Of a DNA stretch of 64,000 nucleotides, positions 1 to 64,000 are shown piece after piece. Numbering within the stretch: the first letter of the stretch is position 1; each line of letters starts with the position of its first letter. Under the pieces are notes generated by a model that saw only the letters and a program-made list of their open reading frames with translations, was not told the origin of the DNA and did no database searches. The position numbers were made by a program, and so were the translations under genes. This DNA comes from a phage: assembly GCA_025611195.1 (NCBI GenBank), contig GCA_025611195.1_4718.2, one strand, 5' to 3'.

Positions 1-196
1 TTCCATACACGCTCGCCACGTAAATTCGAAGTTCTTTTAAACGATCAAGTAACAACTGTGCGATTTCCAGAGCTTCTTCTGTGGCGGTCTGTGTGTTGCA
101 ACCACGTAACTTGTGCTCTAACAGCGAAGTCGCGGCATCGAGCATGGATGTGTATTTACGATAGTTATAAATATCAATTATAGCTGTCTGATTCAT
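1..196 (-). CDS. hypothetical protein, partial (C-terminus beyond window edge)
   Basis: ATG at 196-194 (minus); frame open to position 1 with no stop; no clear RBS seen. Confidence 0.3.
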   Translation of the reverse strand, partial: MNQTAIIDIYNYRKYTSMLDAATSLLEHKLRGCNTQTATEEALEIAQLLLDRLKELRIYVASVYG

Positions 197-207
197 ATAC
201 ACGTTGT

Positions 208-900
208 TTATTTGTTAGGGTCAGGTAATACTAGGTATTGCCGGTAAAGAGAGTCGATCGCTTTCCTAATATGGCTTGCTTGAAGACGACGCCCGAGAAA
301 AGTCTTATAAAAGGGGTTACGGTCCATGTACAGATCATAATTCCATCTCATCACGACTATGACGTTTTTTATAAACAAACGACATTGCATAATGACTGGA
401 TCGTTATCTTGAGTGTACTTACTCGCGCTACCGATACCACACCTCTTATTAACTTCCCTTAACCGTATTATCACTTTCACGAATTTAATCAGTTCAACCA
501 ATTGGCGTAAATTACGTCGAAACCAATATTGTCGCCAACCTCTCAATGTTTTATGAAAAGGGCCGAAGAGAGTTCTATACCCACACGCATAAAAACTTAA
601 TGTAGATTTCGTATAGCTTGTATATACCCTCAGGCTCTTTTTGGCGCTCTCTTTGTCGTAGTAAACAACACGACCAGGTTTATAATTACGGTTATATAAC
701 TGATCAACACATTCGCCGATTAGACCCACGGTCGACAAACAATCGGTCATGGCTTTAACGGTTTCCGTGTCGTTATACAGTTCTCCTAGCCAGCGAAGCT
801 GTTCTGCTTTTTCCCGTAAACGACGAATACGTTGCTGCCACCAAAACCATCGAATATCCCGAATAGGTTTCTCTGTCCCTGTATTAGAGTTTGTCGTCAT
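208..900 (-). CDS. hypothetical protein (230 aa)
   Basis: ORF track; part of compact minus-strand gene tiling; basic, W/R-rich. Confidence 0.5.
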   Translation of the reverse strand: MTTNSNTGTEKPIRDIRWFWWQQRIRRLREKAEQLRWLGELYNDTETVKAMTDCLSTVGLIGECVDQLYNRNYKPGRVVYYDKESAKKSLRVYTSYTKSTLSFYACGYRTLFGPFHKTLRGWRQYWFRRNLRQLVELIKFVKVIIRLREVNKRCGIGSASKYTQDNDPVIMQCRLFIKNVIVVMRWNYDLYMDRNPFYKTFLGRRLQASHIRKAIDSLYRQYLVLPDPNK

Positions 901-1531
901 TAATACCCTCTATTAGTTGTACGGCAACTTCTCTTTCGGTGTTATAAAAGAACTTACGGTGAAACTGAACAAGAAGTTTTTCGAATTTATGTTGAACGAT
1001 CTTTTTGCGTTCAATATGACCCAGGGAGAGCAAAGCGCCCATGCAACGTACCGCTTGTTCGAGAACTTGTTTCGCGGTATCGTGATCGTCCGGCAACGGT
1101 AAATCTTCCTCGTCATCTTTCGCGATAAGGCGTCTGATGATGTTATCAATACGTATCTCATCACCGTTAATGAAAGCGCCTTTCTCCCATTCATCAAATC
1201 GTTGATGGATTCGACGTTGTAAGTTGGCCCTGTCTTCCATTAACTCTTTCAACTGTTTTTCTAAGTGGGATACGGTACGGCGGTCGGTATCAGTGAAGTT
1301 TTCCGATTCTTTATACCACCAATCATTACGCGCTTGTAGGTCATTGATGCGAGATATTATCCGACGACACTCGTTAACAAACGCATCACCGTTCGATAGC
1401 TCCGTACCGAAATAGCATTTGTATTTATAACGCATAACACGGATTAAACGTTTCGCTAGAAAACCTTGTTTCTCCAGTTTCTTCTTCAGTTGTGCGTATT
1501 TCTCTTCTTTTGTTTCCGCGATATCTTTCAT
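884..1531 (-). CDS. hypothetical protein (215 aa)
   Basis: ORF track; charged, helical-looking sequence; small overlap with neighbours. Confidence 0.5.
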   Translation of the reverse strand: MKDIAETKEEKYAQLKKKLEKQGFLAKRLIRVMRYKYKCYFGTELSNGDAFVNECRRIISRINDLQARNDWWYKESENFTDTDRRTVSHLEKQLKELMEDRANLQRRIHQRFDEWEKGAFINGDEIRIDNIIRRLIAKDDEEDLPLPDDHDTAKQVLEQAVRCMGALLSLGHIERKKIVQHKFEKLLVQFHRKFFYNTEREVAVQLIEGINDDKL

Positions 1532-1878
1532 GTCATATTCTCCGCTATATGCTTTAAACTGTTGCGTATACTTTTCAATCGATGGTTAAATCCGGAACGA
1601 TAACATTTCCGTACAACCCTTGGCGCTCGCGCTTTATTCGCCTGATGAAGCTGTTCATTCACCTGCGACGCTATACGTAAACGTTCTAATAAAGACCTCA
1701 ACCGAACGACAACCAACGGTTGTTCTTTCACCTTCTCTAGTTTGAGTAAAGAGTCAATACGAAACTTTATATCGATAATCTGATTCCTGTTTTTGCGGTA
1801 CTGATGAATATACCAGCATCGACGAAAATAGGTGATGCTAAGCATAGGGTAGATCCTCTTCAACGCTATCTCCAACAA
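1528..1878 (-). CDS. hypothetical protein (116 aa)
   Basis: ORF track; 4-nt overlap with downstream gene start (ATGA-type coupling). Confidence 0.45.
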   Translation of the reverse strand: MLEIALKRIYPMLSITYFRRCWYIHQYRKNRNQIIDIKFRIDSLLKLEKVKEQPLVVVRLRSLLERLRIASQVNEQLHQANKARAPRVVRKCYRSGFNHRLKSIRNSLKHIAENMT

Positions 1879-2081
1879 TACATCGGATTAGGTGCTTTAT
1901 GGCATTTATAAATACCTACTTTCTTCTGTCTACCTTTACCTGGGCCTCGTTTAACGCGTTTGTTATAAACACGACCAAAATATCGTGTGGCGATAAATCG
2001 GGATGTATACATCGGGTCGATATATTCTAGCGTACCTGCTTCTGTCACTTCGAGACATTGCATGCGTAACCTCTCTTTCAT
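1866..2081 (-). CDS. hypothetical small protein (71 aa)
   Basis: ORF track only; short. Confidence 0.3.
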   Translation of the reverse strand: MKERLRMQCLEVTEAGTLEYIDPMYTSRFIATRYFGRVYNKRVKRGPGKGRQKKVGIYKCHKAPNPMYCWR

Positions 2082-2088
2082 CTAAAAG

Positions 2089-2295
2089 TCAGTCCAACAT
2101 AAGCCATGGCATCGCTTTCGCGATAGAATCCACCGCAGCATTTGCGATCCTTCGTTCAGTCGTTGGTACCACGTGCGCCACGAACCGTTTCCCTTTATTG
2201 CAACCTTTCTTGTGTTTTCCTTTGACTAAACGAACACCAATCATGTCGTTGATAACATGATTTAGTATGTGGCGCTGTAGAGAATTAATCATCAC
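2089..2295 (-). CDS. hypothetical small protein (68 aa)
   Basis: ORF track only; short. Confidence 0.3.
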   Translation of the reverse strand: MMINSLQRHILNHVINDMIGVRLVKGKHKKGCNKGKRFVAHVVPTTERRIANAAVDSIAKAMPWLMLD

Positions 2296-2461
2296 TTTTA
2301 CTCCAGGCAGAGAAGATTCTCGGTTTTAGTTCTATCTGTCCGCAAATCCAGGTGTATCGCCATTTACCTTTACGAGGACCTTTCTTATTTTTAACGCCTA
2401 TCAGAATACGATAGGGGTATGACCAAGCCATTCTAAACTCCTAAAATAAATCTCGATATTC

Positions 2462-2788
2462 TTAATGCAATTGCTTCTTAAAACCTAATTTAAGAAGCGT
2501 CATTCTCTTGTCGATGGTATCCAAGGCTTCCAGCAAGGATTTACGCTGCTCCTTTGTAAGCATATCGACGCGTAGACGTTCGTTAATTTCTGCTTTAAGC
2601 TGTATAGGAAGGGTTTGTGTAAGTATGCTATCAGCCTCCATCTCGTAACTATTTTTCGGTATGGGTAATGCTTCAGTAACACCAGTGAGATAAAAACCGA
2701 TAGTGGTTACTCGCTCATCCATTGCTTCTAACAGTTCAGAACTTACTTCATCCACGATAGTTCTCCGTATTAGGGTGGGCGTACCCAC
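2462..2788 (-). CDS. hypothetical protein (108 aa)
   Basis: ORF track; acidic protein. Confidence 0.45.
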   Translation of the reverse strand: MGTPTLIRRTIVDEVSSELLEAMDERVTTIGFYLTGVTEALPIPKNSYEMEADSILTQTLPIQLKAEINERLRVDMLTKEQRKSLLEALDTIDKRMTLLKLGFKKQLH

Positions 2789-2802
2789 CCCCAGTTGTTA
2801 AT

Positions 2803-3822
2803 TTACACCGCCACCTTAGCCTTGATAGCCGGATGTGATTGATATCCGACGAACACAAAGTCTTCGTAACGGTAATCCGTAATACTTTCCGGTTTACGTA
2901 CGATTGTTAGCTTCGGTAATGGATACGGCTCACGGCTGAGCTGCTCTTTAACCTGTTCGAAGTGGTTGTGATAGATGTGGCAATCTCCACCCGTCCACAC
3001 GAACTCACCAACGTCCATATTCAGCTGTTGGGCAAGCATATGCGTCAGCAACGAATATGATGCGATGTTGAACGGTTTCCCGAGCACTGCGTCGCACGAA
3101 CGCTGGTAAAGCTGACAGGATAAGGCACGTGTTGGTACGTTATGCGCATTCAACCAAAGTTCTGTTTCACTGTGTCGTACATCATCCGTAACCCACTGGG
3201 TTCTTAATACGTCATTGCGTTGAACATAACCAACGCGTTCATCGATGGTGAGCTCGTGGGTATAGAACTGATAAAATGAATGGCACGGAGCGAGATGCAT
3301 ATCGTCTAAATCACCTACGTTCCACGCGCTAACGATGATCCGTCGAGAATCGGGGTCTTCTTTAAGCTGGCGCATCACGTTTGCAATCTGATCGTGATGT
3401 CTAACATACACGAGGTGTTTTAGCATACCGTCATTAAGAATGCCGCAATACTCATAGCCGCGTTGCATCAACTCACGAGTACGTTCTGTATCGTGCGGAA
3501 CAACCACTTTGTAGTCGATCCATTCCCGCCATTGTTTGCCGTAAATCGGTCCTAGATTCCCTTCTTCGTCAGCCCACTCATTCCAAATACGAACACCGTT
3601 ATCTTGAAGATAAGCAACGTTTGTGTCGCCGTTAAGAAACCAGAGCAGTTCGTGGATAACGCTCTTAAGGTGAATCTTCTTGGTGGTTACCAGCGGGAAC
3701 CCTTTCTTCAAGTCAAAACGCATCTGACGTCCGAATACAGAACGGGTCCCGGTGCCTGTACGATCGGCTTTATCACGGCCGTTATCCATGATGTCTTGCA
3801 AAAGGTCCAAATACTGTTTCAT
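2803..3822 (-). CDS. thyA: thymidylate synthase (ThyA family) with two insertions relative to E. coli ThyA
   Basis: Translation has the ThyA signature: [53 protein letters not shown], catalytic [22 protein letters not shown]; ATG at 3822. Confidence 0.9.
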
Positions 3823-4178
3823 TTTAATCCTCTAAGTGTTTCAAGTAGTTCCTGAAATTTGTAACGATATTTAGAATCACTTAACGTGTAACAGCAACCA
3901 CGTAACACGTTATGCGCGTAATCAGCTTGTAAACCACGAACCTTCGGATCCAGTGATAGATTCAATGACGCGTCATCAAAAATCCACGCTTCAATGTTCT
4001 TCTTAGATTCCTTCGTTAACATCGTTTTCACCTCGTAGTAAAAGTAAATAGAGTTTTGTCGAGACGCCCTAATTACATACAACGTAGGTTCTCCTGGCTT
4101 CAGAGAATTCTTAAAATCCGTTAGTTTTGATGGACAGGATAAGACAGCATAAAAGCCTCCCATTACGGGAGGCTTCAT
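3819..4178 (-). CDS. hypothetical protein (119 aa)
   Basis: ORF track; stop overlaps thyA start (ATGA at 3819-3822). Confidence 0.5.
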
Positions 4179-4186
4179 TAATCAGC

Positions 4187-4735
4187 TTATTTCACAAGAA
4201 CAGCGAATTCGAGAACGTAAATAGCTTCATCGTCCATCGGATTTGTTGTGGTATAGCCAACGAAGCAATAACCCATATCCACGATAAACTCGCTAAGTTT
4301 ATCGATGACTGATGCCTCGATGCGATCATCAACAGACAGACGACATTTACGGGTTATGTTTTGCCCGCGAGGAACACCAGCCAACACGGATAGAAAATGT
4401 ACGATCCGATTATTGGTTGTGAACTGCACGTAATCATCGTAGTGCTTAAGGTCTTTCATCGCAGACTCTACCGTCATCCGGCGACCAGGTGATACATACT
4501 CAGAATAAGAATAAGCTGCAATCGTGCGGCGGTCTTCAGTGAGGTAAGTATTCCCTTCGGGATGATAGCTCTCGATTGTTCCGTCTTCATAGGCGACGGT
4601 TACAACAGGTGCGCCGTACTCGTCGCGACCGAAATCAATCTTACATTTATTCGAAAGCGGTAGAACTGTACAAGGCTTTGCATTGTTCTCATCGGGGAGA
4701 TCGTAACCACTCATCATTTTCAAGAACATAGACAT
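4187..4735 (-). CDS. hypothetical protein, paralog of 4822..5355
   Basis: Shares M..NNAKP.T..F.RD..G.P...G..P.GN.Y..D..TIA.Y.YS pattern with the adjacent gene. Confidence 0.55.
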   Translation of the reverse strand: MSMFLKMMSGYDLPDENNAKPCTVLPLSNKCKIDFGRDEYGAPVVTVAYEDGTIESYHPEGNTYLTEDRRTIAAYSYSEYVSPGRRMTVESAMKDLKHYDDYVQFTTNNRIVHFLSVLAGVPRGQNITRKCRLSVDDRIEASVIDKLSEFIVDMGYCFVGYTTTNPMDDEAIYVLEFAVLVK

Positions 4736-4787
4736 AATAGAACCTCATGATAATAGATAATAGAAATGATAGATAGTACAACAAATT

Positions 4788-4811
4788 GAGGGGGTATTAT
4801 CCCACCCCCTC
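4788..4811 (-). terminator. GC-rich hairpin (GAGGGGG / CCCCCTC) after gene 4822..5355
   Basis: 7-bp inverted repeat with 10-nt loop just downstream of the minus-strand stop. Confidence 0.5.
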
Positions 4812-4821
4812 GCAGGGATTA

Positions 4822-5355
4822 CTACTTAACGATCGCGATGATTTTGCCGCTCGCACCGGCGTAATATGCTGTTAATTCACCAGTAAACAACTCTTGTAAA
4901 AGACGATTTACGTGACTAACAAAGTTAGGATTGTCTGATTTTACAAACTCGATATTGCGCGTTTGTTTTATATCACGATCGATTAAACGGATTTCCAACA
5001 ACGCACAAATAAGGCGATCGTCGAGTTCACCACTCGCATCCAGCACTTCCCCATACTTCGTAGCACGGACGTCCGCATACATACGGTCAACATCATCCTT
5101 CCCAAAACCACAGGAATAGGCATACGTTGCGATGGTGTTACCATTGTCCATCACATAAACGTTACCACCTGGGTAATCGATAAATCGTTGATCCTTATCA
5201 CCATGAGCGACGAACTCCAGTGTCGGTCTACCCATCGAATCACGGTTGAATTCAATTGTGGTCAAGCGATCTGGTACCACATGCAACGTAAATGGTTTCG
5301 CATTGTTACGATCGCTAGTATCGCAGTTGCCCATTACTTTTACAATAACACTCAT
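4822..5355 (-). CDS. hypothetical protein, paralog of 4187..4735
   Basis: Tandem paralogy visible in translation (see 4187..4735). Confidence 0.55.
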   Translation of the reverse strand: MSVIVKVMGNCDTSDRNNAKPFTLHVVPDRLTTIEFNRDSMGRPTLEFVAHGDKDQRFIDYPGGNVYVMDNGNTIATYAYSCGFGKDDVDRMYADVRATKYGEVLDASGELDDRLICALLEIRLIDRDIKQTRNIEFVKSDNPNFVSHVNRLLQELFTGELTAYYAGASGKIIAIVK

Positions 5356-5429
5356 GTTTTATTCCTTAGTAGTCCTAGTAGTAGTATTGAGGAATAGCAC
5401 CTCATTAGATAGTCTATTTTGGTAATGAT

Positions 5430-5729
5430 TTACTGAAACAGGACATTAAACTCGACGAGATACCCATCGGATCTATCACCACGATATCTGTTGCAGAAAA
5501 CACCGAATTTCATCAAGAACTCACATAACTCTTCGGCTTTGTATAACGGAATACGATTTTCGTCGAGCAGAGGACACATATGGCTAACCAGCTCCGACGA
5601 ATCAACGCAACACAAATAAAGAAGGAACCGAACAATAGCTCGGTTCTTAGTGAAGCTCTCGAATTCACCTGCGGTTCTGAACTCATCGAGGAGCTTTGTC
5701 GTTTTCTTCAATCGTTCACGATCAAGCAT
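5430..5729 (-). CDS. hypothetical protein (99 aa)
   Basis: ORF track; ATG at 5729. Confidence 0.45.
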   Translation of the reverse strand: MLDRERLKKTTKLLDEFRTAGEFESFTKNRAIVRFLLYLCCVDSSELVSHMCPLLDENRIPLYKAEELCEFLMKFGVFCNRYRGDRSDGYLVEFNVLFQ

Positions 5730-5751
5730 GTTAACCTCAATACGAACATAA

Positions 5752-5783
5752 CCCTCCTCCGACCCATCAGGGAAGGAGGAGGG
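5752..5783 (-). terminator. CCCTCCTCC / GGAGGAGGG hairpin between minus genes
   Basis: 9-bp inverted repeat 5752-5760 / 5775-5783 just downstream of the stop at 5793. Confidence 0.5.
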
Positions 5784-5792
5784 AATATGCTG

Positions 5793-6107
5793 TTATTTTG
5801 TTTTAGGTGTTGAACCGTTCTTCTTGAAGTCGGATTCGTATTTCACGTTAGAATCGAGAACCTCACGAACGGTTTTATCCGTACAGCCACGAGCGATGTA
5901 TGCATTAAGATCATCACGTAATTTACGCATTGTTGTTTTATCCGCATCAGAAATATCTGACTTGGTAAGACGGAATGCAATTGCGTCACGGATTTTATTC
6001 AGCGTCGCTGGGTTAATACGCTGTTCTGCAAATACCGCTTTGATGAACTTATCGCTATCTTTCGAAGCGACGGCAGCATCAAGAATCTCAATATGCTTTT
6101 CAGACAT
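5793..6107 (-). CDS. hypothetical protein (104 aa)
   Basis: ORF track; basic/acidic mixed small protein. Confidence 0.45.
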   Translation of the reverse strand: MSEKHIEILDAAVASKDSDKFIKAVFAEQRINPATLNKIRDAIAFRLTKSDISDADKTTMRKLRDDLNAYIARGCTDKTVREVLDSNVKYESDFKKNGSTPKTK

Positions 6108-6163
6108 CTTCTTTCCTTTAATAAACGATCATCGTCATATTCATTGCGCAGGGTACTATCACT

Positions 6164-7387
6164 TCAGTAGCTTAGACATCCCGTGCTACGCGCCAACGCA
6201 ACGTCATATGCATCCATGATCGCATCACCGATAGCGGTATGACGAATCAACGGAATACCCATGTCTGGATACTCTTTGGTACCTAAGATGGATACCGGTT
6301 TGTCTTGATACGCGGCAATCATCGAACGGATATCCTGAACCTGGTTATAACGACAAACTGGCTTAAAGCCTGCTTTACGGAACCAATGTTCTAATTGAGG
6401 CCAATCTGTTTCACCGCGAGCAAGATAATAGAAGGTATCCTTACCGTAGTATTCGGTCATCTCATCACGGATATTGTTAACAAATGCATTTACTGTAGCA
6501 ATGGCTTCTTTATAGTCCATCACTCCGACATGCTGAAAACAATAGTCGCGCGCTTCCTTCGGTGCTTTGGTTTGCCACCATTCTACCGTGGACTTACTAA
6601 TATCACCGCCATCAGCGATTTGACCGTAAACGTCAGGGAAGATATCTATACGTGGACCGTTAATAACAGATTCTGGATTAGCTAGATCAAAGAACAAGAT
6701 GCCGATTTCCAGCAGTACCCCGTTCTTTTCCAGACTGAGATTCTCCACATCCAGGCAAAACGCAGGTTTCTCTACCGCTGAAAAATCAAAATATTCTTCG
6801 AGGCGCGGCGTTGGTTCGGCGGCGAAAAACGTCTCATGAATGAACTGGGCGAATGTCTTATTCTCTGCTACTAAGTCAATACCCAATTTACTTAGCAGAG
6901 GTATAATTGCACGGTCGTTGTACTCCATTACCACCAACTCTTGGCTTTTGATAGAACGACCAATTGAGTAAAAAAGATGAACGATATCTAACGGTTTGTA
7001 CGGAGCCTCAAAAGTTGTTCCCTGGAACGACTCAGCCAGCGCCTTATGCGTTTCTTCACGATGATTCATCAGTTGGAAAATAGCACAGCGCAGATAATGC
7101 CGTAATGTTATCTCGTGAAGGTGTGATGTATCTTCCTGAAATAACGTCATGAAACCGTGATATGTATAATACTCGCCTCTTTGAATTTCTTCGAGGAGTT
7201 CTTTGTCCCCATTTATTTCCTCTGGTGTTATCGGTTCGATTTGATCATGGATAATATTGAGCAGGTCACTGCCGTGTACCTTAAACAGTTTTTCAACGCT
7301 AAAATCGGGTAATGTCGCAATTGCTGCGTACATTAATGTTTCTGCGGGATTAAGTTCTTTATTGTCAATTGTGATGGTTAAAGCCAT
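6164..7387 (-). CDS. putative DEDDh (DnaQ-like) 3'-5' exonuclease domain protein
   Basis: C-terminal part has FCLDVENLSL (D.E) and HTAIGDAIMDAYDV (H.A..DA) motifs; start moved to ATG at 7387 (MALTITID) with GAGGT RBS. Confidence 0.55.
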   Translation of the reverse strand: MALTITIDNKELNPAETLMYAAIATLPDFSVEKLFKVHGSDLLNIIHDQIEPITPEEINGDKELLEEIQRGEYYTYHGFMTLFQEDTSHLHEITLRHYLRCAIFQLMNHREETHKALAESFQGTTFEAPYKPLDIVHLFYSIGRSIKSQELVVMEYNDRAIIPLLSKLGIDLVAENKTFAQFIHETFFAAEPTPRLEEYFDFSAVEKPAFCLDVENLSLEKNGVLLEIGILFFDLANPESVINGPRIDIFPDVYGQIADGGDISKSTVEWWQTKAPKEARDYCFQHVGVMDYKEAIATVNAFVNNIRDEMTEYYGKDTFYYLARGETDWPQLEHWFRKAGFKPVCRYNQVQDIRSMIAAYQDKPVSILGTKEYPDMGIPLIRHTAIGDAIMDAYDVALARSTGCLSY

Positions 7388-7412
7388 TTTATTATACCTC
7401 ATCGAAATCAAA

Positions 7413-7754
7413 TTAGTTAAATTCAGGTTTATCAGCAGCCAGACCAAGTCCAGCCAGTATTACGTAATCATACCAAGCTTTTACTTTTGCTTTCGCTTCA
7501 TCTAAACTATCTGCGTTGATGTGCGGAAACTCATCGTTGACTGGGAAAGGTAAATCGCAGTCGTAGCTTGTATAGTCTTTCCAACCTTTCCATTCGATAG
7601 TTAGAGAACCAAAAACGGTCTCAGCAACAACGTGGTTATAGCGACATTCTTCACATGGCGTACGCTCTTCCGACCAAACAAGCTCGTGCTGTGCTAAAAG
7701 TTGTTGTACGACCGATAATGGTTGCTCTTCATTAAGTTCGATACTGTCTATCAC
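7413..7754 (-). CDS. hypothetical protein (113 aa)
   Basis: ORF track. Confidence 0.45.
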   Translation of the reverse strand: MIDSIELNEEQPLSVVQQLLAQHELVWSEERTPCEECRYNHVVAETVFGSLTIEWKGWKDYTSYDCDLPFPVNDEFPHINADSLDEAKAKVKAWYDYVILAGLGLAADKPEFN

Positions 7755-8347
7755 TGTATACCCTCCTTTTCCTTATCGTAATTACTACACATATTGACAA
7801 ACGCAGTATTATCAGACAGCATGCTAACCATCTGACGGATTGCGTCCAACGGTTCAAGTTTAGGATTGATTGATTCACCGGTCAACGCGCTTATTGCTCG
7901 TGTGATCTCAGCCAAATCAACGTTCGGGTCTTTATCATCAATGATGAGCAGACTCTTCGCCGGTTTCTGACGACGTTTGATGATTAACAAATACGTGACA
8001 AGGTTCTCACGCCAAGCGTCAGAATCCAGATTGCGTATCAGGGTTAACGCACGACGTTCTTCCGCCCATGATGGTTTCTCACGGATAACGGGCATGTAAG
8101 ATAATTGCTCAGCAAGCCCTTTCAAACTGACACGGTTGGTGCCACCAGGATGCTCACTAATCCGCAACATCTCGGTTAACAGACGGACATATGCGGTTGT
8201 TGTAGAAACACCCCGCAGCGGCAGGAACAAATTATGTCCCGGAACCCCATCATGACTCAGCGGTGCGATATACGCCATGAATTGACGGATATCGTCATCG
8301 GTCTGTTCTCCAGCAACGAACTTAAACGCTTCACGTAGAACGCTCAC
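7751..8347 (-). CDS. hypothetical protein (198 aa)
   Basis: ORF track; 4-nt overlap with downstream gene. Confidence 0.5.
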   Translation of the reverse strand: MSVLREAFKFVAGEQTDDDIRQFMAYIAPLSHDGVPGHNLFLPLRGVSTTTAYVRLLTEMLRISEHPGGTNRVSLKGLAEQLSYMPVIREKPSWAEERRALTLIRNLDSDAWRENLVTYLLIIKRRQKPAKSLLIIDDKDPNVDLAEITRAISALTGESINPKLEPLDAIRQMVSMLSDNTAFVNMCSNYDKEKEGIQ

Positions 8348-8633
8348 TACGAAGTCTCCTTAATGTTTCTTTTATATGCAATCTCTTCGGCAAGTACAGA
8401 CGTTTGTACAGATCAACTAACAGATAACGCATAACGGAAGCAACCACCAGGTATTCGCCTTCAGCTTCCGAATAGCGTATCATGTTAATCGGGTAATTCA
8501 AATAAGAATAAGAAAAGAGATCATCATTGGTGAGGCGATGATCTTCAAGATACTGACGAAACAATTCTGCTAAGGCATCGTACTCCATTCCGTAGTAACA
8601 CAACGATACCTGTCTTACCGACAGTCGTTTCAT
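8331..8633 (-). CDS. hypothetical protein (100 aa)
   Basis: ORF track. Confidence 0.4.
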   Translation of the reverse strand: MKRLSVRQVSLCYYGMEYDALAELFRQYLEDHRLTNDDLFSYSYLNYPINMIRYSEAEGEYLVVASVMRYLLVDLYKRLYLPKRLHIKETLRRLRSERST

Positions 8634-9472
8634 GCTGAGTTACCTTTTAGTTTTCCGCGTATCATGTCAACAACGCGTGAGGGATCAGAAATAACATTAG
8701 CGATAAGATGATCGATAGGTAGGTCGAGAACGATTTTCTTCAGCTGGAAAGTCGTATCTTTACGACGCACGCCGTAGAACACACCATCTTTAAACACAAC
8801 CTCGTACGAAATTGGTAGCTGACTGATAATCGTGTTAGCGTAATCACCCAACCACATCGACCCCGCCATCAAATGCGCACAAACCGCATGACTAATACGC
8901 ACATCTTTGTTCTTCTGGCTAACGTCTTTGATTTTCGACATGGTGACCAGAAGTTCACCGATCTTACTGAGCATATCGTCGTATACCCCAAAGAACTTAA
9001 TCAGTTGTCGGGCACCTAACGATATATATGTTTCTCGCGGTAAGACACAACACACCTGCGGTAACGTCCCAACCCCATAGACACAACTGTGGGGTGACAA
9101 TGGGAGCAAATCAGCAACCGCGTTCTTGATGTTGTTATACTCAACGATATCGTTGAACGGCGAAAGCCCTTTCGTAATCGGTTTATCAATCGCCACATCA
9201 AACTCCGCGAACGTCCATGCTGCTTTACGGGGTTCCCCTTTCTTGTACGGTGGGGCCAGTATCGCAACAACACGAAGTCGATACTCATGTGTATCGCGTA
9301 GCTTAAGTTGGATACCATCATCATCGCCTTCACGCACAAGTGAGTAGCGGCTCGCGCAACCATCACAGACCACCGTTGGTTCGTGTTGACCGTATGCTGC
9401 AAGCATCGGTTTACTAAGATCTTTATCACAGTGTTTACAATGATGATCCTGTTCCTGATAACTGATTTTCAC
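8630..9472 (-). CDS. hypothetical protein with N-terminal Cys-rich (zinc-ribbon-like) segment
   Basis: N-terminus HHCKHCDK...VVCDGCASRY suggests CxxC..CxxC metal binding. Confidence 0.5.
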   Translation of the reverse strand: MKISYQEQDHHCKHCDKDLSKPMLAAYGQHEPTVVCDGCASRYSLVREGDDDGIQLKLRDTHEYRLRVVAILAPPYKKGEPRKAAWTFAEFDVAIDKPITKGLSPFNDIVEYNNIKNAVADLLPLSPHSCVYGVGTLPQVCCVLPRETYISLGARQLIKFFGVYDDMLSKIGELLVTMSKIKDVSQKNKDVRISHAVCAHLMAGSMWLGDYANTIISQLPISYEVVFKDGVFYGVRRKDTTFQLKKIVLDLPIDHLIANVISDPSRVVDMIRGKLKGNSA

Positions 9473-9487
9473 ATCAGGGCTCCTTTG

Positions 9488-10444
9488 TTAATGTAATACG
9501 CGATCTACTGGAATTGTCGACGCGTTGCTGGCGGACAGATTCGTTGCTTTACGATCAGGACTGAATCGACGAGCGTTCTCTTCATGGTAGTTAACCGGGT
9601 TATCCTGTTTCAGCAATTCTATTGCTTCATCAAACGCTAATTCCCTATAACCCTTTGGATATAGGAACAGGGGTTCGTCAATATCCAACCCTTTAACAAA
9701 CTCATGCGACAACCAAACGCTACCATCAGCACTGTAAAGAACAGGCTCAACATCATAATCCAAAACGTATTGATACCAGTAATTAAACAGTTGGGCGATC
9801 CATCGATTACGTAATAAATAATCGATTACAACCGCACTACGCACGCTATGGCACCAGCCGATCTTACCGTCAACTCTCTGCAACAACGTACCGTCATTTG
9901 CTTGGTGGATGACAGCATTAAATAACCAGGCAAGATCGGTTGCGAAAAGTGCCGCTTCTTGAATATCGCTAATGTAGCGCACAGGTATCGTCAGATGAGT
10001 GCGGTAATGCGCCATCGCTTCTTCGTAGTTGTCTCCTTCGATACAGAGAATACCATTTGACGACAGATGCCCCTGATTCAATGACTGACTGATATAAAGA
10101 TCAGCGATCGCGTTAATATGTTCGACGGTACCCAAGGTTAATTCAGACATAAAACGATCAACGTCAACGGACATCGATGTACCGGAAATGAACGGATTGG
10201 CTGGGCGAGCCGTATTAGAGAAAATAATCGACCAGATCGCTTCGTGTTTTTCATCCGATGGGACAAACGAAATATGGCGTTCTGCACTATTAGCATCAAC
10301 AGATACTTCTACTGTTTTCAAGCAGCTAGTACAAACATAACACGTGTTCGGCAACGGCATATCCGAAAACATATCGTAACGAATTGTCGCAATTGAAATA
10401 TCATGTCCGCAGTGAGGGCATGTGGTATCAATAAGTGTTCTCAT
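9488..10444 (-). CDS. hypothetical protein with N-terminal zinc-ribbon-like motif
   Basis: TCPHCGH ... CYVCTSC at N-terminus. Confidence 0.5.
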   Translation of the reverse strand: MRTLIDTTCPHCGHDISIATIRYDMFSDMPLPNTCYVCTSCLKTVEVSVDANSAERHISFVPSDEKHEAIWSIIFSNTARPANPFISGTSMSVDVDRFMSELTLGTVEHINAIADLYISQSLNQGHLSSNGILCIEGDNYEEAMAHYRTHLTIPVRYISDIQEAALFATDLAWLFNAVIHQANDGTLLQRVDGKIGWCHSVRSAVVIDYLLRNRWIAQLFNYWYQYVLDYDVEPVLYSADGSVWLSHEFVKGLDIDEPLFLYPKGYRELAFDEAIELLKQDNPVNYHEENARRFSPDRKATNLSASNASTIPVDRVLH

Positions 10445-10710
10445 TGTTGAATTCCTTTTGATAAGAATAACTGTATATCGGTAAACTGTTCTTTAGGAAC
10501 ATCGTCGGCAGCCGTTAGAACCTCAGGACCGTGTTCGTTGAGGTAAGCTTCTCGTTGAAGATGATAAAGTCGATTGGCTTCTTGGAACTCAGTGTCCGTC
10601 ATGTAAACCAACTTAAACTTCGAACGTTTATTCGGATTATATCTCTTATTACGTTTCTTTGGTTTCTTCGCCATAATAGCCTCGTGAAGGTGGATGGTAC
10701 ACCCATCCAC
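10441..10710 (-). CDS. hypothetical small basic protein (89 aa)
   Basis: ORF track; 4-nt overlap with downstream gene. Confidence 0.4.
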   Translation of the reverse strand: MDGCTIHLHEAIMAKKPKKRNKRYNPNKRSKFKLVYMTDTEFQEANRLYHLQREAYLNEHGPEVLTAADDVPKEQFTDIQLFLSKGIQQ

Positions 10711-10721
10711 CTTCCTCCATG

Positions 10722-11243
10722 TTAAAGTGCGTTCATTTCTTCAGGTGTGCGTACAGTGCGCGTGTTGGGATCGACCATTGCTGGTACGCCCGCAGGACAT
10801 TTACGGACATCAATCCGCATCTCAGGCTCGATCGGACGAACGCGATACGTTTTACCGTCGTCGGTTAACACCGAAATGGTCAACGCTTGGTTCAATTCAT
10901 TAACGAAGTTCACCAAACGCTGCTGCCCGCCTGCCGACCAGAAGTTGAGATCGGTTTCTCCGCTGAAATAACTGATTCCTTCGGCGGTCCCAATCGTGAT
11001 TTTAACGATGCCCGGATAGTCACGAAGAAGGGGTGCCTGATAACCTTCATCTTCCGTATCCAATTTTACCCACGCGCCTCCCGTAGACAAGCAGTTAACT
11101 TCCAAGGCGGTTGGCGCACTGACTTCTGCCGATGACCAGGTATACATCGTGCCTAGTTTAGCGTGTCCGGTTTCCAGCTCGCTGTAATCCCAAGCGTGTG
11201 CTGATGCCGTAATAAAGAGGGCTGCAAGAAACAACTTTTTCAT
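10722..11243 (-). CDS. putative secreted/periplasmic protein with Sec-type signal peptide
   Basis: N-terminus MKKLFLAALFITASAHA-WDY (n-h-c regions, AHA cleavage site); ATG at 11243 with AGGAAT RBS. Confidence 0.55.
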   Translation of the reverse strand: MKKLFLAALFITASAHAWDYSELETGHAKLGTMYTWSSAEVSAPTALEVNCLSTGGAWVKLDTEDEGYQAPLLRDYPGIVKITIGTAEGISYFSGETDLNFWSAGGQQRLVNFVNELNQALTISVLTDDGKTYRVRPIEPEMRIDVRKCPAGVPAMVDPNTRTVRTPEEMNAL

Positions 11244-11298
11244 TCTTTTCGATTCCTATTAAAAGTGACCGATTTCTGTGGTCAGGATTGCTAATACA

Positions 11299-11760
11299 TT
11301 AAATCTGGTTTTGTTTCCGTATTGCACGGTTACGTTTACGTTCTTGGTCTTTGACAGTACCAAGAAACTTCCTTAATTCTGACGGTTCGAGCGTACCCTC
11401 ACGTACCACGCCGTTTTGTTCGATATGGTACGACCAATAACCAACTTCAGCTGTTAAAGATAACGTTGTTGGTTGCGCATCAGGCAACGATCGGGGTGAG
11501 AAAATAAAGAGTAATTCAAAAGGCGTTTCTCGGCTGATGGTGGGACGGATACTAACGTCAAGCCCCTCCCATCGCTGCGGCTTAAATATTCCTCCGGCGG
11601 CGACGATTGTCTCCGAGCGTTGGTCTACAAGCTCAGCTAATTCACGATCGTCATTGAAATAAATATCGTGAAGGATATCTGTGTCGATAAAAAACCCGCG
11701 CTCCAAATCGTGACGAACAATTGAATTCTTCATTCTAACGCCTTTGTTGTTTGTTTTCAT
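11299..11760 (-). CDS. hypothetical protein (153 aa)
   Basis: ORF track. Confidence 0.45.
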   Translation of the reverse strand: MKTNNKGVRMKNSIVRHDLERGFFIDTDILHDIYFNDDRELAELVDQRSETIVAAGGIFKPQRWEGLDVSIRPTISRETPFELLFIFSPRSLPDAQPTTLSLTAEVGYWSYHIEQNGVVREGTLEPSELRKFLGTVKDQERKRNRAIRKQNQI

Positions 11761-11807
11761 GTCCTATACGAACACGAAAAACCGTTAATTTTTACCTTGA
11801 TTGCGTG

Positions 11808-12095
11808 TTAAAATTCCACACCGCGACCGGTCATCGACGAAGGAACCGTGCGATAATAGAAGTAGATGTAATGGTCACGATGGCTAAAATAGTTTTTGCA
11901 AGCATAGAACTCTCCAGATCCAATGAATGATTTAATACGTGTAACTTGAGGGTGTCGTTCGATTAGCGCTCGTAGGACGATTTCCATTTGGTGTGCGCTC
12001 AAGCCTGGTCGAGCTGCGACATGATAATGAAGCTCCTTAAGAAATCGTTTCCAGGGTTCGGGTTGTGTCGACGATCGAGACATCGTTATCTCCAT
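11808..12095 (-). CDS. hypothetical protein (95 aa)
   Basis: ORF track. Confidence 0.4.
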   Translation of the reverse strand: MEITMSRSSTQPEPWKRFLKELHYHVAARPGLSAHQMEIVLRALIERHPQVTRIKSFIGSGEFYACKNYFSHRDHYIYFYYRTVPSSMTGRGVEF

Positions 12096-12121
12096 AGCAG
12101 GTACCGGTAACGCGGCATAAA

Positions 12122-12139
12122 CCCTCCCCGAAGGGAGGG
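12122..12139 (-). terminator. CCCTCCC-CGAA-GGGAGGG hairpin
   Basis: 7-bp perfect stem, 4-nt loop, immediately downstream of the stop at 12150. Confidence 0.5.
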
Positions 12140-12149
12140 CGGTTAATGA

Positions 12150-12707
12150 TTACTCCATCCATACTTCTTCGTCGTAATGATTTTCTATCGCATTACGCCA
12201 AAAACGTACGGTGTCCAAACTAATCGGTGCGTAAAAATGTTGGTCAACGCCTACATTAAGTCCGTTGGCCTTCGCTAACATACAGCGATGAATATGCCCG
12301 AATAGATTGAAGTAGCCCGGGTTTCTTTCGCTGGGTTTATGGCATAGCCAGTAGGATTCGTCATTGCTAATCGGCAATACCAACGGATGTTCATAAACAG
12401 CAGCAAACCCCATACCGAGCAGTTTATCACGCCACGCGTCGAAGCTTAATCCTGTCGCTTTGTATGCGTCTTCGTCCCAATTCCCCATTACCAATTGAAC
12501 CTGGATATCAGAACGAATGGCTTCCACGAACTCGAACTTACCCCAATCACCTAAATGCCACAACACACTGTTCTTTGGAAGATTGTTGATGGCTTTCAGC
12601 ATATGTTGGTTCATATCGGCGACGCTTGCGAACGGACGGCGTGAATACGTCCATGTACGCTCGCTATCGAAATGGGTATCCGATGTAAAGAAGATGGGTG
12701 GGGTCAT
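12150..12707 (-). CDS. calcineurin-like metallophosphoesterase
   Basis: SDTHF, GDWG, GNWD and GHIH motifs in order. Confidence 0.65.
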   Translation of the reverse strand: MTPPIFFTSDTHFDSERTWTYSRRPFASVADMNQHMLKAINNLPKNSVLWHLGDWGKFEFVEAIRSDIQVQLVMGNWDEDAYKATGLSFDAWRDKLLGMGFAAVYEHPLVLPISNDESYWLCHKPSERNPGYFNLFGHIHRCMLAKANGLNVGVDQHFYAPISLDTVRFWRNAIENHYDEEVWME

Positions 12708-13186
12708 TGATCTAATTGCTCCAGAAATGCGCGACCCGATTTACTTGCTTTTAAATGCTGTTCTGCGGAAGTAAGCAGAAGATCGGTTGGTGTGAATGCA
12801 GCGCTACCTTTCCACGCCGTTTTCAGTTTACCCTTTTCGATACTGAACTGAATCAGTTGTTGGGTACCGAAGTTAAGCGTGTTCGTCGCGGCGCTAAATA
12901 CACCACCCATCATGCTGTAACCAAAGACTTTCACATTTTCCGTGTAGAAGTCATTGTCGATCAATTTGTTCTGGAGCTCGAGTTGATCGGACGGCAGCAA
13001 TCCCCCATCAAAGACACTTAAAATACCAGCCAGGCGATACATACTCACCTTCCCTGCAACGCCCACCACGTAATTGCCATACACGGTTTCTTCCAGTTTA
13101 GCAACAACGGTGCGATCGTCGGAGGTTTTCATCGAAACCTCAATACCATCACCAACTTCTGTCAACGTTAAATCAACGATACTCAT
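12704..13186 (-). CDS. hypothetical protein (160 aa)
   Basis: ORF track; ATGA overlap with 12150..12707. Confidence 0.45.
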   Translation of the reverse strand: MSIVDLTLTEVGDGIEVSMKTSDDRTVVAKLEETVYGNYVVGVAGKVSMYRLAGILSVFDGGLLPSDQLELQNKLIDNDFYTENVKVFGYSMMGGVFSAATNTLNFGTQQLIQFSIEKGKLKTAWKGSAAFTPTDLLLTSAEQHLKASKSGRAFLEQLDQ

Positions 13187-13208
13187 TCATCATTCTCCGC
13201 TTTCATGT

Positions 13209-13895
13209 TTAACACATGATTTCACCATGTTTCTTTTCAACATACGTATAAACATCATCCAAATAAGCAATGAGTTTATCCCGATTTGCACAAAGCGATT
13301 TAATCACCGCAATCTCTTTCATATAAAGCTGCTGACCTAACGCCGGATAAGTAATCCAAGCATAGCCGTCAGGCGCAAATTTAGAAATAAGATAATCGGC
13401 GGTTTCCTGTAGTGCGAACTCTTTACTCATCTGACCGTAACGATGTTCGATTGCACGGATACCAAAACGTTCGCTATCCAGACGACCCATATCCGCCAAA
13501 CGAAGCACCTGAGAAGCAACCGAGCTACGTGGACCGGAGTATGAGGCGCGGTGTTCAGCAATAAGTACACGTATCTCCTCGATGTCTTCTGGTGTGAAAA
13601 TATGTTGCTCGTTACGAAGCAGGATAACCGATGCACGAATACCTCCGATAAGGTGGTGGTACGTTCTGTTTTCGTGGCATGCAATATCATGCATAAAAGC
13701 GGCAGTTAATAGACGACGACGTTCCGTGGGTCTGATGATGCCAACCACATCGGCAAGTTCATTTGCCAATTCGACAACAGCAAGCACGTGTTCTTCTTGA
13801 TGAGCAAGATCATTTTTACGAATATTATCAATTACTTCAGTGCGTGTTTCCTGAGATAAGAAATTTAGACAATCCAACGAATATAAAGATTTCAT
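13209..13895 (-). CDS. putative HD-domain phosphohydrolase
   Basis: H..H ... FMHDI motif pattern; ATG at 13895 with AAGAGGT RBS; TATATTAC promoter motif upstream. Confidence 0.5.
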   Translation of the reverse strand: MKSLYSLDCLNFLSQETRTEVIDNIRKNDLAHQEEHVLAVVELANELADVVGIIRPTERRRLLTAAFMHDIACHENRTYHHLIGGIRASVILLRNEQHIFTPEDIEEIRVLIAEHRASYSGPRSSVASQVLRLADMGRLDSERFGIRAIEHRYGQMSKEFALQETADYLISKFAPDGYAWITYPALGQQLYMKEIAVIKSLCANRDKLIAYLDDVYTYVEKKHGEIMC

Positions 13896-13943
13896 CGCAC
13901 GTACCTCTTTGAATCGGTAGATAGATTAATAGATATTGATTAC

Positions 13944-13968
13944 TCACGTAAGTAATATAGCCGTGAAA
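13944..13968 (-). promoter_or_regulatory. candidate phage early promoter (minus-strand TTTCACGGCTATATTACTTACGTGA)
   Basis: One of four near-identical 25-nt motifs with invariant TATATTAC, 50-70 nt upstream of the minus-strand ATG at 13895. Confidence 0.5.
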
Positions 13969-14048
13969 GGATTTGTGTTGGTCCGTTTCGATGCCCATCG
14001 TATTTTATGGATTGTCGAATGACGTCATTTTTAAGGGACATCCCCGAC

Positions 14049-14077
14049 CTCCTCCCCACACCTTTCCTGGGGAGGAG
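14049..14077 (+). terminator. 10-bp hairpin (CTCCTCCCCA / TGGGGAGGAG) followed by TTTTAT, in the 5' leader of the helicase gene
   Basis: Perfect inverted repeat with 9-nt loop then T-run on plus strand; no plus-strand gene upstream. Confidence 0.4.
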
Positions 14078-14111
14078 TTTTATCATACTTTCTATTAATT
14101 CGAGCGCGATT

Positions 14112-16193
14112 ATGTTGGATAGAATCAATCGTTTAATGAACCGAATGACGGTTAAAAATCAGAGTAACAATACCGTGCATATCGGGGGTATCGATGCGTG
14201 GCGTCTTTCAGATGACATTCAGCGTATATGGGGTACCTCCCGATTTATGAAACACATGTTTCGTAATTTCTCTTCTAGTGGACTCAGTCTCCACAACTTT
14301 TACCTTCCCGATTTCGTTTATATTCTCGAAACGATCATCGAAGCAAAGAATACCCGTAGTAACAAACGCATGCTGAAACACCTTATCGAGATACTACTGC
14401 AGGAAACATGGTTGCAAAATACCACCATCGAGCAGCCTGCAATCCTCGATAAAGCACGCATGAACAAAATGCTAACGCTCTCTTTGTTCGATTATCAAGA
14501 TGAGTTCATCGACATCTATAACCGTAATGTACCTAAGTATCGACTGAAAGGATACGTGTGTGCGATGGGTGCTGGTGCTGGTAAAACGATCACAGCATTG
14601 GCATTAAGCGCCGCAATGAACGTCGATGTATTTGTGGTCTGCTGCCCTAAGAACACCATGCGTTCAGCATGGCAATCCGATGTAAACAAAGCCATCGTTG
14701 ATCCTGCAACAGAAACCGCGTTCTGGTCGGATACAATGCCACCATCACAGCTGCAGAAAAGCGATAAATACTATTTTTTACATTACGAATCGATGGGCTT
14801 ATTAAACGATGTGATGATCAAGCATAAACGCACAGCGAAGCGCGTTCTTATTGTTGTTGACGAAAGCCATAACTTCAACGACAAGAACAGCCAACGTTCC
14901 CAGCGACTGGTTGATCTTGTACAGACAATGCGTCAAACCATGAATGCGGATGTGCACGTCTTGTTTATGTCGGGTACGCCTGTTAAACAGATGGGTTCTG
15001 AGATGATCCCATGTTTAGGTTGTATCGATCCGATGTTCCAAGGACAGGTGGTCGATAGCTTCAAAGCAATTTACGGTTTAACCAGCAGCCGTGCTAACGA
15101 TATCCTCAGACATCGTCTTGGGTTCATGATGCATGTCGTACCTAAAGAGGCTTACCGTAAAACCCGTCCGGAAGTTCAGGACGTTTACGTGAAGCTCCCT
15201 AACGGTAGCGATTATACCATCTCGAGCATTCGTGACGACATGGCGATATTTGTACGCGATCGGGCGAAGTATTACAAGGATAACTGGGGACATTACCGAA
15301 AGATTTTTGATGATGCCTTGGACTACTATCGTAAGACTATTCGTACCGACGGAGAACGTAAAGAGCTATCTCGATACGAATCGATTGTTGCGCGTTTCCA
15401 GAAAGGTTACGATCCCGTCAGAGACAAAGAAGATGCGATGTTCTGCAACGCGTTTGAAAAACGTTCCATCATGCCAGTTCTTCCTTCTGATTTAAGGGTT
15501 GCTTTCAAAGACGCCAAGAGCGTCATCAAGTACGTTGGGTTGAAAATTCAGGGTGAAGCGTTGGCGCGTGTTCTGGGCGCAGCGCGCATTCGGTGTCATG
15601 TCGACATGGTGGAATACATCGACTTCGAAGAGTACATCAATAACGCCGAAGCCAAAGTGTTGATCTTCACATCGTACGTTCAGGTGGTTGAACGCGTCGA
15701 TAACATGCTTCGTGATGCGGGCTTCTTACCGGAACCCATTTACGGGAAGACCAACAAAAACATCAACCAAATACTTGCCCGTCTACGCGACGATCCTGAC
15801 AGCGGTCCCGCTATCGCAACATTTGATAGCTTAGCTGAAGGGGTTCCGATGCTGATGTGTAATGTGGGTCTTTTCCTGAACAACCCGTGGCGCTCATCCG
15901 ATGAAATCCAAGCCATCAGCCGTCTCGATCGTGTAGGGCAAACGCAACCTGTTCGGATTTATCGTTTCATGTTAGATACAGGAAGCGAAGGTAACGTTTC
16001 TACACGTAGCCACGAAATCATGGAGTTAAGTCGGCAGCTTGTTGAAGAAATCACGGGCGTCAAATACGTGGTGAACAAGCAAGATGATGTTAACTTGCAG
16101 GAAACGTTAGCGATGGAAGGATACGATCAATACGTTACCGTAAACACCTCGGAATACGATATTAAACCACGACCTGCGTTCTTGGAATGGTAA
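14112..16193 (+). CDS. SF2 helicase / SNF2-like ATPase
   Basis: Walker A GAGAGKT, DESH (motif II), SGTP (motif III), C-terminal helicase domain; start set to first ATG after the leader hairpin (ORF track 14007 is probably too long). Confidence 0.65.
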   Translation: MLDRINRLMNRMTVKNQSNNTVHIGGIDAWRLSDDIQRIWGTSRFMKHMFRNFSSSGLSLHNFYLPDFVYILETIIEAKNTRSNKRMLKHLIEILLQETWLQNTTIEQPAILDKARMNKMLTLSLFDYQDEFIDIYNRNVPKYRLKGYVCAMGAGAGKTITALALSAAMNVDVFVVCCPKNTMRSAWQSDVNKAIVDPATETAFWSDTMPPSQLQKSDKYYFLHYESMGLLNDVMIKHKRTAKRVLIVVDESHNFNDKNSQRSQRLVDLVQTMRQTMNADVHVLFMSGTPVKQMGSEMIPCLGCIDPMFQGQVVDSFKAIYGLTSSRANDILRHRLGFMMHVVPKEAYRKTRPEVQDVYVKLPNGSDYTISSIRDDMAIFVRDRAKYYKDNWGHYRKIFDDALDYYRKTIRTDGERKELSRYESIVARFQKGYDPVRDKEDAMFCNAFEKRSIMPVLPSDLRVAFKDAKSVIKYVGLKIQGEALARVLGAARIRCHVDMVEYIDFEEYINNAEAKVLIFTSYVQVVERVDNMLRDAGFLPEPIYGKTNKNINQILARLRDDPDSGPAIATFDSLAEGVPMLMCNVGLFLNNPWRSSDEIQAISRLDRVGQTQPVRIYRFMLDTGSEGNVSTRSHEIMELSRQLVEEITGVKYVVNKQDDVNLQETLAMEGYDQYVTVNTSEYDIKPRPAFLEW

Positions 16194-16198
16194 TTAAG

Positions 16199-16227
16199 AA
16201 GCTCTGCCTGATGTCAGGCAGAGCTTT
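16199..16227 (+). terminator. rho-independent terminator after helicase gene
   Basis: AAGCTCTGCCTGA-TG-TCAGGCAGAGCTTT: about 12-bp stem followed by T-run, 6 nt after the stop. Confidence 0.6.
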
Positions 16228-16292
16228 ATGCTGCGTTCGCTGCAAAATCGTATGACGTATATGCGTTGTACTTATTAAATAGGACTGAATAC

Positions 16293-17744
16293 ATGAAACT
16301 CAAACAAAGCTGGAAAGACGAACTTCTTGCGTTAGTAAATAGCAAAAACAGTTTACAGCTGACATTAGACGACGTAAAATTTGAACTAACTGAACCGGTA
16401 AGCGAAGTGCCCGGAACGGTTACTGTCACGATCAAACCGAACGATGATAGCCGTTACTTTAACGAGCAGTCTCTGACCTACGTTCGTCGAGACATCGCTA
16501 AAAACTTCACCGGGATCCCGTTACGGGTTATCGTTAAAAATGATACCGCCGTAAAGGATATCATCAACACGATCGCTGAACGTTACGGATTGGTATTTGA
16601 CACAACCGTCGACTTCCTCGAATCCGAGCTGAATAAACAAATTACGTTCGCAGACACCGGTATTAAAGACATCACGGTTCCGGTTGCAAACACGTCTTAT
16701 GTTTGGGCTGGTAATCTTCAGTTCAACATTGCTAACGATACGTTAAGCTTGATTACGATCATCAAGAAAACCGATCTTACGAATCTGGTTTATCTGGATG
16801 GTGTTGAAGCTGATACAACGGGATCGTTACTATTAGCAACGACCTCGGTTATCGACGAAAACGGAAATACCGAAACAACTGAAGGTGTCCTTGACGCCGC
16901 GCACTTCCAGAATGTCCTGAACGTCATGGTTCGTTATGGTGATATTACCAACGAACAAATGCAACAAGCAATGCAGACAATTAACCAAAGCGAAGACGTT
17001 CGTAGAGTAGAGGTGAGATCATACGGTGACGCCGAATTACTGGTAACCACCAAGAAAGATTGGGCTATCGGTAGCCTTAAGGGTGCTATGGCTGTTGGAC
17101 GCGCTTCACCTAAACCGATCCAATACGTTCTTAAAACAAAAGGCGGCAGCATTATATTATCATTAAATGGTTGGACAAATGTTTCCATCGATTGGGGTGA
17201 TGGGAATAAGACGACGGAGGACTCAGTCGATAATGAATATCGGCACAATTATACGGACACTACAGAACGTACGATCGTCGCTACGGGTACCCCTACCAAC
17301 GTTGAAGATACAGAGGTACAGCAAAGCTTCACCGGTGGTAACATTACAGAAATCGTTGACTGGAACAACGGATTACCTAAGGCCCCATCATTACTTGCGG
17401 CGAACAGTTTAACTAAGGTTCCTAATTATATCCCGGCATACTGGACATCGTTAGAAGGTATGTTTACGAGATGTAGCGTTATTAACGACGTGAACATCAC
17501 CAAATGGAACACCCGCAACATTACTTCAATGAAGGACCTCTTCTACGGTTGCGCTGCGTTCAACCAACCGATCGGTTCGTGGGATGTTTCGTCTGTTAAG
17601 AATATCGACAATATGTTGTCTGGATGCTTCGCGTTCAATCAGGATCTGAGTGGTTGGACATTCCCGGCAGGCACTTCACACATTAACTACGACGCCATGA
17701 CCGCCGTGTGGAGTACTGAACACAAACCACACTTCACCGAGTAA
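16293..17744 (+). CDS. putative virion/surface protein with C-terminal DUF285 (BspA-like) repeats
   Basis: C-terminal repeats of the form MF..C..FNQ.I..WDVS.V.N...M; ATG at 16293 with AGGA RBS (ORF track start 16266 is a TTG). Confidence 0.55.
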   Translation: MKLKQSWKDELLALVNSKNSLQLTLDDVKFELTEPVSEVPGTVTVTIKPNDDSRYFNEQSLTYVRRDIAKNFTGIPLRVIVKNDTAVKDIINTIAERYGLVFDTTVDFLESELNKQITFADTGIKDITVPVANTSYVWAGNLQFNIANDTLSLITIIKKTDLTNLVYLDGVEADTTGSLLLATTSVIDENGNTETTEGVLDAAHFQNVLNVMVRYGDITNEQMQQAMQTINQSEDVRRVEVRSYGDAELLVTTKKDWAIGSLKGAMAVGRASPKPIQYVLKTKGGSIILSLNGWTNVSIDWGDGNKTTEDSVDNEYRHNYTDTTERTIVATGTPTNVEDTEVQQSFTGGNITEIVDWNNGLPKAPSLLAANSLTKVPNYIPAYWTSLEGMFTRCSVINDVNITKWNTRNITSMKDLFYGCAAFNQPIGSWDVSSVKNIDNMLSGCFAFNQDLSGWTFPAGTSHINYDAMTAVWSTEHKPHFTE

Positions 17745-17762
17745 AAAAAATAGTTAGCATAT

Positions 17763-17795
17763 CTTCCTCCCTACCCATAACGGGCGGGGAGGAAG
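17763..17795. terminator. bidirectional hairpin (CTTCCTCCC / GGGAGGAAG) between convergent genes
   Basis: 9-bp inverted repeat between the plus-gene stop (17744) and minus-gene stop (17813). Confidence 0.55.
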
Positions 17796-17812
17796 GTTTA
17801 TGTGGCTATGAC

Positions 17813-18151
17813 TTAGAACCAGAGTTCTTTCATGAGGTAGGCTTCCATATCGTAGATAAGCCACTCGTCAGGAATTTCTAAAGGATCGTCTTCGGTTAAG
17901 GTCAGCATGTGCAGGGCGAACGCACGCTTAATATCGTTCAGCAGTTTCTCGTCGTCGTAACCTTCAGGTAACTTACGGTCTACCAGTTGGGTTTGTTTAT
18001 AGACAGCACAGAACGCTTCTGGGCTGTGTTTGTCCATCGGAAATTGTTCAGCAGCCTGAACCATCGTCAACGTCCAGCTTACAACATTGTAGCGCTCACC
18101 GTTAATTTCACTGAACTGATCATCGATTAAACAGATTTGTTGTACGTTCAT
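17813..18151 (-). CDS. hypothetical protein (112 aa)
   Basis: ORF track; ATGA overlap with upstream gene. Confidence 0.45.
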   Translation of the reverse strand: MNVQQICLIDDQFSEINGERYNVVSWTLTMVQAAEQFPMDKHSPEAFCAVYKQTQLVDRKLPEGYDDEKLLNDIKRAFALHMLTLTEDDPLEIPDEWLIYDMEAYLMKELWF

Positions 18152-19041
18152 TCATTTTCTCCATTCTTATCTTGGTCGCAATCACACTCTTCGACGTCTT
18201 TCTTACTTAAACGCAAGACACCAAGTGCGGCATGCTTGAGTTCTTGCAACGCGCTTTTCAGCTGACCTTCTTCATCGAAATCAAAATACTTCTCGTTGTA
18301 GCTTAATGCTGGAATCATATTTACGAGAGGCTCGATGGCAGGCATCAACATTTCAATAACAACCTTAGGATCAACAAAGCGTTCAAACCCTTCAGGAAGT
18401 TTGCTCGCCACAACCTTATCGTTCTTGATGAAGAATTTGTTCTTGAATAAATCGTCAAGAATAGCGTTCTCTTCATCCGTACGTTTTGCGTGAGGACGAT
18501 CGATCATCTGCACAAACACATCACTCAACGCTTCAGGCAGGGTCGGATTTTCACGAAGAGAAGTTCCAGCCGGAATTTCAATATCGATCTTTGCCCACTC
18601 AACAACCTGGTGATCTCGTGTGTAGATAACATCGACTTCCCACGCCAGGCCGTCCGGACTTTCCACAGTGTAACGTGTTTTCGCTTGACCTTCCGGAGCC
18701 ATACGCTCAATGGCATCAAACATCTCGACTGGGATTTCGACTTCGCTTTCCGTTGCATCGCCTGGACCACGATACACCTTCGTGGTCATGATGTATTTCG
18801 GTTCTTCGTTATCGATCTGTATCGCACGTGCGCGTACCTGACCTTTCACACCACCAACGGCCGTGTTATCAAACAACCATTGATGTTGCACCATATGTTC
18901 GATTTTTGATGCGACTTGACGAAGACGTTCAACACCGTCCTCAGCCAGTTTACCAAAGAAGACCAGCTCACGTTCCTGCTGTGTCTCACCACTTAACATC
19001 ATTAAATTGGCGATTTGTTTCACGCCTCTTACTTTTGACAT
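18148..19041 (-). CDS. hypothetical protein (297 aa)
   Basis: ORF track; acidic C-terminus. Confidence 0.5.
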   Translation of the reverse strand: MSKVRGVKQIANLMMLSGETQQERELVFFGKLAEDGVERLRQVASKIEHMVQHQWLFDNTAVGGVKGQVRARAIQIDNEEPKYIMTTKVYRGPGDATESEVEIPVEMFDAIERMAPEGQAKTRYTVESPDGLAWEVDVIYTRDHQVVEWAKIDIEIPAGTSLRENPTLPEALSDVFVQMIDRPHAKRTDEENAILDDLFKNKFFIKNDKVVASKLPEGFERFVDPKVVIEMLMPAIEPLVNMIPALSYNEKYFDFDEEGQLKSALQELKHAALGVLRLSKKDVEECDCDQDKNGENE

Positions 19042-19056
19042 ACATGCTCCGGTTAT

Positions 19057-19078
19057 AAGGGCCTGCTTCGAGGCCCTT
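19057..19078. terminator. hairpin AAGGGCC / GGCCCTT with T-run on plus side
   Basis: 7-bp inverted repeat, 8-nt loop, followed by TTGATTTTTTGATT. Confidence 0.4.
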
Positions 19079-19110
19079 CATTGATTTTTTGATTCCACCA
19101 AACGCTATCG

Positions 19111-20685
19111 TTACAATTCAAAATCTTCATCGATAACGCGCTGGGTAAGCACTTTGTCGCTGAAGAACTCCACCTTGCGCTGATGGTATTTACGATGCGC
19201 TTCGATAGAAGTACATACCAGATACCAGAAGGTTGGCGTCATTCCTTCAAACTTCCCTTTCAGCTGACGCAGTCGCCCCAACACCTGAATGTTACCGGTT
19301 CGTGACCCCATCGCTAACGTCATGAACGCCATCACCAAGTCAGGAAGGTCGATACCCGTACCTGCCGATTTCACCGTCGTAACGCTAATATCGTTATCCA
19401 ACAAGACCATGAAATCTTCTTCAGCCGTATAAGGACCGATCTCTAACTCAGGAATACGTTCACTAAGGTAATGCGACAACGACTTACACATATCGACGGT
19501 TGCACAATACACCAGCATCTTCATACCTTCCTGATACTGGTTCATGAAACCTTTGATGATAACCGTATAGATGAAGTTAAAATACGCGAGTTTGAGTTGC
19601 TTGTTCTTCATGATAGACTGTTCGAATATCGTGTGAGAATAAGAACCCCCAAACCCTTTATATCTGACTTTATCTGTACTGCGTAGTCGATACGTCACGG
19701 CATTTACCGCAATGTATTTCTTGTATTCGCCTTTCGCATAACGGGCTTCTTTCGGATACATCAAATACAACATCCGCTCGATGAACGGATCATCGGACAC
19801 CGCCGTTGCTGACAGATAGATGATTTCCGGAATACTAGCGTAACACTTGACCTTAAACAAGAAATGCAATGCTTCATGGCACTCGTCATGAATCAGAAGG
19901 CCTATGCCGGTCTTTTCCCAAAACTCAGCGGGATGGAAGGCATATGGCGCAACGCAGTTATTCTTCTCGTAGTCCGCAATATAACGTTGGAACATGTTCA
20001 AGGAGAACAATGCGATTTTGAAGTCGAGTTCGCCTTGTTCAACCAAGGTTTGAAACTCCAACATACTGTAACGAGGAATGTCAGGATGCGGTGGATCCTC
20101 CTTAGCGTTCCCGCGTATCTCGATAACATCCCCTGGTTCCATCCCGAAGAAGTTCAGTAGTGAGCTTCGCCAACCTGGCATGTATCTCGGCGACAGAATG
20201 ATACCCGTCCGCACACCGCGTCGGAAGGTAATCTCCTGCGACATGGCCGTTTTTCCCGACCCCGTTTGAGCGGTGTTTAGGCTCATTCTGAAGGGGGTAT
20301 CCTTACCCCCGTCCATGTACTCCAACCATTCTTGCTGATCTTCACGCCATGGGAACTTCCATTTCTTTACGAACTCCACTTCTTTACCTGGTGCCGGATC
20401 GTGGTAAACGATTTCCAACCACTCTTTTCGTATCCCTCGGGAAAAGATAAAATCCAAAAACGATTTCAACTGTTCGCGGAGTAAGTATACCTCACTATAA
20501 TCGCTTCTTGCCGCGGCATACGTGTTTATGGTATCGGTAACCATTCTCCGTGTACGAGGGTCGCGCCGTTTCCTCAGATGCAAACAACGGTCTCGAAGGT
20601 AATGGCCGATAAGATGGGCAAATCGAAGTCCGTATCCGCTCAGCCTCATGCCGTGCGAGAAGACATCGATACGAGCTAACTTCAT
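19111..20685 (-). CDS. DExH-box SF2 helicase
   Basis: Motif I AQTGSGKT, motif II LLIHDECHEA, motif III LSATAV, motif V TVKSAGTGIDLPD, motif VI QVLGRLRQ; start overlaps stop of beta-prime-like gene (ATGA). Confidence 0.7.
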   Translation of the reverse strand: MKLARIDVFSHGMRLSGYGLRFAHLIGHYLRDRCLHLRKRRDPRTRRMVTDTINTYAAARSDYSEVYLLREQLKSFLDFIFSRGIRKEWLEIVYHDPAPGKEVEFVKKWKFPWREDQQEWLEYMDGGKDTPFRMSLNTAQTGSGKTAMSQEITFRRGVRTGIILSPRYMPGWRSSLLNFFGMEPGDVIEIRGNAKEDPPHPDIPRYSMLEFQTLVEQGELDFKIALFSLNMFQRYIADYEKNNCVAPYAFHPAEFWEKTGIGLLIHDECHEALHFLFKVKCYASIPEIIYLSATAVSDDPFIERMLYLMYPKEARYAKGEYKKYIAVNAVTYRLRSTDKVRYKGFGGSYSHTIFEQSIMKNKQLKLAYFNFIYTVIIKGFMNQYQEGMKMLVYCATVDMCKSLSHYLSERIPELEIGPYTAEEDFMVLLDNDISVTTVKSAGTGIDLPDLVMAFMTLAMGSRTGNIQVLGRLRQLKGKFEGMTPTFWYLVCTSIEAHRKYHQRKVEFFSDKVLTQRVIDEDFEL

Positions 20686-22688
20686 AACGTGAATACATCC
20701 TCCGGTTTAGGTTCTTTGCGCGGTAAAAGCATGTAGTCGATCGGATGATCCGGCTTCATGGTTGGGATATAACTGTTCGGGTTTTGGAACGCATCCAGTT
20801 GCTCTTGGTGAGCGAACTTCATACTCAAGGAGCGCATGTTCATGTTCTTCTTGAAGGTGCTGAAGTATCGTGTTGTTCCCTGTTTCGGCATGCGATAATC
20901 TTTCGTGTGTGGCGAACGAATCATGCTGGCGTAGAGAATAACATCGAGATGCGAAAGGTTCATTCGCAGACGCTGTGCGCACAAGCGATGCCAATAGTAC
21001 AGCACGTTTGCAACTTCTTCCGGTGTTGCTTCGTCTTCCGAGAGGAACCCGGCACTGAAAGAACCTTTCCCGAATTTGAACTCACGTTCGATTTCTTTTG
21101 CGTATTCCATCATGTTTTTGTGGATTAACGGCATCTGGAATAACGTACGTGAATTGTCCCAATGTTTCAAGTCGAAAATCACAATCCCGTCAGACGTCAC
21201 TTCCCAGCTATGGCGTTTAAGATAACGGATAAACGCTTTACTCGGTACAACAGGACGTCCGCAGAAATCGAAATTGACTTTGAGCTTACGATAGCTTTCA
21301 TCTTTCCTGTCGTAAATCTCCATATCGCAAAGCGTCATGTTAAACAGACGCTGTGGTATCAGCGAACTGATTTCTTCCGCTTCGGCTACATCGTACAACA
21401 TGTTCGCAAGACCTAACTTCATCTTAATCAGCACGTGTTTACCTTTCAGCTCACGTGCGAGTTTGATGTCGTTCATGTTCTGGCTGTAACGAAGGATATG
21501 TTGATATTCCGGTGGGATTGGTGCTGTAGAGACCGTTGACGAACCGTCGTGGTGTTTGGTAGAAAGAATGTTCTGCGTTACCTGTTGCGAGCAGGTACGC
21601 GCTGCGCCATCGCCGACATTATCGGTTAATGCGAAGTTATGACTTAATTCACCATAACACGTTGTGCATACCCCAGCAGGATCGGGATGATGACAATAGT
21701 TAACGGAGCGCATACGCACTGTGGTGCCGATCAATTCTTTCATATGTGGTTGTATCGCTACCAACGAACCGTCATCACGAATAATGAATCGGCCGTGGAA
21801 GCCACGCAGGTCGGTCTCATCACGGATTGGCATCGGGATGGTCTCTCTACTACCACAATCACCAGGATGTAGTCGTTGCACAACCGCTGTCGCTATCTGA
21901 AGTTCACGACCGAAATATTCAGACTTTTTAATCTGCTCTTTGTTGAACAGCAACGATTTCGCCGCAGAACGACTTTCTTTCAAGCTGTCGGGAAGAGAGA
22001 TCAAACCTGACGCGTACGACCGCATTACTGGATCACGGAATATCTCGGAGTTAATATCGGTCAAGAATCCACGCATCCCAATACACTGCAGCACCTGCCC
22101 AATCGAAACGTGTTCGGTTCTTACCGCACGTGCAATAGGGTTTGCATGTAATGTTTTATCGGTGCTCAGTACCTTTGTCAGTTTCTTGTATGCGCTTTCG
22201 ATACCTTCGCGGGTGGGTTCCGCTTCAGCGATGATTTTCTTAACTTCGGGGTGTACGGTAATCTGATAAAAATCATCCGCACAAATAGTTGTTACGTATT
22301 CCTCCAACGCATACGTAAAGAAGTTATACACGTTGTTAAACATATCGAACAGTGCTTTCCAGAGAACCTCACGATTCTCTTGTGGGTAAGCATACATGCA
22401 TTGACGATACGCTGCGCTTTGCAACGCTACCGATGAACCCGCTGTAAACTTACGTTTATCAACCAGGTTCTCTTTTGTCAATGGTGTCTCAGGATACATG
22501 CGATGTACAGACCAGTGCATGTAACTAAAGAAAATGCGTCGCGCACGTAATTCATGAACGCCATCGTCCATCTCGATATATACACGGTCATTAGGCTGTG
22601 CCCACTCGAATACCTCATCAACCGGCCAGTGCATAAGCTCGCGTGCCCTCACACGACGTTTCGTGGTGGTCGTCTGTGTTGTAGTCAT
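20682..22688 (-). CDS. RNA polymerase beta-prime subunit, C-terminal portion (split multisubunit RNAP)
   Basis: QVLQCIGMRGF aligns with beta-prime AGMRGLMA region; VRMRSVNYCHHPDPAGVCTTCYG...TQNILSTKHHDG aligns with E. coli [21 protein letters not shown]...TQLTMRTFHIGG. Confidence 0.65.
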   Translation of the reverse strand: MTTTQTTTTKRRVRARELMHWPVDEVFEWAQPNDRVYIEMDDGVHELRARRIFFSYMHWSVHRMYPETPLTKENLVDKRKFTAGSSVALQSAAYRQCMYAYPQENREVLWKALFDMFNNVYNFFTYALEEYVTTICADDFYQITVHPEVKKIIAEAEPTREGIESAYKKLTKVLSTDKTLHANPIARAVRTEHVSIGQVLQCIGMRGFLTDINSEIFRDPVMRSYASGLISLPDSLKESRSAAKSLLFNKEQIKKSEYFGRELQIATAVVQRLHPGDCGSRETIPMPIRDETDLRGFHGRFIIRDDGSLVAIQPHMKELIGTTVRMRSVNYCHHPDPAGVCTTCYGELSHNFALTDNVGDGAARTCSQQVTQNILSTKHHDGSSTVSTAPIPPEYQHILRYSQNMNDIKLARELKGKHVLIKMKLGLANMLYDVAEAEEISSLIPQRLFNMTLCDMEIYDRKDESYRKLKVNFDFCGRPVVPSKAFIRYLKRHSWEVTSDGIVIFDLKHWDNSRTLFQMPLIHKNMMEYAKEIEREFKFGKGSFSAGFLSEDEATPEEVANVLYYWHRLCAQRLRMNLSHLDVILYASMIRSPHTKDYRMPKQGTTRYFSTFKKNMNMRSLSMKFAHQEQLDAFQNPNSYIPTMKPDHPIDYMLLPRKEPKPEDVFTL

Positions 22689-22833
22689 TATTGCTTTCCG
22701 ATTTAAATGGTTTTATCATACGGTTTACCAAATCCGTTGGACTTTACTATCGTTGTGATAGCATCGGGAATCCCTTCCCTTAGGTTATGTAGGTGTTAAT
22801 ATATCTCCACTGCTGTCGTAAAGGTCAGCAGCA

Positions 22834-23319
22834 TTATCCAGCTTCCTGTTGTATAGCGTATGGATCCATAGCGTCTGACATATTCGCAAAAACGGTGAGA
22901 ATAAACCCCTTTATCTGTCTCACCTCGGTTACACGAAGCCCTTTATCATTACGGTATACGTTTTCTTCACCAACCAACTTCGGCCTGATAGCATAAACCC
23001 CATCAACAAACGGGAATGTCGGATACGGATAAATACCGATACGAATGATGTTTGGATGATCGCCTAGAAGGTCACGCCCAAATGTATCTACTCTACCGTA
23101 AACCGTTCCATCCACACCCTCCACTTCAATGAGATCATTTCGAATATCCTGAAATAGCTGCTCTAATGTGTCGGCGGGGTACGTATATGCGACACCTAAC
23201 GCTGGGTCCTCAATGGTTTTGACACTGAATCCGTTAAGCCAAACAATCTGTTCATCCGCCCATGTTTCTTCATATACCGTTAATCCATCGCCGTATATGT
23301 TGGCGCGTGCTATCTCCAT
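22834..23319 (-). CDS. hypothetical protein (161 aa)
   Basis: ORF track; ATG at 23319 with AAGAGGAAA RBS. Confidence 0.5.
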   Translation of the reverse strand: MEIARANIYGDGLTVYEETWADEQIVWLNGFSVKTIEDPALGVAYTYPADTLEQLFQDIRNDLIEVEGVDGTVYGRVDTFGRDLLGDHPNIIRIGIYPYPTFPFVDGVYAIRPKLVGEENVYRNDKGLRVTEVRQIKGFILTVFANMSDAMDPYAIQQEAG

Positions 23320-23433
23320 AATCTCATTTCCTCTTATACGTTCGGATAGATGACATGTTGGATATACGTTGCCTTTGCATATATTGCTTTATTTCCGTCA
23401 GAAATAACGGAAAATAAAAACAACGACATAGTT

Positions 23434-23463
23434 CCCTCCCACCTCCACATGGGAGAGGGAGGG
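23434..23463 (-). terminator. CCCTCCC / GGGAGGG hairpin
   Basis: 7-bp stem (extendable with mismatches), downstream of the stop at 23477. Confidence 0.5.
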
Positions 23464-23476
23464 CTATTCGTGTTTA

Positions 23477-23842
23477 TTACTCTATGCTGTCTTCTTCAAC
23501 ACAATCCTCTTCGGAACCGTCGAACGTTTTCTGCACCGCAGTGGTATCCCAGTTGGCAGCGTAATCAGCCATCGCTTCGCGCAACGCTTCTTCACCAGCA
23601 TCGCCAGCCAGATCAAGCACAACCAAACCTTGCGCGACGTTTTGAGCGACAGTATCAATAACGGTTGCATCTTCTTCAAAACTACGTACCGGTTCAATGG
23701 TGCCTACATCAACAGCATAGTTCGTGGTCGCTGTAAGCACGGCGACTTGTAGTGCATCGCTATTATCATCATCATGCAGTGCTGCTTCAATACCGATTGG
23801 ACGGGCCAGTTCTTGCAGTGTTAATTTGCGAATTAAGTTCAT
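23477..23842 (-). CDS. small acidic protein (121 aa), member of a local 3-gene family
   Basis: Shares LTLQELAR and VLDL.G..G segments with 23866..24216 and 24335..24748. Confidence 0.45.
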   Translation of the reverse strand: MNLIRKLTLQELARPIGIEAALHDDDNSDALQVAVLTATTNYAVDVGTIEPVRSFEEDATVIDTVAQNVAQGLVVLDLAGDAGEEALREAMADYAANWDTTAVQKTFDGSEEDCVEEDSIE

Positions 23843-23865
23843 TATGTTTTTTCCTCAGGTGAATG

Positions 23866-24216
23866 TTAGCAATCGTTTAAAACTTTTTCGATACGATGGT
23901 TGACGAGTTCATTGAACGACTCTTCAACTTGTTCGATAATTTCATCAACGTCGATATCTAATTGTTGGGGTTGGATAACATGCTCTTTCATGGTTTCTAA
24001 CCAGTATTCGGCTTTAACCATAACGTTAGCTACTTGTTCGACCTGGCTGCGTATGTCGACGATCTGGCAGTCAGGATTTTTAATATCGATGATGTGTCCG
24101 TGCTGATTGATAAAGCCTAGTTTATTCGACGCCTTTACCGCATCGCGGGCAAGTTCTTGCAAGATTAAATTATTTACGTAGTTCACTGCTACGGAACGAT
24201 TTTCTTTATCACTCAT
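23866..24216 (-). CDS. small acidic protein (117 aa), member of a local 3-gene family
   Basis: Start moved from 24381 to ATG at 24216 (MSDKENR) with AAGAGGA RBS; the longer ORF would read through the hairpin at 24295-24323. Confidence 0.45.
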   Translation of the reverse strand: MSDKENRSVAVNYVNNLILQELARDAVKASNKLGFINQHGHIIDIKNPDCQIVDIRSQVEQVANVMVKAEYWLETMKEHVIQPQQLDIDVDEIIEQVEESFNELVNHRIEKVLNDC

Positions 24217-24294
24217 ACCAGGGATCCTCTTTAAGTCTTCACATTCTAGTGTTAAGCAGTTAAAATAAACCGTCCCTTTAATCAGCATAAACAT

Positions 24295-24323
24295 CCTCCT
24301 CCTACCATGCGGGCAGGAGGAGG
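24295..24323 (-). terminator. CCTCCTCC / GGAGGAGG hairpin
   Basis: 8-bp inverted repeat between stop of 24335..24748 and start of 23866..24216. Confidence 0.5.
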
Positions 24324-24334
24324 CGTAATATGCA

Positions 24335-24748
24335 TCAGAAAGGTGTGCGATTCTTATATTCGAATAATGTCTGAAGGACACATCGTGTTAACGAGTTTTG
24401 TAATTCGATACGTCCTTGTTCTCCGAACAGATCCAACACCATCATCCCTTTTGCTGTTTTCTCTGCCACTTCTTCACAAATCTGTAAATTGTACATGTCG
24501 TCATTGCCGAGTTCCTTTCGACCGATCGAACTGACACGCATCAACTCACCTTTACTATCGCGAACATCGGAGAATGCATCATAGACCGCATCGATGTTCG
24601 CAGAACGCGTCAAACCCTCCGCTTCGCGCCACTCTCGATATGTACCATCAAGCGTTTGTTCCTCGCCCGAGGTTGTTGATTCGCTGTTGGTGGTTGGGCG
24701 AATTAAATGGGGTGTTATCATCGCGATCACGCTGTCGTAATGGTCCAT
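24335..24748 (-). CDS. small acidic protein (137 aa), member of a local 3-gene family
   Basis: MMVLDLFGEQGRIEL resembles GLVVLDLAGDAGEEAL of 23477..23842. Confidence 0.45.
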   Translation of the reverse strand: MDHYDSVIAMITPHLIRPTTNSESTTSGEEQTLDGTYREWREAEGLTRSANIDAVYDAFSDVRDSKGELMRVSSIGRKELGNDDMYNLQICEEVAEKTAKGMMVLDLFGEQGRIELQNSLTRCVLQTLFEYKNRTPF

Positions 24749-24759
24749 CGTTTACCTCG

Positions 24760-26928
24760 TTAGCTTTCGCAGTCATCTGCGTCGATGATTTGTCCGCCAG
24801 CAACGTTCAGTTGATGATACAGAATCCTCAACGCACGGTTGCCACCAATGGGATACTTCTCGAAGTTGGTCGCAATAGGAATCGCTGACGGCTTATCGGT
24901 CGCATAGATGCTTTCAGTGATGCTATCCACCTGTTTTGGATTGTTCGCATAGTCCATAAAGACGCTCGCAAACCATCCGCCAGCGAAGGCGGTAACTTCG
25001 CGATGTTCAGATTCGCCACAGTAACGAGTCGGTTGCTCTTTACCGGGAGAACTGTATTTATCGCTATTACTGAGTTTCGACGGTAATCCATGCGCTTGCA
25101 ATTTAGGGATACCCACAGCCGACCAATCGTTCGCCGTCTTCTCCAACATCATGATGTACGTGTCACCGATCGCAATATCGTTCTTGGTTGTCCGCCACTG
25201 TCCAGAACGCCCGCGGTACCGTACAGGACCTTTCTTCAACGGGAACTCACGAATCAGATTCTCCATACGTTCTGAACCTGCTGCGATACTGTCCGTCGGG
25301 ATATAAACTTCCGTACCGTGGCGCTGTACGTACCGTAAATGATCCCATTTATCCTCATTCGTGATACAGTATTTTTCAACAACCTGTTCCACGAACTCAG
25401 GACTGACGATATAGTAATAGCGCATCAGTGTGTTCCAGGCGGTCTCCAGATCGCCTGCATCCATCACTGGTTTCAGTTCACGCATGATCTGATCACCAAC
25501 GCCGTTGATGTATGGCGCATTAACACGACTTAAACTCATCCTTTTAATTACCGTGCTATCGTCAAACATAAAGTCCGCAACGTTACCCCATTGGTCAACC
25601 GGCATTTCATCGTCTTCCATGATGTCGGTTACGACGAATTTATCGCCTGCCATACCGGTGAATTTAAACCCGATGCCTGGAACAACGTCATACGTGTATG
25701 TGATGGTCACACGCCAATCATCAAGATTCTCTTTACGGTAATCGCGGGTCGGTAACACATGGCGTAGCTGTCCGTTAGGATTGCGGATATCAATACCGTG
25801 TTCAGCGTCAGCCAGGTTCAACCACCACATCACCGTTTGATGATGACGTATCGGCGTACCAACGCGTTCACGTTCGTACTTACGAACAGCATCCTGAATT
25901 CGGGTGTAAAGCAAACCGATTGCGTTCTCGTATTTCAGGAATTGACGATACGGAGGACGCATCTTCTCTTCCATCATAATCGCGCGCTCGCGGGCTTGAC
26001 GTCCAGAACGACGATGTCGATCGCTGACAACATCGATATCCGTTACACGCGCATTCGGTTCAGCGTAAGTGAGATCATCGTAAACATAATCCACACGCTG
26101 AAGATTACACGTCATCATGTCAACAACGCTGAGGATAGGATCTATTTCGCGTGTTGCTGCAAGTAACCCATCCTTACGAATACGCTCACCGTTCTCGGGT
26201 ATCGCTTGATATACCTCATCATCGCCGTAGAGATTAATTGGATATCGTGATTTACCTGATGTGATCGTTCGCTTCTCAATGCCGGTACTGGTGAAATGCT
26301 TCAATACACCACGACGGGCAACGCCACCATCTTCAATACACTGGTAGAAGCTACCGAAACACACCTTGCAATCGCGACCGTAACCCCACTCACGTGTTTC
26401 TTGATTGATCGCTGGGCTTTCCATCAAACGAGAATATCGCGGTACGATCTGGCCTCGACGAAGGGAATGGAACAAGTTGGTTGGTCGAAAACGGAAACCG
26501 TACTGCTGATGCATGATGTGATGCTCAGGCACTTCAAGCAAGCGTAGCTCGTGACGGTTACCATCCTCTTGGTTTTCGTACAGCACGTAATGCATCGTGT
26601 TTGTTTTGATGCTGTTTGCTGTATGTCCTGGTTGAAACCGTGGAATGATATCTATGATGCGAGATTCAACTGGAAACTCTACTGACCAAGTGTTCTGTCC
26701 GTACTGGTATTCAATCCCCGTCGTTAGTCGGGACGGCTTCGCATCTTTGATAACCAACGCTTGGCTAAGATGTCCACCAAACATCGCAGCGCGCTGTGCT
26801 GAGTTATAATGCAATAGCCCGTTAAGTCCAGTCCCTACGCCAGTATACTCCTGTTTAATGGGAATGATTTTACCTTCAGCGATTGCCTGCTTCACAGATT
26901 CATAAAGAGGTTTTTCTTTATAATGCAT
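24760..26928 (-). CDS. RNA polymerase beta-subunit-like protein (C-terminal catalytic region)
   Basis: GDKFVVTDIMEDDEMPVDQWGNVADFMFDDSTVIKRMSL resembles the beta GDK..RHGNKGV..EDMP..DG.P.D..NP..VPSRM region; start moved to ATG at 26928 (MHYKEKP), since the track ORF overlaps the divergent plus gene. Confidence 0.5.
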   Translation of the reverse strand: MHYKEKPLYESVKQAIAEGKIIPIKQEYTGVGTGLNGLLHYNSAQRAAMFGGHLSQALVIKDAKPSRLTTGIEYQYGQNTWSVEFPVESRIIDIIPRFQPGHTANSIKTNTMHYVLYENQEDGNRHELRLLEVPEHHIMHQQYGFRFRPTNLFHSLRRGQIVPRYSRLMESPAINQETREWGYGRDCKVCFGSFYQCIEDGGVARRGVLKHFTSTGIEKRTITSGKSRYPINLYGDDEVYQAIPENGERIRKDGLLAATREIDPILSVVDMMTCNLQRVDYVYDDLTYAEPNARVTDIDVVSDRHRRSGRQARERAIMMEEKMRPPYRQFLKYENAIGLLYTRIQDAVRKYERERVGTPIRHHQTVMWWLNLADAEHGIDIRNPNGQLRHVLPTRDYRKENLDDWRVTITYTYDVVPGIGFKFTGMAGDKFVVTDIMEDDEMPVDQWGNVADFMFDDSTVIKRMSLSRVNAPYINGVGDQIMRELKPVMDAGDLETAWNTLMRYYYIVSPEFVEQVVEKYCITNEDKWDHLRYVQRHGTEVYIPTDSIAAGSERMENLIREFPLKKGPVRYRGRSGQWRTTKNDIAIGDTYIMMLEKTANDWSAVGIPKLQAHGLPSKLSNSDKYSSPGKEQPTRYCGESEHREVTAFAGGWFASVFMDYANNPKQVDSITESIYATDKPSAIPIATNFEKYPIGGNRALRILYHQLNVAGGQIIDADDCES

Positions 26929-26959
26929 AGGACTTCCTATTATCGAATTGAGGTACGTC

Positions 26960-27313
26960 ATGTCTAACACGCCCCTGAACGACTTTCTTAAGACAAACCC
27001 CGATGACCTCATCCACGATCTTGATTTCAGGAACGTTGTTGAGATGCATCTGGAATATTTCAAAAATGCCGGACTGGTCTCTACGATAGACATACCACCC
27101 GAACGCGCCTACGAATTCGATGGTAACTTTTATGGATTGTGTCGTGTTCTGCTCGGCGAGGGCAGTGAATCAATGCACTGGATCACCATGAGACTCAATG
27201 GTTATCGCGACCCTACGGAATACACGGCCGATGTTCTAACCATGAAGATTGTCGATACAAGCGCAATCAACACATTAAAACAGCAGTACCGCACAATCCA
27301 CTACAGCGCTTAA
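26960..27313 (+). CDS. hypothetical protein (117 aa)
   Basis: ATG at 26960 preceded by GAGGT; followed by a bidirectional hairpin. Confidence 0.4.
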   Translation: MSNTPLNDFLKTNPDDLIHDLDFRNVVEMHLEYFKNAGLVSTIDIPPERAYEFDGNFYGLCRVLLGEGSESMHWITMRLNGYRDPTEYTADVLTMKIVDTSAINTLKQQYRTIHYSA

Positions 27314-27318
27314 GATAA

Positions 27319-27347
27319 CCCTCCCACAGCGTAAAGCGTAGGGAGGG
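27319..27347. terminator. CCCTCCC / GGGAGGG hairpin between convergent genes
   Basis: 7-bp stem with 15-nt loop between plus stop 27313 and minus stop 27379. Confidence 0.55.
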
Positions 27348-27378
27348 CATTTATGCCGTCGTTCGTTGGCTTAGCACA

Positions 27379-28659
27379 TCAGAAACGATTTACAGTACGT
27401 CCTGTCCACGCACTCAGGATGTTGTTACGTTCCATCTCAGCCCGACGACGTAAACCGTTTGGCGACTGCGGTGCTGGCGGCATCCCCCACCCAGCAGGCT
27501 GCATACCCATACCAGGCCAAGCGGTATTATTGAACATCGTGCCGTTACGTTCCGCGACACGATTCATCAACGCATCAAACGTGCTATTACCTGCCGGTTG
27601 GTTACCACCACTTTCCCACTGATTAGGTTGAACAGGTGCGGTTTTACCTAACAGGTTATCAATCACGTTACTTGTTGCAGCAGGACGCGGTTGCATACCT
27701 TCATGTGCAGCTGCTGATGGATTTGGCTTAACCGTCGGCTGCGGACGACTGTTCAGCGTTACACCCATGTTGTATTTCGCTGGTGGAATCTGACCACGAT
27801 GTTGGGTAATCGGCTCAAAATCCTCGACCCAGGTAACATCGCAATAACCGTTCTCTTTACCGTCGTACTTATCACCAAACAGTTTGATGAGATTGTTCAG
27901 CGGTTCCATCAGCTTCGCGAAGCTGTGGATAAGACAATCGAAATAGGGAGCATGAGGATCGCTTGACCCAGCATTATACGTTTCACTTACTTCACCGGAG
28001 TGAGGGATAACGTACTCAACCAGGTTTCTCAGCATGTTAAGATCTTTCTTGGAAATCTCAACACCACACCAGTACGTTTTCTTATCTTTCGTGCTGATGT
28101 GTTCCTCTTCCATGAACGGGAAAGTAACTACCGCAACACGGGTCATCTTCTTACCCATGTAGGTTGCGCCGGTACGACGAAGATAAATTTTAGACAGCGT
28201 ATACGGTGTGTCGCGTTTCAACCAAACGGTAACCAGTTTGCCCAGGGTCGTTAATGTTTTATCGCTGGCGTCCGCAAGGATGTTGAAGAACTCTTTTTGC
28301 TTCGGTCCGAAACGTTTTGCTTCTTTAGGGTTGATTGCGGTTTCAACCATCCAAATCAGCATAGAACACAGCGTGGCGTTAAAACGAACAACCATCGCGC
28401 GACGCAGGAACTGAAGTACTTCCGATTCGCCGTTCATCACGTCTTCACTTAACGGATGGAACAACACGCGTTCAGCTAACTGGTTTCCGGTACGAACTTC
28501 GGGAACCGGCATCAGCAACGGCATGCTTTCCACGGTAGCGGCAACTGCAACAACTTTACCATCCCCATCCGTAAAACGATATTCTAATTCGTGGGCATCA
28601 TTCTCAAAATAGTTAACGCTTTGCAGCGCTTTGCGATAAGCTTCAATAAGCTTCGACAT
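27379..28659 (-). CDS. hypothetical protein (426 aa) with Pro/Gly/Met-rich low-complexity C-terminus
   Basis: ORF track; C-terminal GMGMQPAGWGMPPAPQ low-complexity tail. Confidence 0.5.
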   Translation of the reverse strand: MSKLIEAYRKALQSVNYFENDAHELEYRFTDGDGKVVAVAATVESMPLLMPVPEVRTGNQLAERVLFHPLSEDVMNGESEVLQFLRRAMVVRFNATLCSMLIWMVETAINPKEAKRFGPKQKEFFNILADASDKTLTTLGKLVTVWLKRDTPYTLSKIYLRRTGATYMGKKMTRVAVVTFPFMEEEHISTKDKKTYWCGVEISKKDLNMLRNLVEYVIPHSGEVSETYNAGSSDPHAPYFDCLIHSFAKLMEPLNNLIKLFGDKYDGKENGYCDVTWVEDFEPITQHRGQIPPAKYNMGVTLNSRPQPTVKPNPSAAAHEGMQPRPAATSNVIDNLLGKTAPVQPNQWESGGNQPAGNSTFDALMNRVAERNGTMFNNTAWPGMGMQPAGWGMPPAPQSPNGLRRRAEMERNNILSAWTGRTVNRF

Positions 28660-28687
28660 ATTACGTTTCCTTTTCTTTTACGTCAAC

Positions 28688-28708
28688 GGTCCCCCACAAC
28701 AGGGGACC
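28688..28708 (-). terminator. GGTCCCC-CACAACA-GGGGACC hairpin
   Basis: 7-bp perfect stem, 7-nt loop, just downstream of the stop at 28715. Confidence 0.55.
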
Positions 28709-28714
28709 TATGGA

Positions 28715-30301
28715 TTAGAAGTTGCCTTTGGTAGTTACCGCATCCACCAGGTTAAACAAATCAACACTCAGCTTGTAAACCTCCTGCTGGCTACGGTTGA
28801 GCAGTGGGCTGTACGCGGACGGGTTGATGTTCGGCATGGTGTACGGAATCGGTGAAGAGCCGTCAACGCTGATCTTGAACTGGCTGTCCAGGAACAGGTT
28901 GATTGCGCCACTCACCATAACCGCGTTCGGGTTGTTACCCAACATGGAGGGCAGGATATTGGTAATCATGTCAGAGCGCATCTGTTCAGCAGCGCGGTTA
29001 CAATCATACCCTTTAATGAACGGTACAGCGTCAGTAACCGCAACCGCCCATTGCCCAGGCATGATACCTAGTTCTGGATGGCCGTGGTTATCAGCAATGA
29101 AACGGAACGATTCCAACATGCGATACGTCATCGCAGCAGGCATCATCGCAGCAAGCGACGAACAGTACAATGTTGGGTAATCGATAACGTCCCAGCTCTG
29201 GCTATCGGTCGGCATCCAGCCAAACTCAGTGGTTGCTGATGTACCGCGACGAGCTTCCACATACGGGAATAACGTTAATACGTCACGGATATGTTCGCCG
29301 AACATCCGTTTCATGTCTACCCAACTCATGCTACCGCTGAAGGCGAATCCCTCATCACGCATGATCGCACCGAATACCGGATGTGCAACCAACGGTTCTT
29401 CACGAACAGCTTGAGCTGCTTCTACGTAAATATCCTCATTCTCTGCGCTACCTGGATGAGACCCGCTTTCGTACGTCTGACGAATAGCCCCGACGTTATC
29501 GAAGGCTTTTCTTAGATAGATGGTTGGGATGTTCGTATCAGCACTCGCTGGTTTGATTTTCTCCGTTGCGAAACACATTGCTGCTTCCACACCACGAAAA
29601 ACCGGTTCCGGTTGCGATTGATAGGAAGAGCGATGGACCACATCAGCGTAGGCTGGATCGAACTGCTGCATCACGTTCTGCATGGCTGGGTCCATGAACT
29701 GGTTATCAAAACCACCATTGCCTACCCAACGTGCTGTCGACGCATAAGTCAGCGTATCCTGAACACGAGTACTGAACTGAACATCACGATTAACAGGGTC
29801 GTATGCGCCAGTCAAAAGGTTCGTTGCGTCCATCGGGGTCGCGCGAACGATTTGCTTACCGAACATATCCGTTGTGGTTGTTTCGGTTACCTGGATTACA
29901 TTCGTGAAGAAGAACACCAGTTCGTTCGGTAGATCGATAGAACGCGTTGTAAACGCATCGAGGCTTACCGAATGGTCGGTGTATCCAGAAATGTAATGGA
30001 CGCGCTTGGTTCCTGGTGCAAGGGCCAAGGATTCTTCCACAGCCATCATGAAATGGAAACGACGTGTGCCCCAACCATTCGCAATCTCCGAAACCCCCTC
30101 AGGTTCTGCAGACTGCTGTAACAAACCGGTTGCAAGCTTATTGATTGCTGATGGGGTTGTTGCCGTACCGAACTTCGTCGTGTTAATAAAGTCTTCGATG
30201 CTACGCATGCTATCTGCATGGAATCGTAGTGGACGACGTTGTACGTTGTTGTACGGTGCGGTTTCAACCATCAGTATTTCACGAACATTCATCGGGATCA
30301 T
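28715..30301 (-). CDS. hypothetical protein (528 aa), possibly virion structural
   Basis: ORF track; followed by a terminator hairpin; no recognisable enzymatic motif. Confidence 0.55.
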   Translation of the reverse strand: MIPMNVREILMVETAPYNNVQRRPLRFHADSMRSIEDFINTTKFGTATTPSAINKLATGLLQQSAEPEGVSEIANGWGTRRFHFMMAVEESLALAPGTKRVHYISGYTDHSVSLDAFTTRSIDLPNELVFFFTNVIQVTETTTTDMFGKQIVRATPMDATNLLTGAYDPVNRDVQFSTRVQDTLTYASTARWVGNGGFDNQFMDPAMQNVMQQFDPAYADVVHRSSYQSQPEPVFRGVEAAMCFATEKIKPASADTNIPTIYLRKAFDNVGAIRQTYESGSHPGSAENEDIYVEAAQAVREEPLVAHPVFGAIMRDEGFAFSGSMSWVDMKRMFGEHIRDVLTLFPYVEARRGTSATTEFGWMPTDSQSWDVIDYPTLYCSSLAAMMPAAMTYRMLESFRFIADNHGHPELGIMPGQWAVAVTDAVPFIKGYDCNRAAEQMRSDMITNILPSMLGNNPNAVMVSGAINLFLDSQFKISVDGSSPIPYTMPNINPSAYSPLLNRSQQEVYKLSVDLFNLVDAVTTKGNF

Positions 30302-30302
30302 T

Positions 30303-31889
30303 TTATTTTTTTCCTCTTAAATTTACTACATGTTCATTTAATCGAACAACTAATTGCACAAGCTGCTGACGGATATCTGCTGGACAAAGCATCAATCCTT
30401 TACGATCAGCTGGGACTTTCTCAAGGATTTCCGGACCTGCTGCGGAAACATCCCAATCCCATTCACAAAACGCATCAGCCACCATGTTAATACCGACAAC
30501 CGGTAAAGTTGTACGTTCATCTTCATACATGGCATGCGGATACAATTTATTGACGGTAATGACCTCCTGTGGTTTTAACTGATGGATAATCTGGTAAACG
30601 TCGTCGCGTTTAACCTGGATACCTACGGTCAGCGCAGCCAGTTGAGGAAAACCCCAATGGTCTAATAAACACGCTGCGATCGCTAACGCTTTTGCCTGAT
30701 GTACGGCTTCAATCGGTGATAGACTTCTCGCTGGAAGATGGCTATCAAGCAACCATTGTGCCAATGCTCGGCATCCACGGTTGATTGGTTTTAACTCAAC
30801 GCTGTCATCATGTTTAGCGTAGGTGTATCCGTCGTAACGTTTTGCGATACGCGCATACATGTCTTCAACTTTACCGTAAGGTGCCGTTTCATCGATGTCG
30901 TGCAGCACCCGTTCCATCTGGGTAAGATACGCGATGTCGAGAATGAGTACGCGCGGTGAACGTTTATCTTTCACCATCAACGCATCGATCACGCCTTGGC
31001 TATCTTCGTCTTGCGCGTTCCCTCGCGGGGTTTTCTCGCGAATCGGTCCGCTGAAACGTCGTTCCGTACAAAGGTTATTCACATAGCTAAAGATCAACGT
31101 TACCAGGTGCGTACAACTTACCAACACCCCATCTTTAACGACAGGCTGTACGGCTTGGTCCAAATCGCGTACTGCGAGACGGCGAACGATGGCTTGTGAA
31201 CGCAACCAACCGGGTACTTTCTCCGTCGACATGTAATCCACTGTCATCGACAGCGTGATCTTTTTATCACCTGTCTGCGCACGGATATAATCTTCCAGTC
31301 GGTCGTAAGCAGCGATATCATGAATGCGTGTTTTATACATTAACGACATAGCTACTTCTTCTTTACGTACCGTCCCGTACGTTTTCCCTGCGTCAATCAG
31401 AAACTCCGCCCAAATCGGCACCATCAGACGGACGTAGATCGCTAACGCCGTTAACTCAACGTAATCATTTCGTAAATAGGTTTTCTCGGGTATATCATCC
31501 TCACCTAATGTTGTTTTCATGTCCGGCGGTAATTTTACCCAACCTGGGGTATTACACAACGCCAGAATCTCTTCATACACAACCGGTTTGTAAATTTCAC
31601 CAACAGCGCGGCTCAACTCCTCCATTTGTTGTTGTGGAGCAATGTAGTTATCCATCGCTTCACGTGCTTTAACGAACCCTTCGAAGATGTCGTCGATTCG
31701 ACGTGGGTTCTTTTGTTCTATCCAGGCGAGATACTTGTTAATCTCCCGCATCTGATTGCTAGCCATATCCCCATCAATCTTGATGTAACCCTGGCCTGAA
31801 AATTCCACGGTACGTCCGTCACGATGTTTGATGAGATAGTGATCCAGCTTTTCTTTGCCTTGCGTCGTAATGACGGGCACTATGTGCAT
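30303..31889 (-). CDS. hypothetical protein (528 aa)
   Basis: ATG at 31889 with AAGAGGTTG RBS; TATATTAC promoter motif about 90 nt upstream. Confidence 0.55.
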   Translation of the reverse strand: MHIVPVITTQGKEKLDHYLIKHRDGRTVEFSGQGYIKIDGDMASNQMREINKYLAWIEQKNPRRIDDIFEGFVKAREAMDNYIAPQQQMEELSRAVGEIYKPVVYEEILALCNTPGWVKLPPDMKTTLGEDDIPEKTYLRNDYVELTALAIYVRLMVPIWAEFLIDAGKTYGTVRKEEVAMSLMYKTRIHDIAAYDRLEDYIRAQTGDKKITLSMTVDYMSTEKVPGWLRSQAIVRRLAVRDLDQAVQPVVKDGVLVSCTHLVTLIFSYVNNLCTERRFSGPIREKTPRGNAQDEDSQGVIDALMVKDKRSPRVLILDIAYLTQMERVLHDIDETAPYGKVEDMYARIAKRYDGYTYAKHDDSVELKPINRGCRALAQWLLDSHLPARSLSPIEAVHQAKALAIAACLLDHWGFPQLAALTVGIQVKRDDVYQIIHQLKPQEVITVNKLYPHAMYEDERTTLPVVGINMVADAFCEWDWDVSAAGPEILEKVPADRKGLMLCPADIRQQLVQLVVRLNEHVVNLRGKK

Positions 31890-31976
31890 AACAACCTCTT
31901 TTCGCGGTTCCCTGTTAAAACGTCTTCGGCGACGTCTACCACAAAGGTAACATTTATGTCGCCTCTATGACTTTGT

Positions 31977-32001
31977 TCATAGAGGTAATATAAGCGTGAA
32001 T
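31977..32001 (-). promoter_or_regulatory. candidate phage early promoter (minus-strand ATTCACGCTTATATTACCTCTATGA)
   Basis: Fourth instance of the TATATTAC-core motif, upstream of the minus gene starting at 31889. Confidence 0.45.
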
Positions 32002-32131
32002 AATTTTGGATTCCGGCTGAGTTATCGCTCAGCATGCAAGGCATCCCGCCGAAGCGAGACACCTTGCACTAACGGAAGATATTCGCGTTACCTTCTGAGT
32101 CTTCGATTCAGAATGCGAAGCTGAAGCATTA

Positions 32132-32920
32132 TTAGAACGCTAAGCCATCAAAGGCTACCGACGGATCATCGTCGTCATTTGCGCTTGGTGCATCCCAACG
32201 GGTATCTGGGGCTGCTGGAGCCGAACGCGATGCGTTAGAGTTACCGTTGTACTGGCCGTTACCAGCATTACGGTTACCGCCGCCGTTATTGTTGTTACGA
32301 TTATAGCTATTATTGCCATTGCTTACGCTACGGCTTTCACCATCGAAATTGGTCGCGAGGATGCTTGGCAACACCGCACGATGAATACGTACGAATTCCA
32401 GCGCGCAAAGCGGTGAAACAACCCCGATCTGTAAAGGTTGTCCAGACTCATCAACCAAAGAGTGGAAACGTGGCGGCTTGAATACGAACTGGATGTTCGG
32501 TTTTTGGTACGCAGTTACGGCGATATATACCGAACCATCATCATTCTTACCAACCCATGTTGTACTTTCGGTAATCTGTTTCTTCTTACCTGGGTTATTG
32601 CGATCATCAATAACCTTTTCGTTCTTCATCGCAAAGCGTTGACCTGGTTTACCCTTAGCAACCTGCTCGAGGATCGCAAGCAGGTTATAGAACGCATATG
32701 AACTCATGCGTGCCCAAATGCTTTCAGCGCGACCCTGCTGGTCCTTACGACCTGTATAAACCGTGATACGCGGTTGATTCTTAGCAACGCTAATTTTCAA
32801 TGAGGGGACTGAATTGCCGCCCTCAACTTTTTCGTCCGCCCACAGTTTCCAGTTGTTGTCGTCGTAAGCCGTAGGAATAATGTTTCCTTGTGGTTTACTG
32901 CCCGAATTCCAATTGCTCAT
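32132..32920 (-). CDS. putative ssDNA-binding-like protein with disordered Asn/Gly-rich linker and acidic C-terminal tip
   Basis: C-terminus ...NNNNGGGNRNAGNGQYNGN...SANDDDDPSVAFDGLAF resembles the SSB-type acidic tail ending in F; N-terminal fold not recognisable by eye. Confidence 0.35.
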   Translation of the reverse strand: MSNWNSGSKPQGNIIPTAYDDNNWKLWADEKVEGGNSVPSLKISVAKNQPRITVYTGRKDQQGRAESIWARMSSYAFYNLLAILEQVAKGKPGQRFAMKNEKVIDDRNNPGKKKQITESTTWVGKNDDGSVYIAVTAYQKPNIQFVFKPPRFHSLVDESGQPLQIGVVSPLCALEFVRIHRAVLPSILATNFDGESRSVSNGNNSYNRNNNNGGGNRNAGNGQYNGNSNASRSAPAAPDTRWDAPSANDDDDPSVAFDGLAF

Positions 32921-32993
32921 TTTCAGCCTCGTTACGTAGTGTGAATCAATTTCTGGTTCAGATGATAGTTAATATTAGTTAAAAATTACAGCC

Positions 32994-33827
32994 TCAGCGG
33001 AACATGTCCAACAGAAAACGTTTTGCGAAGGGGTCGCGTAACTGGTTGACGCCAAAGCGTGTACGGTCTTCCGTTGTTAACGGATTCCACTGACTCTGTT
33101 TCGCAAGATCTAACAGCATCCTTTTTATTTTCACCGGCCCGCTGTTAAACTGTACGGCTTGGTCGCCGAACGTTCCCAATGTCATCTTTGTAAATGGGAG
33201 GTTCGCAACCTCTGGACGATCTCCACCAGTAAGTTTGGTCGACCACTGATGTTTTCGTTTCAAAGTTCCGGTATGACTCTCTACCAAAATAAGTTCACCA
33301 AAACCGGTTCTTGCCAACAAGTCAGAAACATAGTGCGTAGTGATATACGACGTTTTGGTTATCGTGGGTAATTTACAATCCATCGATTCGATATTGGGGA
33401 GTCGATCTACAGACGCCATCAACCCACGATAAAGTGTGGCGAGTCCTTTTTGTTTTTCGGTGTGTGGCTCCTTGTGTATAGCGTGCGGATAAACACGCTT
33501 TATTGACGCATAGGTTGGCGCATATATCCGCAAACGAATATGGGGAACGAGTTCATTCACCAACTGCCTTAGCTGCAGCAACTCGTTTTGAAAATCCCCC
33601 GTTATCATCGATAATGGTAATTTATGCTGTTCGACGTCTTCAAAGCTTTCAACAAAATTGCGCGCTAAAGTACGCAGGTTGAACAACCAATCCATCGGCG
33701 TTTCTGGCTGTTGCTGCACGGCTGATAATGTTGCTGACGTCCCCACCGATAAAGGATAATCACCTAACGTGCGGGCGTACATATCGCTCATACCCCACAA
33801 CTCCTTCTTATCATGGCAACGTATCAA
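32994..33827 (-). CDS. hypothetical protein (277 aa)
   Basis: ORF track. Confidence 0.5.
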   Translation of the reverse strand: MIRCHDKKELWGMSDMYARTLGDYPLSVGTSATLSAVQQQPETPMDWLFNLRTLARNFVESFEDVEQHKLPLSMITGDFQNELLQLRQLVNELVPHIRLRIYAPTYASIKRVYPHAIHKEPHTEKQKGLATLYRGLMASVDRLPNIESMDCKLPTITKTSYITTHYVSDLLARTGFGELILVESHTGTLKRKHQWSTKLTGGDRPEVANLPFTKMTLGTFGDQAVQFNSGPVKIKRMLLDLAKQSQWNPLTTEDRTRFGVNQLRDPFAKRFLLDMFR

Positions 33828-34953
33828 GCCAAGCAGAAACCTTTAAGGCATCAACGTTCGGGTATTTATTACGGATGCGTTCGACCAGCAAACGCTTAAC
33901 GTTGTCCTTTGTCAAGTCCCCGCCTTTCTCGATAACGTTATTGACAAAACTGTTCTTTAATAACGACTGGTTGTTCTTGGCGTCCGTTTTAATTGTCCAG
34001 ATAAAACCTGGATACAAAGAAGGGATAGAACGAAACGTTTTCGCTGCGTCGTCTTCCTTATCACAACGTATTCGGATGTGATCGCCCTTCTTCAATGAAG
34101 CCAATTCCCGTTCCAATACACGAATGATTTCATCTCCAACAAGACCGTGCAGTTTTATCGTCTTGTAGACATCTGCTTTCTTGTTCTCAACAAATTCCCA
34201 TTGGTCGTTAAACGATTCTGTTAACGTATAACGGAGGTACCCCTTTGGACCTTCTTCGCCATGCGACAAGCGACCGAACGAACCGCCAACCATGATACGT
34301 CCTTTCTGGGATTGTAAGTGGATATGCCCACTCACGACCCACCCTTGGGTCTTCTCTACCATTGCGTTATACGCATCGCTGCTATGAACACATGTCGCTT
34401 TTAACGCTTCTGGTGGAAGCTGATATTCAAACGCGCCGTGCATCAGAATGAAGTCCGGCGATCCCTTCTCATCAATAAGTCGGTTCACAGCCGACAACGT
34501 CACATCCGGATCGTGGCTGTAGTTATCTGGAAGATAGAGCACTTTTAAACCAAAGTCTTCATCAACCATGCAGAGATCATCGTAATAACGAACTTTCGCT
34601 CCTATCTCCATGACCTCGTTCTGTTCAACGAACCACTGGCTTTGCTTCTGGTCATGTAAATTGGTACCTTCAAGAAAGATCAACGTAATATCGTGTTTTC
34701 TCGCATACCGTAACAACCAGGTACCCCAGGCACGAACAGCAACCACGTCACTCGTTACAAATGTCGTAATACGATCGAAGACATCACCACTGAATGTAAT
34801 CACGTCAAGCAGCGCAGGATCTTCTTTTGTGATATAATAACGTAGCTGGCTAATCAGATTCACTGTCGGTGTTTGACGATGGATAAAGTGAATATCCGAC
34901 AAGTTGATTCCTCGTAATACCCCAGGCGTTTTATTTCGACTGAAGTCTCGCAT
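33811..34953 (-). CDS. Mre11/SbcD-like metallophosphoesterase nuclease
   Basis: Calcineurin-like motifs: FSGDVFD, EGTNLHD, ILMHGAFE, SGHIH. Confidence 0.55.
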   Translation of the reverse strand: MRDFSRNKTPGVLRGINLSDIHFIHRQTPTVNLISQLRYYITKEDPALLDVITFSGDVFDRITTFVTSDVVAVRAWGTWLLRYARKHDITLIFLEGTNLHDQKQSQWFVEQNEVMEIGAKVRYYDDLCMVDEDFGLKVLYLPDNYSHDPDVTLSAVNRLIDEKGSPDFILMHGAFEYQLPPEALKATCVHSSDAYNAMVEKTQGWVVSGHIHLQSQKGRIMVGGSFGRLSHGEEGPKGYLRYTLTESFNDQWEFVENKKADVYKTIKLHGLVGDEIIRVLERELASLKKGDHIRIRCDKEDDAAKTFRSIPSLYPGFIWTIKTDAKNNQSLLKNSFVNNVIEKGGDLTKDNVKRLLVERIRNKYPNVDALKVSAWLDTLP

Positions 34954-35735
34954 CAGAATTCCTCTAAGTTACTGCTGCTAATAGCCCCCGTCGTAGACGA
35001 CACGTTTTTACTGCTCGCCGACGCTGTTGTTGAAGAAGTTCTGGCTAGATTCAATCCGTTTAATAACCCACGCTCTTTTACCGTACGACGCGAACCATCA
35101 CGAACGTCGTAAAGGGGTACGTTATAATGGTCAAAAATCCGAAGCCATTGCACGTAATCAGCAACAACATGGTCTTTGCTTTCATTCGGAGCAAAGCGAT
35201 CAAGCTGATGGTCAACGTAAGCTTTAGCGCTTTCAGGATTGAAGTTATACTGTCGACGTGCTTTATCCACCATCGCGAGGAAACACGTGTTGGGGTCACG
35301 ATTGATGTATGAACGCGTCCGGATAAAGATAGCCGGTACCGTAAACAGAACCTTGTTGTTATTCCCGTCAGTGACAATATTAACGGCACGATGTGGTTGA
35401 CCTGCTATCTTACACCAATCGTGAACAATGGTACTGTTACTCAGCATCTCCGCGTATTCAGGATCCTGAGAAAACATACCCGCGAACGGATACAAGAAAT
35501 GTTTAACAAACAGCGATTCGGGCAGGATGTTGGGACGCGTCATCTCCTGTAAACCTTTTCGTAGAAGCTCGCTGTTGTCTACCAGCTCCTGCCACATGTC
35601 CGGTCGTGTTTTCGGGATGGACGGATCCTGAGCGCGACGAATGCGTTCTTCCTCATTTACAACCACTACCCCAGCCGGATACCCCAATAAATCCGTTCCT
35701 TCGCTAACGTTGCTGTTAGTTTGGCGCGCCTTCAT
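34953..35735 (-). CDS. hypothetical protein (260 aa)
   Basis: ORF track. Confidence 0.5.
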   Translation of the reverse strand: MKARQTNSNVSEGTDLLGYPAGVVVVNEEERIRRAQDPSIPKTRPDMWQELVDNSELLRKGLQEMTRPNILPESLFVKHFLYPFAGMFSQDPEYAEMLSNSTIVHDWCKIAGQPHRAVNIVTDGNNNKVLFTVPAIFIRTRSYINRDPNTCFLAMVDKARRQYNFNPESAKAYVDHQLDRFAPNESKDHVVADYVQWLRIFDHYNVPLYDVRDGSRRTVKERGLLNGLNLARTSSTTASASSKNVSSTTGAISSSNLEEF

Positions 35736-36123
35736 TTACTTCCTCCTGCCACTTGACAAAATTACCACGCTCGGATCGCAGAACACCACCCAGATCGTAC
35801 GATATACCTTTCTCTGTGACAATCCCACCAATCTGGAGATCGACACGTTCCGTCGTCGGATCGATATACTTGACACGGACTTTCAATTCCACACGATCGT
35901 AATAACGCATTAAATAATCATACAACATCCGGTATGTCGCATCTTCCAATTTGGGTGCGCTATACTGCGATGTTGCAATGAGGTACGGTAGTGAAACGAT
36001 GGAACCTTGATAGCAATACGACTGGGAATAATTCGATATTGCGAAATTGGTCATTAACCCATCCAGCTTTTTTCCCGACGCGGTTAAAAAGCTCGACAGC
36101 CCAGGTAACGGATTCGATGCCAT
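35716..36123 (-). CDS. hypothetical protein (135 aa)
   Basis: ORF track. Confidence 0.45.
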   Translation of the reverse strand: MASNPLPGLSSFLTASGKKLDGLMTNFAISNYSQSYCYQGSIVSLPYLIATSQYSAPKLEDATYRMLYDYLMRYYDRVELKVRVKYIDPTTERVDLQIGGIVTEKGISYDLGGVLRSERGNFVKWQEEVNEGAPN

Positions 36124-36136
36124 GAGGAACTCCTCT

Positions 36137-36586
36137 TTAAGCGTAATTCATTCCAACCAATCTATCGTAGTTAGGCATATGCCCTAACTTCAGTTCGACA
36201 GGCACGGATACATTGGTACGCGGTGCGTAAAATGTTCGCGTATGCATATCGATATACCCACAGTCCAAATAAACAATATCAGACAACTCTGCCGGATGTT
36301 TAGGTGTGGGAATCTTTAGTCGATTATAACACTCAAGCTGCCACCAGGCATGAAAAAAGTTATTGTAGGCGTACGATTTACTGTTGGCAACTTTAAGTCC
36401 GTAGACAACCCATAACGTCGCCATGAAGTTGGTTGCGTTAATTCGCATCGGTTGTTCATTATTGAGCATGTGCGTGTAGGTAAACAGCGGTGTGTTACCA
36501 TCGCCGAAACGTCCGACCAGGGTATTGTTCGTACGTTCGACCTCAAAGGAAAAATGCTGGCTGCTATTGCCATCAAAATGGATCAT
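36137..36586 (-). CDS. hypothetical protein (149 aa)
   Basis: ORF track. Confidence 0.45.
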   Translation of the reverse strand: MIHFDGNSSQHFSFEVERTNNTLVGRFGDGNTPLFTYTHMLNNEQPMRINATNFMATLWVVYGLKVANSKSYAYNNFFHAWWQLECYNRLKIPTPKHPAELSDIVYLDCGYIDMHTRTFYAPRTNVSVPVELKLGHMPNYDRLVGMNYA

Positions 36587-36662
36587 TCTGTTCTCCTCAA
36601 GCTTTTCATTTCATAGAGTGGTGGAAATTCGTAGAAAGTTACAAAAATAAAAAGAATGGGTA

Positions 36663-36692
36663 GTCCCTCCCCACCCGAAGGTAGGGAGGGAC
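36663..36692 (-). terminator. GTCCCTCCC / GGGAGGGAC hairpin
   Basis: 9-bp stem, 12-nt loop, downstream of the stop at 36704. Confidence 0.55.
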
Positions 36693-36703
36693 CACAGATG
36701 TAT

Positions 36704-37168
36704 TTAAACCAATGCCGCGATAACGTCGTTAACATTACGACCGCGCAACTCTGCCGCCAAACGAATAACTTCATCCAGGGAACGGTTTGTACGAATCTTA
36801 GCTACTTTCCAATTTTCAGGATACTGTTCGAAGTTAAGTAACCAAGTCATTACCTTTGCTTGTTCCACACCGTTGAGTTTGATTGTCGTGCGCGGATTGG
36901 CTTTGAACCACTTCTTGCTCAGCTGTGCCATACGGCGAACAGGGTAAGCGTAAGCGCGAGTCCAATCTTTGGACAGATTGTCGAGTAACTCACGGTAGCT
37001 GCTATCGTAGTCTTTGTTGATACGACGTAATAACCAGTTGGCGGTCATCTGATAGAGTTTATCATCTTCACGTAACCGCATCCCTGCTACTGCTAAATAA
37101 ACGATAAGACCTGCACCCATGATGAGAGACAGGATAAACAGAACTTGGGTTTCTTGTGCTAAAGTCAT
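36704..37168 (-). CDS. putative membrane protein with one N-terminal transmembrane helix
   Basis: N-terminal VLFILSLIMGAGLIVYLAVAG hydrophobic segment; TATATTAC promoter motif upstream. Confidence 0.5.
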   Translation of the reverse strand: MTLAQETQVLFILSLIMGAGLIVYLAVAGMRLREDDKLYQMTANWLLRRINKDYDSSYRELLDNLSKDWTRAYAYPVRRMAQLSKKWFKANPRTTIKLNGVEQAKVMTWLLNFEQYPENWKVAKIRTNRSLDEVIRLAAELRGRNVNDVIAALV

Positions 37169-37254
37169 TTTTACTATCCTCGGATTTCGTTAGGATTTGA
37201 TTTCCAATATAAGGACAATGTGATATGCCTTATACAGTCGATTGATGTTGTACA

Positions 37255-37279
37255 TCACTTAAGTAATATAGCCGTGAAA
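37255..37279 (-). promoter_or_regulatory. candidate phage early promoter (minus-strand TTTCACGGCTATATTACTTAAGTGA)
   Basis: Near-identical to the motif at 13944..13968; 90-110 nt upstream of the minus ATG at 37168. Confidence 0.5.
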
Positions 37280-37288
37280 AATGTTGGA

Positions 37289-38104
37289 TTAACGTGTTCT
37301 CCTATCACGATGCGTATACGACTGAAGACCGATGTCCATATGCGGTAACGTCAGCGTCTGCCAGATCTGTCGTGCGTAGCGATCGAGTGTATGGTCGTCA
37401 GTAACACAATCGACTGGTTCGATGAGGTGAGTCGTATACTGGCTTTTCTCGGAGAAAGGTTCGATGTTAGCGGTGTCCCCTAATCCGCTTTTCACCGTGA
37501 AGACGAGACGGGTAATTATCATCGCCTTATGCTGCTGTTCATTATAGCGAAGGCTACGATATACAGCATAGCTCCCCCCTTTTAGGCTTCGGGTATAACG
37601 AAGGTCGGAGGTCGTCTCGGAAATCTGATACAACATCCAATCCAACGTATCACGCCAGTACGCATCATCCACATCAGGAACCGTGATGCCATAACGCGTA
37701 GGCAGCAGTTCTAAAAGCAGTTTATAAAGTCCACGACGCAGACCATGCTCTTCTGTTTCAGACAAACCGTTTCCAACGTAACGTGAGATACGCGTACGTA
37801 AATACGTACGGATGAACATATTTGTCATCAGTGATTTCGCGCTACTACTGTTATCCTCAAAGCGATCAACACTGAAACTCGTTTCAATCAGCTGCCCATT
37901 AAAGTACAATGCGGCAACATACATCGCATTACTGCTATCTCGTTCAATGTTTAAACGCCCGCAGATATTGGCTGCGTCGTTCATGGTAAATTCTAACTTA
38001 TCGTGTTCGATACGGTAAATAATATCCTCTTGGGTTGCTAAGCTCGCAATGCGACGATAACCCGGAGAAGTGCGTTTTACACCCATGATTGTCCTCGTTT
38101 TCAA
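37289..38104 (-). CDS. hypothetical protein (271 aa)
   Basis: ORF track. Confidence 0.5.
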   Translation of the reverse strand: MKTRTIMGVKRTSPGYRRIASLATQEDIIYRIEHDKLEFTMNDAANICGRLNIERDSSNAMYVAALYFNGQLIETSFSVDRFEDNSSSAKSLMTNMFIRTYLRTRISRYVGNGLSETEEHGLRRGLYKLLLELLPTRYGITVPDVDDAYWRDTLDWMLYQISETTSDLRYTRSLKGGSYAVYRSLRYNEQQHKAMIITRLVFTVKSGLGDTANIEPFSEKSQYTTHLIEPVDCVTDDHTLDRYARQIWQTLTLPHMDIGLQSYTHRDRRTR

Positions 38105-38126
38105 TTTAAGATTGCGTGCGGCATAG

Positions 38127-38153
38127 ACCCTCCCCGCCTTATGCAGGGAGGGT
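38127..38153 (-). terminator. ACCCTCCC / GGGAGGGT hairpin
   Basis: 8-bp stem, 11-nt loop, downstream of the stop at 38168. Confidence 0.55.
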
Positions 38154-38167
38154 AGCCATTAAATGGA

Positions 38168-38806
38168 TTAACCTAATTTACCACCGGCGATATTGGTGAA
38201 ATCTTCGCCATCAGGAACTTGCAGTAGAATACGTGCCATGTCCCAGTTGGTTAATGTGATTGCTTTATCATCGATACTCAGTTCTGGTAGGTCGAGTTCA
38301 TGATCATCAAACTCGTAGGAAATACTCCACGTTTCATCTGTTTTAGGATCTGTCATCAATACACCGTCTGTCACACGCATGTAGTCCGGATGCAGTTCAT
38401 TACTGAACGTACTGAACGGATCGGTGTAACATTCAGCATACCCTTCGATCTGCTGACGCTGTGCCTTCGTACGTAATTCAGGGCATGCCATAATCAGTTG
38501 TCGAGATATGCCGTTTGCAGCACGGAAGTCTTCCACGGTGTTACATGGCATAACCACATCGTCATGGAAGATGTTCTCCGATTGTCTCAACAGCGTCTTA
38601 CGGAGTTCAGCATAGTTTATCTGATTGAACGCATCGAACGTTGCTAACGATTCAGCGTAAAAATGCTTTACGTGTTCGCTTGCGCCGCCGAGGCTATTCA
38701 TCAACTTGTGACCATACTCCATGAAGCTTTTATCGAGACCGGAGGACATTTCTCCGAACCTCAGTGCACGATAACTGTCTCGTCCACCTGTAAATATTTG
38801 CGCCAT
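38168..38806 (-). CDS. hypothetical protein (212 aa)
   Basis: ORF track. Confidence 0.5.
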   Translation of the reverse strand: MAQIFTGGRDSYRALRFGEMSSGLDKSFMEYGHKLMNSLGGASEHVKHFYAESLATFDAFNQINYAELRKTLLRQSENIFHDDVVMPCNTVEDFRAANGISRQLIMACPELRTKAQRQQIEGYAECYTDPFSTFSNELHPDYMRVTDGVLMTDPKTDETWSISYEFDDHELDLPELSIDDKAITLTNWDMARILLQVPDGEDFTNIAGGKLG

Positions 38807-38821
38807 TACAGGCGTCCTCCT

Positions 38822-39061
38822 TTAGCAATGGTTGTTAGTTGCTTCTATTTCATCAAGATACGGTTCTACGTCATCGCCCTCCACGAATTCGTTGAACCAA
38901 CAGTCAATGGTAGAAATAACCGGTGACTGGTGTTCACATTTCTTAGATACCTTAAAAGGTACGTTATTATCCATCATACCGAGTTCGGGTCGAAAACGCC
39001 CGAAATGTTTCGCAGTCCAAATGTCTGGGACGATATGGTTGTTCATCGTGGTGTTCAGCAT
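38822..39061 (-). CDS. small ORF immediately 3' of the intron region; possible downstream exon of the beta-prime-like gene
   Basis: ATG at 39061 with GAGGT RBS; MNNHIVP and LGMMDNNVPF weakly resemble the beta-prime segment following the catalytic loop (MAVHVP, LMMSTNNILSP). Confidence 0.35.
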   Translation of the reverse strand: MLNTTMNNHIVPDIWTAKHFGRFRPELGMMDNNVPFKVSKKCEHQSPVISTIDCWFNEFVEGDDVEPYLDEIEATNNHC

Positions 39062-39064
39062 GAG

Positions 39065-39740
39065 TCGCTACCTCATACCCGCAGCTTTACCTGCAGCTTC
39101 CGGTGTTACCGGAATGTCCAGAATACATCTTATCCATATTCCAAATGGAACGTAGGACTTCCGCGCTGGATCTCGCTTGAGACCACGTATTCGTTGAACG
39201 TTCTCCTGAACGGAGCTTCGCTGCTGATCGAACATTGTCGTGTACGGTAGGCATCCCCGAAGGGATTGTCATTGAAGCCGCGTACATCCGCTACCTTGTT
39301 TCTACCTTATCGGTTCCTCTTACGAGGCGTAGCGGCCTTAGCCCTTCCCAGCAATTCACGGAATCCAAGCTCTTCCTTTCGGAAGGCAGGGCCTATGATT
39401 AAGCATCCCCGTCGCTGTTATCGACTATATCTTCATCCTCGTTGCGAGGAGTCTCCCGTTTGGGTCTGTGTTTAACAGAGCCTACTCTACTCAACATCGC
39501 GTCTTTCGATAGTCTGTGAGCACACATCTTAACGAACATTCGTGGATTCCTAAACAGGTGAACGTTCTTGTTGAGATGCTTCGCTGCGGATTATTCCCGT
39601 CCTACCTCTTTTACCGTACCCAGTTCATTACGCTGGCCCTCATCTATGTCACCATGATGAGTTGGTGTGTAGTCCGATTACAGAAACTTCCCGTCAATTA
39701 GAGAGTTTTAACTACGTTCCTGTTACCAGAAACCAGATCC
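39065..39740 (-). ncRNA. group I intron-like element B (approximate boundaries)
   Basis: Minus strand carries Q-like AATCCGCAGCGAAG (39592-39579), R-like GCTCACAGACTATCG (39521-39507) and S-like GAAGATATAGTCG (39433-39423); no long ORF. Confidence 0.5.
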
Positions 39741-39814
39741 CGACGGTATCAATAAATCAACGTAAGTTATTGATTTAATTGAAAAACTGAAATCTGCATT
39801 ATCTAAATCTTCAG

Positions 39815-40185
39815 TATGGTTCGCTACTCCATACCCGTACCTCATGTACTGCTTACGTCTTTCACGTAAGGATAGACTATATCTTTCACCCTCAGCATTA
39901 TCTGGTCGGGGCTCCCATTTCGGCGGTCAGATGACCGGTGGTTTCCCACGCCGCTTGGCCCTAACGCCCGTAAGCGATAGTCGTTGAGCACATCTCCGTT
40001 CTGGAGACTTCGCTGCGGATTCCCCAATCCTTGCCGCTTTTACCGTACCTGAATGATTAGTTCAGCCCCACGCTCTGTTCCCAGGCATGGTTGGTGGACG
40101 AGGCTCTAAGTAGGTTCCCGCATTAGAGAGTTCCTCGTAACAACATTTCTGCGTTACTGGGCCTAACGACCCTTTCAAGATCATC
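39815..40185 (-). ncRNA. group I intron-like element A (approximate boundaries)
   Basis: Minus strand carries P/Q-like GGTAAAAGCGGCAAGG...AATCCGCAGCGAAG (40044-40008), R-like GCTCAACGACTATCG (39987-39975), S-like AAAGATATAGTC (39885-39875) and a P9-like hairpin CTTACG-TGAAAGA-CGTAAG. Confidence 0.55.
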
Positions 40186-41411
40186 ACGCTTAACCCGATG
40201 GTGTTATCCTGCGGATCGCGTTTAACCTTGGTGATTTCAAGACATTGGTTACTGCTTCGGTCAAGTGATGGGTTTCGAACAAAGCCGCACACAATCCCAT
40301 CGAACGGTGTATCAGCAATAAGCTCATCATGCAGCTCGCTCATCATCGGATGATAATTACGGACATGTTCCGCAACGAACGCACGTGCTGCTCTCGGTGA
40401 ATAACCGCGATGGAATAACTTGGATTGGATATGTTCTTTATTGGTTAAAGTAAATGGTGCGTATGGGAAATGCAGATGATAATAACGATGGTTCGCTGTT
40501 ATCGAACTGATTACGGTACGCGTGGTGAATGGATGTAATGTACCTAATATGTTTTTACGCGTGATACCTTTCTTCTTACCGATGAACTCATCGAAAATCG
40601 CCGCGTGGTATTGCAGCAGCTTCAATTGCACTTTCGCCATCCAGTTTTCTTTCTTTCTGGCGCTCAAAGGTGTTGTTGGATGATAGATACTATTCAGTGT
40701 ACCAATAGCATCGATCGCACCTTCCATTTTGCTATCTGCATAACGGCCGGTCGGTGTATTTTCGATAACGAACATCATGGCCGCAGGAAAGCTGATATAC
40801 TGACTGAAGAACTTATCACGATGGATACGGATGAATTCTCGTAGCGTGTCAACTTTCTCTGTGTTCTTCGGTCCACGTAATGTGGGTCCTTTATACAAGA
40901 TCTCCATGATGCGATCGAAGTTCTGTATAAAGCTATTTACACCACGCCGTATCCCGAATACATCAAATTGCTGCTCCAGATAGTTCTTGAGTTCAATGGG
41001 TCGTTTTACATTTGGACGGTAACTGGCATCAATGAGCCACGTCATCGTTTCGAAGCTTTTGATATTCAACTCGCTTGCCAGCACGAGATGGACCAACGGG
41101 TTAATGAACGCATCGATTCCTTCAGGGACACGCGCCCAGACCGTCGAACGAATCTCCTGTTCTGCTGGGTAGGTTACAACCGTTTTACAGTTTGGACACA
41201 CCGTGCCGAGCAACTCACCGCGATTGTAGAAACCACAACCACATTGTGGCGTGATATCCAACGTATCGCTGGAGTAAACACGGGTGATAAAACTGTTTAA
41301 TTTCTTCTTCTCTTCGACGACTTTTGTATCGTAATCGTTCAACAAAATCGGCGTAAAGGGAAGTTCTGCGAGCTGTCTATCGAAACTCACGATATCGAGC
41401 ATGATGGCCAT
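40062..41411 (-). CDS. RNA polymerase beta-prime subunit, N-terminal portion; 3' end of this ORF probably reads into intron A
   Basis: Zn-binding CGCGFYNRGELLGTVCPNC; GKKKGITRKNILGTLHPFTTRTVIS aligns with beta-prime [24 protein letters not shown]; ORF ends before any DFDGD catalytic loop. Confidence 0.6.
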   Translation of the reverse strand: MAIMLDIVSFDRQLAELPFTPILLNDYDTKVVEEKKKLNSFITRVYSSDTLDITPQCGCGFYNRGELLGTVCPNCKTVVTYPAEQEIRSTVWARVPEGIDAFINPLVHLVLASELNIKSFETMTWLIDASYRPNVKRPIELKNYLEQQFDVFGIRRGVNSFIQNFDRIMEILYKGPTLRGPKNTEKVDTLREFIRIHRDKFFSQYISFPAAMMFVIENTPTGRYADSKMEGAIDAIGTLNSIYHPTTPLSARKKENWMAKVQLKLLQYHAAIFDEFIGKKKGITRKNILGTLHPFTTRTVISSITANHRYYHLHFPYAPFTLTNKEHIQSKLFHRGYSPRAARAFVAEHVRNYHPMMSELHDELIADTPFDGIVCGFVRNPSLDRSSNQCLEITKVKRDPQDNTIGLSVMILKGSLGPVTQKCCYEELSNAGTYLEPRPPTMPGNRAWG

Positions 41412-41453
41412 GGGACATCTCCTACAAATGAAAAAGAACGTTAGGACGTATAA

Positions 41454-41477
41454 GGGAGGGAGGTTGCCCTCCCTCCC
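41454..41477 (-). terminator. GGGAGGGAGG-TTGC-CCTCCCTCCC hairpin
   Basis: 10-bp perfect GC-rich stem with 4-nt loop downstream of the stop at 41504. Confidence 0.6.
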
Positions 41478-41503
41478 GTCAGATTACATCGAACGTTCTT
41501 CCA

Positions 41504-43399
41504 TTAGAACAGGTTGAATGCTCCACCCATGTTGTTACCACCAACATTCGGACGATCGCTACGTGCATAGATGTTGCCGGAGATGTTACCCAGACCACGA
41601 GCACGTGCTGCTGTGTTACCACGAACGGCGGTACCTGCCAGATGCTGGATGTTCTCAGGACGGATGGTGAAGCCAGCTTCGGCAGCCGCTTCAATCAATG
41701 CCGCAAGCGCATTCGGTTCGAAATCGTAACGCATTGCCCAACCGGTTTGTTCCCAGCTACCAGACAGAACGCGATCGATGATTTCGTGACGAGCAACAAC
41801 ACGCTGAGACATCGACATATCGGTACGGTCGAAGCTGTCTTCCCAAGCTTCTACGGTATCCGGGTTAGTGATGTTCATCATGTACAGATCGTCCATATCA
41901 CGAATATCGTGACGGTTACCGTCCTGGTGGTTGTAGTGACCCAGCGGGATACGGTTACCAGTAGCGTAGACTAACGGTTGGCCGTATTGATATTTCTTGC
42001 TGAAGCAACCCAGGGTGGTATCATCGAATGCACGATAGAGTGCTTTATAGCCTTCGGAGATTTCTTGAACTTTACCGTCAACGTTGCCCGTAAAGATCTT
42101 CTCAGCTGCAGGGATCATACGCAGCAACCAGCTATATTCGCCTTCTTCCGGTACGTCGATAGAAATCAGCAGAGACGGATACAGTACCTGTTGCAGGAAC
42201 TTGTAAATCTGCTCGTTGGTTTGAGTAGACAGATCCAGCGGTGCAGTAACTTCCGGATCCAGTACCATCGCCAGAGCACCCGGGTTATGCGGACCAATAC
42301 CACGAGCAGCGTTGCTGATTAAAGACTGCGCCCACGCCATACCGCTGTTCAGCGTAGCGATGGTACCAATCAGACCCAGCACAAACGTGTTCGGAGTGAA
42401 CGCATCCAGCTCCAGCGGGTAGGCGCTGGTCATCACGTAACGCGGTTGGTACTGTACAGTCGGCGGTACCGGATAACCGTTAACCAGAACAGGACCTTGG
42501 TTGAAGGTCGGGTTCTGCGGGCTGTAGGTCAGGTCAATGTAACCAGTGGTTGCGACCAGGCGCTGTTGACTATCGTAATCGCTCATCGCTTGACGGATAC
42601 GGTTAGAGATAGTTACAGTGATGTCAGAACGCACTGGGTTACCGACGATATCGCTGTCCTGCATACCGCTGGTGTTGTACTGAACGCTGCTGATCGGCTG
42701 ATCGCTTGCCATCATGCCCAGGTTGAACTGCGGCAGACCCAGTTTATCGCCGAGACGGATTTCGATCGCGGTTTGGATTGCGTTATCTGCAGCAGACAGC
42801 AGGGTGGTTGCCAGATGCGCAGATTCAGCAGTGATTTCATTGGTCACCACAGCCAGACCGGCGATACGAACAGTACCGTTAGCCTTACCGCCAATAGCCG
42901 CATACATTGCCGCCATGACTTCGTTGATGAACGTGCCGTTCAGGTTATCAACCCAGGTACGCGGTACCAGAATGTTACCATGCGGACCTTGTTCTTCACG
43001 ACGCGGCAGCGGAGCCAAACCGGCAACCAGCGGAAGCACATAACCGAAGAAGTGGTTATGGTCACCAACTTTTGCACCGCTCATAACAACCAGGGTCGGA
43101 TACGGTACACTGTACTGGTTAGGATCGACGGTCACCATGATGAAGTCGTCTTTGAACCCTTTATCTTCCAGTTCTTTCTCCATCAGACGACGGAGATTCA
43201 GTACCTGCTCGGAGCCAGTATTACGGCTAATACGACGGCTCAGTGTACGGTTGATCGTACGCATCGTATGAGTTACTTTAGGCTGGCCAGCAAAATCTGC
43301 AGCGGTTTCCAGCGCCTCATCAGCACGTTGTGCGGTGCGGGTTTCAGCTGCACGAATTTCTACATTATCGTTACCGTTATTACGTACGTCTAAGCCCAT
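41504..43399 (-). CDS. candidate chimallin (ChmA) phage-nucleus shell protein; alternative: major virion structural protein
   Basis: 631 aa with low-complexity N- and C-terminal tails; AAGAGGAA RBS; TATATTAC early-promoter motif upstream; strong terminator downstream; PhuZ encoded 8 kb away. Identity not verifiable by eye. Confidence 0.4.
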   Translation of the reverse strand: MGLDVRNNGNDNVEIRAAETRTAQRADEALETAADFAGQPKVTHTMRTINRTLSRRISRNTGSEQVLNLRRLMEKELEDKGFKDDFIMVTVDPNQYSVPYPTLVVMSGAKVGDHNHFFGYVLPLVAGLAPLPRREEQGPHGNILVPRTWVDNLNGTFINEVMAAMYAAIGGKANGTVRIAGLAVVTNEITAESAHLATTLLSAADNAIQTAIEIRLGDKLGLPQFNLGMMASDQPISSVQYNTSGMQDSDIVGNPVRSDITVTISNRIRQAMSDYDSQQRLVATTGYIDLTYSPQNPTFNQGPVLVNGYPVPPTVQYQPRYVMTSAYPLELDAFTPNTFVLGLIGTIATLNSGMAWAQSLISNAARGIGPHNPGALAMVLDPEVTAPLDLSTQTNEQIYKFLQQVLYPSLLISIDVPEEGEYSWLLRMIPAAEKIFTGNVDGKVQEISEGYKALYRAFDDTTLGCFSKKYQYGQPLVYATGNRIPLGHYNHQDGNRHDIRDMDDLYMMNITNPDTVEAWEDSFDRTDMSMSQRVVARHEIIDRVLSGSWEQTGWAMRYDFEPNALAALIEAAAEAGFTIRPENIQHLAGTAVRGNTAARARGLGNISGNIYARSDRPNVGGNNMGGAFNLF

Positions 43400-43463
43400 T
43401 TGGGATTCCTCTTTTCTTAAACTTTATTAAATGACGTCATTGAATCAGCTTCTACTCGCTCAT

Positions 43464-43488
43464 TCACCTAGGTAATATAACCCTGAAA
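43464..43488 (-). promoter_or_regulatory. candidate phage early promoter (minus-strand TTTCAGGGTTATATTACCTAGGTGA)
   Basis: TATATTAC-core motif 65-90 nt upstream of the minus ATG at 43399. Confidence 0.5.
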
Positions 43489-43653
43489 TTTTTTTCAATA
43501 TTGGTGTAACCACATTGAACGATATAAACCCCTAGGCGAACGCTGCCGAGAAGCAACATTCTTTCTACATATAATCAGGATATGTCTGTAAACTTTTACT
43601 TCTCTTATTGAGAGTAATGTCATATCCGTTTACCATCTTCTTACGGAGTTCGT

Positions 43654-44748
43654 ATGTTTCGTGTTTTAAATAACCTCCCGCGAACATCATCGGGTGTGCA
43701 ACCCGTCCCTCAGAAAGACTATCTAATACGCGAAGTTCAAAGAAACCTACAGACAATCCAGAACCACTATCAGGGTTTTACCTTCGCGGTTCAGAGCGAT
43801 CACATCCTTGCGTTGCTGCTCGCACAGCTCCCTATGAGATACGACATCTCAGTACAAACTTACTACGACATGATTCTCGATCTCACTCCAGAATTGGGTA
43901 ATCGTGTTAAGTTGACAACATCAAGATACGCGGGTAAGTTATTCGACGGTGCTTTCTATCCAGGATTGCATGAAGCTATTATCGCAACCGGTGAAAGTCG
44001 TCTTATTTCACGTGACGTTCTTGACAACTGGCGTAATTGGTCACCAGTTAGAATCGTGACGCACCCATACGCAAATCTTCGTTACATTCCTCTTCACCAA
44101 AAGCAGGTTGAGGAAGGACGAGGTTTTGCGGTCATTATGGTTGATGTACCATTATTAGCACTACAGTATCGAATGTGGTCTTTGGTCATGGGTCATAACG
44201 TCGACGGTAAATGGGTGGTTAAAGAGCCGGTTACAAGCTTCCTTGCGAGTTTTCCGTTGGTTAACGCATTATACTCACACAACGATATTGTTATACGTAA
44301 CCGTTGTTTGTGGGTGTCTCCGGCTAAGAATCCACTCAAATCACCAATTTACGTTAACGACCTTGATAACGTATTCGACCAAGTCGTTCTGTCCGTACAG
44401 CATCATTTATTACGAAGAAGACGAAGCTACACCGACATGCTTAAACAGATACCGAGTTTATACGGAGATCAGTACCAAGCGACCCGAATGGGCTACACTG
44501 TCGATCTTCGACAAACGCGATGGGCAAGAGATCTGGGTTGTCTGTCATTATGGCAACAACTCGTCACATTGCAAAACGTATCCGAAAGCGTCGGGTTCAG
44601 CAGCCAAATCGATAACGACCTGTACCGTGCTGCCGACCGGAGTCTAAAAGAAGGTAACTGGGAATCTTCTCCGTTACCTGGCGATTTAAGACGTGAAGTT
44701 ATTGCACAGGTTGCCGACCTCTTAAAAATTCTTCCTGCTGGTGCATAA
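43654..44748 (+). CDS. hypothetical protein (364 aa)
   Basis: ATG at 43654 with GGAG RBS; divergent from the chimallin-candidate gene. Confidence 0.5.
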   Translation: MFRVLNNLPRTSSGVQPVPQKDYLIREVQRNLQTIQNHYQGFTFAVQSDHILALLLAQLPMRYDISVQTYYDMILDLTPELGNRVKLTTSRYAGKLFDGAFYPGLHEAIIATGESRLISRDVLDNWRNWSPVRIVTHPYANLRYIPLHQKQVEEGRGFAVIMVDVPLLALQYRMWSLVMGHNVDGKWVVKEPVTSFLASFPLVNALYSHNDIVIRNRCLWVSPAKNPLKSPIYVNDLDNVFDQVVLSVQHHLLRRRRSYTDMLKQIPSLYGDQYQATRMGYTVDLRQTRWARDLGCLSLWQQLVTLQNVSESVGFSSQIDNDLYRAADRSLKEGNWESSPLPGDLRREVIAQVADLLKILPAGA

Positions 44749-44767
44749 CCACCTCCTTCTTTCCACG

Positions 44768-44799
44768 CATCCTCCCAACCCGTAAGGGAAGGGAGGATG
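44768..44799. terminator. CATCCTCCC / GGGAGGATG hairpin between convergent genes
   Basis: 9-bp stem between plus stop 44748 and minus stop 44815. Confidence 0.55.
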
Positions 44800-44814
44800 G
44801 GGTGGTGGGTTATG

Positions 44815-46968
44815 TTATTCTGCAGTTTCTTGCTTCGGTAAATAACTTGCTGCGATGTCTTGGGCCAACAATGTATTGTTTTTATTCGAGATGAAAATAC
44901 CGTAACTTTCCATTAACGCATAATACGAACGAACGAGCGTAGAGATCAGTCGACGAATATCCATACCTTGAATAAAGATATCAGGAAGCCCGGAGGCTTC
45001 GATCACTGGTAATGGTATCGTTAAGTTGCTTATCGTTTTCTTATCGTTACGTACAATCCAATCACGGAAACGTTGTTGTAACCCTTTATCCTCCCAGGAA
45101 TCAATCCAATCATTAAGAAGCGTTTTGTTCTTCGTCGCCAACGGTACACGAACCCCAACATAAGGTGGTTCGGGGCAATGGCCGTACGATTGAGCAAACA
45201 CTTCTTCCCACATATCGTAAGACTGTTTCGTTACCGCAACATGTGGTTTCACTTTAACACGTGTTAAGAAATCCGGATCGCCACGTTTCATTGATTCAAC
45301 GATTTCGTTCTCTAGTGAGATAATATCGTCAAGAACCAATCGAATGCTGATCTTCTCATTACGTAACAGCTTATCCATTATACCACACATCATGCGTTCA
45401 ACACGTTGGACGATTATTTTTGGTGCTGACGCATCACGCATAACAGGACCTTTCAACTCCAGCTTCGGTGGGTTGATGGGAACCCCTTCACGCATGGTCA
45501 TGTATCCGTAATAGTTTTTACCCATCGAGGTTAACGACAGAATTAAGAACATATATTCGTTCTTCATTTCCATTACGTACATATGCTCTTTCGCTACACC
45601 GATATTACCAGAACACATCGCCATCAGATGAACCGTAATCTGCGTAACCAGATAGATAAGCGTGTTTGCTAAGCGCGTCGAAATCGGATTGATCTCCATA
45701 TTTCCAAATCGCCACTGAACCCACTCCTGGCAGGTAAACACCGTCGAGTCGGTATCAGACAACACACCCACTTCACGGATTGCTGACGGAAAAGCATAAA
45801 CACCAGCCGGTTGGTTCTCGGTACGCCAGAACGCCTTAATTAAATCAGCGTAGCTTTGGATGCGTTGCAACATTAATTTTGTCGTTGCTGCAGTAAGACG
45901 ATAACCAAGTTCATTTCCTTTTTCTAGCGCTACGTAAATCGCTTCCCCGTTCAAGAACTCCGTGCATTGTGCTGTAATCCAAGCGACCGTGTTGTTATCC
46001 ATGGAAGCAATAATGGCTTTAGCCTCTTCCATCGTTTCAACAGGCTCGGATGCCAGTTCACATAACGAGTCAAGAAAATCTCGAACAAATTCAGGATTAA
46101 GCTCACGTAACGAGTACAGGTTATTGCTGTACATGTAGCAGGCGCGTTCCAACGGCGTTAAACCGGTAATTAGCTCCCGGATGGTCAGTTCTTTCTCTGG
46201 GTCGAAAATATATCGATGCAAGCATTTCGATACGTTAGCCCAAACCTCTTCCGGTGTAGGGTAATGCAGTTTGTATTTTACCATTACCTGCTCAATGGCT
46301 TTACGATCGCTGTTACGGACAATGCTCACAATGTTTTCAATTGCGATATCGCAATCGTAATAATGGAAATTACCCGCAAGGAAGCGTTCGTTGTTCGCAT
46401 TGGCTGAACCTGAAGCACAGCGACATGTTGTCGTTAAACTTGGATGCGCGATCGGATTATAAAAAGGGTTAAACTTGGATGCCTGTGTTCCTGATAAACT
46501 GTTGTTGTCTAACTTGGTGTTGGTTTGTCGTTTATCGTGTAACTCAGCTTCGTCTTTACGTCCATGGGCTTGCGCTATCGACATTTGTTTCTTTTGTTTC
46601 TTACGCAACTTACCGTTTTCAACCGCAAAGTCGCTTAGCACACTGGAACGTGTTTCACGCGGATAACAGTTAGCCCATACCGGCGTGATAATTAAATTAT
46701 TTTCTTTAATATCATTGAAGTATTGGCTGAACTTGATGACTTCTTTTTCTCGGTTTCCTTCAGTACGCTGTGTTAGTACAAGGCAGTCGGGATCAACCAT
46801 CCCGTATTTTCCACCAGGACTAACCGTATCAAGAACAAACTGCAACGCTTCCCGCTGAGAAATCCCACGCATGCGCATTAAGAACAGGGTATAATCCTGT
46901 ACCGCTTCTTTGGTCATATCCAACGTACGACCATATCCGTTTTCATCGTAAAAGAACGGATTTTCCAT
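44815..46968 (-). CDS. hypothetical protein (717 aa)
   Basis: ORF track; contains an SDTDS segment but no other polymerase motifs could be confirmed by eye. Confidence 0.55.
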   Translation of the reverse strand: MENPFFYDENGYGRTLDMTKEAVQDYTLFLMRMRGISQREALQFVLDTVSPGGKYGMVDPDCLVLTQRTEGNREKEVIKFSQYFNDIKENNLIITPVWANCYPRETRSSVLSDFAVENGKLRKKQKKQMSIAQAHGRKDEAELHDKRQTNTKLDNNSLSGTQASKFNPFYNPIAHPSLTTTCRCASGSANANNERFLAGNFHYYDCDIAIENIVSIVRNSDRKAIEQVMVKYKLHYPTPEEVWANVSKCLHRYIFDPEKELTIRELITGLTPLERACYMYSNNLYSLRELNPEFVRDFLDSLCELASEPVETMEEAKAIIASMDNNTVAWITAQCTEFLNGEAIYVALEKGNELGYRLTAATTKLMLQRIQSYADLIKAFWRTENQPAGVYAFPSAIREVGVLSDTDSTVFTCQEWVQWRFGNMEINPISTRLANTLIYLVTQITVHLMAMCSGNIGVAKEHMYVMEMKNEYMFLILSLTSMGKNYYGYMTMREGVPINPPKLELKGPVMRDASAPKIIVQRVERMMCGIMDKLLRNEKISIRLVLDDIISLENEIVESMKRGDPDFLTRVKVKPHVAVTKQSYDMWEEVFAQSYGHCPEPPYVGVRVPLATKNKTLLNDWIDSWEDKGLQQRFRDWIVRNDKKTISNLTIPLPVIEASGLPDIFIQGMDIRRLISTLVRSYYALMESYGIFISNKNNTLLAQDIAASYLPKQETAE

Positions 46969-47042
46969 AAATCCTCCAAAAGTTATTTAGTCTGTCTACA
47001 TCATCTCGTATATCTGTTAAAAAAGAAGGACGGCATAAAAAG

Positions 47043-47070
47043 AACCGATCCAGCCGAAGCCAGATCGGTT
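47043..47070 (-). terminator. AACCGATC / GATCGGTT hairpin followed by U-tract on minus strand
   Basis: 8-bp stem, 12-nt loop; minus-strand downstream sequence CTTTTTATGCC...CTTCTTTTTT; lies about 195 nt beyond the stop at 47265. Confidence 0.45.
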
Positions 47071-47264
47071 TAAAGGATAATAACTGACAGAAAGATATCG
47101 ATGATGTTCGTGAAACAAGATCTTCTCTCGTGTACAATGATGCCAGATCAGAGGGAGGTTGTAACACGAGAGGTGGTTCGCCAAAGAAGGAATAAAAACA
47201 CGAACCTATCTTATTTCACTGATGGCACTAACCACTCAAAATATATAGTACTGTATGTAAAAGT

Positions 47265-47678
47265 TTACTGATTAATCAAGTCGTTAGCAACAATCTTGGT
47301 GTAACCTGCCTGATTAAGAATTTGATTAATTTTTGTCATGTCGGTTGCATCCTCGATAACGATGCTGGGTTTATAGATCAGCGTCTTGGTAACAACGATT
47401 GTACTCTCCTTAATCCAAGGAATCCCTAAAATTACATACTCGCCATCAGCTGTGATGACCTCGACGTAATTGTACTTCGTCGGATCGTTCGGTACACTCG
47501 ACGGGAGCCGGGAATAAATCTGTTGGTGAATGGCGTCCACATCACGGCCGTTACGTACAGCGGTACGATAATTGTACACCGCGCTAATTTCTACTCCGTT
47601 GAAGTTAACCCCAAGTTCTGGGGCGTACACATCAAAACTCACAACAGAGCCAATCTTTTCTAAATCAGAAGCTGGCAT
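47265..47678 (-). CDS. hypothetical protein (137 aa)
   Basis: ORF track. Confidence 0.45.
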   Translation of the reverse strand: MPASDLEKIGSVVSFDVYAPELGVNFNGVEISAVYNYRTAVRNGRDVDAIHQQIYSRLPSSVPNDPTKYNYVEVITADGEYVILGIPWIKESTIVVTKTLIYKPSIVIEDATDMTKINQILNQAGYTKIVANDLINQ

Positions 47679-47689
47679 AATAGCATCCT

Positions 47690-48211
47690 TTATTTAAAAA
47701 TGTATTCATACCCGAAAGTCGTCGCCGACCAGACCCGGATAGATGATAGTGTTCCACCACGATAAAACGTTTTTGTGAACTCCATATCCTGGACAACACG
47801 ATAATAAACACGTCCGATAATACGCACGATAAGATATCGTGATAACGATCTCTCCTCGCAGTACTCATCGATAAAGTCATCGTCGATATCTGATAAGACA
47901 ACGTCTGCGATTTCTTGCAGTAGATTCCTCATCAGCATCTGCCTTCCTTCGGTACCCCACCCAGACAAACAGTAGTCGTCTTCTGCTTGACTATAGATGT
48001 CGTTAACCGCCTGTTCGAGCAGTTGCTCAAGATAGTAGTCATCGCGCTTTATAACGTGGCGACGGCGCTCAGAGGCGTATTTTTCCATCCTGTGTTTCTC
48101 TTGTTCGGCGTATGTATTAACGACGCCACAGTCTTTTCTGGATCGTCCCACAATGCGCGACGAAAACTGGATACTACCATAACGGTAGGATAGATTTGTA
48201 CGACCTCCCAC
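47690..48211 (-). CDS. hypothetical protein (start uncertain)
   Basis: ORF track; N-terminal 40 aa overlap the upstream ORF in another frame, so the real start is probably internal. Confidence 0.4.
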   Translation of the reverse strand: MGGRTNLSYRYGSIQFSSRIVGRSRKDCGVVNTYAEQEKHRMEKYASERRRHVIKRDDYYLEQLLEQAVNDIYSQAEDDYCLSGWGTEGRQMLMRNLLQEIADVVLSDIDDDFIDEYCEERSLSRYLIVRIIGRVYYRVVQDMEFTKTFYRGGTLSSIRVWSATTFGYEYIFK

Positions 48212-48537
48212 CCGTAACGATGTGTGTTAGTCGTACGTCCGACATTGAACAGACATAACTGATTTAAGAAACAGAGCTGTATCTTTGTAAACAACACTGT
48301 GTCTTCACGTTTAACGTATCCGAGGATATAGGCATTCTCGAACGCCTCGCGTGACAAGACGGGGCGATTAAGGTACCGCAACGCTAATACCAGCAACGTT
48401 GTTATACGCAACGGATCTTCTGGGTCATTCATGGTGCTCAGCTCTGCTTGTAACCAGTCGGGGATAGTAACCGTCAGACGATAGGTATCTGTTCCACGAT
48501 CAACCACATTCAACGTTGAAAAAGGCAACATATCCAT
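48049..48537 (-). CDS. hypothetical protein
   Basis: ORF track; overlaps neighbours in different frames. Confidence 0.4.
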   Translation of the reverse strand: MDMLPFSTLNVVDRGTDTYRLTVTIPDWLQAELSTMNDPEDPLRITTLLVLALRYLNRPVLSREAFENAYILGYVKREDTVLFTKIQLCFLNQLCLFNVGRTTNTHRYGWEVVQIYPTVMVVSSFRRALWDDPEKTVASLIHTPNKRNTGWKNTPLSAVATL

Positions 48538-49075
48538 GAATTCCTTCTATCTCGAGGTTGTTCTCGCAGGTCTTGGGTAATAACCCACTGGCCGTTAACA
48601 TCTGTGTCATCGAGTAATCAAAGCACGGAAATATAAGGTTAACGGTTTCCTGGATCGCGTCAACATAACTATAAATGGCTTCATAATACTCACCATCATG
48701 ATCTACGCTAACCAGTTCCTGACACAGTTCTTCGCTTATCATTTCATATACCGGCGGATACCACGATTGAAATGGTCGCTGCATACGTAACGACCAGTAC
48801 TCGTACGTCGTATACTGAAGCACGTCATAAGCCGATACGTTAATGCGGTCGAAGAAAGCATACTTGTCCATATGCTGATACAACATCGCCAGTACGGTTT
48901 CCAAGCACACCGATATCCGCACGCCACCATCTTTCCCGTTAAGAAAATTAGGTTTCTGCCGATAACGCACAAATGCCGACGGCTTTGATTGTATTATTCC
49001 ACCACCAACCATAACGTCATACTCGTATCTAACGTAAAATTGAAATGCCACCAATCTTCTACACGTGGGATCCAC
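48500..49075 (-). CDS. hypothetical protein (start uncertain)
   Basis: ORF track. Confidence 0.4.
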   Translation of the reverse strand: MDPTCRRLVAFQFYVRYEYDVMVGGGIIQSKPSAFVRYRQKPNFLNGKDGGVRISVCLETVLAMLYQHMDKYAFFDRINVSAYDVLQYTTYEYWSLRMQRPFQSWYPPVYEMISEELCQELVSVDHDGEYYEAIYSYVDAIQETVNLIFPCFDYSMTQMLTASGLLPKTCENNLEIEGIHGYVAFFNVECG

Positions 49076-49479
49076 GTACGAAGAATCTGGTTAACTTCGC
49101 TTCGCATCACCGATAAACGACAACGAAAGTCGAACTTCTCATCATGACCGTAGTCTTCATGCATGAAAACTTCGTCCAAAACGAACTCAAGTTGCGTGTC
49201 TACATCACGACCGGAGATATTTCGTTTGTACAGATACAGTTCAATCGTGTCATAAAGCAACGTATGAATATCATAATTTCCGTTCGGCGAGAAATAAGGT
49301 AATCGCTCATCGAACATCGAAAACAGATATTCACTGTAGTTTAATAACGGGATGATGTACCGACGTCCGGTCTGTGGTGTGCGAATATGTATCGAAACCT
49401 GACTTGGACGCGGAATAGCCGACGGCTTAGAATCGTCTCTCTGAAATTGCTCTAAAGATCGCAACAAAGGTGGCCGCAT
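48994..49479 (-). CDS. hypothetical protein (start uncertain)
   Basis: ORF track. Confidence 0.4.
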   Translation of the reverse strand: MRPPLLRSLEQFQRDDSKPSAIPRPSQVSIHIRTPQTGRRYIIPLLNYSEYLFSMFDERLPYFSPNGNYDIHTLLYDTIELYLYKRNISGRDVDTQLEFVLDEVFMHEDYGHDEKFDFRCRLSVMRSEVNQILRTWIPRVEDWWHFNFTLDTSMTLWLVVE

Positions 49480-50056
49480 TGTAACTCTCCAACGCCCAAT
49501 TGTAAGGCCCTTCTAACATGTGTTCCCATACGTGAATAAACTCACTACCGAAGACAGGCTCCAGCGCCATGGTGAGATTCGTAAGTTCTGACGCGGCCGC
49601 ATGGTAAGCATCAACGTGTCTTTCCATTGACGGATCGTCTTCATTGAAAATACGTTCTGTGTCGCCAGCCCGTTCAATAAGTTCGGTAATGAGATCTGTC
49701 CATGTTTCGTGGCACGTCATCATTTCCTGTTCTCGACTTAGTATTCCGATGTCTGCGTGTACGCTGGACTCGAACCGGTCGAAAAGGACCCGAAGAACAT
49801 GCACCTTGTCGATGTATCTCACCGTTATCCAAGAAAGCGGTTGCCATCGACTCAGCGTCCATCCGGTACTCGGGAACCCCAAACTCATATAGTACGGGTT
49901 GCACGGGACCGAAGACGGAGCGACGCTGTTTAAATCGTTCCTTAATGGCAATGCCCTGTTTAATGTAAATGGGTTCATTGGCGAGTCGTTTCGCTTTTTG
50001 TTTTGCGTGAGCCAATCGAAGTTCTTCCAATTGCCCAAGCCATTCAAATTGTTCAT
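49427..50056 (-). CDS. hypothetical protein (start uncertain; 383-nt two-frame overlap with 49674..50651)
   Basis: ORF track; both frames are open across 49674-50056. Confidence 0.4.
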   Translation of the reverse strand: MNNLNGLGNWKNFDWLTQNKKRNDSPMNPFTLNRALPLRNDLNSVAPSSVPCNPYYMSLGFPSTGWTLSRWQPLSWITVRYIDKVHVLRVLFDRFESSVHADIGILSREQEMMTCHETWTDLITELIERAGDTERIFNEDDPSMERHVDAYHAAASELTNLTMALEPVFGSEFIHVWEHMLEGPYNWALESYNAATFVAIFRAISERRF

Positions 50057-50651
50057 CTGTTAGCTCCTGGGGACGTTCAACAATCGCGCCAGACGGGCAG
50101 ACATTGATCGTGATGTTAATTGATGGCATCGCCATCACTTGAGGGTTGCTATTACGTACGCGGACAACATGTTCGGTTGCTGATTTACGATCAACGCAAT
50201 ACTCTGTTTCTTGGAACTCAAATGCTTTTAACGGCGTTGGTTTTGTTTGACGTTTCTTAACACGACCAAGATCAACAATATAGGCATAATCACAAACACG
50301 TTCTATTCCGTAAATACGGTTATCCGACCAGTTCTTACCAAACAGCTTGTTGTGATGATAAGACAAATATTCGGTTACCATACCCTGAACAACATCGAAG
50401 TCTTCTCGAAAATCAGGTTGATACCAAATCGGACCGAGAATATCTGCGAACGATTCATGACGATATCGAGGATCATGTCGAGTCCAGGGCATTCTCTGAT
50501 TAAGATCGAAATCCACCAACAATTCCGTTAATTGCAGTTTTTCCTTCGGAGAAAGCTGGCGTTGATGATGCAAACTCAAGCAATCGATAAGTGGTAATGA
50601 AACCCACGATGCTAATGTGTACAAATCGATCCTGGCTAGTCTCTTGGTCAT
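49674..50651 (-). CDS. hypothetical protein (325 aa; C-terminal about 45 aa look non-coding-like)
   Basis: ORF track; Arg-rich low-complexity tail suggests read-through past a real stop or a frameshift. Confidence 0.45.
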   Translation of the reverse strand: MTKRLARIDLYTLASWVSLPLIDCLSLHHQRQLSPKEKLQLTELLVDFDLNQRMPWTRHDPRYRHESFADILGPIWYQPDFREDFDVVQGMVTEYLSYHHNKLFGKNWSDNRIYGIERVCDYAYIVDLGRVKKRQTKPTPLKAFEFQETEYCVDRKSATEHVVRVRNSNPQVMAMPSINITINVCPSGAIVERPQELTDEQFEWLGQLEELRLAHAKQKAKRLANEPIYIKQGIAIKERFKQRRSVFGPVQPVLYEFGVPEYRMDAESMATAFLDNGEIHRQGACSSGPFRPVRVQRTRRHRNTKSRTGNDDVPRNMDRSHYRTY

Positions 50652-50742
50652 ACTCTTTTCCTAAGTCCCCATTGTTTATACACACGATATCTGGGAATAG
50701 TTAAAATATACGGCGTAAAACGAAATAGGAGAGTTTCTGGCA

Positions 50743-51063
50743 TCATTTTCTCCCTCTTCGAATACCACCGATACCTCTTCGATCCAAGACGTCCCAAGCA
50801 CGCTTTATTTCCTCCTCCGTCGCTCTGGTATCTGGAGGAACAACCATAACACAATCGTGCAACGGCCAATGCGCGGGTCTGGGGTCAGCGAACAGATTAT
50901 CCCATTCAAGCGTCCATTCTTTCTTTGAACGATTATAGTAGAGCGTAAGATACGTGTTGGTATATGCTGGGTAACCACGCATAACTTCAATATTCTTACG
51001 ATCCTGGCGTTCCTGATTCCAGTCGTTAAATCGTTTTCTTATTTTATCCCACCACTCTCCCAT
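50743..51063 (-). CDS. hypothetical protein (106 aa)
   Basis: Start moved to ATG at 51063 (MGEWWDK) with AGGAGA RBS; the track ORF extends through the upstream terminator. Confidence 0.45.
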   Translation of the reverse strand: MGEWWDKIRKRFNDWNQERQDRKNIEVMRGYPAYTNTYLTLYYNRSKKEWTLEWDNLFADPRPAHWPLHDCVMVVPPDTRATEEEIKRAWDVLDRRGIGGIRRGRK

Positions 51064-51086
51064 GCTTTCTCCTACGCGGCATAAAA

Positions 51087-51106
51087 GCCTGCCCCGAAGG
51101 ACAGGC
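51087..51106 (-). terminator. rho-independent terminator (stem GCCTGTCC, UUCG loop, then UUUUAU on minus strand)
   Basis: Minus-strand GCCTGTCC-TTCG-GGGCAGGC-TTTTAT directly after the stop at 51117. Confidence 0.6.
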
Positions 51107-51116
51107 TCGATAGAAC

Positions 51117-51317
51117 TTAATAACCATCCAATTTCAATGAAGGATGGTTGACGATATGTGCGTGTTTTGCTGGGTCGTATGGCTGATATGGAAAATAGCC
51201 ATGCCACTGACGACCTTGGCATTTCGTACACAAGAACCGACCATCGCCACGCTGATTCTCGTAAGCGAGTTCAGTACTATCAACATGACCGCAACGTTCG
51301 CAGATAAACAGCGACAT
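51117..51317 (-). CDS. small zinc-ribbon protein (66 aa)
   Basis: CERCGH ... CTKCQG double CxxC. Confidence 0.45.
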   Translation of the reverse strand: MSLFICERCGHVDSTELAYENQRGDGRFLCTKCQGRQWHGYFPYQPYDPAKHAHIVNHPSLKLDGY

Positions 51318-51354
51318 AGCGCATCTCCATTCACTTGAACTTTTTGGTTCGGTG

Positions 51355-52335
51355 TTAGAAAAGCAAGAAACCGCTGTTCTTCGCTTCCGCTACAGTTTCG
51401 TCACCAACTTTCGGTGCCTGTTGACGCGCGTTACGATGTTCGATGTAACGTTTCGCTTCGTCAGCGATTTGTTTGATAATACCCCCTAAACGATCGGTAC
51501 TTAAAACAAACGACGTCGCTTCACGAATCGGGCTGCTTTCAGGCACAAAACCATCACAGCTGTAAATAGCGTTAACACCCATGACTTTAGTCGCGTCTTT
51601 CGGATAAAGCGTACAGAAAGCAATAGGACTATCGTTCTCTTTCGTCCAATCGTATCCCATGAACGTATTCAGTTCGGTGATCGTTGGTTCCAAACCGGTA
51701 ACACGCGGATGGTTTAAGAAGTTTTCCAGGTCGGCGCTGTCAAGACGACGGTTCTCGCCAGAAAACAGAACACAAAGCTGGCTAATAACAACCTGCACGT
51801 CCAGGTTGACATCCTGCTCCGATTTCCCATTTTCGCCATTCATGTGATAGCTAACAATCACCGGACGTTTCAATCCTTCTGCAGCTGCCATCAGTCCTTT
51901 AAAGGTACGATCGGCGTTGATCGTTTGACGCTCATCATCGAACGAGGCAACGATGCAACACACCACACGTTCACCGCGTTCCAGCAGGTTAGCAACCAGC
52001 GCAGGACCTGCAACAGAACCTGAACCACCGCTCAGACTAAAGACCACGATATTAAATTTACCTGGTGTATGCTTATTCAGAATACCTGGGATTTGTGAAC
52101 AGATCAGTTCAGCGTTCTCATCACGCTTCTTACCAGAACCGTCTAACTCACGACCCGCCGCATCTTTAAAGATGTAGATATGATCGTCGTCCAGTGCGCT
52201 ATCGCGTAGGTTAGCCCGGCTGGTATCAACATACGTCATGCTGTGTAATCCTTTCGCGACTTCGCCTTCAAACGCTGAGCCGATTTCGCCACCACAACCA
52301 CCAACAGCCCAAATATGTACTTGGTTCTCTTGCAT
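51355..52335 (-). CDS. phuZ: PhuZ-like phage tubulin/FtsZ-family GTPase
   Basis: N-terminal WAVGGCGGEIGSAF (tubulin T1-like GQCGNQIG) and FSLSGGSGSVAGP (T4 GGGTGSG-like) motifs; 326 aa; ATG at 52335 with AGGAG RBS. Confidence 0.75.
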   Translation of the reverse strand: MQENQVHIWAVGGCGGEIGSAFEGEVAKGLHSMTYVDTSRANLRDSALDDDHIYIFKDAAGRELDGSGKKRDENAELICSQIPGILNKHTPGKFNIVVFSLSGGSGSVAGPALVANLLERGERVVCCIVASFDDERQTINADRTFKGLMAAAEGLKRPVIVSYHMNGENGKSEQDVNLDVQVVISQLCVLFSGENRRLDSADLENFLNHPRVTGLEPTITELNTFMGYDWTKENDSPIAFCTLYPKDATKVMGVNAIYSCDGFVPESSPIREATSFVLSTDRLGGIIKQIADEAKRYIEHRNARQQAPKVGDETVAEAKNSGFLLF

Positions 52336-52399
52336 GTGAACTCCTAATTTAATATGTATTTAACGTACAATGAATCTTTCTTTGCTAAAGGGGTGACCC

Positions 52400-53242
52400 A
52401 TGGGTGCTATTGACCACAGTGTAGATCGTATCTGTCGTACAATACCGGCAGATATCCTACAGTATTGCTATATCGATCGTTACGACTGGCGTAATCGCTA
52501 TCCTCGTTCCGTAGAAGACATCATTACCGATTGGGTAATCCGTAAACGGGTTATCGGCGACATCGATATCTACGGGGGACTACAAACCGTTATTCCCCTT
52601 GATGATGCAGGTGTCACTATCGAAGAAGTCACCATTAACTGTTATGTTTTCCACATTCCGTTGGAAGCCACGCAGGGGCGTTATATCACGTCCGCATTAT
52701 CCATTATTTCAGGGAGCGTGAACAACTACGGAATAAACTATAACGGGCAATGGGGTGCTTTCAACCAAACCCAGTTTCAACGTCAGCTTTGTGGATGGAA
52801 CCCCGCAAGCAACGCGTTACAGCAAGGGATGAACGCTTTCGGTCCTATGAACGTTCTTAGTACAGCTAACGTTGATATCATCGCCCCTAACACCATCATG
52901 GTGAACAACGTCACGCCTGTACAATTTCCCCTGAGTCTACGTTGTTTCCTTGCCCACGATCCGGAACTTACTAACCTCAGCATGGAGGTTTGGAACGACT
53001 TCTACAAACTCTGTTTATATGCCACGCAAAGTGACATCTACAACAGAACCGTTATCCGTCTCGATAGAGGTGTTACAGCACAAGGACAAGAAGTCGGTGC
53101 ATTCAAGGAATACATCGATCGCTTTGCTGATGCTGAAAACACATATCAGGAATTCCTGAACGAAACGTGGGCAGGCGTTGCTGCGTGGAACGATCCGCAA
53201 ACTAAACGTCGCGCCATTCGACTACAAACCGGCTACTTCTGA
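52400..53242 (+). CDS. hypothetical protein (280 aa)
   Basis: ATG at 52400 with AAAGGGG RBS; divergent from phuZ. Confidence 0.5.
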   Translation: MGAIDHSVDRICRTIPADILQYCYIDRYDWRNRYPRSVEDIITDWVIRKRVIGDIDIYGGLQTVIPLDDAGVTIEEVTINCYVFHIPLEATQGRYITSALSIISGSVNNYGINYNGQWGAFNQTQFQRQLCGWNPASNALQQGMNAFGPMNVLSTANVDIIAPNTIMVNNVTPVQFPLSLRCFLAHDPELTNLSMEVWNDFYKLCLYATQSDIYNRTVIRLDRGVTAQGQEVGAFKEYIDRFADAENTYQEFLNETWAGVAAWNDPQTKRRAIRLQTGYF

Positions 53243-53769
53243 TTAACGACAGCTTCCTCCCTCGGTGTTTTCGAGGGAGGTATTTGCCGTTTGAACACTT
53301 TCAACACGTTCGCAAAATCAGCGGCAATAATACAGGCCGAGGTTGATAGCTTATTGCTGAAAATGAGATCGTCCGGTAAACAATCGAACTGAATACCATA
53401 TTGCGTCTTTGTCTCATCAACGATCAGTGACGGTGTCGATCCTGTCTTCGCAATATCGGTGATGTACAAACGTAAAAATAATTCACCATCTTCGCTATCG
53501 ATAAAACGATAAGCGTTACCGGAAAACGCAGCATACGGCGTAACGATAAATTGAACACGATCGTCGGTCGGGTGGATTTGTAACCAACGTGCGATATCAC
53601 CGTTACTCACATTTTGCATACGTAACACCGTGAATGCGAACAGTGTATCGTGATGCTTGGAATAATGCAGCACATACGCCGCATCTTTCTTTCTGTGAAT
53701 CCCTTCAATGTATTCTATTGTCGTGTAGCCTGATTTATATAGCTTTACTTGCGGTTTATCACTCATCAT
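53233..53769 (-). CDS. hypothetical protein (178 aa)
   Basis: Start moved to ATG at 53769 (ATGA coupling with upstream gene); 3' end overlaps the plus-gene end and contains the hairpin 53256-53280. Confidence 0.45.
   Translation of the reverse strand: MMSDKPQVKLYKSGYTTIEYIEGIHRKKDAAYVLHYSKHHDTLFAFTVLRMQNVSNGDIARWLQIHPTDDRVQFIVTPYAAFSGNAYRFIDSEDGELFLRLYITDIAKTGSTPSLIVDETKTQYGIQFDCLPDDLIFSNKLSTSACIIAADFANVLKVFKRQIPPSKTPREEAVVNQK
53256..53280. terminator. CCTCCCTCG / CGAGGGAGG hairpin at the overlap of convergent genes
   Basis: 9-bp stem, 7-nt loop, 14 nt after the plus-strand stop 53242. Confidence 0.45.
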
Positions 53770-54065
53770 AACAACCCTTCCCGTTTCATCGCGGCACGCA
53801 TGCTTGCGTAAAGCGCATTCTTCATTGCCCCTGGACGCAACGGATAACAAATCTCATACCGACGTCCTTGTTTTACAGCAATTTTCCTTCCGTTCAAAAA
53901 CAGTGTACCATTATCCAGCAGCAACTCACCTTGTAGTACCATGAGTCCTGCTTTAACATGACATCCTTCTTCTTTAGTTAAGACCTTATAGCCGTGTTTA
54001 TCCAATAACCACAATTCGTAGATACCATGCGCAGCCTTCGGCATTACTTTCTTCTTCGTCGTCAT
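53766..54065 (-). CDS. hypothetical protein (99 aa)
   Basis: ORF track. Confidence 0.45.
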   Translation of the reverse strand: MTTKKKVMPKAAHGIYELWLLDKHGYKVLTKEEGCHVKAGLMVLQGELLLDNGTLFLNGRKIAVKQGRRYEICYPLRPGAMKNALYASMRAAMKREGLL

Positions 54066-54077
54066 GGAAGATCCTCC

Positions 54078-54452
54078 TTAAACTCCTTGTCGGATCATCA
54101 CCAACCGGAGCATGTTGTATTCCAATGTAGCGCTTTCTAATTCGAATTCATATCGATACCAGAAATTCGGCTCTAATTGACCTACAACACATTTACGAAC
54201 GTCTGTCTGCACCTTCCTCGACAATCCCTGTAATAGTTGCGTTATCTCCGGCTTGAAGTAATACGCCAAACCTAACTGGTCAGAGTAAAACAGGCCACAA
54301 TCAAAGATGGCCTGTAAAATAACATATTCAACCATCAGGTGACGCGCATCAGGTTCAGGGAATGGCGAACGTAACGCGAGGTCTAACACATCGACGATTG
54401 GGCCGACATAAATGGCGGCACGGTACTCACGAATAACGCTGATGTTATCCAT
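54078..54452 (-). CDS. hypothetical protein (124 aa)
   Basis: ORF track. Confidence 0.45.
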   Translation of the reverse strand: MDNISVIREYRAAIYVGPIVDVLDLALRSPFPEPDARHLMVEYVILQAIFDCGLFYSDQLGLAYYFKPEITQLLQGLSRKVQTDVRKCVVGQLEPNFWYRYEFELESATLEYNMLRLVMIRQGV

Positions 54453-54465
54453 GATAACCTATTCG

Positions 54466-55290
54466 TTAACTATCGCTTTCTGATGTATCAACGTAGTTGA
54501 AAATACGATCCCGTAAACACTCGTAACGAGGCAATGCGCTAAGAATGATCATCTTCAGCTGCATCGCGATCGATACACGTTCTTCATCCGACGCGTCGTC
54601 TCCCCATTTACCTGGCTTAACCTGAATAGGTTCATGCGGATCCTGCGGAAATATGAAACTTAACAGCAGATAATCCGTACGGAACTCCCACACTTCTCGA
54701 CCGTCGTTATCGGTTTCTTTACGCAGCGTGAAGAGTTGACGTTCGGTGGTTGGATCCAACATCAGCGGTCGACCACGAACAATCTCCAGTTTACGTGGGC
54801 TGACGAACGTCGTACGTTCAGGAAGGTATTTTTCAACATCATCTGTATCCAACAAGAACAAAATGATATCGTCGAAATACTTCGGTGCGTACGTGTGTAT
54901 CGGTTCGCCATCGCTATACGAAGAGATCTCTTGGAGTATTGGCGTCTTAGACGAAAAGTTCTGGCATGAACCACGGGTGATCGGTAATGTGTCCCACTGA
55001 TGTTCTGTAGACAATTCGACAGGCACCAACGGATAATCATCGATGAAAACCACGCACGTTGTGTTGACGGGTATTCTTCCGTCATTGCCGGGTTCAAAAA
55101 CCAAACGTATTTTACCGGTAATCAGCGCCATCTCATCCGGCATTAAATGGCCTGCTGACCGAGCGAGTCTGAAACCGCTCGCCTGTTTATAAGGTTCGGG
55201 TTTATAGCCACGGACAATAAGAGAGATATCCGCAAGTTCAACGCTCACGAATGCATCTTTGGTGTCTTCATTGTTCGTCGTTAACGTCAT
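54466..55290 (-). CDS. hypothetical protein (274 aa)
   Basis: ORF track; ATG at 55290. Confidence 0.5.
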   Translation of the reverse strand: MTLTTNNEDTKDAFVSVELADISLIVRGYKPEPYKQASGFRLARSAGHLMPDEMALITGKIRLVFEPGNDGRIPVNTTCVVFIDDYPLVPVELSTEHQWDTLPITRGSCQNFSSKTPILQEISSYSDGEPIHTYAPKYFDDIILFLLDTDDVEKYLPERTTFVSPRKLEIVRGRPLMLDPTTERQLFTLRKETDNDGREVWEFRTDYLLLSFIFPQDPHEPIQVKPGKWGDDASDEERVSIAMQLKMIILSALPRYECLRDRIFNYVDTSESDS

Positions 55291-56305
55291 TGTTCATTTT
55301 CTCCGTTACAACAAATCGTTCAAGTTCACGTAATAAACGCTCTTTTAAAGCAGGATCAACTTCCGGAGCATGTTTATCGCGATACCATTCTGTCCCGTTG
55401 TATTGCAGGCTAACATGCCATGTTCCTAACGGGCTTTCCTCCGCAGCGGCGATGAAATTCTTAACGCCGGTTTTGGTAGGATACTCCATGATAGGAACAG
55501 CCTGCTTCGGATCCATTACGGTAAGATCCTGGAAGTTATAGTCCAGGAGCGTTAACGCGCGTTTGTCGCGTAGCAGTAATCCGCAATCCAAGATAGTGAA
55601 ATCGATACCCCAAAATTGTAGCTTACCGCCTGTACTGATAGGAATATGACCACGATAAACCGCGAGATAGATCTCCCCCTTATCGGTTTCTTTATTGTAC
55701 CCGGCAATGAATGCTGCGGTAATTAACGGCTGATCGCCTTTCGCAAAGAAAACAGGATGTGTACGATAAAGCCAATCATTACGGATTAAATCCGATACCT
55801 GGCCTAAACGTGCCGTGGGCACCATTGTCGATCCTAAGTCACTATTACTAACTTCGAATTGGTAATATTCAAACAGAACACCGTCGACTTCTTCTTTAGC
55901 GTATGGCTCACGAGCCGGATTAGCGAGTAAGTAACGTAACTTGCTATCGATTTCGGCTACGCGTTCCTCATGGGTATCCATACGACTAGCGACGACGAAA
56001 GCAGCCAGATTACGTACGCTAAGGAACACGTCGTCTTTCTCTTGGTCACTTAGTCCTTCTTCATCCGCTAACGTTGTCCAATGCAGTGGTCCCTCCACCA
56101 TCTTTAACCATTTGTCTTCACGCTCTGGGTAAACAAAGGGCTTGTGTACAGGAACGCTGGTATGCTGTACACGCAATAGTAACGAACAAGGGGATTGCGT
56201 TATCAACTCCCGCGGTACTATACCACTCGTGACAGCGATGACGTGACGATTAAGAACAAGAGAAGCTGAATAAGTGATATTATCTAATCCTGGTAATTGA
56301 TCCAT
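55268..56305 (-). CDS. hypothetical protein (345 aa)
   Basis: ATG at 56305 with AAGGA RBS; preceded by a 305-bp AT-rich intergenic region. Confidence 0.5.
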   Translation of the reverse strand: MDQLPGLDNITYSASLVLNRHVIAVTSGIVPRELITQSPCSLLLRVQHTSVPVHKPFVYPEREDKWLKMVEGPLHWTTLADEEGLSDQEKDDVFLSVRNLAAFVVASRMDTHEERVAEIDSKLRYLLANPAREPYAKEEVDGVLFEYYQFEVSNSDLGSTMVPTARLGQVSDLIRNDWLYRTHPVFFAKGDQPLITAAFIAGYNKETDKGEIYLAVYRGHIPISTGGKLQFWGIDFTILDCGLLLRDKRALTLLDYNFQDLTVMDPKQAVPIMEYPTKTGVKNFIAAAEESPLGTWHVSLQYNGTEWYRDKHAPEVDPALKERLLRELERFVVTEKMNNDVNDEQ

Positions 56306-56560
56306 GATAGAAATCCTTAGTATGTTTGATATGTTGTTTAATTGACATATTAAGTTTAAAAGAGGTTATGTTTTACGTATTGTTAATAACGTATTCTTAT
56401 CTCTATTAAGCTATGTTCTATCTAAAGATAGTAAACAGATATAATGCTCCCCACCTCCCCATTCTCCCAAGTAATACTGGCCTACCGGCCCTCTCCTTTT
56501 TAAGGGAGAGAGTAAGCATTCAGTATTGCTCAAATGAATAAGCAAAACAGTATAAACTTA

Positions 56561-56584
56561 CCGTCTCGAGACAACTCGAGACGG
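56561..56584. terminator. perfect 10-bp palindrome hairpin CCGTCTCGAG-ACAA-CTCGAGACGG with T-rich flanks on both strands
   Basis: Located 27 nt after the minus-strand stop at 56611. Confidence 0.6.
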
Positions 56585-56610
56585 CGTAGTGTCTGTTTAT
56601 CTCTTTTATG

Positions 56611-56949
56611 CTAACAACCTATTTCTGCATAAACCTTTAACGATTCGAATACATCTCCCTTCTTTATCATCGTCTTGTACAAACGTGATTGAGCAATGAT
56701 CTTTATCCATTGTTGCGGATCGTGTAAATTCACATTTTCAAAACGGGGTGGGGTATTATCTCCGTCGAGTCGGATATACCCTAAGAGCAATCCTTCATGG
56801 TGTCCTCGACGGATTTCGATATGTGGTTTGAGGGAGGTATGATTGTCTGGTGGATACCAGCTTACGGTGTAATAATGGTTTCCTGAAACAACGATTTCGT
56901 GAACGGTTTTTGTTTCATCGTCAATGATCGCGTTTACGCTGGGGATCAT
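56611..56949 (-). CDS. hypothetical protein (about 112 aa)
   Basis: Start moved to ATG at 56949 (MIPSVNA), overlapping the upstream stop (TAATG); the track ORF extends 100 nt into the upstream gene. Confidence 0.4.
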   Translation of the reverse strand: MIPSVNAIIDDETKTVHEIVVSGNHYYTVSWYPPDNHTSLKPHIEIRRGHHEGLLLGYIRLDGDNTPPRFENVNLHDPQQWIKIIAQSRLYKTMIKKGDVFESLKVYAEIGC

Positions 56950-57548
56950 TAATTTTTGAAGCATGGGACATAAACCTCCATCAACATCGCATAAAGCGCA
57001 CCAAGCCCATGCAGGACTCGGTCGGGTGCAAAGGTTGGTGTGTAACATACTTGTTCGGTTGGTGCTTGTTGACGTAAGTCTAACGGATCTCCGTTGATAA
57101 GCATCTGCAGGAGATCAACATCATCTTGCAATGTATCCTCATCGATGTATGCATCAACAAAAAGCAATCGGTGTAACTGTTCCGGTTTAATCGAAATACC
57201 TACAACCATGCAGTTGTTGTAGGTGGCGTTGTCCAGAAAGAAGTGAATGACGCCCGCTTGTGGATCGCCGTTGTAATGCAGCCATCGCGTAAAGCCAGCC
57301 GACATCATCCACAGTGGATTGTGTTGTAGCGCACTGACGACACGGGTCTCGAATTCCAAACCAAACTTCTGGAAGATTGCGCCCATCTGGAAACGATCTT
57401 CATCGAGACGGTAACGGAATATACAAGCATCCGATCCCGTTGAGTTGTCGTACACCGAAAGATACCCGCGATGGATTTCCACGGTAACATTGTTGTCGTC
57501 AAGCGTGGCGCTCGCAACGCCGTTAGAAAAGGTTGGAACAAAGCTCAT
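56949..57548 (-). CDS. hypothetical protein (199 aa)
   Basis: ORF track. Confidence 0.45.
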   Translation of the reverse strand: MSFVPTFSNGVASATLDDNNVTVEIHRGYLSVYDNSTGSDACIFRYRLDEDRFQMGAIFQKFGLEFETRVVSALQHNPLWMMSAGFTRWLHYNGDPQAGVIHFFLDNATYNNCMVVGISIKPEQLHRLLFVDAYIDEDTLQDDVDLLQMLINGDPLDLRQQAPTEQVCYTPTFAPDRVLHGLGALYAMLMEVYVPCFKN

Positions 57549-58096
57549 CTTGTAATCCTTAATTTACCTGAATGAATTATCGTTGATGGGTCCACGACGC
57601 GACCGTATTTCGCATTACGTAGTACACGATGCCCAAAGAAGTCAGCGGTTTCCAAAACAACTGTATAACAACCAAGCTGATGTTGGTGTCCCCAAAACCG
57701 TTCAATGGGAATCCAGCATGGCGTCATGCCTTTGTGTCGCCAATCCGTAACACAGCCGAATTCAGCAAACTGTTCAGTAAACCACTCATCAATGTCGGTA
57801 TCCGTAAAGAGAAACACGTGGTTTTTAACCAGATAAGCGAACCCTGGATAAAAAAGCTGAGGGTCATCTGGGTCACGTAGATAAACACGAAGTTTGTCTA
57901 GTGTGCCCTCGATAACGATTGTATCGGGTAATCCTGGTGGTGTGAACCGAAGTTGGAAGTTATCCTCGTTTGCCGAGGCGTTAACCAAATACCCCAATTG
58001 AAGGGGTCGATGCAATTCGAAAAGGTTGAACGTTAATGCATATTCGATATACTCTAATCCTATATTCATGTCTGACCTATGTGGTATGGATGACAA
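57545..58096 (-). CDS. hypothetical protein (start TTG at 58096 or ATG at 58069)
   Basis: ORF track; GGAAGG upstream of the TTG. Confidence 0.45.
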   Translation of the reverse strand: MSSIPHRSDMNIGLEYIEYALTFNLFELHRPLQLGYLVNASANEDNFQLRFTPPGLPDTIVIEGTLDKLRVYLRDPDDPQLFYPGFAYLVKNHVFLFTDTDIDEWFTEQFAEFGCVTDWRHKGMTPCWIPIERFWGHQHQLGCYTVVLETADFFGHRVLRNAKYGRVVDPSTIIHSGKLRITR

Positions 58097-58207
58097 CGCT
58101 TTGCCTTCCGCGAGTGTAATCAGGAAGGTAATGTAGGTTTATTTTAATCTCCATTTCGCGATGATATGACAGTCTTTATTACGTTTACCATCTGAGGGAG
58201 CATGCTC

Positions 58208-59446
58208 ATGTCTTCTATTTTACAGGTGTTTAATGCGCATGCGGAAGGCATTGACATCGACGAGTATTTTGTTAATCAGGTTATCCGTTACGCGACACGC
58301 TTCCGCACGCAAGACCAAGAACACATGCGTTTTTTCGGTGGGGTTCTGTTAGGCGTGCAGAAAATCCGATTCACAACAAGACATAACGATATGTGGTTTT
58401 CCGACGTCTTGATGATGGATGAAGAAAGCTTACGACGCGATTTGAGTAAACTGCCCTTTTACAATACGCAGACCAACCGTGTTGCCTCAAACGCATTTAA
58501 CCTAAGTTGCTGCTGGTTGCTTTATGCGATTTTCCATAGCAAACAAATCAAAAAAGAAAAGGTTCGTGAGGCCGGGATGCTTGCTGCAATGCAAGTCCTT
58601 CATTATAAATTCATTTGCGGTCTGGTAGCGCGGCGTTATCCTTATAACGCCGATCCGGCTATCGCCATTAAGGCGTACGATGAGTTAACGCTCAAATCAG
58701 GTATCAAACGCATGAATAGCTGGAATGAGTACATTGACGAACGCTGTAATGCCATCATTGCGCGTAATAGTACACATTTCAGTCGTTGGTCAACCCTGGA
58801 ACCAGATAGTGTCGCCGAACGTTTTGTACGTGATGTGAATACCGGAATTCGTAAAGTTATCAACCGTATCACCGATACGTACTACGCGATGTACGAAGAA
58901 GGTAAGAAGATCGGCACGTCCTCTCAAACTGTAGAATTAGACGACGGCCTCGCTGTCCGCGATATTAAACGCAACGAAACCACGTATCGTCAATATCTGT
59001 TCGAAATCGCTTATGACCGAACAAGTTTCGTTAAACGTGAACTCATGGTCGTCATCCTCGACGTGCATCATACTACCAATCTCCTATCCCTTGAGCGAGC
59101 GTTAAGTTATATCAGCGCTAACGTAGAGCGGCCAACAAAAGACGGAAAGCAGGTCTCTCAGATGTTGCGGCTTGTAATGGAACATGCTATCGAGTATATC
59201 ATCTTGAATAAGGTCGATATGCGCGATCTTACGTTCTTATTCTACATGCGTAACGTGTATACGTCTAACCGTACCAGCAACCCGAAACTGTTAGAACTGC
59301 GTAAACTTGGCTCTGAAGTCATTAAGAAAGCAACCAACGCGAGAAACGACGCTGAAGCTGCAGCGACACGCACAGGTGTCTTTCTGTATATCCTGCTTCG
59401 GGTGTTTAGTCGCAACTATTACGTTCGTCGCGCGATGTCTCGCTAA
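58208..59446 (+). CDS. hypothetical protein (412 aa)
   Basis: GAGGGAG RBS 7 nt upstream of ATG at 58208 (first ATG at 58202 is too close to the RBS). Confidence 0.5.
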   Translation: MSSILQVFNAHAEGIDIDEYFVNQVIRYATRFRTQDQEHMRFFGGVLLGVQKIRFTTRHNDMWFSDVLMMDEESLRRDLSKLPFYNTQTNRVASNAFNLSCCWLLYAIFHSKQIKKEKVREAGMLAAMQVLHYKFICGLVARRYPYNADPAIAIKAYDELTLKSGIKRMNSWNEYIDERCNAIIARNSTHFSRWSTLEPDSVAERFVRDVNTGIRKVINRITDTYYAMYEEGKKIGTSSQTVELDDGLAVRDIKRNETTYRQYLFEIAYDRTSFVKRELMVVILDVHHTTNLLSLERALSYISANVERPTKDGKQVSQMLRLVMEHAIEYIILNKVDMRDLTFLFYMRNVYTSNRTSNPKLLELRKLGSEVIKKATNARNDAEAAATRTGVFLYILLRVFSRNYYVRRAMSR

Positions 59447-59598
59447 CAATGTAACAGTAAAACTTTACTGATGTTGGTTATTATTTGAAGCATAGGGCTT
59501 CACCCAGGAGTACCATCCCTGTAAGTCGTTTGTCCTCTCCTGGTTAACTGTCGTTCTCTCACAGTGCTCGACAGACCAAAAATGCTCAAGCCTCATAG

Positions 59599-59627
59599 CC
59601 TCCTCTGGGAATGGAACCCAGAGGAGG
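59599..59627. terminator. 11-bp hairpin CCTCCTCTGGG-AATGGAA-CCCAGAGGAGG between convergent genes
   Basis: Perfect inverted repeat, 13 nt downstream of the minus stop 59640. Confidence 0.55.
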
Positions 59628-59639
59628 ACTATGTTTGCT

Positions 59640-59960
59640 TTAAAATTCAATGCGACCCTTAGTTGTAAACAATACACCTCTTTGCCAACAGAAAAGATCC
59701 TCCGATTGAGCGCAAACACGAATACCCGCATCGAATAGATGTTTTGTTCTGGCGCTTAAACAATCTGGATCTTCTACATACAACAGAAGACGTTGGCATT
59801 TATTTTGAATGCGCTCGACAAGGATGTTCTTATCGCTTAAAATAAAATGCGCGTTATCTGTTAAGTTATCGTCGGTTTCCAGCTGCCCGACAAGTTTGAT
59901 TAAAATACGTAATTGCTCAAGTGTGTCATGATCAAATGAATCGCCCATGGCGTACCTCAA
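59640..59960 (-). CDS. hypothetical protein (106 aa)
   Basis: ORF track. Confidence 0.4.
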   Translation of the reverse strand: MRYAMGDSFDHDTLEQLRILIKLVGQLETDDNLTDNAHFILSDKNILVERIQNKCQRLLLYVEDPDCLSARTKHLFDAGIRVCAQSEDLFCWQRGVLFTTKGRIEF

Positions 59961-59993
59961 CGTTATACGTCGTTAGTATTATAATACGTTATA

Positions 59994-60021
59994 GTCTCCC
60001 CGCCGGTATTAACGGGGAGTC
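59994..60021 (-). terminator. CTCCCCG / CGGGGAG hairpin after the terminase gene
   Basis: 7-bp core stem with flanking pairs, downstream of the stop at 60034. Confidence 0.45.
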
Positions 60022-60033
60022 TGCGGACTACTC

Positions 60034-62265
60034 TTAGAAAAAACCCCCTGGTCTGTATTGGCCCATCGTCATCCACGCGTTACGAGAAATATTCCGTTCG
60101 TTCGAAGAGCGACTTATTTGACGATACGTATTCGCTCGTTCCTCCCTTGCTTTCGTAATCATTGCGTCGATAGAGACAGACGCTGAATCCTCCCCACGTA
60201 TTTTTCCTTTATAGGTAAGAAGCTCCGCCTCCAACCGATCCAAGATAAGGCCATTGGTTTCGGTCTTAAGCAGCTCATAGATTTCAGCAACGCGTTGACG
60301 TAGCTTCGCCTGCTGTTGGTTAAGATAAGCTTCATACGGATCTATTTCACCCGTCACAGATGCCGGTAAACGACTCATGACTTTAAGCGGATCGATACCG
60401 TAATGAATCTGTTTCTTAGCGCGCTTGATAAACCACATCGCTAACATCCATGCGAACGTCATGTCATCGTGCATTCCATCCTGGTGGTCGACACGCCCAT
60501 CTTTGATAACCAACCCAAGAATCTCGGAACACAGCATCTTATCGCGTAACTGCCCGCGGGTTTCTACGATACCTTCCATCAAGATGTCGGAATACAACTC
60601 CATGCGTTTGCGTGCATCCGTCGTGAAGCCCAAATGCCGTTTACGCTGAGCGTACCAACTTTCATCACGCATGCTCAACGGCAGTTTCAGGTCTTCGAAC
60701 ATTGCTGGATTATCGGCATGTCTGTCCACAATCGTGTTGTATACACGTTTGAATACGTCGATGCCTGCTTGCCGCAAGAACTCTTCAATTGCGTCTAACA
60801 ACATGATCGCACTGCTCTTACGTTCGGGAATCAACGTAACGTTCTTATAACGCATCATGAAGTTGGCCATCCAACGAGCAAAAGAAAGCAGACTCAGTTT
60901 ATTAAAACGTCCTGTCGCAACAACTTCTGCTGTTTCCACATCCACCATCACCAAACCGATCGCGTCACGACCAATCGCGTCACTGGTATCTAAACCAGCA
61001 ACCACCTTATTGTTCTGCATGTATGTCTCGATTTGACCTCGAGGTATATACCAGTTAATGCAGTAGCCTTCAGGTGAGATCTCGATATGGTCGATTTCAC
61101 GTTGTCCTGCCATGATCATCTCAACCATCTCAGCGGTTAACGGGCTTTCTGCTGAACCGTTGGTCCAAATGTTCATGTAGTCACGGTCTTTCTGAAGTTT
61201 ATCACCTTCCGTTTCGTTCATGGTTTTTGCTAACCATTCGTCACTGAATCCCAATTGAGCATGGTTCCATTGTGCCCCGATCCTGACGGTCGCTTTGCTG
61301 AGCTCGCATGGTACGTTGTTCAATACCGTCTGATGCAGATGCTTTTCGTTACGGCAGTCAAAGAAACTTTCAGAAAACGGCGCGGAACGCATGAAAACTT
61401 CATAAGCCCATTTACCCTCGCGTTTATCCAATTCACCTGCTGTTGTCGTATAGATGATACTTGTCAGGTCGCCGTTGCTTAATGCTTCATCGCGTGCTGC
61501 ACCCATCGCACCGATACCAGCAGGGACAATGATTTCGATGTATTTCGTAAACGCGGTTTCGTCGCTATGGAATATCGGGGTTGTTAGACCACGACCGATG
61601 TTTGTTGCTTGTTTCTTATCCGAACGTGGAATCTTTACCGATAACTTGTTCTTGAAACGCGTGTAGGTTACGTTCTCTTTGTTCGATGAATCACGGCTAT
61701 CCAGCGTCCAGAGATACGCAGGCAGTAGATCGCGTATACTACGCACATCTTCTACTGTTTTCGTACGGGCGTCACCGTCTTTTGTTAACTGAATAACCTC
61801 GGTGTTTCGACTACGAACATAGGTTAGATAGCAGAACAATCCTAACATGGTCATGGATTTACCCGTCTGACGTATCTGTATCTGATACCAGTTCGTTCGG
61901 GTAAATATTCCCCAGAGCATCGGAATGTTACCGCGGTTAGCACGGAACGAGATCTTGTTATCACCCGCTTTAGCCGGAACACGCATCACTTCACGGAAGA
62001 AGTACCACGGATTAAGATAGCATTCCGCACTGATCATCTGAATCTGTTCTGACGTCAAATTCGGTGCGTGGGGGTCAACACCGATTAATCTTGGGTTTAA
62101 TAACGCCATGAAAAACGCAGAGTTTCGGACACCGAATTCACGACGATACAAGATCGCTAAATCACGCCAACTTGTGTTTGTTGTTTCCCAGTGTGGAACA
62201 GCTTGAGGAAAATAATCCCAATCTTCCTCAAACAAGATGATTTTCTTCGGATCGACAATCGACAT
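60034..62265 (-). CDS. terminase large subunit (ATPase + nuclease)
   Basis: Deviant Walker A IRQTGKS (compare T4 gp17 SRQLGKT); C-terminal GLDTSDAIGRDAIGLVMVD RNaseH-like nuclease motif; 743 aa; GGAGGAG RBS. Confidence 0.6.
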   Translation of the reverse strand: MSIVDPKKIILFEEDWDYFPQAVPHWETTNTSWRDLAILYRREFGVRNSAFFMALLNPRLIGVDPHAPNLTSEQIQMISAECYLNPWYFFREVMRVPAKAGDNKISFRANRGNIPMLWGIFTRTNWYQIQIRQTGKSMTMLGLFCYLTYVRSRNTEVIQLTKDGDARTKTVEDVRSIRDLLPAYLWTLDSRDSSNKENVTYTRFKNKLSVKIPRSDKKQATNIGRGLTTPIFHSDETAFTKYIEIIVPAGIGAMGAARDEALSNGDLTSIIYTTTAGELDKREGKWAYEVFMRSAPFSESFFDCRNEKHLHQTVLNNVPCELSKATVRIGAQWNHAQLGFSDEWLAKTMNETEGDKLQKDRDYMNIWTNGSAESPLTAEMVEMIMAGQREIDHIEISPEGYCINWYIPRGQIETYMQNNKVVAGLDTSDAIGRDAIGLVMVDVETAEVVATGRFNKLSLLSFARWMANFMMRYKNVTLIPERKSSAIMLLDAIEEFLRQAGIDVFKRVYNTIVDRHADNPAMFEDLKLPLSMRDESWYAQRKRHLGFTTDARKRMELYSDILMEGIVETRGQLRDKMLCSEILGLVIKDGRVDHQDGMHDDMTFAWMLAMWFIKRAKKQIHYGIDPLKVMSRLPASVTGEIDPYEAYLNQQQAKLRQRVAEIYELLKTETNGLILDRLEAELLTYKGKIRGEDSASVSIDAMITKAREERANTYRQISRSSNERNISRNAWMTMGQYRPGGFF

Positions 62266-62276
62266 ATAAACTCCTC

Positions 62277-62305
62277 CGATGGAGGGTGCCGAGCACCCTC
62301 CATCG
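62277..62305 (-). terminator. 13-bp perfect hairpin CGATGGAGGGTGC-CGA-GCACCCTCCATCG abutting the terminase RBS
   Basis: Between stop of 62316..64000 and the terminase start; its 3' side adjoins the GGAGGAG RBS. Confidence 0.55.
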
Positions 62306-62315
62306 TTGTATTACC

Positions 62316-64000
62316 TTATGCGACTTTACTAATAACGACTGCGGTGATACCAAGATGTAGGTCAACGCCATTCTGTACTTTAATCCAGCGGATATACAGG
62401 TTAGCGTTATCCTGTCCCGTACCACCTGGGACGTTATTGTTCTTATTCCATTGTGAGATTTCGAAACGTTTCTGCACGTTAGGACCAACCATGATTTCAA
62501 AATGGGTCGGTTCTGGCGCTTTCGATTCCGTCTTCTCAAGATAGAGTGGATGCGTCGCGTAGTAAAGCTGGTTCAACCATTCACCCAGATCTGAGTGTTT
62601 GTTCGTCAAGTCAACATACGCGTTACCAGCAACATCATAAGTAAACAACGCTTTCGTGTTACGGCCATACACGTCCGTTGTCGTCGGCGTTGTTTGCGAG
62701 CTGAACGTTACTGTCCAGTAATCACCGGATGTTGCCGAACCTGCTTGCAGCAACGTCATTCGAATAGTCTGCGTATGACGTACGCGCTTGTAAACGGTAG
62801 GATCGACTTCATCTAACCAGATGTTGTACGCAAATTCCTGAGGTTGTCCGTATTTCTTCGGATTAAACTCGGGACTGTTCAGTGCCAATTGTACTTTATC
62901 GGTTACGTTGTAGTATCGCTCACGGTCAACGTTGTACAACCAGAATACCAGCTCATACCCCACCGCATCAGATACCCATTGCGGATAGCAGAACAGTTTA
63001 ACACTGTATGCCCCTTTCGCTTCTTTAGAAACAACGGTATAAGGGACACTAATATGTTTCACTGCACCAGGTAACGCGTAGGATGTGTCCTCATCGTCGT
63101 CCAGGTAGTAGTGTAACGCCAGCGGATGTTTGCTGTTGATGACCTGGGACGTGAAGACGTTAAGACCATCCAATACAACCTTGTTACCAGTAACCGGCCA
63201 GTGTTTAATGGAGCCGTCACTGTAGGTGACTTCAGCCTGAAGGTCAACGGAGTCCAGGTTGACGTTGATCGGCAACTCAAGCAGTTTGGTATCGCTGCTG
63301 CTCAGCCACGTTGACTTCAGTCGTACCCCGTCTTCCAGAATATATTTAATACCCTGGTCTGGAGTGCGTACGTAGTCAGTGATACGAACGATCATGCGCT
63401 TCATGGATAGCGGCTGCGGACCGTCACCATAACCTACTACCATCACCTGCTCAAAATCTTCGACGGGCTTAATGCAGTAACCTTCGCGGGGTGCCCAGAT
63501 GGCTTTGTTCGTTCCGTCTTTGTAAGCGATAAGCTGACACGGAATGAAGTCACTGATCTTATTTCCGCTGTTGTCATACATCGCACTGATGATTTCGCCT
63601 TTGGCGCTAATATCAGAACCACGGAACACCGCGATACGTCGAATATCCGAACCATGTAGATGGAAACGACGATCGATATTCATCGTAGCTGGGATCGTGT
63701 TCGTATTAATCAATACACGCCACGTGTCGTACGACCACGTCGGATCGATACCTTCAAAGGTTGTCGTCCCATCGCCCTGACCGTCGAACGGAGCAGATAA
63801 TTGACCAATGAGTTTAAGGGTACTTAGTTTAGTGCGATCATCTACAGCGATAACACGGTATACCGCATTCGTATCCCAGTCTTCAACCTTATCATCCACG
63901 TTGGGAACATAAAGTTTCCAGTCTTCTTCAACGCCATTATAGATCTCTTTATACGCATAGGTGGTATAGCGTCTGTCGAGATCCTGAATAGCGAGTTTAT
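62316..64000 (-). CDS. hypothetical large protein, partial (N-terminus beyond window edge); possibly virion structural
   Basis: Frame stays open from 63899 to the window edge at 64000 (no stop in 33 codons); the track start at 63899 is an internal GTG. Confidence 0.5.
   Translation of the reverse strand, partial: KLAIQDLDRRYTTYAYKEIYNGVEEDWKLYVPNVDDKVEDWDTNAVYRVIAVDDRTKLSTLKLIGQLSAPFDGQGDGTTTFEGIDPTWSYDTWRVLINTNTIPATMNIDRRFHLHGSDIRRIAVFRGSDISAKGEIISAMYDNSGNKISDFIPCQLIAYKDGTNKAIWAPREGYCIKPVEDFEQVMVVGYGDGPQPLSMKRMIVRITDYVRTPDQGIKYILEDGVRLKSTWLSSSDTKLLELPINVNLDSVDLQAEVTYSDGSIKHWPVTGNKVVLDGLNVFTSQVINSKHPLALHYYLDDDEDTSYALPGAVKHISVPYTVVSKEAKGAYSVKLFCYPQWVSDAVGYELVFWLYNVDRERYYNVTDKVQLALNSPEFNPKKYGQPQEFAYNIWLDEVDPTVYKRVRHTQTIRMTLLQAGSATSGDYWTVTFSSQTTPTTTDVYGRNTKALFTYDVAGNAYVDLTNKHSDLGEWLNQLYYATHPLYLEKTESKAPEPTHFEIMVGPNVQKRFEISQWNKNNNVPGGTGQDNANLYIRWIKVQNGVDLHLGITAVVISKVA

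Follow-up and report, generated by a model that had tools for sequence, protein, structure and literature searches.

The Rz/Rz1 genes of phage lambda and the D/E genes of phage phiX174 are overprinted pairs, in which two proteins are encoded on the same strand in different frames. Programmed +1 ribosomal frameshifting of the prfB type is known from E. coli. To our knowledge, long same-strand overlaps are rare in the genomes of large dsDNA phages and are suppressed by gene finders; Prodigal limits the overlap of genes on the same strand to about 60 nt. Out-of-frame overlapping (overprinted) gene pairs of viruses have been reviewed (PMC8227390). Here we present an analysis of the homologues of genes gp237 and gp238 of phage Goslar, which share 383 nt and which we consider, with a probability of roughly 0.6, to be two independently initiated genes with reciprocal overprinting.

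The window, i.e. the whole stretch of 64,000 nucleotides that was analysed, belongs to a Goslar-like chimallivirus with 95.6% nucleotide identity to its relative, the E. coli jumbo phage Goslar, a model for the nucleus-forming jumbo phages of this host. In the operon, gp237 and gp238 are positioned between PhuZ and a divergent DNA polymerase with its SH3DP partner. Searches of Pfam and PHROGs delivered no family for either of them and Foldseek against the PDB gave nothing meaningful; genomic position is the sole hint at their function. The genes of the region are transcribed according to the Goslar RNA-seq table. No Ribo-seq or peptide records for gp237/gp238 were found, and neither gene is listed in those supplements of the study on the Goslar virion that were searched. 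The transcription unit is closed by the following element.

47043..47070, minus strand, intrinsic terminator closing the gp236-gp243 transcription unit

Except for this operon terminator, sigma-70 and terminator scans stayed at background level, and Rfam gave no credible match. Nearly all genes of the operon carry a Shine-Dalgarno (SD) sequence upstream of the start.

Six maximal ORFs on the minus strand (47690..48211, 48049..48537, 48500..49075, 48994..49479, 49427..50056 and 49674..50651) form a chain, the neighbours of which overlap in shifted frames by 163, 38, 82, 53 and 383 nt. An earlier reading made from the sequence alone had described this chain and its overlaps of 38-383 nt correctly, but had counted seven ORFs where the coordinates give six. 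Its proposal of over-extended alternative starts applies to four of the five junctions. Starts conserved among relatives trim these to 40, 32, 19 and 53 nt, so the ORF starts there are over-extended. The genes at these junctions are:

47690..48088, minus strand, gp242 homologue of 132 aa starting at ATG 48088; true overlap with gp241 40 nt, not 163 nt
48049..48531, minus strand, gp241 homologue of 160 aa with conserved ATG 48531; true overlap with gp240 32 nt
48500..49012, minus strand, gp240 homologue of 170 aa with conserved ATG 49012; overlap with gp239 19 nt, not 82 nt
48994..49479, minus strand, gp239 homologue of 161 aa with SD GGAGAG; true overlap with the 3' end of gp238 53 nt

A conserved internal start, together with an extension that is either closed or in the codon phase of the neighbour, was found for ORFs 47690..48211, 48500..49075 and 48049..48537, but not for ORF 49427..50056. 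The upstream extension of gp242 is shut by a TAA in the relatives L002-4. A comparison of the gp238 profile with gp239, gp240 and gp241 by hhalign gave no detectable paralogy. For the 383-nt overlap over-extension does not hold, because the downstream annotated ATGs are not conserved and the gp238 frame appears to be selected well upstream of them.

The frames of gp237 and gp238 are designated A and B, respectively, and the layout of the overlap is as follows.

49674..50651, minus strand, frame A, gp237 homologue of 325 aa, from ATG 50651 to TGA 49676-49674
49427..50056, minus strand, frame B, full-length gp238 ORF of 209 aa, from ATG 50056 to TAA 49429-49427; proposed true extent of the gene
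49674..50056, minus strand, two-frame region of 383 nt, A in frame 0 and B in +1
50064..50068, minus strand, predicted Shine-Dalgarno sequence AGGAG within the coding sequence of gp237, preceding the B start codon by 7 nt
50060..50062, minus strand, TAA in frame B, delimiting the B ORF and separated from the ATG by one codon
49895..50056, minus strand, overlap part 1, in which A is the older conserved frame (TDEQFEW, predicted helices) and B a poorly conserved extension
49674..49894, minus strand, overlap part 2, in which B is the start of the conserved folded domain and A an Arg-rich, probably disordered tail
49886..49888, minus strand, in-frame ATG that lacks an SD, at the border of the folded domain of B; candidate start of B in place of ATG 50056 or besides it, giving 153 aa and a 215-nt overlap, conserved in the Goslar clade only
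49718..49723, minus strand, ATG ATG, the Goslar-annotated gp238 start; ACA CTG in L002-4 and ACG ATG in L012

In the Goslar record (NC_048170, position 179557 of which corresponds to position 50056 of the window) gp238 is annotated as 49427..49723 only, with 98 aa. The predicted N terminus of B from ATG 50056 is MNNLNGLGNWK; peptides WQPLSWITVR and FESSVHADIGILSR are encoded in the B frame upstream of the annotated start, and QGACSSGPFRPVR in the tail of A. gp237 has a moderately structured N-terminal part, the conserved TDEQFEW and a C-terminal Arg-rich tail from ~49820 to 49674. The sequence-only reading had delimited the open two-frame stretch 49674..50056 (~127 codons) exactly and had given the shift from A to B rightly as +1. 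It had further proposed that the protein-like signal changes frames near 49810-49820, which is roughly right: A is well conserved as far as ~49810-49840, and the distant A homologue of L009 stops at the equivalent of ~49806. However, the conserved and confidently folded part of B begins upstream of this, at ~49846-49894. Since the conserved and folded part of B starts before the conserved part of A ends, the coding signals overlap and do not switch.

Four lineages only were available in the searched databases, and the sequences compared comprise eight from the Goslar clade, two from L008/L014 and one from L009. An exhaustive HMMER search with A delivered two distant syntenic homologues, in L008 and L009, and its hits were all separate proteins of A length (280-334 aa). 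P0006 shares 32% and P0007 29% identity, and the A tail RPVRVQRTRRHR is matched by RPVRRQRRSSRR in P0006. The gene after A is in each case a B homologue, the frame of which stays open well beyond its called ATG in the upstream direction. A B block located upstream of the called ATGs is conserved (WQPLSWITVRYIDKVHVLRV / FQAISWMTMKYVKPVNIIRL / WQPLCWVTVSYVNKLMVLRF). The differences in this block increase from the second over the first to the third B codon position, its identity amounts to 8-15/26 in B versus 4-6/26 in A, and in L009 A terminates inside it. The annotated ATG pair at 49723 is replaced in L002-4 (85% nucleotide identity), and neither P0012 nor L014, a relative of L008 with 75% identity, has the downstream ATG of L008. 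These data indicate that the B frame is under protein-level selection far upstream of ATG 49723. B forms of 209 and 215 aa were called only on short contigs lacking the A start (P0011, P0012), which fits with the overlap limit of Prodigal. Scans of IMG/VR and of metagenomes yielded close Goslar relatives only; P0008, an 870-bp contig, was uninformative.

No indel across the overlap occurs in any comparison, and no A- or B-frame stop in the eight Goslar-clade sequences, L008/L014 or L009. Independent assemblies with identities of 97, 95, 94, 86 and 75% show the same relation of the two frames, as do lineages that retain ~30% protein identity. In a stop-avoidance test only ~5% of the A-synonymous changes would create a stop in the B frame, so that the absence of B stops proves little.

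For the pair L008/L014, the rate of A-synonymous differences declines from 0.53 to 0.16 over the N-terminal part of B (p=3.6e-6) and to 0.11 over the conserved part of B (p=3.5e-5), whereas amino-acid differences drop far less. Between the window and L002 the corresponding rates are 0.32, then 0.19 (p=0.087) and then 0.12 (p=0.006). The B-synonymous rate of the Goslar clade is 0.35 in B-only sequence versus 0.10 in overlap part 2 (p=0.002). For the N-terminal part of B, the gene-wide synonymous test in the Goslar clade was not significant (p=0.087), with a heterogeneous variation that is low at the 5' end of A too; locally, A-synonymous variation drops at part 1, from 22/39 to 6/31 variable third positions. 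In both clades a sharp fall in variability sets in ~26-28 nt ahead of the ATG of B. Recombination was rejected as the main cause of the low-divergence patch, because the synonymous fall far exceeds the amino-acid fall and the patch has the same place in two clades. The pattern points to purifying selection on both frames across the overlap.

The B ORF opens with a stop, one codon and an ATG in L002, L008, L014 and L009, and GGAG, GAGG or GGAGG is present 7-8 nt upstream of the first B ATG in all four lineages (GGAGG in L008 and L009, GAGG in L014). The AGGAG of the window is invariant in the eight Goslar-clade sequences and is part of an island of 34 invariant nt (50050-50083). In L009 the frame behind the homologous ATG runs into a stop after 11 codons, and a new SD-ATG follows directly. 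The coding strand of the window has 15 other AGGAG-N5-9-ATG sites, 10 of them with ORFs of at least 99 codons and apparently gene starts. Given the A protein, the probability of a +1 frame open over at least the observed length is 0.18, and that of an ORF of at least 50 codons opening with an SD-ATG is 0.054 in the window (single-lineage values 0.054, 0.066 and 0.020). Part of the SD-ATG is forced by the conserved E-L-T-D-E motif of A, and each lineage has some SD-less start codon near the B domain boundary. Openness in one sequence is within chance; the comparative data lift the claim beyond it. Translation of B would probably start at 50056, judged from these sequence features.

AF2 gives residues 1-52 of the 209-aa form of B a pLDDT under 50, with values of 75-93 from about residue 53 onwards, and the confident fold begins 60 residues upstream of the annotated start. 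The portion of the domain in overlap part 2 comprises a strand (56-60) and helices (62-100), WQPLSWITVRYIDKVHVLRVLFDRF. Residues 1 to ~52 are predicted to be disordered and are poorly conserved between clades. Fold matches to B in BFVD were weak, with ~160 aligned columns, and concerned jumbo-phage proteins of 125-170 aa. For A the AF2 prediction reaches a pLDDT of 60-80 in residues 1-134 and stays under 50 beyond them; with a mean of 47 this model is too weak for a fold search.

This domain boundary bears on an alternative start. With the dual coding itself real, B may begin at an SD-less internal codon which is specific to each lineage and lies at the edge of the fold (ATG 49888 in the window, ATG 5878 in L008/L014, TTG 5797 in L009), the upstream open frame and the SD-ATG being by-products of the A sequence. 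ATG 49888 is residue 57, next to the onset of the fold at about residue 53-56, the fold matches have the length of such a product (~125-170 aa), the preceding 52 residues are unconserved and predicted disordered, and the null probabilities for the upstream ORF with SD-ATG are not tiny. However, none of the candidates has an SD, as opposed to nearly all operon genes, and their positions are not conserved, the ATG of L008 lying inside the conserved block, after the residues equivalent to the first strand. The A-synonymous drop and the invariant island at the upstream SD-ATG in two clades would stay unexplained, as would the re-created SD-ATG of L009, and we regard such a start as unlikely. A start at the annotated ATG 49723/49720, with an overlap of 47-50 nt and an upstream similarity in B that would reflect constraint acting on A or the RNA, is much less probable still. 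It is favoured by an AGGAA just upstream of ATG 49720 and by the called start of L008, which aligns with it (MQVLDDW vs MTCHETW), but these ATGs are missing in L002-4 and the L008 counterpart in L014 and P0012, the substitution pattern and identity of the conserved block favour B over A, A of L009 stops inside that block, and half of the B fold is placed upstream by AF2.

The sequence-only reading had also offered two explanations that dispense with separate initiation, a genuine or programmed +1 frameshift joining 49674..50651 and 49427..50056, and a decaying gene. A shift near 49850-49780 would give a fusion of ~400 aa, maybe besides the 325-aa product. The relation of A to B is +1, the conserved part of A ends roughly where that of B begins, nucleotide conservation of the region is unusually high, and CCU UUU CGA at 49787-49779 includes a rare Arg codon. 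Yet a word-indexed search with the fused A+B found close gp237-like proteins only and no fused homologue, and the homologues recovered were without exception separate proteins, either A-like (280-334 aa) or B-like. No shift motif is common to the window, L002, L008, L014 and L009, which share only ACCG upstream of the B block; UUU CGA is located downstream of B sequence that is already selected and reads UUU AGA in Goslar. A shift would have no use for a B frame that opens at an SD-ATG of its own 52-71 codons further upstream, as it does in every lineage, and the unshifted A tail is itself conserved. A programmed shift is for these reasons very improbable. There is an equally slim chance that a low-level shift at a non-canonical site, varying between lineages, yields an A-B fusion and thus three products from the 383 shared bases. 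Transcriptional slippage was discarded, the region having no homopolymer run. Decay of a gene, or the splitting of one gene by an assembly indel, might be suspected from two open frames and the odd basic tail in frame A. It is contradicted by the constant frame relation and the lack of indels and premature stops in the 8+2+1 sequences, from independent assemblies and down to ~30% protein identity, as well as by the apparent purifying selection on both frames, and its probability is negligible.

Two independently initiated genes, an arrangement outside the three options of the sequence-only reading, are the preferred explanation. Ribosomes on A would read through to TGA 49674 and give the 325-aa gp237, and other ribosomes would start inside A at AGGAG/ATG 50056 in the +1 frame and give the 209-aa B, composed of a ~52-aa disordered N-terminal extension and a ~155-aa folded domain. 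B would have acquired the extension within the conserved 3' third of A, and A its Arg-rich C-terminal tail over the first part of the folded domain of B. As far as sequence comparison reaches, both frames are open and conserved in the relatives, the layout of ORF and SD-ATG is kept, synonymous variation is suppressed in each gene, and the second gene has its own start codon with a predicted ribosome-binding site. If this reading is true, gp238 is mis-annotated with 98 aa instead of ~209 (at least 153) aa, and half of its folded domain is missing from proteomes, structure predictions and knock-down designs built on the current record. Mutations or antisense reagents directed at the final third of gp237 would affect gp238 as well. 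The locus would represent a long, conserved out-of-frame overlap in a large dsDNA phage and a clean case of neighbours each overprinting the other.

Short overlaps, either ATGA or some tens of nt long, are ordinary in phage operons with translational coupling; the four other junctions described here (19-53 nt) behave like this class, and the L008 and L009 operons have similar overlaps (19-41 nt). In contrast, the overlap of gp237 and gp238 is about ten times longer, and coupling by termination-reinitiation cannot apply to it, because B starts 380 nt before the stop of A is reached. With the prfB type the pair shares the +1 relation of the upstream and downstream ORFs and an SD-like sequence in the coding region. 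What sets it apart is the lack of a conserved shift codon, of fused homologues and of any stop or hungry codon standing in frame at a conserved site, as well as the start of its own that the gp238 frame possesses. With the overprinted pairs it shares a predicted internal ribosome-binding site of the second gene inside the first, the synonymous suppression, and a predicted disorder of one frame where the other is folded or conserved. Unlike in Rz/Rz1 and D/E, no gene of the pair lies wholly within the other; the 3' third of gp237 is combined with the 5' 60% of gp238. The overlap is apparently reciprocal, each gene being extended into the other, and belongs to a dsDNA jumbo phage whose genome of ~240 kb is under no obvious size pressure.

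Across 47000-52400 the sequence shares 95.6% identity with the nucleus-forming jumbo phage Escherichia phage vB_EcoM_Goslar. This part includes a minus-strand operon that holds an overlap between the homologues of gp237 (frame A) and gp238 (frame B, +1 relative to frame A). Reads for gp237-gp240 are listed in the Goslar RNA-seq tables. The overlapping pair and its setting are as follows:

49674..50651, minus strand, frame A, gp237 homologue, 325 aa
49427..50056, minus strand, frame B, gp238 homologue, full ORF of 209 aa (annotated in Goslar as 49427..49723, 98 aa)
51355..52335, PhuZ tubulin, flanking the operon on one side
47265..47678, SH3DP protein, flanking the operon on the side opposite PhuZ
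44815..46968, divergent DNA polymerase, on the same side as the SH3DP protein
47043-47070, intrinsic terminator, operon end

Between PhuZ and gp236 lies a 66-aa minus-strand ORF (51117-51317) with two CxxC pairs, a weak, below-threshold Pfam match to a zinc ribbon (Elf1-like) and a weak PHROG 'transposase' match.

The sequence-only reading had described a chain of seven overlapping minus-strand ORFs; the chain is confirmed, with six maximal ORFs (47690..48211, 48049..48537, 48500..49075, 48994..49479, 49427..50056 and 49674..50651) and neighbour overlaps of 163, 38, 82, 53 and 383 nt. Starts were compared with Goslar and three 85%-identical contigs (L002-L004), none of which has an indel relative to the window within 47600-51116. 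The suggestion of over-extended starts holds for three overlaps, which shrink at conserved ATGs: 163 to 40 nt (ATG 48088; a TAA closes the extension in L002-L004), 82 to 19 nt (ATG 49012) and 38 to 32 nt (ATG 48531; ATG 48537 is ACG in L002-L004). The gp239/gp238 overlap stays at 53 nt, and in distant relatives the equivalent operon likewise has overlaps of 19-41 nt. The smaller overlaps are over-extended ORFs plus ordinary, rather long operon overlaps. At the gp240 start annotated in Goslar (ATG 48994) the window has ATA, L002 and L004 have GTG and L003 has GTA; ATG 49012, six codons upstream and conserved in 5/5, is likely the true start. Each junction of this small-gene operon (47690-49479) overlaps by 19-53 nt, against the usual 1-4 nt, a habit common to the distant relatives L008 (6377-8588) and L009 (5866-7868).

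Over-extension does not account for the 383-nt region, where the annotated ATG is not conserved. The annotated gp238 start, ATG ATG (49723/49720), is ACA CTG in L002-L004 and ACG ATG in a further Goslar-clade sequence (L012) and therefore cannot be the general start; its use is very improbable, the pair being absent from L002-L004. Among the window, Goslar and L002-L004 the phase of substitution shifts along the region: above 49905 substitutions fall at third positions of A and below 49674 at those of B, and in 49674-49905 they are sparse and mixed, with silent-in-one/replacing-in-other numbers about equal for both frames.

An exhaustive HMMER search with gp237 gave only four other clusters at 50% identity: P0005 (an 85%-identical Goslar-clade relative), P0008 (a fragment) and two distant homologues placeable on syntenic contigs, P0006 (32% identity, on L008) and P0007 (29% identity, on L009). 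The P0006 gene call carries a 22-aa N-terminal extension (L008 5001-5066) without counterpart in the other homologues, and its start is probably the internal MRHSF. On both contigs the next gene is the gp238 homologue, recognised by the motif ELTNLTM, and frame B is already open a long way before the called ATG. A block upstream of that ATG (WQPLSWITVRYIDKVHVLRVLFDRF in the window, FQAISWMTMKYVKPVNIIRLLLDRF in L008, WQPLCWVTVSYVNKLMVLRF in L009) is among the best-conserved parts of the B protein, with 8-15/26 identical residues in B versus 4-6/26 in A, and its differences fit a frame-B coding pattern, B2<B1<B3 (6, 9 and 18 for window vs L009). In L009, A terminates (TAA TAA) within the block. 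Searching with a B profile led to P0012 and the locus L014; L014 and L008 share 75% identity and align without indels. Where L008 has its called ATG (HRMQVLDDW), L014 has VREQTLDDW, so that this clade, too, can do without the downstream ATG. The conserved block and the dispensable downstream ATGs argue that in all lineages translation of B starts upstream of 49846-49867; in the window A and B would then share some 173 nt or more.

The B ORF has the same opening in all lineages, namely a stop, a single codon and then an ATG with a Shine-Dalgarno (SD) sequence before it (ccccAGGAGctaacagATG in the window and L002, gccGGAGGatttaaccgATG in L008, cctGAGGatttaacagATG in L014, gatGGAGGacttaaaacATG in L009); in L009 the homologous ATG meets a stop 11 codons on, and a new SD-ATG directly follows that stop. 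Besides 50056, the coding strand of the window has 15 AGGAG-N5-9-ATG sites, 10 preceding ORFs of at least 99 codons and appearing to be gene starts and 5 preceding ORFs of at most 48 codons. When synonymous codons were shuffled with the A protein kept, a +1 frame that starts with an SD-ATG and stays open for at least 50 codons arose with a probability of 0.054, 0.066 and 0.020 for the three deep lineages, which is suggestive but not decisive; as A may itself have adapted, the test errs on the conservative side.

Synonymous constraint was measured on A codons that specify the same residue in both sequences, as the fraction of them that differ silently. Between L008 and L014 this fraction falls from 0.53 in A-only sequence to 0.16 over the N-terminal part of B (p=3.6e-6) and 0.11 over its conserved part (p=3.5e-5), while amino-acid differences fall from 0.36 to 0.24 and 0.22; the greater drop in silent differences points to overlapping genes and not to a recombination patch. 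Between the window and L002 it goes from 0.32 to 0.19 (p=0.087) and 0.12 (p=0.006) over the same three parts. In this pair the silent rate of B is 0.35 in B-only sequence vs 0.10 in the overlap (p=0.002), and therefore the A tail is constrained as well. Variability falls off sharply some 26-28 nt before the B ATG in both clades; in the Goslar clade 22/39 A third positions are variable in 50200-50084 vs 6/31 in 50083-49990, and an invariant island of 34 nt spans the SD and ATG of B, with the caveat that synonymous variation in this clade is heterogeneous and also low at the 5' end of A. There (50382-50651, the first ~90 gp237 codons) 6-12 third positions per 30 codons vary vs 18-21 further on, with no overlapping ORF evident underneath.

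The last ~40 gp238 codons (49427-49549) are near-invariant in eight Goslar-clade sequences, synonymous sites included, varying only at 49514 and 49431, and this stretch runs ~70 nt past the 53-nt gp239 overlap. The change at 49514 is confined to the window, where it puts a TAG into the gp239 frame; the remaining phages read TGG at this site, and their gp239 frame is open further upstream. An RNA element, the gp239 initiation region or an N-terminally extended gp239 in other phages are possible explanations.

In an AF2 model of the 209-aa B (alignment of 8 sequences) pLDDT stays <50 over residues 1-52 and lies at 75-93 beyond about residue 53; a strand (56-60) and helices (62-70, 76-81, 84-100) all precede residue 113, the annotated start. 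Foldseek gave no meaningful match in the PDB. In BFVD the matches were weak (E from 2e-3, target-normalised TM-score <=0.55, ~160 aligned columns) and fell on uncharacterised jumbo-phage proteins of 125-170 aa; for the folded domain (49427-49894) these come from many other jumbo phages, including pEt-SU, PhiEaH1, RP12, PhiPA3, 201phi2-1 and Ea35-70, a hint that this small-protein fold is widespread. No sequence paralogy of B to gp239, gp240 or gp241 was detected. The A model is poor (residues 1-134 of moderate confidence, 199-247 low-confidence helices, 275-325 unstructured). The Arg-rich A tail (RPVRVQRTRRHR...) recurs as RPVRRQRRSSRRSAP in P0006 and is absent in L009, and its end differs in length between lineages. 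Order and disorder are predicted to be complementary, B being disordered where A is conserved and A forming a basic, probably disordered tail where B is folded. Neither protein matched a Pfam or PHROG family, and the Goslar virion study lists neither in those of its supplements that were searched.

We favour, with a probability of roughly 0.6, two genes that are initiated independently and share a conserved out-of-frame overlap of 383 nt, formed by reciprocal overprinting. The main rival, an SD-less start of B at ATG 49888 near the domain edge (215-nt overlap), is a considerably weaker candidate: upstream of the conserved block no candidate start other than 50056 has an SD, and nearly all operon genes have one. 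ATG 49888 could also give a second B isoform beside that from 50056. The +1 frameshift joining 49674..50651 and 49427..50056, raised in the sequence-only reading, is highly unlikely, as there is neither a conserved shift site nor a fused homologue, a frameshift would not require frame B to be open and to have an SD-ATG, and the A tail is conserved in its unshifted form. Gene decay, likewise considered earlier, and assembly error are essentially excluded.

Under two independently initiated genes, gp238 would correspond to NC_048170 complement 178928..179557, correcting the Goslar annotation. Overprinted gene pairs read out of frame are already known from viruses (PMC8227390); gp237/gp238 would be a new, unannotated pair of this kind in a jumbo dsDNA phage, with an overlap that is notable for being long, reciprocal and conserved down to ~30% protein identity.

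Follow-up and report, generated by a model that had tools for sequence, protein, structure and literature searches.

A conserved non-coding block with a predicted RNA fold at an operon junction of a Goslar-like jumbo phage

Introduction

The early mRNA of phage T7 carries intercistronic hairpins at which RNase III processes the transcript. Small RNAs derived from 5'UTRs and from intergenic regions have been reported in phages 201phi2-1 and phiKZ (PMC11512511), and unannotated RNA peaks have been reported in PhiPA3 (10.1101/2023.09.22.559000). Phages of this family transcribe their genes with their own polymerases and not with that of the host (PMC7598289). For the non-virion RNA polymerase (nvRNAP) of phiKZ the start-site consensus is TATG (PMC7598289, PMC7618050), and all four of these bases are needed in vitro (PMC7598289).

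Escherichia phage vB_EcoM_Goslar is a chimallivirus, i.e. a nucleus-forming jumbo phage, and is the E. coli model for such phages. A literature search found no published Goslar transcription map, transcriptome or non-coding RNA. The DNA analyzed here (the window) is a stretch of 64,000 nt from a phage contig (GenBank assembly GCA_025611195.1, contig GCA_025611195.1_4718.2) with the gene order of Goslar. The original prediction had drawn attention to a gap between two of its genes as a possible regulatory hub or small RNA locus, on the strength of three palindromes. The most important element of this gap is none of the three, but a block of ~130 nt in which a long-range hairpin of 85 nt and a G-rich tract are found.

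Results

Genome setting and layout of the gap

Positions 55268-57048 of the window matched Goslar with 95% identity over the full length (megablast). The 305 nt of the gap (56306-56610) are non-coding and separate the homologues of Goslar_00207 and Goslar_00208, the edges being, on the minus strand, the start codon of the 345-aa gene (ATG, 56305-56303) and the stop codon of the upstream gene (56611-56613). All of the flanking genes are on the minus strand. The features referred to below are as follows.

55268-56305, minus strand: Goslar_00207 homologue (gp207), 345 aa
56306..56378, minus strand: block B, comprising a promoter-like box TAATATGTC, a leader of 41 nt and, for the 345-aa gene, the Shine-Dalgarno AAGGA (56318-56314)
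56379..56412, no strand: AT-rich variable spacer, 23.5% GC, diverging freely
~56413-56545, minus strand (sense): block A, conserved non-coding block of ~130 nt
56418..56431, no strand: dyad CTATCT-AA-AGATAG (6+2+6), an inverted repeat
56448..56471, minus strand: G-rich tract CUUGGGAGAAUGGGGAGGUGGGGAG, conserved, its 5' part being the descending arm of helix P1
56548..56556, minus strand: TTTATACTG box, a one-base variant of TTTATGCYG (a genome-wide post-hairpin box with a phiKZ-type TATG start)
56561..56584, minus strand: hairpin T, CCGTCTCGAG-TTGT-CTCGAGACGG, 10-11 pairs, -20.5 kcal/mol as minus-strand RNA
56611-56964, minus strand: Goslar_00208 homologue (gp208), 117 aa
58126..58135, minus strand: early (virion RNA polymerase) promoter core of the upstream operon, a motif match

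The original prediction gave the extent of the AT-rich non-coding gap upstream of 55268..56305 correctly, and the equivalent 308 nt in the Goslar record carry no annotation. Its description as the longest gap apart from the intron region also holds within the window; two rival large gaps in the map of open reading frames proved to be coding (a GTG start at 7403-7750 and an annotated plus-strand gene at ~27094-27378), and the next large gap (46969-47264) is slightly shorter at ~296 nt. GC content of the gap was 35.4%, compared to 45.7% window-wide, and was below that of 99.8% of same-size windows. The gene-proximal half (56306-56412, 107 nt) contained 24% GC, and in the 237-kb Goslar genome only one 150-nt stretch is richer in AT than the equivalent of this half. 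As RNA, the whole gap folds with unusual stability on both strands (z = -5.8 minus, z = -7.1 plus). Repeats shared with the rest of the window were limited to chance-level 10-12-mers, and no repeat families were found within the gap beyond short chance-level pairs.

PhuZ lies 4 kb and chimallin 13 kb from the gap. A Pfam/PHROG search yielded no match for either flanking protein (345 aa and 117 aa), and the AlphaFold single-sequence model of the 345-aa protein was unusable, with a pLDDT of 34. The N-terminal two-thirds of the 345-aa gene is a diversity hot spot.

Relatives of the gap

Sixteen distinct versions of the gap were gathered from IMG/VR, ENA, Logan, NCBI and JGI contigs, and these split into close Goslar-like genomes and a more distant clade represented by L010 (84% identical overall). 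Both flanking genes were restricted to Goslar-like phages in protein searches, and an exhaustive HMMER search added one extra cluster, 36% identical to the 345-aa protein (gp207). In contigs L035-L040, PhuZ is 56% and the flanking genes are 36-38% identical, gene order is kept from the early promoter to PhuZ, and a gap of 269 nt lies in the same place. In pattern scans of viral and metagenome contigs, all matches were Goslar-like genomes apart from L041, a chance match. Contig L022 has a divergent tail that was set aside as artefactual, since an Illumina adapter stands at its end. MAFFT misplaced the G-rich blocks when the two lineages were aligned, and local alignment with motif anchors was used instead.

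Sequence conservation of block A

Among four genomes of ~94-95% identity, positions 56413-56584 contained no substitution except one loop inversion, compared to ~7 variable columns per 100 in the flanks. Block A differed from the L010 clade at 7 of 133 positions, while four-fold degenerate sites of gp205, gp206, gp209 and gp210 differed from the same clade at a proportion of 0.30-0.52. Across the 16 versions the variable positions were few, namely a (CU)n register shift, an AA/GU dinucleotide, position 56456 and a handful more. The most variable of these was 56456, the central base of GGAGG, which varies freely among A, C and U. The comparison shows block A as a sequence under strong purifying selection.

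Local alignment with L035 recovered a homologous stretch, GGCCGTAGGC...CTTGGGAATGGGAGGCGGGAG..CAT, with 40 identities in 53 columns, a score matched by 2 of 1000 shuffles. The shared pattern reads GGCCG(G)TAGGC ... CTTGGGA(GA)ATGGG(G)AGG(Y)GGG(G)AG..CAT. As judged from this alignment, block A is partly conserved beyond the genus, and the firmest cross-lineage signal appears to be mainly one of primary sequence, above all that of the G-rich tract. A covariance model (R1) detected only the locus itself in Goslar and the window, with no match in L035-L040. No similarity to block A was found in E. coli genomes, plasmids or other phages.

Predicted RNA fold of block A

A consensus fold was predicted for the core of block A, with the following parts.

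56458..56542, minus strand: long irregular hairpin of 85 nt, RNAalifold consensus of 8 distinct sequences
56521-56542 with 56458-56479, minus strand: P1, 20 pairs, 7 of them G.U
56511-56517 with 56480-56486, minus strand: P2, from the consensus fold
within 56489-56508, minus strand: apical stem, identical to the CTCTCC/GGAGAG repeat

The 85-nt hairpin alone was estimated at -33.2 kcal/mol. Structured non-coding RNAs in general are expected to be more stable than shuffled sequences on one strand, and such a preference was found for the 92 nt at 56455-56546 (minus, -35.1 kcal/mol, z = -4.0; plus, -26.9 kcal/mol, z = -3.4). The CTCTCC (56491-56496) and GGAGAG (56505-56510) repeat, originally described as a weaker hairpin, is present but forms only the tip of the 85-nt hairpin.

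All 34 consensus pairs hold in all 8 sequences, every change being C/U opposite G. Two-sided compensatory changes were absent within the Goslar clade (0 of 34 pairs), a count for which the shuffle control was uninformative, and seven one-sided C/U changes were counted. Most of these one-sided changes go back to one register shift of (CU)n in the apical stem. Independent point substitutions in the stems occur at 56542 and 56480; read in the minus sense, each is a C-to-U change that yields G.U, while the plus sense would give A.C. These two pair-keeping substitutions hint at the minus sense as the functional one, an outcome expected about once in four by chance. Taken together, the modelled folds show a sense-strand bias of block A.

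The two strands of an anchor helix, UUUGAG/CUUGGG, are spaced 63 nt apart in the window and 62 nt apart in L035. At the place of the apical stem, L035 has a hairpin of 7 bp with unrelated sequence, and its pyrimidine-rich 5' end pairs with a G-rich 3' end. In a manual alignment with L035, the apical stem and one middle-helix pair differ on both sides. The L035 sequence folds at -36.8 in the sense and -12.8 in the antisense direction; with z = -1.15 the sense fold does not exceed the stability of shuffled sequences, and P2 has lost two of its pairs. The predicted architecture of block A is plausibly conserved across the lineages.

Early promoter and hairpin T

The 13 early-promoter sites of Goslar have the consensus TTTCACGgCTAyATTACyTnnGTGA, in agreement with the published TATATTAC family (PMC7058600). 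A matrix built from these sites gave 20-28 bits for the core of true sites and no more than 14 for background. Five minus-strand copies of TAYATTACYT were found in the window, compared to 0.5 expected. The early promoter at 58126-58135 lies ~57 nt before the gp210 homologue, and the Goslar copy, at 187630, is one of the 13 minus-strand motif sites. Because of this promoter the upstream operon is assigned to the early class, with transcripts running toward the gap. The same early-promoter-upstream arrangement was found in L035.

Hairpin T lies 26 nt past the stop codon of the upstream early operon. Its 10-bp arms, CCGTCTCGAG at 56561-56570 and CTCGAGACGG at 56575-56584, are as originally described, and the sites noted there as XhoI-like are two true XhoI sites. 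An arm of 10 bp occurred in 0.5% of shuffles of the region and is beyond chance. Six-bp arms are common in shuffles (mean 1.0, compared to 5 observed; P ~0.02 for the total), so the two shorter repeats are unremarkable on their own.

Hairpin T is maintained in sequence variants. In L026 and L030 a C-to-U change at stem position 7 is accompanied by a G-to-A change of its partner, a compensatory replacement of C-G by U-A, and L028 has a G.U pair. L027 is the exact reverse complement of L028. Three pairs of loops (TTGT/ACAA, ATAA/TTAT and AATC/GATT) are inversions of each other, so that the hairpin as a whole must have flipped at least three times. It is absent from the L010 clade. In L035 the site is occupied by a typical hairpin, CCTTCCTCC...GGGAGGAAG, followed by TTCTTATGC (TTATGC).

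As a terminator, the role originally proposed for it, hairpin T has the stable G+C-rich stem-loop of an intrinsic terminator, behaves as if under selection and is located where a terminator is expected, but lacks the U run directly after the stem, which is followed by UAAGUUUAUACUGUUUU. A consensus terminator scan did not call it. A hairpin stands between the upstream operon and block A in two of three lineages, and in L035 the canonical TTATGC then directly precedes block A. In the L010 clade nothing separates the early operon from block A, which must therefore be co-transcribed there. No convincing terminator was found between block A and the 345-aa gene.

Putative start sites, spacer and dyad

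Goslar contains 26 intergenic copies of TATGCYG, nearly all of them directly behind a hairpin whose 5' arm is C-rich and whose 3' arm is G-rich. TTATGC was enriched 4x in non-coding DNA, and TTATAC was not. A second hairpin followed by TTATAC lies 37 nt before Goslar gp188. In the TTTATACTG box of the window an A is found at 56551 where the +1 G would fall, giving TATA and not TATG. This box is a possible distal start of a transcript carrying block A. Since the phage family uses its own polymerases, sigma-70 logic is inapplicable; a sigma-70 scan found nothing in the gap.

The TATG of block B (56349-56346) would place a +1 G at 56346, 41 nt before the ATG. Block B is kept across the Goslar and L010 clades despite an adjoining 58-nt AT-rich insertion in the latter, between 56379 and 56378, and its TATG is present in all Goslar-clade sequences. 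In L035, TATTATGACCATTTAAACAA lies 45 nt before the ATG, a likeness matched by 300 of 1000 shuffles and not significant alone. The TATG box of the AT-rich half is the only conserved promoter-like box and a possible start site.

The 14-bp palindrome CTATCTAAAGATAG of the original prediction is in its place (56418-56431), though it is not a perfect palindrome but a 6-bp inverted repeat around a non-palindromic AA. Its arms are invariant in the Goslar clade with the exception of one A-to-G change in the 3' arm of L018 and L023, and its centre is flipped (TT/AA) in L026 and L034. As RNA the dyad reaches only -3.4 kcal/mol. No second copy was found in the window or in the Goslar genome. L035 is without this dyad and has TAAGTTA-N13-TAACTTA and three CAGTTA repeats instead. 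The suggested use of the dyad as an operator finds no support beyond its conservation in the Goslar clade; it is unique in the genome and gives way to another dyad in the distant lineage.

Candidate identities of the gap

No Rfam 15 family matched at the gathering threshold anywhere in the window. In E-value mode, 56250-56680 returned only sno_ncR3 (24 bits, threshold 88) and SraC (15 bits, threshold 37). ARAGORN found no tRNA or tmRNA in the window. Block A carries AGTATTACTTGGGAGAA, which resembles the early-promoter core. An early promoter inside block A was rejected on a core score of 1.0 (rank 88 of 474,580) and a full-motif score of -12.3, with ATGTTC in place of TATTAC in L035. A Shine-Dalgarno cluster, or a plus-strand anti-Shine-Dalgarno mimic, was rejected because GGAGG has at its centre 56456, where variation is greatest. 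A Chi-like site of the L010 clade, GGTGGTGG, is not kept among clades or in L035. The T7 class II signal ATCTGTT reads ATCAGTT in two clades, and would require a polymerase of the wrong type. A G-quadruplex would be limited to two-layer arrangements.

Two short open reading frames were likewise rejected. The plus-strand frame at 56413-56541 (42 aa) has its start changed to CTG and an AGA changed to TGA in the L010 clade. The minus-strand frame at 56519-56418 (33 aa) has no Shine-Dalgarno sequence, its ATG is TTG in two clades, and L026 and L018 have lost its stop or have it elsewhere; its point changes include 6 non-synonymous and 1 synonymous. Comparison of the relatives shows no coding signal in the gap. 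Cumulative GC skew had no extremum near 186 kb of Goslar, its minimum being at 215 kb.

Discussion

A model of the junction

The gap is read here as an otherwise ordinary inter-operon junction (terminator, promoter and leader) together with a conserved sense-strand structured non-coding module. At this junction the early operon (homologues of Goslar gp210-gp208) would meet the next operon (gp207 onward), both on the minus strand. Early transcripts from 58126-58135 would reach the hairpin at 56561-56584, which may act as a terminator or attenuator. Block A, directly downstream, would be made in the sense direction from the TAT(A/G)C box or by read-through, the latter presumably being the sole route to block A RNA in the hairpin-less L010 clade. 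The RNA is predicted to form the 85-nt irregular hairpin followed by the G-rich tail. Because no terminator intervenes, the simplest view of block A is that it forms, in the mRNA for the 345-aa gene, the distal portion of a long (~245 nt) leader or an inter-cistronic spacer. The second TATG box (56346-56349) would yield a short leader of 41 nt without block A. Acting in cis as RNA, block A could affect stability, processing or translation of the long form of the mRNA.

From these features we infer the transcription, RNA ends and role of block A. In broad terms, a regulatory leader that is transcribed, or a small RNA, is the likeliest identity of block A. The more specific proposal, in which block A is a cis-acting long leader or inter-cistronic element that is bypassed by the proximal TATG start, is put forward tentatively, with a probability judged to fall somewhat short of even. 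Several observations run against this leader: within the Goslar clade no pair of block A has changed on both sides; the L035 fold is not more stable than shuffled sequences and has two broken P2 pairs; the window has TATA behind the hairpin, where phiKZ needs the full TATG in vitro; and the near-total conservation, loops included, exceeds the need of a simple stability hairpin.

Other explanations of block A

In a rival reading, block A is a small RNA in its own right that acts in trans. It would be a minus-strand species of ~110-190 nt, starting at the TAT(A/G)C box, ending near the dyad and acting through its G-rich tail or loops on RNAs or proteins of the phage or the host. Unpaired positions are conserved too, most of all those of the G-rich tract across lineages, as for a seed or a protein-binding site; in L035, pairing of GGGAGGC with the 5' end of an RNA begun at TATG would close the structure; and intergenic small RNAs occur in related phages (PMC11512511). 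Such an RNA is nevertheless considered unlikely, as no convincing 3' end is present (the dyad hairpin of -3.4 kcal/mol has no U run, and L035 is no better), the covariance model finds no paralogue or target-like repeat, host DNA shows no similarity, and the most Shine-Dalgarno-like base of the G-rich tract (56456) is the most variable. The suggestion of a regulatory hub or small RNA in the original prediction was right in outline, with a terminator-like hairpin, a promoter-like box and a conserved structured block, while a discrete small RNA is without support. Control at the level of DNA only, through promoters, a terminator and a regulator binding site in the dyad or the G-rich block, with the RNA fold incidental, would account for conserved dyad arms around a free centre, as for a dimeric binder, for the dyad of different sequence at the same place in L035, and for the resemblance of AGTATTACTTGGGAGAA to the early-promoter core. 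This is judged rather improbable: the matrix score of that resemblance is 1.0 compared to at least 20 for the 13 true sites, and its TATTAC is ATGTTC in L035; ~130 contiguous conserved bases far exceed a protein site, and the dyad occurs only once in the genome; and the many G.U pairs of the long helix make a good RNA but a poor DNA palindrome, with a strand-asymmetric fold.

Three further readings carry very low probabilities. The replication origins oriF and oriG of T4 and that of ColE1 are of the R-loop type, and an origin of this kind would combine a start site, a G-rich non-template tract that stabilizes the RNA-DNA hybrid and AT-rich DNA that melts easily. The gap has its elements in this order (TAT(A/G)C box, G-rich 56448-56471, then DNA of 24% GC), the element is unique in the genome, the second most AT-rich stretch of Goslar is here and bears a 58-nt AT-rich insertion as if composition alone mattered, and no origin of these phages was identified in the papers retrieved by literature search. 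The lack of a GC-skew extremum at this place (minimum at 215 kb) and of iterons, and the AT richness equally expected of a promoter and leader, leave an origin very unlikely. A comparably low probability is given to block A as a sequence without a function of its own, which would look conserved as a recombination linker beside the hypervariable gp207 cassette or through recent exchange among these phages. The diversity hot spot in the adjacent gene (its N-terminal two-thirds) implies that exchange is frequent and that break points lie close by, and the repeated loop flips show active rearrangement of DNA, but conservation persists where PhuZ is 56% and the flanking genes are 36-38% identical, and the spacer adjoining block A diverges freely. 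Least credible of all is an unannotated small protein, encoded by the 33-aa minus frame, the 42-aa plus frame or a 7-codon mini-ORF after GGAGGUG. The frames do exist, the minus frame is restored in the L010 clade by a one-base insertion paired with a one-base deletion, and L035 has GGGAGAUCAUG followed by a 9-codon frame at the matching place; against this, in relatives the plus frame loses its start and gains a stop, the minus frame keeps neither its ATG nor its stop throughout, and the mini-ORF has an AUU start in the Goslar clade and a stop that is not conserved.

Significance of the locus

Returning to the cis-acting leader, if block A is only a leader hairpin the result is an ordinary one. 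The locus is in any case a short, strongly constrained non-coding element, unique in the genome, common to two lineages and placed between an early operon and a hot-spot gene. Working definitions were also gained of the Goslar early promoters (13 sites) and of terminator + TATG modules (26 sites), useful for annotation and engineering. A bolder proposal, which is improbable on present evidence, is that nucleus-forming phages have in block A a dedicated riboregulator, or a primer RNA that forms an R-loop, which would be both made and active inside the ribosome-free phage nucleus. If true, the G-rich tail and AT-rich stretch could mark a replication start or the switch between early and late transcription.

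Comparison with known systems

The TTTATACTG box and hairpin T resemble the phiKZ-type terminator + TATG modules in having a hairpin, a T-run and TAT(G/A)C, and L035 has a canonical copy right there. They depart from these modules in that the window hairpin is a perfect mixed-sequence palindrome and not of the C-rich/G-rich type, and in that the box is 4 nt off the stem and reads TATA. Compared to chimallivirus early promoters (TATATTAC; PMC7058600, PMC7598289), block A has TATTACTT and GG.GAA in the register of the Goslar promoters, but is without TTTCAC and GTGA, scores at background and is not kept in L035.

Similar small RNAs of 5'UTR or intergenic origin have already been seen by sequencing in 201phi2-1, phiKZ and PhiPA3, and block A is not new in kind. 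While those RNAs were seen as transcripts, block A is a putative RNA that is likened to them by description; the neighbor of the 201phi2-1 and phiKZ small RNA is a tail protein gene, and that of block A is an ORFan. Like 201phi2-1 sRNA005 and the phiKZ small RNA upstream of gp182 (PMC11512511), and like the PhiPA3 peaks (10.1101/2023.09.22.559000), block A is a structured non-coding stretch upstream of a gene, after a terminator, and kept between related genera.

The RNase III sites of T7 are shorter and tolerate sequence change, whereas block A is conserved base by base and has a G-rich tail. As a candidate processing site, block A shares with the T7 hairpins a long irregular sense-strand hairpin with internal loops (~34 pairs in three stacked helices), separating the cistrons of an early mRNA of an E. 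coli phage.

Small inversions and local diversity

Two symmetrical elements of the non-coding gap, the terminator hairpin and the dyad, were compared across Goslar-like genomes (including L004, L013, and L026-L030). The hairpin loop (window 56571-56574) was found in both orientations, differing by genome, and the dyad centre (window 56424-56425) was likewise present in either orientation depending on the genome examined; small inversions between the arms therefore recur. Two independent Logan contigs (L020 and L021) end approximately 215 nt past the gp208 stop. Both break at one and the same position, which borders the 58-nt insertion, suggesting that the spacer is polymorphic within samples. 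Many assemblies of Salmonella enterica and E. coli isolates (NCBI, ENA, and Logan; contigs drawn from the clusters of P0001 and P0005) include a Goslar-like genome as a contig of 236-247 kb, suggesting that such phages are carried by, or contaminate, the cultures.

A diversity hot spot was located in the N-terminal two-thirds of the adjacent 345-aa ORFan (window 55600-56260 of the minus-strand gene 55268-56305), which contained 33-46 variable columns per 100, while the same genomes were approximately 94-95% identical elsewhere. The shift in variability was abrupt and coincided with the start codon.

Early promoters

The early-promoter core, TAYATTACYT, occurred five times in the window versus 0.5 expected, with all five copies on the minus strand.

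Matches to the early-promoter core (TAYATTACYT) in the window
13950, minus strand
31983, minus strand
37261, minus strand
43470, minus strand
58126, minus strand

The full early motif (TTTCACGgCTAyATTACyTnnGTGA) yielded 13 sites in the Goslar genome, sharply separated from background and on the minus strand in every case. In the distant lineage, L035 has a gene with I-TevI/NUMOD3-type domains inserted at 1768-2412, immediately following the syntenic operon's early promoter.

Intergenic modules and other long gaps

The nearly palindromic element CATAttCCCTCCTCCTTCCCTTACGGGTTGGAGGAGGGTTATG was represented by 13 copies in Goslar.

Example copies of CATAttCCCTCCTCCTTCCCTTACGGGTTGGAGGAGGGTTATG (Goslar coordinates)
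27750
71994
134589

A wider set comprised 26 intergenic modules of a hairpin with TATGCYG in the same genome, which look like a terminator and a TATG start combined. A second long gap, of approximately 296 nt, was identified in the window at 46969-47264, of which the last 110 nt are accounted for by a terminator, TTTTATGCCG, and a leader, and the first 190 nt are not. Outside the window, an 854-nt gap without annotation (Goslar 14972-15825, L005) contained the most AT-rich stretch of the Goslar genome; this gap also carries one of the 13 CATAttCCCTCCTCCTTCCCTTACGGGTTGGAGGAGGGTTATG copies, an early promoter, and a hairpin rich in G+C.

Candidate group I introns

Two adjoining group I intron matches were detected, both missed by the gathering scan since their scores fall under the Rfam threshold of 50.

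Group I intron matches in the window
39415-39781, minus strand, 46.9 bits
39853-40189, minus strand, 29.6 bits

A crude ORF map of the window (ATG starts, at least 45 aa) contained no long ORF at the position of the Goslar HNH endonuclease; in Goslar, the HNH endonuclease gene adjoins its intron.
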